Shown in pieces: positions 1 to 18,567 of a DNA stretch of 18,567 bases. Origin of the DNA: a virus. The stretch lies in IMG/VR virus record IMGVR_UViG_3300045988_088988. One strand, 5' to 3'. Positions within the stretch are counted from its first letter, which is position 1. Each line of letters opens with the position of its first letter. The notes beneath the pieces were generated by a model. That model was not told where the DNA came from, made no database searches, and saw nothing but the letters and a program-made list of their open reading frames with translations. The translations under genes and the position numbers were made by a program.

Positions 1-115
1 AAGCAGAGGGGTGCCCCAGAGCGCTAAGATTTCCCATGCGTCTTGTCTCTTTCATTCTGTCCCGTTTCAAGTTTTCCGTTTCGTCTTCGTTTCTGGTTTT
101 TGTTTTCGACACGCC

Positions 116-144
116 GTGTGTTGTGTGTTTGTGTGTTGTGTGTT
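116..144 (+). repeat. Four tandem GTGTGTT(T) units inside ITR-L (mirrored at 18424..18452)
   Basis: Read directly: GTGTGTT (116-122), GTGTGTTT (123-130), GTGTGTT (131-137), GTGTGTT (138-144). The units span the -35 and spacer of the putative ITR promoter. Confidence 0.85.
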
Positions 145-149
145 ATACT
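121..149 (+). promoter_or_regulatory. Putative early promoter in ITR-L
   Basis: TTGTGT (121-126), a 17-nt spacer, then TGtTATACT extended -10 (141-149). The predicted start is near A156. It is followed by the SD AAGGAAAGGA and the ATG at 181. Confidence 0.5.
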
Positions 150-180
150 GTAGTTACAAGGTTCAAGGAAAGGAACAATA

Positions 181-405
181 ATGAACATCATTGAAGTTAC
201 TTACGAGCAAGCTAAAATGGATATTGAAGAGTTTTTCAATTCAAATATTGAGCGTTCCCCGATGTCTGTCGCTTTTTTTTACACTTGGGGTAGGCTTGAT
301 AGTCCTGAGGCTGTTGTTGAAGAGTGGCGGGAGTCTCTGAACAATGGTGTTTCTGAGTCTTTGGATGCTATTCTGTTGAGGCATGATATTGTTTTGCATG
401 ACTGA
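181..405 (+). CDS. Hypothetical early protein, 74 aa, strongly acidic
   Basis: First ORF after the ITR promoter. SD AAGGAAAGGA lies 8-17 nt upstream. The ATGAACA start lies inside the ITR. It has 15 D/E versus 5 K/R. I recognise no family. Confidence 0.65.
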   Translation: MNIIEVTYEQAKMDIEEFFNSNIERSPMSVAFFYTWGRLDSPEAVVEEWRESLNNGVSESLDAILLRHDIVLHD

Positions 406-417
406 AGAGGATTGATA

Positions 418-579
418 ATGCGGTATGGTGTGAGCGTTAAAGAGTATTCTGAGAATGGCAAGCGTTTCATTAGGGTCAATGAGTCTGTTTGTGAGATTCA
501 TAATGATATCGACCGGGGTGCTTTATTGTTTAACCTATTGTGTTGTTCGTCGTTTTTGCTGAAGAAGTATGAGGATTGA
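418..579 (+). CDS. Hypothetical early protein, 53 aa (below the ORF-track cutoff)
   Basis: Hand translation gives MRYGVSVKEYSENGKRFIRVNESVCEIHNDIDRGALLFNLLCCSSFLLKKYED, with TGA at 577-579. GAGGA (407-411) lies 6 nt before the ATG. The ORF fills the gap between neighbouring genes. Confidence 0.5.
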   Translation: MRYGVSVKEYSENGKRFIRVNESVCEIHNDIDRGALLFNLLCCSSFLLKKYED

Positions 580-805
580 AAGGATATTTGTGATGGATGG
601 AATTGTTGTAGTGTTTGAAGTGACTGTGTATGATAGCGAGACAAGATGCCCGGTTATGTTTTGTCAGCATGACTCTTATGAGGCGGCGACTGATTATGTT
701 CGGAGGCAGTTGGGTAAGTCTCATAATAGTCGGTATGGGTACCGTATTGATGAAGTGTGGTATAATAGTGAGTATTATCGTAAGGAGTTGGCCGAGTCAT
801 GTTGA
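569..805 (+). CDS. Hypothetical early protein, 78 aa (70 aa if it starts at ATG 593)
   Basis: ORF lies in the same-strand array. ATG 593 has the better SD (AAAGGA at 579-584, 8-nt spacing) and does not overlap the upstream gene. I recognise no family. Confidence 0.55.
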   Translation: MRIERIFVMDGIVVVFEVTVYDSETRCPVMFCQHDSYEAATDYVRRQLGKSHNSRYGYRIDEVWYNSEYYRKELAESC

Positions 806-1068
806 AGTTGAAGGCGGAGCGTATTACTAGCGACTTGGGCGTGGTTTTTCACTCATTGCGCAAGGGTGCGACGTGTGATGAAGACGTTGAAGAGTACGCT
901 AATGTTGGCGGCGGTTTTAATGAGTTTTATCTGAGGTTTTACGCTCGGTATGATGATATCGCTGAGGTAGTGCCGGTAGTTGAAGGCCCCTACTATATTG
1001 ATGAAGCGCGGGGGAGAATGGAGTTTATTCTGAGCTTGACGCTTGAAGAACGTGGCGAGGTGGTATGA
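799..1068 (+). CDS. Hypothetical early protein, 89 aa, acidic
   Basis: TAAGGAG at 781-787 lies upstream. The start overlaps the previous stop and the 3' end is an ATGA overlap with the next gene, suggesting translational coupling. Confidence 0.6.
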   Translation: MLKLKAERITSDLGVVFHSLRKGATCDEDVEEYANVGGGFNEFYLRFYARYDDIAEVVPVVEGPYYIDEARGRMEFILSLTLEERGEVV

Positions 1069-1253
1069 TGTGTTTTGATGAATTTGCTGAAGATTATTTC
1101 AAGCGTTTGGGTGAGTTGCGCGGCTCACTTGATTGTTTGCATGATGACGAGTATGATGATTATGATAGTTCGATTCCGAAGATTTTTGTAGAAATATATA
1201 AGGCCGCTTATAAAAGGGGGTATGATGCTGAACATATGGCCGCGCAATTTTAG
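1065..1253 (+). CDS. Hypothetical early protein, 62 aa, very acidic
   Basis: ATGA start/stop overlap with the upstream ORF. It has 15 D/E versus 7 K/R, including the run DDEYDDYD. Confidence 0.55.
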   Translation: MMCFDEFAEDYFKRLGELRGSLDCLHDDEYDDYDSSIPKIFVEIYKAAYKRGYDAEHMAAQF

Positions 1254-1782
1254 CGAGTCCCACAGTACGCCGGTAGCGCGAAACTCTTTCAATGATGACA
1301 TTCTAAGCGATAAGCGCGTGAGTCGTGTACTGAAAGGCGTGAAACGGTATGTCACTAGCTTGTACCGTGACGCGGAACATGGCGACTGGGAGACGTTTTG
1401 CCGGGCCACTGCTCTTATGGGTCGATTCTATTCGAGCAACGGCCCCCAGACCTCATATCGAGAGAGTATTCTGCGCGCCGCTGAGATTTGCGCGACGCTT
1501 AAACCCGGCGACGGGTTCAAGGACGCCGAGAACCGTTCGGACGGCATAGTCACTCTGGATGGGTTTATCATTGTGCCCGGCTTGATAGCGTGGTGTGCTG
1601 TGACGTGGGTTAAAGGCGGATACGATTTTAGTATGAAAAAGTTTTGGGAAAATGATTCTTTCTATGATTTTATTATCGAAAAATGCTGTAAATCGTTTGA
1701 CAGTTTAACAGATGAAGTTTATAGTGATAAAGACATAGCCCTTTGGGCTATGAATCAAAGCATTATAACCAACGAACAGTAA
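1222..1782 (+). CDS. Hypothetical early protein, 186 aa
   Basis: A strong SD AAGGGGG sits immediately before the tandem ATGs at 1222 and 1225. This is the longest ORF in the early block. The region around 1250-1620 is visibly more GC-rich than its flanks. I recognise no family. Confidence 0.6.
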   Translation: MMLNIWPRNFSESHSTPVARNSFNDDILSDKRVSRVLKGVKRYVTSLYRDAEHGDWETFCRATALMGRFYSSNGPQTSYRESILRAAEICATLKPGDGFKDAENRSDGIVTLDGFIIVPGLIAWCAVTWVKGGYDFSMKKFWENDSFYDFIIEKCCKSFDSLTDEVYSDKDIALWAMNQSIITNEQ

Positions 1783-1795
1783 GGCGGTATCTAAT

Positions 1796-2101
1796 ATGAT
1801 TAAGCGAACTCGAAACTACTCTGTTGTTAAGGGTGTTCGGCGTGGCGAAAACGGTGAACTTGAAAATATCGAGGTCATTGTTTATGGCGCGTGTCGTTCC
1901 GCAGAAAAGGCCATGAAGAAGGCCAAGCGACTGAATAAGAACATGTTGCCGGTCAGTGCCGAATATCATGCGCAGTCGACTACCCTCGATGATGAAGAGT
2001 ATTATAAGATTTGCAAGTTTGGAGAAGATGCCATTATCGACTACAAGGGTATCAACGATATTGATACTGTGGTTGAAGATGACATCATTCCCGAAGAATA
2101 A
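1796..2101 (+). CDS. Putative phi29 p6-like histone-like dsDNA-binding protein, 101 aa
   Basis: Basic N-terminal half and an acidic C-terminal tail (VVEDDIIPEE). Its size matches phi29 p6 (about 104 aa) and it sits directly upstream of the SSB-like gene, as in phi29 gene order 6-5-3-2. Sequence resemblance to remembered p6 is only loose. Confidence 0.35.
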   Translation: MIKRTRNYSVVKGVRRGENGELENIEVIVYGACRSAEKAMKKAKRLNKNMLPVSAEYHAQSTTLDDEEYYKICKFGEDAIIDYKGINDIDTVVEDDIIPEE

Positions 2102-2144
2102 TAACGATAACCAACCAACAATAAGATAAGGCGGCATAATTATT

Positions 2145-2594
2145 ATGGCTGACAACACCAATACCGATATCACCGTGGCACAGGGCAACAACTTCAGCGC
2201 TAACGGCGCTAACGCGCTCTCCCACTTTTTCAACATCGAAACGATGGAGGGCAAGCTCGCTCTCTACGCAGCCCTACAGTCCAGCGATAAGGTTGATGAC
2301 CATTTGAACGAAGTCTTGCACGTCACTAACGTGGCCGCGCAGTCCATTGAGGTTGCGGACGAGAAGACTGGTGAGTTGAACCCGTCTACCCGCGTGATTA
2401 TCCACGCCGAAGAGGGCGACTTTACCGCTACGTCCCCGTCTCTTGCGCGTTCGTTCGGCACTATGTTCTCGATTTTCGGCACGCCGGATAAGTGGGACGA
2501 ACCATTTGTTATGAAGGTGGTCGAAAAGAAGGCGCGTTCCGGTTACAAATTCTTTGACATTGAGCCGGTATTGGACTCTAAGAAGTCCAAGTGA
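2145..2594 (+). CDS. Putative single-stranded DNA-binding protein (phi29 p5-like)
   Basis: FNIETMEGKLALYAALQS and the C-terminal PFVMKVVEKKARSGYKFFDIE align by eye with remembered phi29 p5 (FDTETLEGQIKIFNAQTG ... FKVKVVQGTSSKGNVFFSLQ). It lies upstream of the TP and DNA polymerase genes. Confidence 0.6.
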   Translation: MADNTNTDITVAQGNNFSANGANALSHFFNIETMEGKLALYAALQSSDKVDDHLNEVLHVTNVAAQSIEVADEKTGELNPSTRVIIHAEEGDFTATSPSLARSFGTMFSIFGTPDKWDEPFVMKVVEKKARSGYKFFDIEPVLDSKKSK

Positions 2595-2600
2595 TATACT
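2591..2600 (+). promoter_or_regulatory. GTGATATACT extended -10 element (copy 1); candidate promoter for the TP/polymerase genes
   Basis: TGa-TATACT overlaps the SSB stop codon (TGA 2592-2594). TTGGAC (2571-2576) lies 18 nt upstream as a possible -35. The same 10-mer recurs at 9729 and 15352. Confidence 0.45.
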
Positions 2601-2640
2601 AGGTAGAGTGGGCTAAAAGGCTCACACTGCCGCCAAGCAC

Positions 2641-2672
2641 TAGCCCCCTATGAGTTATTGCATAGGGGGCTA
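2641..2672 (+). terminator. 12-bp perfect hairpin; attenuator or 5'-UTR structure before the TP gene
   Basis: TAGCCCCCTATG (2641-2652) pairs with CATAGGGGGCTA (2661-2672) around an 8-nt loop. It is followed by ATTTAATCT, which is only moderately U-rich. The upstream-most ATG of the ORF-track call (2658) lies inside this stem. Confidence 0.5.
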
Positions 2673-2696
2673 TTTAATCTCGGAAAGCGGGGGCGT

Positions 2697-3659
2697 ATGG
2701 CTAAACGTGGTAGGAACAACAAGCGTCAACAGCGACGCGAAACCATACGCGCACGCTCTCAGCAAGCACAATTGAACGAACGCTTGCGTGATTATTCTAC
2801 GGGGCGCATACCCGATATCAACGACAGGAATCTGGGCAGGTTGACAGTCCGGCAGTTGGAACAAGTTGCCGGAAGAGTGGCTCAAAGGGTTGAAGAGCAA
2901 CAAGCGGCATTACGTGCAAGGGACGCGCGTATTTTCCAAGCCACGCCGGACGTCACTATCACCAAGCTTGACAGAGAGTTGGCTAATCGACCATTAATCA
3001 CAGATGAGCAGATTGATAACGCGCCGTCGAAACGACGTAAAACTCTGCGTCAACAACAGCGTAGACGTGTTCAAGCGCGTAAGAAAATCAAGCGTGCGCA
3101 ACAGTATAATGCTTTTAATATGCAACAGTACACTGTGGGGGAGTTGCGTGAACTCGAATCAAGGGGAGAGTCACCGTTTGAAGTGCTGGGCGGCCGTATC
3201 ATACATGAAACACCCGAAGACAATCTAATCAGAAGTCGCAAGAACGTGTTGGCAAACAAAACATGGGTGCGCGAAAAAATCAGGCACGGCCGACGTGACG
3301 AGCTTGAAGCGTACGTCAAAGCGTATGCCGGTGTAGCTGGGATGAAGCCGATCGATTTGCGCGACTTTCTACCCAGTAACCTACGCTCTGAAAACTTTCG
3401 GCCGCTGACGCTCGATTATCGCAGTGGTGTATACGAGCAAAAGCTTGAATCAATGGGCGTAACAATCGCCGCAAGATATAGTAGACTCAGCAACAGGGCT
3501 AAAAATTGGTTACTCGAAAATACGCCCTTTATGAGCCTGTTGGATGAAAGTACTCATTATGATGAAAATCAGAAAAAATGGGCGACAAACGCGGGTACCA
3601 TGCCCGACGTAAAAAATCAGATAGCAGACTATCTAACTCAGGCGGAACAAATGAAATGA
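2697..3659 (+). CDS. Putative terminal protein (TP) for protein-primed replication, 320 aa
   Basis: Lies immediately upstream of, and nearly abutting, the family-B polymerase gene, as in phi29 and Cp-1. It has two Arg/Lys clusters (MAKRGRNNKRQQRRETIRAR and SKRRKTLRQQQRRRVQARKKIKR), comparable to the basic DNA-binding N-terminus of phage TPs. The genome has ITRs. I chose the start at ATG 2697, downstream of the hairpin. Confidence 0.6.
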   Translation: MAKRGRNNKRQQRRETIRARSQQAQLNERLRDYSTGRIPDINDRNLGRLTVRQLEQVAGRVAQRVEEQQAALRARDARIFQATPDVTITKLDRELANRPLITDEQIDNAPSKRRKTLRQQQRRRVQARKKIKRAQQYNAFNMQQYTVGELRELESRGESPFEVLGGRIIHETPEDNLIRSRKNVLANKTWVREKIRHGRRDELEAYVKAYAGVAGMKPIDLRDFLPSNLRSENFRPLTLDYRSGVYEQKLESMGVTIAARYSRLSNRAKNWLLENTPFMSLLDESTHYDENQKKWATNAGTMPDVKNQIADYLTQAEQMK

Positions 3660-3665
3660 GGTATC

Positions 3666-5132
3666 ATGGCGGTACGTTTGGCGGCGGCTACCGACGGTAC
3701 GACACTACTGGACAACGAACTGGGGGCGATGGAACTCTCGGCGAATACGGTGACGCAACTGACTCAGCGCGATAGCAATACGCGCGTTTATTGCGCTCAT
3801 GGTTGGTCTGACATTGAACGGCTCGCAACCGACTTGTTTCGGACACTGCCTCACGCCACGTCGCCGCAATCCAATGGAATACGTGGCACGTTTGACACGC
3901 GCGGCCACTTTTACAATCTTGCTATACGCTGGGACAAAACCATTGTTGACTTTGCAGACGTGCGCAATATCACACGCGACAATGAGGTTGCCGAAAGCGC
4001 GACCGATTTTGGGGGAGACAGTGAGCTTGAAACCACGTGGAACATAGCCCAGTCACTACAGGCCCACAAACTGCAAGGCACGACCATAGGCGCGGTGGCA
4101 ATGAACAATTACATCGGCGGCGATTATCGTAGGTTTCGGGAAAAATTCCCGCCATTGGACGCGACGGATTACAAGCGTATGCGAGCTAGCTATTTTGGTG
4201 CATACTTACAGGCCAAAGCGGGCGAATATGCCGAGTGCTCAAGCTGGGACGTGAACTCATTATATCCGTATATCATGCGCAATATGCCGTTACCATATGG
4301 GGGTCCGGAATGGTATGACGGTAAATATGAGGCGGACAAAACCATGCCGCTACATATTGATATCATATCGTTTGCCGCCACGTTGAAAAAGGACAAATGC
4401 CCGACGCTGACAAACCTGTTGCCGTTATGGGGGTTCGAGCACGTTCGACTGCCGAGTACGTTTGGCGTGGTCACTATGCCGCTTACCGATGTAGACCAAC
4501 AGACGTTACGTGAAAACTATGACATTGATATATATGAGGTTCAAGGCGGTTGGAAATTCCGCAAAAGCCAAGGACACTTTCAAGCGTACGTTGATGAATG
4601 GTTTCACGTGAAACAATCCGAGACAGGAACTCGAAAACGTATCGCCAAGCTCATGCTTAACTCATTGGTAGGAAAGTTCGGCGCAAGCATCAACAGGCCC
4701 ATGATGGAACCCGTTTTAGATGAATCAACGCAAGAACTGCGGTTTGATGTGAAACCGGCTAACGCTTTGGCGTCGCTCGCATATGTGCCGGTGGCCGCGT
4801 ATGTTAACGCCTATGGACGGCAGATTTTAACACGTGCGATAAACCGGAACCAAGACAGGGTCATATATGCCGACACTGACAGTATGATAGTGACTGGATT
4901 GGACGTGCCGCATGGCATCGAGGCTAGCCAAGGCAAGCTGGGCGCATGGAAAAACGACTACCGATACAAGCGACTGCGAATATTGGGGCCGCGCAAGTAT
5001 TGCGGGGAGACTGTCGAGGGCGATACCGTCATGAGATTGTCTGGGGTCAAACGCCGTGACACGATACCGTATGACAGTTTCTTTGAGGGGAATAGGCTTA
5101 TGAATGACTATGGTCAGGAATTTGTGTTATAA
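3666..5132 (+). CDS. Protein-primed family-B DNA polymerase, 488 aa
   Basis: Motif A is WDVNSLYPY (aa 193-201), motif B KLMLNSLVGKFG (aa 328-339), motif C YADTDS (aa 401-406), and RKY (aa 443-445) is the KxY-region equivalent. A-to-B spacing (134 aa) and B-to-C spacing (75 aa) equal those I recall for phi29, leaving room for TPR1 and TPR2. Exo candidates are FYNLAIRWD (ExoII) and YIGGD (ExoIII). Confidence 0.92.
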   Translation: MAVRLAAATDGTTLLDNELGAMELSANTVTQLTQRDSNTRVYCAHGWSDIERLATDLFRTLPHATSPQSNGIRGTFDTRGHFYNLAIRWDKTIVDFADVRNITRDNEVAESATDFGGDSELETTWNIAQSLQAHKLQGTTIGAVAMNNYIGGDYRRFREKFPPLDATDYKRMRASYFGAYLQAKAGEYAECSSWDVNSLYPYIMRNMPLPYGGPEWYDGKYEADKTMPLHIDIISFAATLKKDKCPTLTNLLPLWGFEHVRLPSTFGVVTMPLTDVDQQTLRENYDIDIYEVQGGWKFRKSQGHFQAYVDEWFHVKQSETGTRKRIAKLMLNSLVGKFGASINRPMMEPVLDESTQELRFDVKPANALASLAYVPVAAYVNAYGRQILTRAINRNQDRVIYADTDSMIVTGLDVPHGIEASQGKLGAWKNDYRYKRLRILGPRKYCGETVEGDTVMRLSGVKRRDTIPYDSFFEGNRLMNDYGQEFVL

Positions 5133-5316
5133 TAGGAAATGTGCGGGGCATGCTCCTTGAATTGACACGCTAGCCCTCATGCGTGGCACGCGGTAAGGCG
5201 CGGCATGGGGATGTAAAATGGTATGCCATACCCTAGGTGCAGTAAGAGTCTCGGCATGGCCTACATCATCTGCATGGCCCCATTATTGGGGCCATGCCTT
5301 AAACGAAGGAAGTATC
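5133..5316 (+). promoter_or_regulatory. Structured early/late intergenic region; candidate late promoter and operators
   Basis: CGGCATGG occurs at 5201-5208 and 5252-5259. GCATGGCC occurs at 5254-5261 and 5272-5279, and inverted at 5290-5297. Palindromes are GCGTGgCACGC (5181-5191) and GGTATGcCATACC (5220-5232). TGTAAAAT (-10-like) is at 5212-5219. An 11-bp hairpin, 5272-5282 with 5287-5297 and loop TTAT, lies just before SD GAAGGAAG. Confidence 0.5.
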
Positions 5317-5685
5317 ATGGACAACGACAAAACCGACACCACCTCGGCCGACATCATGCCGCCCGGTACCGACAACAACGGCGACGGAGAAGACAGCCCG
5401 CCCGAGCAGAACCCGGAAACGCAGGACAACAATACCGACAAGGACGCCAATCCGGCCGAAGCCGACACCGATAGCGACATGAACGCACGCATTACAGCGC
5501 TGGAGTCGGCTATCACGGAAATCTCCCAGACTCTTGCGGAAATTCAAGCCGCAAACGCCAAGACGGTATTGGGTGGCAGTGACGAGTCCAACGACCTACC
5601 CGATGAAGCCGACGCGCTCACCGATGATGACGCCAACGGTACCTATCTTACTTTTGATGACCTCTACGAAAAGGATGAAGACTAA
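5317..5685 (+). CDS. Putative scaffolding protein, 122 aa
   Basis: GAAGGAAG lies 6 nt before ATG 5317. The protein is highly acidic and low-complexity, with a central helical segment (MNARITALESAITEISQTLAEIQAANA). It sits directly upstream of the capsid gene with a TAATG overlap, matching the position of phi29 gp7. Confidence 0.6.
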   Translation: MDNDKTDTTSADIMPPGTDNNGDGEDSPPEQNPETQDNNTDKDANPAEADTDSDMNARITALESAITEISQTLAEIQAANAKTVLGGSDESNDLPDEADALTDDDANGTYLTFDDLYEKDED

Positions 5686-7409
5686 TGGCAACTCCCAACG
5701 TGACCAATAGGCAGACGTTACGCCCGCTCACCGATTTTAATAATGTCCAGCTGTTGAACATGATTCGCAATGAGTCCAGCCCGGAATACCAACGTCGTAT
5801 CCCAGCCGCGACTCAGAGCAATATGGACATCACCGTTTCTACGCTCATGTCCAGCACCCAGCTGAAGAACGAGTTTTATTCCTCGCTGATTAACCGTATC
5901 GGCGGCACTATGGTACACACGTGGAAGTGGTCGAACCCGCTCTCCGTGTTCACCCGCGCGTCGCAGACGTATGGCGATACATGGCAAGAAATCGCCGTGG
6001 GTATGCCGCTCGCACAGGTGTACGACCCGAACGCCGAATACTTGGGGGCGGACAATTTCCGTAAGTGGAAAGTCGATGTGGACTCGCTCTATCACCGTCT
6101 CGACTTTGCGCATTTTTACCCGGTCACTACCGATGATAAGACTCTCCGCCGTGCGTTTACGTCTGACAATGGCCTATCCTCGCTGACCTCTCAGCTTATC
6201 CAGTCGTGCTATAACGCGGCCGAAGTTGACGTTTTCGAGGCCATGTGCCACATGTTTACGCAGTACGCGCGACTGGGCGGTTATTGGCGTGTCCACATGG
6301 ACGCTGACTTGAACAAGATGACCAGTACTCAGGACGAGGCGCGCGGACTGTTGCGACAGATTCGCTCATGGGCAGACAGTCTCAAGTTTGTCTCAACCCG
6401 ATACAATGCACGCCATATGCCCACGTTTGCCAAGCCCGAAGAATTGGTGTTGTTCTGTTCTCCGGAAGTCAAGTCCGCTTTGGACGTTCAGGGTCTCGCT
6501 ACCGTGTTCCATCGCACCGACGCAGAGCCGACTATTGACCGTATTATCGTTGTGCCCGAAGACAGGTTCGGCATCGACGGTGTTCAGGCGATTCTCACGA
6601 CTGATAAATTCCTCATTGACATTCCGGTTATCGAGGAAATGACTCAGCAGACCAACCCCGTCAATATCGACAGCGTCAACAATTACTTACATATGCAACG
6701 CATTATTTCGGTGTCCGGTTTCGCCCCGGCCGTTCTGTTCTGGAATGGCGCTGGTTCTACGGATAATGTCGTACTTCCGGCCGGTACCGCCGCGACCACG
6801 CCGAAGTTCGCGCTGAAGCTTTCCGCCTATGGTGAGGGTGTAACCACGCCGGAGAACGTGGCACGTGGTGGCGCGGTACAGGTCGAGGCTGATACCACCA
6901 TTGCCAATGACGGTCAGGCGTCATGGCGTTCCGGTGCCGTCAAGTATTCCATCGGCACGACCGACAAGAATCTCTCAGAATGGACGTATATTAGCCCGAC
7001 TGGCGTATTGGTGGTCGGCATCGATGAAGCCAATACCGTTATCCCGGTACAGGCGACTGCCGATTACATCAACCCGGCTACCCCCGAAGTGCCGAACACG
7101 GTGAGTGCGTCGCTTGACGTGCCCGTGGTTGGAGACGGTGTTATCGGTTTTAGTCCGAGTATTGTCGCGTCCATTACTGTTGACGCCGTTTCGGTCAAGG
7201 CTGGTAAGACAGGGCAGGCGCACGCCACCGCCGTGATGATTGACGGCCGTAAAATCGACGTGACCAAACAGGCCGCATGGACTAGCGCCGCCACTGCGAC
7301 GGCAACAGTGGACAATACTGGCCTAGTCACCGGCGTGGCCACAGGTTCCACCAAGCTGACCGCCGCGCTGTTCGGCGTCAGCGGTCAGGGCACTGTGACA
7401 GTCGCCTAA
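5685..7409 (+). CDS. Major capsid protein (phi29 gp8-like) with C-terminal Ig-like (BIG2-type) domains
   Basis: NEFYSSLINRIG, RRAFTSDNGLSSLTSQLIQSCYNAAEVDVFEAM and SVSGFAPAVLF match remembered phi29 gp8 blocks ([56 protein letters not shown]). The C-terminal ~80 aa (ITVDAVSVKAGKTGQAHATAV...TATVDNTGLVTGVATGSTKLTA) has the Big_2 pattern. Confidence 0.9.
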   Translation: MATPNVTNRQTLRPLTDFNNVQLLNMIRNESSPEYQRRIPAATQSNMDITVSTLMSSTQLKNEFYSSLINRIGGTMVHTWKWSNPLSVFTRASQTYGDTWQEIAVGMPLAQVYDPNAEYLGADNFRKWKVDVDSLYHRLDFAHFYPVTTDDKTLRRAFTSDNGLSSLTSQLIQSCYNAAEVDVFEAMCHMFTQYARLGGYWRVHMDADLNKMTSTQDEARGLLRQIRSWADSLKFVSTRYNARHMPTFAKPEELVLFCSPEVKSALDVQGLATVFHRTDAEPTIDRIIVVPEDRFGIDGVQAILTTDKFLIDIPVIEEMTQQTNPVNIDSVNNYLHMQRIISVSGFAPAVLFWNGAGSTDNVVLPAGTAATTPKFALKLSAYGEGVTTPENVARGGAVQVEADTTIANDGQASWRSGAVKYSIGTTDKNLSEWTYISPTGVLVVGIDEANTVIPVQATADYINPATPEVPNTVSASLDVPVVGDGVIGFSPSIVASITVDAVSVKAGKTGQAHATAVMIDGRKIDVTKQAAWTSAATATATVDNTGLVTGVATGSTKLTAALFGVSGQGTVTVA

Positions 7410-7424
7410 TCTGCGATATAATAA

Positions 7425-7461
7425 AAGGGAGTGTCTCACGTGAAAACACTCCCTTATTTTT
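7425..7461 (+). terminator. Rho-independent terminator after the capsid gene
   Basis: AAGGGAGTGT (7425-7434) pairs with ACACTCCCTT (7446-7455) around an 11-nt loop, followed by ATTTTT. Confidence 0.8.
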
Positions 7462-9729
7462 ATGATGAAAGAGGTAGTTGTGTTGAGAGATATCAACCCT
7501 AACGTCGAGGCGACGTTTAACTGGGCTCAATGGACGCCCAACACGTCGTTAAAACTCTGTAACGTGCCGTGGGATAGCAGTTACCGTGACCTAGCACGGT
7601 TCGAGTCACCGCAGAAACAACAGGAATGGTTTGACCGACGGCCCGGCGTTGATAGGGTGCGTGGCGTCATGCATATGTTCGGACAGCCCGTGCGCGTCGA
7701 ACTGCCATTCAACGAGGCGTCCAACTACAACTATGTTGTGGTGTATAACGATTACCCCGATTTGGAGACGCCGCGATATTGGTATTATTTCATCAATCAC
7801 GTGGATTACATCAATGCATACACTACTCAGCTCACTGTGCAATTGGACGTTTGGCAGTCGTTCCAGCATGTACTTAGGTTTGGGTCATGCTATGTGGTGC
7901 GAGGCCATATCGGTATTGCCAACGAAAACCAGATGATGGATTATGGCCGCAGTTATCTCGCACTACCCGAGGGGCTGGACACCGGCAGTGAAATGGTGAC
8001 GGCAAACCAACAGTACAAGTCTCTTATCGGCATGGACGGGAAAAATCTGGATTACGGCGTAATTGTCGTGAGCACGGTAGATTTGTCAGCGGACGCGGGC
8101 AGTCAGGAAAAACCGTCTCTCACTACTGCTGGCGGTTCTTTGTTTGAGAACATGGCCAACGGTGCCGAGATACTGTATTTTAAGGACGTTCAATCTATCC
8201 GGGTGTTCATGGGGGTGGGGTCTTCTTTTTCGTGGATAACACAGGGTATTGTAAACATGTACATGATACCCTCTTTAGATGATGACTTTCTTAATCAATC
8301 CGGCTATGTTGTAGATAAGCTATTTGGGAAAACACTCCCCACGGAGTTAAATAATCGTATCTACCGTTTCCCCCAGCCAGCCACAAATGCGCCCAGTAGG
8401 TATGAAGACATTATTACCATTAATGATTTTCGTGATAATTTTAATATCCCTAAACGTTATAAAAACCTTAAAAAACTCGAATGCTACCCCTATTCCACTG
8501 TCGAATGCACTTGCTTGAACGGTACAAATATCACCTACAGACCCGAAAATATCCAAAGCGATAATCTGGTTATTAGAGAGGTGCATAACTACGCGCCCAA
8601 TGGCGCGCGCTTGAACTTTTACCCGGTTGGATACAATAAGGCGGGTGCAAGCGAGATTGCTCCACTTGGTGAAAACAATGGGTTGCCGATTGATAGCGGA
8701 GAAATGTTGGACGCCGCGTTTGGCATCAGCAATTTCCCTCAATTTGTGATAGTCAACAATGGTGCCCAGTTGGCAATGGCAAACAGTGCCTACACACGCG
8801 CTTATAATCAGCAGTCCGCCGACTGGACATATCAAAAAGCGCAGATGGGCGTCAGCCAATCGCTTGCGGCCACGGCCATGCAAAACCAGTACAATACCCA
8901 AGCCAACAAACTCGCTATCGGCAACCGTAACGCCAATAACGCGATACAGGCGACCTCGCTTAACACCGGGCTGGATAACACGACGTATATCAACAATCAG
9001 CGAGCCGACCTCGCACAGTTAAATAACGTGGTTAACGGCGTGGTCGGAGTGGTGGGTAACGCCGCTTCGGGCAACGTCGGGGGGGCAGTGTCCGCGCTGG
9101 GCGGCGCAGTCATGAATGGCGTCAACACCGAAGCGAACCGCAGTATCAACAATACCGCCGCCCAACTCTCCACAGCAAATTCTCTGAGCACTAACGCGGC
9201 CACGACAAGTCAGGCCAACACGTACGGCTCTCAGACTACAGCGCTTTCAAACCAGTTGGCCCAAAATATGGCGGACATGAACGCGGATTACGCGCAACGT
9301 TCCGCGTTCGGCGACTATCAGAACACTATCGCTGGGATTAATGCGCAAGTCCAGCAAATGCAGTTGACGCCCCCTACCACGTCCGGTGCTATCGGTGGGG
9401 ACGGGTTCAATCTCGCTAACGGTATTGTCGGGGTGTTGGTTCGATTCAAGACGTGCGCACCCTCAGCTCTGCGGAGCGTCGGAGAATACATGTTGCGCTA
9501 CGGGTACTTTGTCCAGCGTTTCATCACGCCGCCGCAATCGCTGGAATGTATGACCAAGTTCTCGTATTGGCAAATGCAAGAGTGTTACGTGCGGGGTGAT
9601 TTGCCCGAACAGTATCGGCAGACCATTAAAGGCGTGTTCGAATCTGGGACTACTATATGGACTAACCCTGATGATATCGGAGTGACCGACTGGGCGGATA
9701 ACGACCCATTGCCGGGCATCTCATTCTAG
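7462..9729 (+). CDS. Tail knob protein (phi29 gp9-like), 755 aa
   Basis: The N-terminal region (NVPWDSSYRDLARF ... YNYVVVYN ... RYWYYFINHVDYINAYTTQLTVQLDVWQSF ... CYVVRGH) parallels remembered phi29 gp9 (DVPFSNDYKNTRWF ... SYIMFQN ... [32 protein letters not shown] ... SFIVREH). The true start may be GTG 7480, 5 nt after AAAGAGG. Confidence 0.82.
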   Translation: MMKEVVVLRDINPNVEATFNWAQWTPNTSLKLCNVPWDSSYRDLARFESPQKQQEWFDRRPGVDRVRGVMHMFGQPVRVELPFNEASNYNYVVVYNDYPDLETPRYWYYFINHVDYINAYTTQLTVQLDVWQSFQHVLRFGSCYVVRGHIGIANENQMMDYGRSYLALPEGLDTGSEMVTANQQYKSLIGMDGKNLDYGVIVVSTVDLSADAGSQEKPSLTTAGGSLFENMANGAEILYFKDVQSIRVFMGVGSSFSWITQGIVNMYMIPSLDDDFLNQSGYVVDKLFGKTLPTELNNRIYRFPQPATNAPSRYEDIITINDFRDNFNIPKRYKNLKKLECYPYSTVECTCLNGTNITYRPENIQSDNLVIREVHNYAPNGARLNFYPVGYNKAGASEIAPLGENNGLPIDSGEMLDAAFGISNFPQFVIVNNGAQLAMANSAYTRAYNQQSADWTYQKAQMGVSQSLAATAMQNQYNTQANKLAIGNRNANNAIQATSLNTGLDNTTYINNQRADLAQLNNVVNGVVGVVGNAASGNVGGAVSALGGAVMNGVNTEANRSINNTAAQLSTANSLSTNAATTSQANTYGSQTTALSNQLAQNMADMNADYAQRSAFGDYQNTIAGINAQVQQMQLTPPTTSGAIGGDGFNLANGIVGVLVRFKTCAPSALRSVGEYMLRYGYFVQRFITPPQSLECMTKFSYWQMQECYVRGDLPEQYRQTIKGVFESGTTIWTNPDDIGVTDWADNDPLPGISF

Positions 9730-9738
9730 TGATATACT
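9729..9738 (+). promoter_or_regulatory. GTGATATACT extended -10 element (copy 2), 6 nt upstream of the portal ATG
   Basis: TATACT is at 9733-9738 and the ATG at 9745, so the predicted start coincides with the A of ATG (leaderless). TTGCCG (9709-9714) lies 18 nt upstream. Confidence 0.5.
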
Positions 9739-9744
9739 GGAGAC

Positions 9745-10707
9745 ATGTCTAGGTCGAGAAAAAATCAGAATCGTAGGGGCGGCGGCGTTCATCCCAGTGG
9801 CAATTATGCCAAAATGCGCGCCGTCGCCCTTGATGACATGTACTATCATCTTCTGCGCGAGCTCGCACTGAACCGGTTCAAATGGCATGGGCTACCCCCC
9901 ACCGTAGATGAACGTTGGATGGAGACGTGTCTGTTGGACTATAATCTCTGCTTGTTTTTCTACGACCGGCGTATCGGTTCGTTTTTGGCGACTCAGGCGG
10001 CTTATCAGGGACGCTTGAATCTCTACAATAACCCGACCGAGTTTTCGCCGGTTGGAGTTAACTATCATTACAAGGTTCTCTCGGCGGCCAATGAATGCGT
10101 GCCCATCTGGGATAATCGTATGAGATGGTCGTTCAATGACATCCTTTGGATGTACGCAAGGCGTTTAGCAGACATCGATAAGGCATATCAAGTCAACTTG
10201 GACGGGCTGAAACTGCCGACGTTCATTACTGCCGACCAACGTACCAAGCTCACGGTAGAAAACATTCTACAGCAACAGCAAGACGGGCAATCGTTTATCA
10301 TCGGCTATGATTCACTCGACCCATCCAGCATGTTCCAGCCATGGCCCAACACGACACCGTATCTGTTGGACAAATTCATTCAACAAAAAACACAGGTGAC
10401 TAATGAGGCATTGAGTTATCTGGGCGTTCAGTCCAGCGGGACGGAAAAACAGGAACGTTTGATAGGTGCAGAGGTTGCTCAGGCCAACGAAAAAACAGAC
10501 ATGTTCCGTCTCGCTTTCCTGACGGCGCGACAGGAAGGCGCACGACTGATTAACAGGATGTATAATCTAGACATATGGGTGGAATACGCGGACACGCAAA
10601 GTTCTGGTGTGCCGAACGCGATTGATAATACGCAATCCAGCGGCAACACCACTACGGCAGTTGACTCGACAGACCCCCTTGGAAACGGAATAGGCGGTGT
10701 GGCATGA
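9745..10707 (+). CDS. Portal / upper collar connector protein (phi29 gp10-like), 320 aa
   Basis: The basic N-terminus and LALNRFKWHGLPPTVDERWMETCL match remembered gp10 ([24 protein letters not shown]). TEKQERLIGAEV corresponds to LEKKERMVTDEV. The position after the tail knob gene is the same as in phi29. Confidence 0.88.
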   Translation: MSRSRKNQNRRGGGVHPSGNYAKMRAVALDDMYYHLLRELALNRFKWHGLPPTVDERWMETCLLDYNLCLFFYDRRIGSFLATQAAYQGRLNLYNNPTEFSPVGVNYHYKVLSAANECVPIWDNRMRWSFNDILWMYARRLADIDKAYQVNLDGLKLPTFITADQRTKLTVENILQQQQDGQSFIIGYDSLDPSSMFQPWPNTTPYLLDKFIQQKTQVTNEALSYLGVQSSGTEKQERLIGAEVAQANEKTDMFRLAFLTARQEGARLINRMYNLDIWVEYADTQSSGVPNAIDNTQSSGNTTTAVDSTDPLGNGIGGVA

Positions 10708-11498
10708 CACAAGACCTAAGCAAGTGGGGTACGCGCGTGCCCTCCGAGTATACGGCCACGCTCGGCGCTGTTATCGGCATGGGCTATAATACTGATGATA
10801 AACTGCATTTATCCGCTGATTATTACCCGATTTTTGACGAAGCCCATAGAGCTGAGTTGAATGATAAAATCTGCCAAAATTACATGTTGCGTGAAATCGG
10901 CCAAGAGACAGTGCAACAGTTTGTTTTTTACCTAGGCATGACATTAAGTCAGATTATGCCATATTTTAATGAGCGTTATCGGACGCTAGCGTTAAAATAC
11001 GACCCACTGAACACCGTGGAAATGACTAGCGAAAACACGTCCAACACGGTAGCCCAGTCCAGCGGCAAGACCAGCGCGTCTCAGGATAGTTCGACCAAAA
11101 GCACATCGGACGGCACTAGTTCAAGTAGCACCAAGTCCCAGTCATATGATTCTGAGGTTCCGGCAACAGGCGTGCAAGGTGATTTTGCTCGGTATGCGAC
11201 TCACGCCAATCAGGCGCAAGCGGATACGGACGGCAGTAGCCATAGCGCGCAAGATACCACGTCGCAATCGCATAGCACCTCCAGCACGGAATGGCAACAC
11301 GACGCGACAGACGGCAGTAGTTCATCCCACACGTCGGGCCGGTCTCAGTCTGCAATGAGCCTCATTACCGAATATCGCAATGCGATCATCAACGTGGATA
11401 TGGAGGTCATACACTCGCTCGAACCCTGTTTCATGCAAATCTGGGGGTCATATGATACTATTTTTAGTAACTGCTATAACTATGGAGAATGGGAGTAA
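10704..11498 (+). CDS. Lower collar protein (phi29 gp11-like), 264 aa
   Basis: ATGA overlap with the portal gene. The N-terminal block YYPIFDEAHRAELNDKICQNYMLREIGQETVQQF fits the lower-collar pattern I recall for phi29-like phages. The position is syntenic. The centre is Ser/Thr-rich. Confidence 0.65.
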   Translation: MTQDLSKWGTRVPSEYTATLGAVIGMGYNTDDKLHLSADYYPIFDEAHRAELNDKICQNYMLREIGQETVQQFVFYLGMTLSQIMPYFNERYRTLALKYDPLNTVEMTSENTSNTVAQSSGKTSASQDSSTKSTSDGTSSSSTKSQSYDSEVPATGVQGDFARYATHANQAQADTDGSSHSAQDTTSQSHSTSSTEWQHDATDGSSSSHTSGRSQSAMSLITEYRNAIINVDMEVIHSLEPCFMQIWGSYDTIFSNCYNYGEWE

Positions 11499-11500
11499 TC

Positions 11501-12136
11501 ATGGTTGCCATTAACGCGCCGATTCCACGGCAACGCCTGTTTGGCAGGGTGCCCACGTCCGTTCCTTTTACATATCGGGACGGATTGACCACATTACAGT
11601 TAATTGAATGCTTGCGCCATAATCTCGATACCCTTCAATGTGATTTGAGCAAACTGGAGGAGAGCACAACCGACCTTGCGGCGTCCGTGGACAAGGCTCT
11701 TGCGGATACCGTAACCCAGCTCAGCAGGAATATGGCCGAACTGCGTGCGGAACTGCTGGCCCTGATTCACGAGATGGAACAGCAGGGCGTAGCAACCTCC
11801 CCAGTGTACGGCACCACGCAACCGCTCTGTCAGGTGTTGGGCGGCATGTACGATAATTCGCGCAATCATGGACTATTCTGGGGTGACTACGATAACATGC
11901 AGTTGACCGCGCAGGAATACGATGGACTTACGCTTGGTGCGCGTGAGTACGACCTGAAAGCAACCGCCGTGGATAATTGCACACCCGGCGATTTTCCGGG
12001 CCGTACCCAATTCCCCTACGGAAAATCCATGCCCGAGAATCCGCCCGCCGACATGGCATACATCACGCAATCGGAGGCAGATGCACGCTATGTTGAACGC
12101 AATCCAACAGCCAACAATTTTGACAATAAGGAGTAA
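11501..12136 (+). CDS. Putative tail/appendage structural protein with coiled coil, 211 aa
   Basis: The start is moved to ATG 11501 (GGGAG 5 nt upstream, 2 nt after the previous stop). It has a heptad-like helical segment (LDTLQCDLSKLEESTTDLAASVDKALADTVTQLSRNMAELRAELLALIHEME). The function is assigned by position only. Confidence 0.4.
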   Translation: MVAINAPIPRQRLFGRVPTSVPFTYRDGLTTLQLIECLRHNLDTLQCDLSKLEESTTDLAASVDKALADTVTQLSRNMAELRAELLALIHEMEQQGVATSPVYGTTQPLCQVLGGMYDNSRNHGLFWGDYDNMQLTAQEYDGLTLGAREYDLKATAVDNCTPGDFPGRTQFPYGKSMPENPPADMAYITQSEADARYVERNPTANNFDNKE

Positions 12137-12139
12137 ACA

Positions 12140-12559
12140 ATGACCGCAACTAACCATACCAAAAACTATAATCTTTCTCAGTTTGTCGGCACCGACCGCC
12201 CCGCATGGCTCGTTGACTACAACGGCGACATGACGAAGATTGACGCGCAGCTCAAGCGGAACGCCGATGATATCGCGTCGGCCGCCGCAGGCGGGCTTAC
12301 GTCGGTGTCGCACACTGCCGACCTTACCGGCAACGGCACGTCCGGCTCTCCGCTGGGCGTCGCGGCCACCATCGCCAAGAAAACCGACATCCCGGACGTG
12401 AGCAGATTCGCCACCTCCTCCGCTCTCACCTCGGGACTTGCGGGCAAGGTCGATAAAACCGCCTCACAGCCCGGCACGCTCGGATTGACGGCGGCCGAAC
12501 TTGATTCGATGTTCAAGGACGCGAACGGCATTGTCCGCGTCGGTACCGTTGAAGCCTAG
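12140..12559 (+). CDS. Short fibre/appendage protein sharing the N-terminal anchor motif, 139 aa
   Basis: AAGGAG lies 6 nt upstream. The N-terminus HTKNYNLSQF..DRPAWL..DMTKIDAQL is paralogous to that of the next gene. Confidence 0.6.
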   Translation: MTATNHTKNYNLSQFVGTDRPAWLVDYNGDMTKIDAQLKRNADDIASAAAGGLTSVSHTADLTGNGTSGSPLGVAATIAKKTDIPDVSRFATSSALTSGLAGKVDKTASQPGTLGLTAAELDSMFKDANGIVRVGTVEA

Positions 12560-12575
12560 AAAAAGGAGAACAACA

Positions 12576-14051
12576 ATGTCCACCACACAGCATACCGGGC
12601 ACTACAATCTGCCGACGTTCGGCGACAACCCGAACGACCGCCCCTCATGGCGCGGCGATTTCACCGACGCAATGACGAAAATCGATAATCAGATGTACGC
12701 TAGCGCGACCAACATCACCACGGCAACGGCGGCGGCGAACAACGCGACCACGGCGGCGGGCAAGGCAACCGAGACGGCGAACGCCGCACAGTCCACAGCC
12801 GATGACGCCGTGGCCCGGTTGAACGCGCTCGGAGCAACCAGCAATACGGCGGCAGGCCAGCTTAAAACCAAAATCGACACCACGGCCACTGACCTGAATG
12901 CGGTGGAATCCGACATCAACGGCTTCAAAACCACCACCAATGGGGATATTTCCTCGTTGAAGAGCAAGAACGTGAAGATTGAGGGCGATTTAGCCACCAC
13001 TACCTCGTTGGCCCATACCAACGAAAACGGCATCAGGAGCATTGAAGCGAATTTGAGCGCGCTTCACGCTGATTCCCCTTCCAATGCAGGAACGCTATAT
13101 AACACCGTGCAGGACAGCTCTCGCATCATCAACGTTAACCAGCCGTTCATGACTCGCGGGTCGAACATCATTGTGACTTTTGGGGATTCCTACGCCACTG
13201 TCAAGAACACTGCAAACTGGGCATATAGACTCGCTCAAAAGCTGGGGTGGACGTTGCACAATTACGCAGTGGCCGGAGCTGGATACCTCACTCCGAACGC
13301 CACCTATATGAGCGAGTTCAACACAGCCAAGGCGGATACGTCCTATAATCATGATGATGTATCGTTGGTGGTTATCGGAGGTTCGCGCAATACTAACGAC
13401 GGATATTCGGGGAACTTGAAAACAGCCGCGCAAGAGCTTTTCCAGAAAGTAAGCGCCGAATATCCCAATGCGCGAATCATCGCGGTACCGTTGCTATGGG
13501 ATAAAACCCCGGTGTCGGCGTATTGGCGTTATAACGCCGCAAGCATTGCCGAGGCGGCGATACTGGCCGGAGTGGAATCCATACCGTGGGCGTGGACGTG
13601 GAACCTCGGGCGCGAAAACGCATTCAATGGTACGGACATCCACCCCAATGAAACCGGAGCCGGCATCATTGTAAACTACATTATGCGATATATGCTTGGA
13701 GTGTATAATGGCCGACATGAAGTGTTCGTGTGGCGACCCCAGTCAAACCCTGCGGAGTTCGTTCTTACCGTGGATGCAAGCGCGGGAACCATCTCGTATG
13801 GTCTGTCGGTGGCGGCAGGCGTCACGCCAGCGAACTATACGAACGTGAGCGGTCTGCCAATGTGGGCGTGGAATGCGTCGGATGGGACAAATCAGGGGCG
13901 GGCATGGGTGGCGGCCATCACCAATAACGCAAATGCCACAACACTGTTCAACATTGGCACTGACGGTCATTTTGGATGGCAGTCTTTCACCACCAACCCT
14001 GCGGGAACCCCTAACGGATTGGCTGGAGCGCAATTTACAAGAGCGTGGTAA
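12576..14051 (+). CDS. Tail appendage / receptor-binding protein with SGNH (GDSL) hydrolase domain, 491 aa
   Basis: AAAAGGAGAA lies 6 nt upstream of ATG 12576. An N-terminal anchor motif (HTGHYNLPTF..DRPSW..AMTKIDNQM) is followed by a T/A/N-rich helical stalk. SGNH blocks are FGDSY (GDS codons 13182-13190), GAGYL, GGSRNTND and DIHPNETG (D 13635, H 13641). Confidence 0.75.
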   Translation: MSTTQHTGHYNLPTFGDNPNDRPSWRGDFTDAMTKIDNQMYASATNITTATAAANNATTAAGKATETANAAQSTADDAVARLNALGATSNTAAGQLKTKIDTTATDLNAVESDINGFKTTTNGDISSLKSKNVKIEGDLATTTSLAHTNENGIRSIEANLSALHADSPSNAGTLYNTVQDSSRIINVNQPFMTRGSNIIVTFGDSYATVKNTANWAYRLAQKLGWTLHNYAVAGAGYLTPNATYMSEFNTAKADTSYNHDDVSLVVIGGSRNTNDGYSGNLKTAAQELFQKVSAEYPNARIIAVPLLWDKTPVSAYWRYNAASIAEAAILAGVESIPWAWTWNLGRENAFNGTDIHPNETGAGIIVNYIMRYMLGVYNGRHEVFVWRPQSNPAEFVLTVDASAGTISYGLSVAAGVTPANYTNVSGLPMWAWNASDGTNQGRAWVAAITNNANATTLFNIGTDGHFGWQSFTTNPAGTPNGLAGAQFTRAW

Positions 14052-14069
14052 CGCGATTGGTGTTAGCGA

Positions 14070-14096
14070 TACCCCACGGCCCCGCGTCGTGGGGTA
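14070..14096 (+). terminator. 9-bp hairpin after the fibre gene, overlapping a TATACT box
   Basis: TACCCCACG (14070-14078) pairs with CGTGGGGTA (14088-14096) around a 9-nt loop. There is no clear U tract, so its function is uncertain. Confidence 0.35.
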
Positions 14097-14106
14097 TACT
14101 GGTATC

Positions 14107-15321
14107 ATGCCGACATTGGATGAATGGTTCGCCCAGACCGAAAACCACTACTGGGACATGGACGGGTATTACGGTCCCCAATGCTGGGACTTGTGGGCAA
14201 AATATTGCATGGACGAGTACGGGTGTAGTGTTCAGGATTGCATCACCCCCACCGGTTGGGCCGGGGGGCTATACACGCATCATCCCGTAAGCGCAAGAGT
14301 CGGGGAGATTTTCGAGAAAAAAGATAACACATGGGAGCCTATGCCCGGCGACGTTGCCATATGGCAGGTCTGCTATCCCGATTATCCGTCAACGCACGTG
14401 GCCATTGTCGTAGATGGAATACAGGGCGATTATATCGACGTGATTACGCAAAACCCCGAGCCGAGCGTGCATAAACTACTCCCATTGCAAAAAGCGCATA
14501 TCGGATATTTGCACCCGCGCAAAAAGCCGGACGGCGGCGACAATGACAGCGGCTCGAACCCTACCGGCTCGAACAACCCGGGTAGCACATCCAGCAGTGA
14601 CGTATGGATACAACAACAAGGGGACAACCTCATTTATCATTACCGCGACAACGACAGTGGCGCGGGTACTATGATTTTCTACAAAGCCACGGCCCAAACA
14701 TGGACGGCCAAGGGCAGTGTTAAAGCGCCCAGTGACTCGGGCGGCCAAGCCACGCCTTCTACAGGCAACGGCAAAAGCAGTTACGCGCTCTACTGTATCG
14801 GCACGGTGGAAAGCTCATTACAATGGGACGCGGTAGAATTAGCCAACATGCAAGGCATCGGGATTGCGCAATGGTCGTTTGACAGGCGATTGGACGTTTT
14901 GAACGCAATGAAAACCGCCGACCCGACAGGCTATGAGACGTTTGCCAAAACATGCCCCGAGATAGCGGCACTCATGGGCAATGGCGGGACGTTTGCACGC
15001 CCCCTGACGTCTGCGGAATCGGCGGCGTTCAAAACATGGGCGCAACGTCCCGAGTCACATCAGGGGCAACGCAACCAGTTCGAGGCGGACTACAACGGCT
15101 ATCCCCGCGTGTATGATGATATCAAAATGCAGATACTATGGGCGTCGGCATATCATCAAGGCCCGGCATACGCTGAAGCGCTACCGAAAGCAACCACATT
15201 GGGCGGTTTATTGGATAACCTGCTTAATGACGGTGTTTTTGGGCAATACCCGAGCCGGTATCGGACTGTGTATAATCTGCTAGTTGTCTGGGACGGCGCT
15301 AGTGCCCCACCGAACTTTTAG
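14107..15321 (+). CDS. Tail-associated peptidoglycan hydrolase: N-terminal CHAP, C-terminal lytic-transglycosylase-like domain, 404 aa
   Basis: CHAP signature: YGPQCWDLW (Cys), PGDVAIW, STHVAIV (His), ITQN. After a Gly/Ser/Asn linker, SLT-like motifs follow: TVES, GIGIAQW and AYHQG. The position corresponds to phi29 gene 13. The start is at ATG 14107, with no SD; TATACT (14095-14100) lies 6 nt upstream. Confidence 0.72.
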   Translation: MPTLDEWFAQTENHYWDMDGYYGPQCWDLWAKYCMDEYGCSVQDCITPTGWAGGLYTHHPVSARVGEIFEKKDNTWEPMPGDVAIWQVCYPDYPSTHVAIVVDGIQGDYIDVITQNPEPSVHKLLPLQKAHIGYLHPRKKPDGGDNDSGSNPTGSNNPGSTSSSDVWIQQQGDNLIYHYRDNDSGAGTMIFYKATAQTWTAKGSVKAPSDSGGQATPSTGNGKSSYALYCIGTVESSLQWDAVELANMQGIGIAQWSFDRRLDVLNAMKTADPTGYETFAKTCPEIAALMGNGGTFARPLTSAESAAFKTWAQRPESHQGQRNQFEADYNGYPRVYDDIKMQILWASAYHQGPAYAEALPKATTLGGLLDNLLNDGVFGQYPSRYRTVYNLLVVWDGASAPPNF

Positions 15322-15350
15322 TTATCCACAGGATTATACACTTACCCACA
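15322..15350 (+). promoter_or_regulatory. Two direct DnaA-box-like 9-mers
   Basis: TTATCCACA (15322-15330) matches the classical DnaA-box consensus 9/9. TTACCCACA (15342-15350) matches 8/9. They lie 20 bp apart start to start, and the second ends 1 nt before GTGATATACT. Confidence 0.4.
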
Positions 15351-15351
15351 T

Positions 15352-15361
15352 GTGATATACT
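15352..15361 (+). promoter_or_regulatory. GTGATATACT extended -10 element (copy 3), 6 nt upstream of ATG 15368
   Basis: TATACT is at 15356-15361. The ORF-track ATG at 15362 abuts the hexamer, and the second in-frame ATG at 15368 sits at the predicted start (leaderless). Confidence 0.5.
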
Positions 15362-15367
15362 ATGGTT

Positions 15368-16474
15368 ATGGCTGATGGAATGACAATTCTTAATGAGAAT
15401 GATTATTATGATTACACGCGCGTGCTTTCATATCACGCGCCGTGGATATTCATTATCGGCGCACGCGGTCTCGGCAAAACCTACGGCGGCAAAAAACTCA
15501 TGATAGATGACTGGATGAAACGACGGTGGCAATTCATCTATCTGCGCCGTACCGCCGAGGAACAAAAAAACAAGGGAACTTTTTTCAACGATATCGCAGA
15601 CAGTTACCCCGAGTTGGACTTTAGAGTTAACGGCAATCAGGCGGAATGCCATTGGGCTGATGACAGAGACGCGACAACGGACAAAAACGGGAAAAAGAAA
15701 TCAGTATGGCATATCGTAGGCTATTTTATTGCACTCTCGCAAGCCGGACAAGTCAAATCGGTGGCGTATCCGCGTGTGCGCACCATACTGTTTGACGAGA
15801 TTTTCCCAGACAACATGCGCTATCTTGGAGGAGAGGTCACAGCGCTTGAAGAGTTTTACAACACGGTAGACAGGTGGCACGATAGAGTCAGGCTTATCAT
15901 GTGCTCGAACGCTGTGAGTTTGGCCAACCCGTATTTTGCGGCGTTCAATATCAACGTCACCCCGCAGATTGATAACAAGATTCAATACCAACGATACTGT
16001 GACTCTTTCATTGTGGTGGAGCTCGCTGATTATGGCGGTTTTTCCGCCAAAATCGCCAAAAGCAAGTTCGGCCAATTCCTTAGCAAGTTCGACGCAGATT
16101 ACGCCGCATACTCAATCGATAACACGTTTCGCGACAACAGCAACGCACTCATAAGCAACCTCAGCGGCGCGGGATACGTTTTATCAATAAAAACACGCGA
16201 ATATGGTTCGTTTGCCGTCTACCAAATCCTAGATGATAGCAAAATCGCGACGGTATGGCAGATAGCACGCCGTCAACCCAAAAAGCAAAAATGGTACACA
16301 CTGGACTATCGGCTAGTTGATGAAAAATGTATACTGTTAAAAAGGTCAGATGATATCATCAAAAAACTAATTGAGGCGTATCGCGTAGGCCGCGTCCGAT
16401 TCGAAACCCCCCAAACAAAATCAGAGTTTAGTATGCTGTTAGGAACGCTATTAAATTCCAGCAAAACAAGATAA
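15368..16474 (+). CDS. DNA encapsidation (packaging) ATPase, phi29 gp16-like
   Basis: VLSYHAPWIFIIGARGLGKTY (Walker A), QFIYLRR, TILFDEIF (Walker B) and MCSNAVSLANPYFAAFN match remembered gp16 blocks (MLSYDRILNFVIGARGIGKSY, QFIYVRR, TIVFDEF, CLSNAVSVVNPYFLFFN). The start may be 15362 or 15368. Confidence 0.92.
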   Translation: MADGMTILNENDYYDYTRVLSYHAPWIFIIGARGLGKTYGGKKLMIDDWMKRRWQFIYLRRTAEEQKNKGTFFNDIADSYPELDFRVNGNQAECHWADDRDATTDKNGKKKSVWHIVGYFIALSQAGQVKSVAYPRVRTILFDEIFPDNMRYLGGEVTALEEFYNTVDRWHDRVRLIMCSNAVSLANPYFAAFNINVTPQIDNKIQYQRYCDSFIVVELADYGGFSAKIAKSKFGQFLSKFDADYAAYSIDNTFRDNSNALISNLSGAGYVLSIKTREYGSFAVYQILDDSKIATVWQIARRQPKKQKWYTLDYRLVDEKCILLKRSDDIIKKLIEAYRVGRVRFETPQTKSEFSMLLGTLLNSSKTR

Positions 16475-16533
16475 AAGCGGAGTTCAGTATGATACTTGGC
16501 GGCCTGTTACAACAATCAGGCACAAGAAAGTGA
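16418..16533 (+). repeat. Imperfect tandem duplication of the ATPase 3' end (copy 1 16418-16474, copy 2 16474-16533)
   Basis: Copy 1 encodes KSEFSMLLGTLLNSSKTR*. Copy 2, offset by 56 nt and therefore in another frame, reads KAEFSMILGGLLQQSGTRK*. By my count 12 of 18 residues and 31 of 54 nt are identical. Confidence 0.8.
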
Positions 16534-16542
16534 GGAATATAT

Positions 16543-16908
16543 ATGACAATTCATGAATTAATCGTTATCGGCATTGTGTTTCTGCTGGTACTCATTGACT
16601 ACGTGACAGGCGTAGTCAACGCAGTTATGCACAGCGAATTGTCCAGTGAAAAAATGCGGAGGGGACTCGGGCACAAGTTCGCGTACTTGGCGATTATTTG
16701 CGTGGCGTTAATCGTTGAATACGGTTCGGGTTACATTAACCTAGGAATCGAACTACCGATATTCATTCCAGTATGTACAGGTATTTGTCTGATTGAAATC
16801 ACGTCAATCATGGAAAACTGTGCGAAAATTAACCCCGAACTATCCAAATCAAATATTCTCAATATTTTCAAAGTCGATAAAAAGGAAAGCGACAGCAAAG
16901 AAGACTAG
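16543..16908 (+). CDS. Holin, 121 aa
   Basis: GTGAGGA lies 8 nt upstream. There are three predicted TM segments (LIVIGIVFLLVLIDYVTGVV, FAYLAIICVALIVEYG, PIFIPVCTGICLIEITSIM) and a charged C-tail (KVDKKESDSKED). The D..TG...A motif resembles holin family 4 and phi29 gp14. It lies immediately upstream of the endolysin. Confidence 0.8.
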   Translation: MTIHELIVIGIVFLLVLIDYVTGVVNAVMHSELSSEKMRRGLGHKFAYLAIICVALIVEYGSGYINLGIELPIFIPVCTGICLIEITSIMENCAKINPELSKSNILNIFKVDKKESDSKED

Positions 16909-16917
16909 GAAGTAATC

Positions 16918-17727
16918 ATGGATGATATCTCATGGGTAGGGTCTCCCAACCACTACAACGGGCGCAACGGCCACACCATAAGCCACATCACACTACATAT
17001 CATGGTCGGCACCCTAACTGGCACCGACAGCGTTTTTCAACGCGCCGGATACGCTTCGGCCCACTACGGCATCGGAGGCAACGGCGAGATACACCAGTAT
17101 GTGAGCGAGAGTGACGGCAGTTGGAGCGACGCGAACTATGCGAGCAACAACAGCACCGTAAGCATCGAGCATGAAGGCGGCATGGCCGGAGTGCCTTGCA
17201 CACGCGCCTGTATGGACGCTTCGGCCCGCCTGTGCGCCGATATCGCACGCCGTCAAGGCTGGGAACACCTGTGGCACGACGGACTCAACGGTAACATCTG
17301 GCTACATCGCGAGGTACCCGGAACCAATCACGCCGGGTGCCCCGACCTCGCGCCCAACGGACTTGACGTAAACTACGTCATCAACAAAGCAAACCAACTA
17401 CTCACACAAGGAGCAGATATGCCAGTCAAAACAGACCCCATCAACTGGTACGGCCAAAACGTCACCGTCGAATACGCATTACAAGACCTGACTCACCGAA
17501 TCGACGCCCTCGCCGCCCGCCTCGGCCCCATCTCGGAACAATACCAATTCGACTACCTGCCCGCCATTCTGAACAACATCGAAAGCACCTATCTCGCTGT
17601 TAACGGCCTCAAACCCGACAACGGGAAAGGACTAACCGACGAGCAGGTGGGCAAGCTAGCCGACAGCCTCAAAACCAGCCTCGGCCAGCAGGTAGCCGCA
17701 GAACTCGCCAAACGACTCAACGACTGA
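16918..17727 (+). CDS. Endolysin: N-acetylmuramoyl-L-alanine amidase (Amidase_2/PGRP type) with an uncharacterised C-terminal region, 269 aa
   Basis: AGGAAG lies 6 nt upstream. Amidase_2 motifs are ISHITLHIMVGT, AHYGIGGNGEIHQYV, NSTVSIEHEG and HREVPGTNHAGCPD. I see no recognisable cell-wall-binding repeats in aa ~165-269. Confidence 0.85.
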   Translation: MDDISWVGSPNHYNGRNGHTISHITLHIMVGTLTGTDSVFQRAGYASAHYGIGGNGEIHQYVSESDGSWSDANYASNNSTVSIEHEGGMAGVPCTRACMDASARLCADIARRQGWEHLWHDGLNGNIWLHREVPGTNHAGCPDLAPNGLDVNYVINKANQLLTQGADMPVKTDPINWYGQNVTVEYALQDLTHRIDALAARLGPISEQYQFDYLPAILNNIESTYLAVNGLKPDNGKGLTDEQVGKLADSLKTSLGQQVAAELAKRLND

Positions 17728-17739
17728 CACCCAAGAAAA

Positions 17740-17770
17740 GCCCGTAGGCATATAACCTAGGGGCTTTTTT
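17740..17770 (+). terminator. Rho-independent terminator after the endolysin gene
   Basis: GCCCGTAGG (17740-17748) pairs with CCTAGGGGC (17756-17764) with one G-G mismatch. It is followed by TTTTTT (17765-17770) and preceded by AAAA. Confidence 0.7.
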
Positions 17771-17847
17771 CTATTCACACGAAACGTTCTATATAAGTCC
17801 TATAAAATTCCTTAAAATCAACATCACAGCCAAGTAACCCGCAATAC

Positions 17848-17881
17848 ATGCCCCCTACGTTATATGTAGGGGGCATTTTTT
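17848..17881. terminator. 11-bp perfect hairpin at the convergence point of rightward and leftward transcription
   Basis: ATGCCCCCTAC (17848-17858) pairs with GTAGGGGGCAT (17866-17876) around a 7-nt loop. A T run follows on the + strand. On the - strand the hairpin directly abuts the stop codon (17880-17882) of the leftward gene. Confidence 0.7.
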
Positions 17882-18077
17882 AACCGGCATTACGGCGACA
17901 ACCGCCGCGTCGAAACCGCTCAATATCATCCCGGTACCGCAAGTTCACAAAATCATAAATACTATCATCATTAACAGCGACTCCCTTATTATGATGACCA
18001 CCACGCTTCTTGCTCGAACTCACCTTAGAACCGCCTATAAAATGCTTATCGCTCATACGCGATTCAATCACTGACAT
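17880..18077 (-). CDS. Hypothetical right-end early protein, 65 aa, basic
   Basis: The start is moved to the internal ATG (plus-strand CAT at 18075-18077), preceded on the minus strand by AAGGAAGG with 7-nt spacing. The product is MSVIESRMSDKHFIGGSKVSSSKKRGGHHNKG... I recognise no family. Confidence 0.55.
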   Translation of the reverse strand: MSVIESRMSDKHFIGGSKVSSSKKRGGHHNKGVAVNDDSIYDFVNLRYRDDIERFRRGGCRRNAG

Positions 18078-18135
18078 AATCAACCTTCCTTTTAAAAGAA
18101 TGCCCCCAACAATAAGGGCGTTCAGTTCGCTTCTC

Positions 18136-18387
18136 CTAATCCTCAAGCCTATAGTTATCATACATCAAACGAGCTTGCACCTTCTGAGGTACCTTAGCCC
18201 AGTCATTATAACCAAGGTCGTTCATATCTGTCACTATCCCGCTCACACGATACGCACGCGCATCAAAACCCATAAAATACATATCCAACAGAATTGACCT
18301 CATATTATCAAGCCTAGCTTTTTTCGCAGTCCCAGCACCTTCCACTACAACACGGCCCACAATCTCATTCTTGTTATCGGTGTTCAT
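18136..18387 (-). CDS. Hypothetical right-end early protein, 83 aa
   Basis: The start codon and SD lie in ITR-R, with the same ATGAACA as the left-end gene. It is the first gene downstream of the right ITR promoter. I recognise no family. Confidence 0.65.
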   Translation of the reverse strand: MNTDNKNEIVGRVVVEGAGTAKKARLDNMRSILLDMYFMGFDARAYRVSGIVTDMNDLGYNDWAKVPQKVQARLMYDNYRLED

Positions 18388-18567
18388 TATTGTTCCTTTC
18401 CTTGAACCTTGTAACTACAGTATAACACACAACACACAAACACACAACACACGGCGTGTCGAAAACAAAAACCAGAAACGAAGACGAAACGGAAAACTTG
18501 AAACGGGACAGAATGAAAGAGACAAGACGCATGGGAAATCTTAGCGCTCTGGGGCACCCCTCTGCTT
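18381..18567. repeat. Right inverted terminal repeat (ITR-R), 187 bp
   Basis: Perfect reverse complement of 1-187 and ends exactly at the last base of the window. Confidence 0.97.
18419..18447 (-). promoter_or_regulatory. Putative early promoter in ITR-R (identical copy, reads leftward)
   Basis: Mirror image of 121-149. It would drive the minus-strand genes 18387..18136 and 18077..17880. Confidence 0.5.

Follow-up and report, generated by a model that had tools for sequence, protein, structure and literature searches.

The window analysed here, a stretch of 18,567 nucleotides, is a complete phi29-like genome of 18.6 kb with 187-bp inverted terminal repeats (ITRs) at its ends. It belongs to a small, phi29-like gut phage; the cultured phages nearest to this genome infect Bifidobacterium, and the endolysin has its nearest genomic relatives located in Bifidobacterium genomes. 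All large genes lie on the + strand and run from the left ITR, the late genes being ordered scaffold, capsid, knob, portal, collar, appendage, lysin and ATPase. Two small leftward genes occupy the right end (17880-18387) and are separated from the rightward late genes by a strong hairpin terminator at 17848-17876 (no strand assigned). Three + strand genes are at the centre of this analysis: the portal gene (9745-10707), the tail lysin gene (14107-15321) and the gp16-type packaging ATPase gene (15368-16474). The ORFs opened by ATG 9745, 14107 and 15368 match the Pfam families Phage_connector, CHAP plus tail lysozyme and Podovirus_Gp16, respectively. For comparison, we used 80 related IMG/VR viral contigs and six cultured Bifidobacterium phages.

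The initial annotation had pointed to a 10-mer recurring three times on the + strand at gene boundaries, and had correctly put the expectation for a given 10-mer at 0.018 per strand (18567/4^10). Across the whole window, GTGATATACT indeed has three exact copies, all on the + strand and all at gene boundaries (2591-2600, 9729-9738 and 15352-15361), against a shuffle mean of 0.02. Similarly, the proposed placing of the A of an ATG 7 nt past the hexamer at 9745, 14107 and 15368 is borne out by TATACT-N6-ATG at 9733, 14095 and 15356, where 0.14 copies are expected. The wider motif TGNTATAMT was observed seven times versus 0.97 expected. A TG one base upstream of TAnnnT is present at 2592, 9730 and 15353 and also at 141, 5125 and, on the - strand, 18427; it is absent from the box at 14095, whose context is GGGGTATACT.

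Could an A+T-rich hexamer simply have recurred by chance near three starts? TATACT by itself is not significantly enriched (9 observed, 5.2 expected), nor is the generic TANNNT-N6-ATG in the window (14 versus 9.2), so that significance depends on the specific hexamer, its coincidence with real starts and its conservation. However, none of 200 shuffles reached the observed counts of the 10-mer (three), of TATACT-N6-ATG (three) or of TGNTATAMT (seven), and the arrangement is retained in 67 to 81 related loci. Chance, already refuted by the comparative data, is hardly credible.

At the portal junction, the second GTGATATACT copy (9729-9738, +) adjoins the tail-knob stop codon TAG (9727-9729), whose G is the first base of the box and which is followed by an in-frame TGA. 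The A of ATG 9745, the seventh base past TATACT, is the predicted transcription start, and the gene lacks a usable Shine-Dalgarno (SD) sequence. The arrangement [stop]TGnTAnnnT-N6-ATG was found in 81/81 loci. Comparing 46 distinct sequences of this junction, we found the TG and the hexamer positions T1, A2 and T6 to be invariant, while hexamer positions 3 to 5, the spacer sequence and the -35 region vary. Six hexamers occur across the loci (TATACT, TATGAT, TACAAT, TATGCT, TACACT and TATAAT), and nineteen different spacers share a constant length of 6 nt. A -35-like TTG shows T or C in roughly half of the cases each, and a GGAG, located 2 nt from the ATG in the window, is not conserved and is often missing among relatives. 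We rejected coding sequence and an SD as the source of this conservation, since the pattern is that of neither. Judged from the aligned sequences, it is the pattern of a sigma-70-type extended -10 element, which supports the internal extended -10 promoters put forward in the initial annotation. The same positions 1, 2 and 6 of the hexamer matter most in promoters of B. breve (PMC5746004).

These boxes might be real promoters and the three proteins nevertheless be made mainly from long read-through transcripts, by termination-reinitiation or SD-independent internal initiation, with leaderless RNAs being minor or starting 1 to 2 nt off the A. The portal junction offers this reading some ground: just 12 to 15 nt separate the stop codon from the ATG, and knob runs into portal without an intervening terminator, so that a read-through polycistronic RNA must carry portal too, which requires some SD-independent initiation. 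However, the distance from stop to ATG varies (12 or 15 nt) while that from box to ATG is constant, and coupling thus does not explain the portal spacing.

The third GTGATATACT copy (15352-15361, +) lies in the 40-nt gap past the lysin stop (15321) and has no recognisable -35 element. This ATPase junction reads TGn[T/C]AnnnT-N6/7-ATG in 67/72 loci, with conservation concentrated on TG, T1, A2 and T6 much as at the portal gene. The earlier proposal to start the ATPase at 15368 rather than 15362 is backed by the close clade, in which ATG 15368 is invariant and, in some members, 15362 is a GTG and 15380 is lost; the upstream ATG is lost (ATA) in two loci. Measured against the conserved core of the protein, the box of the other clades is displaced downstream by about 9 nt, and the preserved ATG shifts along with it. 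Such joint movement of box and ATG speaks against production from read-through transcripts, as does the position of the ATPase and lysin starts 41 to 56 nt past the upstream stop, too distant for coupling.

The lysin junction is built differently. Here, a 12-bp GC-rich RNA hairpin (14069-14097, +; arms AUACCCCACGGC/GUCGUGGGGUAU) lies 3' of the stop of the fibre/GDSL gene (14051), and its last three bases form the first half of the TATACT box (14095-14100, +), which is preceded by GGGG instead of the TG and is followed 7 nt on by the lysin ATG. The hairpin has a folding energy of -20.5 kcal/mol and covaries, with compensatory variants in its inner stem, and it contains G.U pairs that can form in + strand RNA only. 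Its tail, ACUGGUAUC, has no U-run, and a terminator scan did not pick it up. Hairpin-TATACT-N6/7-ATG recurs in 67/70 lysin loci as a conserved 45-nt element, despite mosaic genes on either side. In one relative, L012, the hairpin is followed by TGtTATCAT and then by a 21-nt leader with AGGAG; the cultured B. pseudocatenulatum phage BP1 has TATAAT-N6-ATG at its lysin gene. A longer in-frame lysin ORF from 13873 was rejected because it overlaps the upstream gene and is unconserved. To us, the junction looks like a terminator overlapping a promoter, although the conservation of this box could stem from the hairpin, given that its TAT lies within the conserved hairpin.

Boxes of the same type are found at the SSB, polymerase and capsid stop codons family-wide and in cultured Bifidobacterium phages. 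The first GTGATATACT copy (2591-2600, +) has TTGGAC 18 nt upstream, and its TGA (2592-2594) is the stop codon of a phi29-type SSB gene; a -10 box past this stop is present in all clades and in BD811P1/P2, BP1 and BadAztec1. From it, we predict a short structured transcript or leader (2607-2675, +) comprising a hairpin (2608-2625), a conserved linker UGCCGCC (2628-2634) and a terminator hairpin (2641-2672) followed by UUU, with the terminal-protein gene (ATG 2697, SD present) downstream. At the polymerase stop, the extended -10 box TGTTATAAT (5125-5133, +) contains the stop codon TAA (5130-5132); TG plus TATAAT or TATGAT is found in 71/71 loci, with conservation again on TG, T1, A2 and T6. Past the capsid stop, a TATAAT (7417-7422, with GTGACA 16 nt upstream) is followed directly by a hairpin/terminator (7425-7455), the whole + strand element (7417-7455) preceding the leadered tail-knob gene (GTG 7480, SD aagagg). 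The ITR promoter box claimed earlier is present as well. In the left ITR, the early promoter box TGTTATACT (141-149, +; TTGTGT 17 nt upstream) is predicted to drive a leadered gene at 181 (SD aaggaaagga), with an equivalent TGgTATGAT at the left end of BD811P2. Its copy in the right ITR (18419-18427, - strand) is predicted to drive the leftward genes 18387-17880. From their sequence and setting, we read the stop-codon-overlapping boxes at these other junctions as driving leadered genes and two structured noncoding RNAs.

These further boxes also bear on whether the element is a promoter at all. If it were instead bound by a phage regulator, or were a module junction that promotes recombination, the proximity of the ATG would be incidental; this would suit both the conserved 45-nt lysin element between mosaic genes and the presence of three identical 10-mers, more uniformity than a loose promoter consensus calls for. 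However, the fixation of only TG, T1, A2 and T6 with six hexamers tolerated fits sigma recognition, all seven TGNTATAMT boxes (7/7) face the genes downstream of them, and the boxes at other junctions precede terminated RNAs or SD-led genes. We consider such a nonpromoter role very unlikely.

Are the three genes distinct in their translation signals? Anti-SD duplex energies are -2.4 kcal/mol for portal and +0.6 for ATPase, compared with -4.4 to -8.1 for most other genes; lysin reaches -6.1 solely via GUGGGG, which is the 3' arm of the hairpin. The knob gene is the only other large gene seemingly without an SD, and its real start, GTG 7480, has one. Thus, the initial annotation was right that the three genes lack a properly spaced SD and that most others have stronger ones, but its description of the latter as AGGAG-type was overstated, many being GGCGG, GGGGG or GAGG. 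The leaderless arrangement that it had proposed holds up in the related phages in which it had suggested a motif search: a hexamer 6 or 7 nt ahead of the start codon is kept in 67 to 81 related loci per junction, with the spacing being N6 at the three window sites and in 81/81 portal loci, and N6 or N7 among the ATPase and lysin relatives. The start codon is ATG in all loci at the three junctions except for one GTG (L067). This agrees with work on Mycobacterium showing that leaderless initiation requires an ATG or GTG at the 5' end and nothing more, and that -10 boxes and SDs exclude each other ahead of start codons (Shell et al. 2015, PMC4633059). A pyrimidine at -1 is invariant across 57 distinct spacers; this adds little because SD-led control genes mostly have one too.

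Combining these observations, we infer that the boxes act as promoters, at which base transcription starts and that the mRNAs are translated without a leader, as follows. Host RNA polymerase would read the GTGATATACT boxes as promoters of the TGnTAnnnT type, needing no -35 element. The phage family would place them on or right behind the stop codon of the preceding gene, where a TGA can double as the TG-n of the box and a TAA fits inside TATAAT, such that the boxes would divide the genome into about eight transcription units. At the portal, tail lysin and ATPase genes, the box lies 6 nt before the ATG (6 or 7 in relatives), which should make the A of the start codon the first base transcribed. 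Such an mRNA would have neither leader nor SD and would be bound directly by 70S ribosomes, as in Actinobacteria; at the lysin gene, the promoter would share sequence with the 3' arm of the RNA hairpin expected to end the upstream fibre transcript. We give a probability of roughly 0.7 to the reading that the boxes are host sigma-70/sigma-A extended -10 promoters and that the portal, lysin and ATPase mRNAs are leaderless.

Predominant expression from read-through transcripts would further be favoured by the lack of a U-run in the hairpins at the lysin junction, by the N7 spacing in many relatives at the ATPase and lysin junctions, and by the cultured relatives, which manage with leadered versions: in BD811P1, BD811P2 and BP1, the nearest cultured phages, the portal and ATPase genes have leaders with hairpins and SDs. 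Yet internal initiation offers no reason to conserve the spacing from box to ATG, and we deem this alternative unlikely. Leaderless initiation, in turn, is well supported by the comparison and would be unsurprising for a phage of Actinobacteria. The host is probably a Bifidobacterium; the actinobacterial host suggested earlier agrees with the cultured relatives, with the kin of the endolysin and with B. pseudolongum, where 15% of start sites are leaderless (Ettwiller et al. 2016, PMC4782308).

The box at the polymerase stop precedes a conserved structured noncoding RNA (5140-5297, +), with a core of about 125 nt (approximately 5140-5266), a hairpin at 5272-5297 and the real scaffold start (ATG 5317, SD gaaggaag) downstream. 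A consensus structure of the core from 50 sequences has 45 pairs, 24 of them with compensatory changes, and 99.2% of cells are paired versus 33-43% in slid controls. Its 5' and 3' ends form helix A, which leads into a three-way junction with the strand order A-C-(CE loop)-E-C'-D-A'. A second RNA family (BD811P1/P2, BP1 and MT836241) has an identical topology, and BD811P1/P2/P3, BP1, BadAztec1 and BadAargau2 each have an RNA of comparable size, with a terminator behind it, at the corresponding position. In the window family, the loops are invariant, and GGC(A) could pair with (U)GCC over 3 to 6 bp; in the second, they read ACCA/UGGU, GCCA/UGGU and GCCA/UGGC, which gives one covarying pair among just 4 sequences. 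The Rfam covariance model of the phi29 prohead RNA (pRNA) gave no match at E<=1 across the whole window. Nevertheless, the topology, as seen in both these families, is that of pRNA (PMC5066667): shared features are the size, the pairing of 5' and 3' ends, the three-way junction, an arm with a 5'-side internal loop and an apical hairpin, a second arm that is a hairpin, and a gp16-type ATPase in the phage; the internal loop may also be complementary to the loop of the second hairpin, as in pRNA. In contrast to phi29, the RNA gene sits between polymerase and scaffold and not at a genome end, and the loops might pair within a single molecule, as a pseudoknot. We tentatively propose that this terminated RNA of about 125 nt, which the box at 5125-5133 would drive, is a candidate packaging RNA.

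How do the junctions compare with known systems? Extended -10 (TGn) promoters of Gram-positive bacteria have a TG one base before TAnnnT and can dispense with a -35 element. The boxes described here show no difference from these in sequence, their overlap with stop codons being an economy of space particular to this phage group. In phages, lambda cI is leaderless when transcribed from PRM, lambda cI and P2 gene V are single regulatory genes in E. coli, and leaderless translation is weak in that bacterium. Both are cited as leaderless phage mRNAs in PMC4633059 and share with the present case a transcript that begins (here by prediction) at AUG; different from them, the window has three structural, lysis or packaging genes in a host group that probably translates leaderless mRNAs efficiently. 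Actinobacterial leaderless genes (PMC4633059, PMC4782308) likewise combine an ordinary -10 hexamer, at an ordinary distance, with an ATG or GTG that serves at once as start codon and as transcription start (mapped there, inferred here), and lack an SD; here, however, a phage carries the arrangement, at gene junctions inside the block that forms the phi29 late operon, and fused to the preceding stop. In phi29, late promoter A3 is activated by p4 and weak internal promoters B1/B2 exist (review PMC11476376). Gene content, late gene order and the predicted use of host RNA polymerase are shared with phi29, but in the window nearly all genes point the same way, away from the left ITR, the exception being the leftward pair at 17880-18387, and a number of strong-looking boxes lie internally, every one at a stop codon, some before hairpins and three directly before an ATG. 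Given five or more internal boxes, plus hairpin terminators inside the late block, we rejected a phi29-type single late operon with divergent early genes.

For annotation, three start codons are proposed: portal at 9745, lysin at 14107 (not 13873) and ATPase at 15368 (not 15362); SD-reliant gene callers would misplace starts across this abundant gut-phage family. The promoter and leaderless layout fits an actinobacterial (Bifidobacterium) host and helps to predict one for uncultured contigs, and the junctions, 20 nt long, might serve in bifidobacteria as compact cassettes that combine promoter and start codon. A phi29-like genome can, it appears, run without a single regulated late operon, on host-type extended -10 promoters welded to stop codons and, for three late genes, on leaderless mRNAs. 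The junction findings do not overturn current knowledge, and the pRNA-like RNA could matter more: if it is a packaging RNA, pRNA would not be limited to Bacillus phages and would be an ancestral part of the gp16-type motor.

At 18,567 bp, the window comprises an entire linear phage genome with perfect 187-bp inverted terminal repeats (ITRs) and a G+C content of 50.8%, and its + strand carries all large genes. Pfam searches identified a phi29-type SSB, a protein-primed type B DNA polymerase, the tail knob gp9, the connector gp10, a GDSL-esterase fibre and the gp16 packaging ATPase, as well as a holin, an amidase and a protein combining CHAP and tail-lysozyme domains. Solved phi29 proteins align with the portal and the ATPase over their length. 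A tRNA search of the window found none, and an Rfam search of the whole window returned nothing relevant. The initial annotation had hinted at an actinobacterial host, which the comparison with relatives supports: the closest cultured phages by portal protein all infect Bifidobacterium (43–44% identity), those of Curtobacterium and Arthrobacter come next, and in an alignment-based genome scan the endolysin catalytic domain was 63–77% identical to proteins of four Bifidobacterium genomes. Exact endolysin peptides, scanned against genomes, gave no match. Nucleotide likeness to a cultured phage is limited to one window gene, shared with Bifidobacterium phage BD811P2, whose genome is syntenic. This sole stretch, the catalytic half of the amidase endolysin (16917–17403), is ~80% identical while the remaining genome is far more diverged, which suggests a recent exchange of lysis modules among Bifidobacterium phages.

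The exact 10-mer GTGATATACT, which contains an extended −10 promoter-like element, occurs three times in the window, at 2591, 9729 and 15352, always on the + strand (shuffle mean, 0.02; 0 of 200 shuffles reached three), and TATACT-N6-ATG, in which six bases separate hexamer and start codon, is found at 9733, 14095 and 15356 against an expectation of 0.14. The latter three sites place the box in front of the starts of the portal (ATG 9745), tail lysin (ATG 14107) and packaging ATPase (ATG 15368) genes. A related box, TGTTATACT, is present in both ITR copies; directly upstream of this ITR promoter, within the repeat, lies a GT-rich repeat of GTGTGTT units (107–144, mirrored at 18424–18461). The degenerate form TGNTATAMT was observed seven times versus 0.97 expected, and all seven copies are oriented toward downstream genes. 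The generic pattern TANNNT-N6-ATG is not enriched in the window (14 versus 9.2 expected), so the argument depends on the exact box sequence, on its placement at three starts that Pfam supports, and on conservation.

All sequence statements of the initial annotation proved correct, among them that the three starts have no proper Shine-Dalgarno (SD) sequence. Predicted anti-SD duplex energies are −2.4 kcal/mol for the portal and +0.6 kcal/mol for the ATPase, most genes ranging from −4.4 to −8.1 kcal/mol; the −6.1 kcal/mol of the lysin arises from a G-run in a hairpin arm. The knob gene (ATG 7462) was dropped as a fourth SD-less gene: in relatives the start is an ATG behind aaaggga that lines up with GTG 7480, and GTG 7480, with the SD AAGAGG, is probably also the start here. 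A possible internal early promoter, the further strong box TGGTATAAT (758–766), lies inside the early ORF 569–805, 26 nt upstream of the SD-led gene at 799.

Scanning IMG/VR by portal yielded 80 related contigs, most near full length, with portal identities of 72–99%. At the portal junction, [stop]TGnTAnnnT-N6-ATG was present in 81 of 81 loci. The 46 distinct sequences include six versions of the hexamer (TATACT, TATGAT, TACAAT, TATGCT, TACACT and TATAAT); the upstream TG and hexamer bases T1, A2 and T6 are invariant, and the spacer varies through 19 forms with a constant number of bases, namely six. Hexamer positions 1, 2 and 6 also carry the most weight in promoters of B. breve (PMC5746004). 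The conservation at this junction is that of a −10 element of the sigma-70 type, held at a set distance from the start codon. The −35-like TTG is TTG or CTG about equally often, tracking synonymous change in the knob gene.

A fixed spacing might also arise from coupling between the stop of one gene and the start of the next. For the ATPase and the lysin this explanation is ruled out, as the upstream stops are 41–56 nt away. At the portal it is only weakened: the knob stop is a TAG 15 nt before the ATG in some clades and a TGA 12 nt before it in others, while the distance from box to ATG is fixed. A GGAG before the portal ATG was considered as an SD and rejected, since its spacing is 2 nt and it is often missing from relatives, which have AGAGGC, GGTAGT, GACAGT or AACAAT instead. 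The pyrimidine preceding the start codon was not used as evidence, since C or T is the last base of each of the 57 distinct spacers but is also usual there in SD-led control genes. As a side observation, the knob and portal ORFs share a frame (9727–9747), with the tandem stops TAG TGA ahead of the portal box and four sense codons between; in a clade with TAG TGC, read-through of the single TAG would fuse knob and portal, probably a coincidence.

At the ATPase junction, TGn[T/C]AnnnT-N6/7-ATG was found in 67 of 72 loci; in the exceptions only the TG is lost or a GTG is used, and BD811P2 differs in being leadered. The window's clade retains TGATATACT-N6-ATG, and here the first ATG (15362) is a GTG in four members while 15368 is invariant, in keeping with the earlier proposal that translation starts at 15368 rather than 15362. 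A third candidate, ATG 15380, is ACG or absent in several close relatives and was rejected. Other clades have, overlapping the ATG aligned with 15368, an extended −10 box of the form TGnTAnnAT or TGcCATAAT, and the start preserved in them is a second ATG, seven bases past the box; the upstream ATG is replaced by ATA in two loci, and the downstream position is a GTG in one. Measured against the conserved NDYYDY core, the box has shifted together with the usable start codon, which is hard to explain unless they are functionally coupled.

At the lysin junction, GGGTAnnnT-N6/7-ATG occurs in 67 of 70 loci, the hexamer being almost always TATACT. The box is preceded by a 12–13-bp hairpin, AUACCCC...GGGGUAU (−20 to −26 kcal/mol), whose last three bases form the first half of the −10 box. 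Its inner stem varies in a compensatory manner (ACGG/CCGU, GUCCGG/CCGGGC or CCGGAC, ACUC/GAGU, ACGA/UCGU), and its G·U pairs would be mismatches if read on the other strand. It is thus an RNA hairpin on the transcript arriving from the fibre gene; it lacks a U-run and is a putative terminator or 3′-end stabiliser. In the relative L012 this junction carries a hairpin, TGtTATCAT and a 21-nt leader containing AGGAG, in that order, a leadered form of the same putative terminator-promoter design, and BP1, a cultured B. pseudocatenulatum phage, carries TATAAT-N6-ATG at its lysin gene. The ~45-nt element of hairpin, TATACT and ATG (window 14069–14100; related loci L002–L081) is nearly invariant while the flanking fibre/esterase genes and the lysin N-terminal domain are mosaic; it may additionally serve as a module boundary for recombination. 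A palindrome, TTTCACGTGAAA, recurs at 4596–4619 and 7428–7451. It supplies the capsid terminator with its loop and inner stem, and many relatives (L014 and L042 among them) have it directly before the lysin-junction hairpin. It could be an operator or merely a favoured hairpin core.

Similar boxes mark other junctions. In 71 of 71 loci, TG-c/t-TATAAT or TATGAT encloses the stop codon of the polymerase gene (TAA or TGA); after the capsid stop comes GTGATATAAT, TAGTGATACAAT or TATAAT, with a hairpin immediately behind it; and a box follows the SSB stop in every clade. Stop codons double as parts of the box family-wide (in the window at 2592–2594, 5130–5132 and 9727–9732), TGA providing TG-n and TAA lying within TATAAT. 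Among cultured Bifidobacterium phages, the SSB, polymerase and capsid junctions of BD811P1, BD811P2, BP1 and BadAztec1 bear boxes. Given the same element across junctions and phages, we regard the three 10-mers as three instances of a promoter consensus, TGATATAMT. BD811P1, BD811P2 and BP1 also have boxes at the portal and ATPase genes; there a stable 5′ hairpin comes next, at the ATPase one with a U-run, and then an SD and the start codon (cultured relatives L001, 9270–9330 and 14945–15065; L088, 10820–10882 and 16395–16510; L089, 9200–9265). In BadAztec1, the portal and ATPase junctions lack a box and are tightly packed. Where cultured relatives show a promoter-hairpin-SD design, the window's family shows a predicted leaderless one, and the leaderless spacing is a specialisation of the window's clade. 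The arrangement also differs from phi29, in which one p4-activated promoter, A3, makes a transcript with all late genes (PMC11476376), whereas the window has boxes at several junctions.

Two of the boxes precede structured RNAs. The first of these RNAs, conserved and strongly covarying, lies between the polymerase and scaffold genes, where ORF 5218–5685 is mis-started: only residues from ~31 on are conserved, its first ~33 codons overlap a non-coding RNA and show no conservation as protein, and ATG 5317 has the SD gaaggaag. With ATG 5317 as the most likely start of the scaffold-like gene, 5134–5316 is left non-coding. The RNA lies in this interval (core 5140–5266; terminal hairpin 5272–5297), with the TGTTATAAT box at 5125–5133, containing the polymerase stop, as its predicted driver; counterparts lie at 4732–4900 in L001, 4662–4830 in L089, 6272–6442 in L088, and, in further related loci, 1931–2100 in L091, 5786–5956 in L087 and 5679–5849 in L092. 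Folded from the box, its 5′ and 3′ ends form a closing helix leading to a three-way junction with two arms, followed by the terminal hairpin. A set of 50 distinct sequences has compensatory changes at 24 of the 45 pairs, and 99.2% of cells are paired versus 33–43% with partners slid. In BD811P2 the counterpart is a self-contained unit of box, ~135-nt core, U-run terminator, second box and SD for the scaffold gene, a type common to BD811P1, BP1 and one faecal contig; BadAztec1 and BadAargau2 have a structured RNA of ~170 nt at the same place.

The internal loop on the 5′ side of arm 1 and the hairpin loop in arm 2 are complementary in both RNA families, as UGGCA/UGCCA or GGC/GCC in the window's family and ACCA/UGGU, GCCA/UGGU or GCCA/UGGC, with one covarying pair, in the BD811P2 type. 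The strand order and the putative loop pairing match those of the phi29 pRNA (PMC5066667), known so far from Bacillus phages only (PMC11476376); our literature search found no paper linking pRNA to Bifidobacterium phages. The Rfam pRNA model has no match in the window. A covariance model of the window-family RNA detected nothing in BD811P1, BD811P2 or BP1 beyond the terminator, so homology of the two families is not supported by sequence, and gave a weak co-located match in BadAztec1 (12 bits, E 0.04). We take the resemblance to pRNA as a lead rather than a finding.

The second, a predicted short structured RNA or leader of ~70 nt (2607–2675), follows the copy of GTGATATACT at 2591, after the SSB gene, and comprises a hairpin, the linker UGCCGCC(A), and a terminator hairpin with UUU. 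Its two hairpins are unrelated in sequence between two clades and could not be aligned across clades with MAFFT/RNAalifold; the linker UGCCGCC is invariant, and BadAztec1 has TATAAT-aggtag-UGCCGCU at this site. The SSB ribosome-binding site GGCGGCA (2130–2136) was considered as a target of the linker and dropped because it is not conserved in the other clade.

We propose that the host sigma-A holoenzyme would recognise the extended −10 boxes with no need for a −35 element and initiate at the seventh (or eighth) base downstream, at the three junctions the A of the ATG, and that ribosomes would translate the resulting 5′-AUG mRNAs independently of an SD. Leaderless initiation in mycobacteria requires a 5′ ATG or GTG and needs nothing more, and a −10 box versus an SD upstream of the start tells leaderless from leadered genes (PMC4633059); leaderless starts account for 15% of those mapped in B. 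pseudolongum (PMC4782308). The analysis establishes the sequence, its conservation, the gene identities and the relatedness of the phages; that the boxes act as promoters, where exactly the 5′ ends lie and that translation is leaderless at the three junctions is inferred. The proposal of internal promoters with leaderless portal, lysin and ATPase messages has strong comparative support. Read-through RNA must exist as well, at least across the knob-portal junction, because no hairpin is present there. Leaderless mRNAs from ordinary −10 boxes are familiar from Actinobacteria and from a number of phages; the practical value of the arrangement lies in start-codon annotation and host inference in a common family of gut phages.
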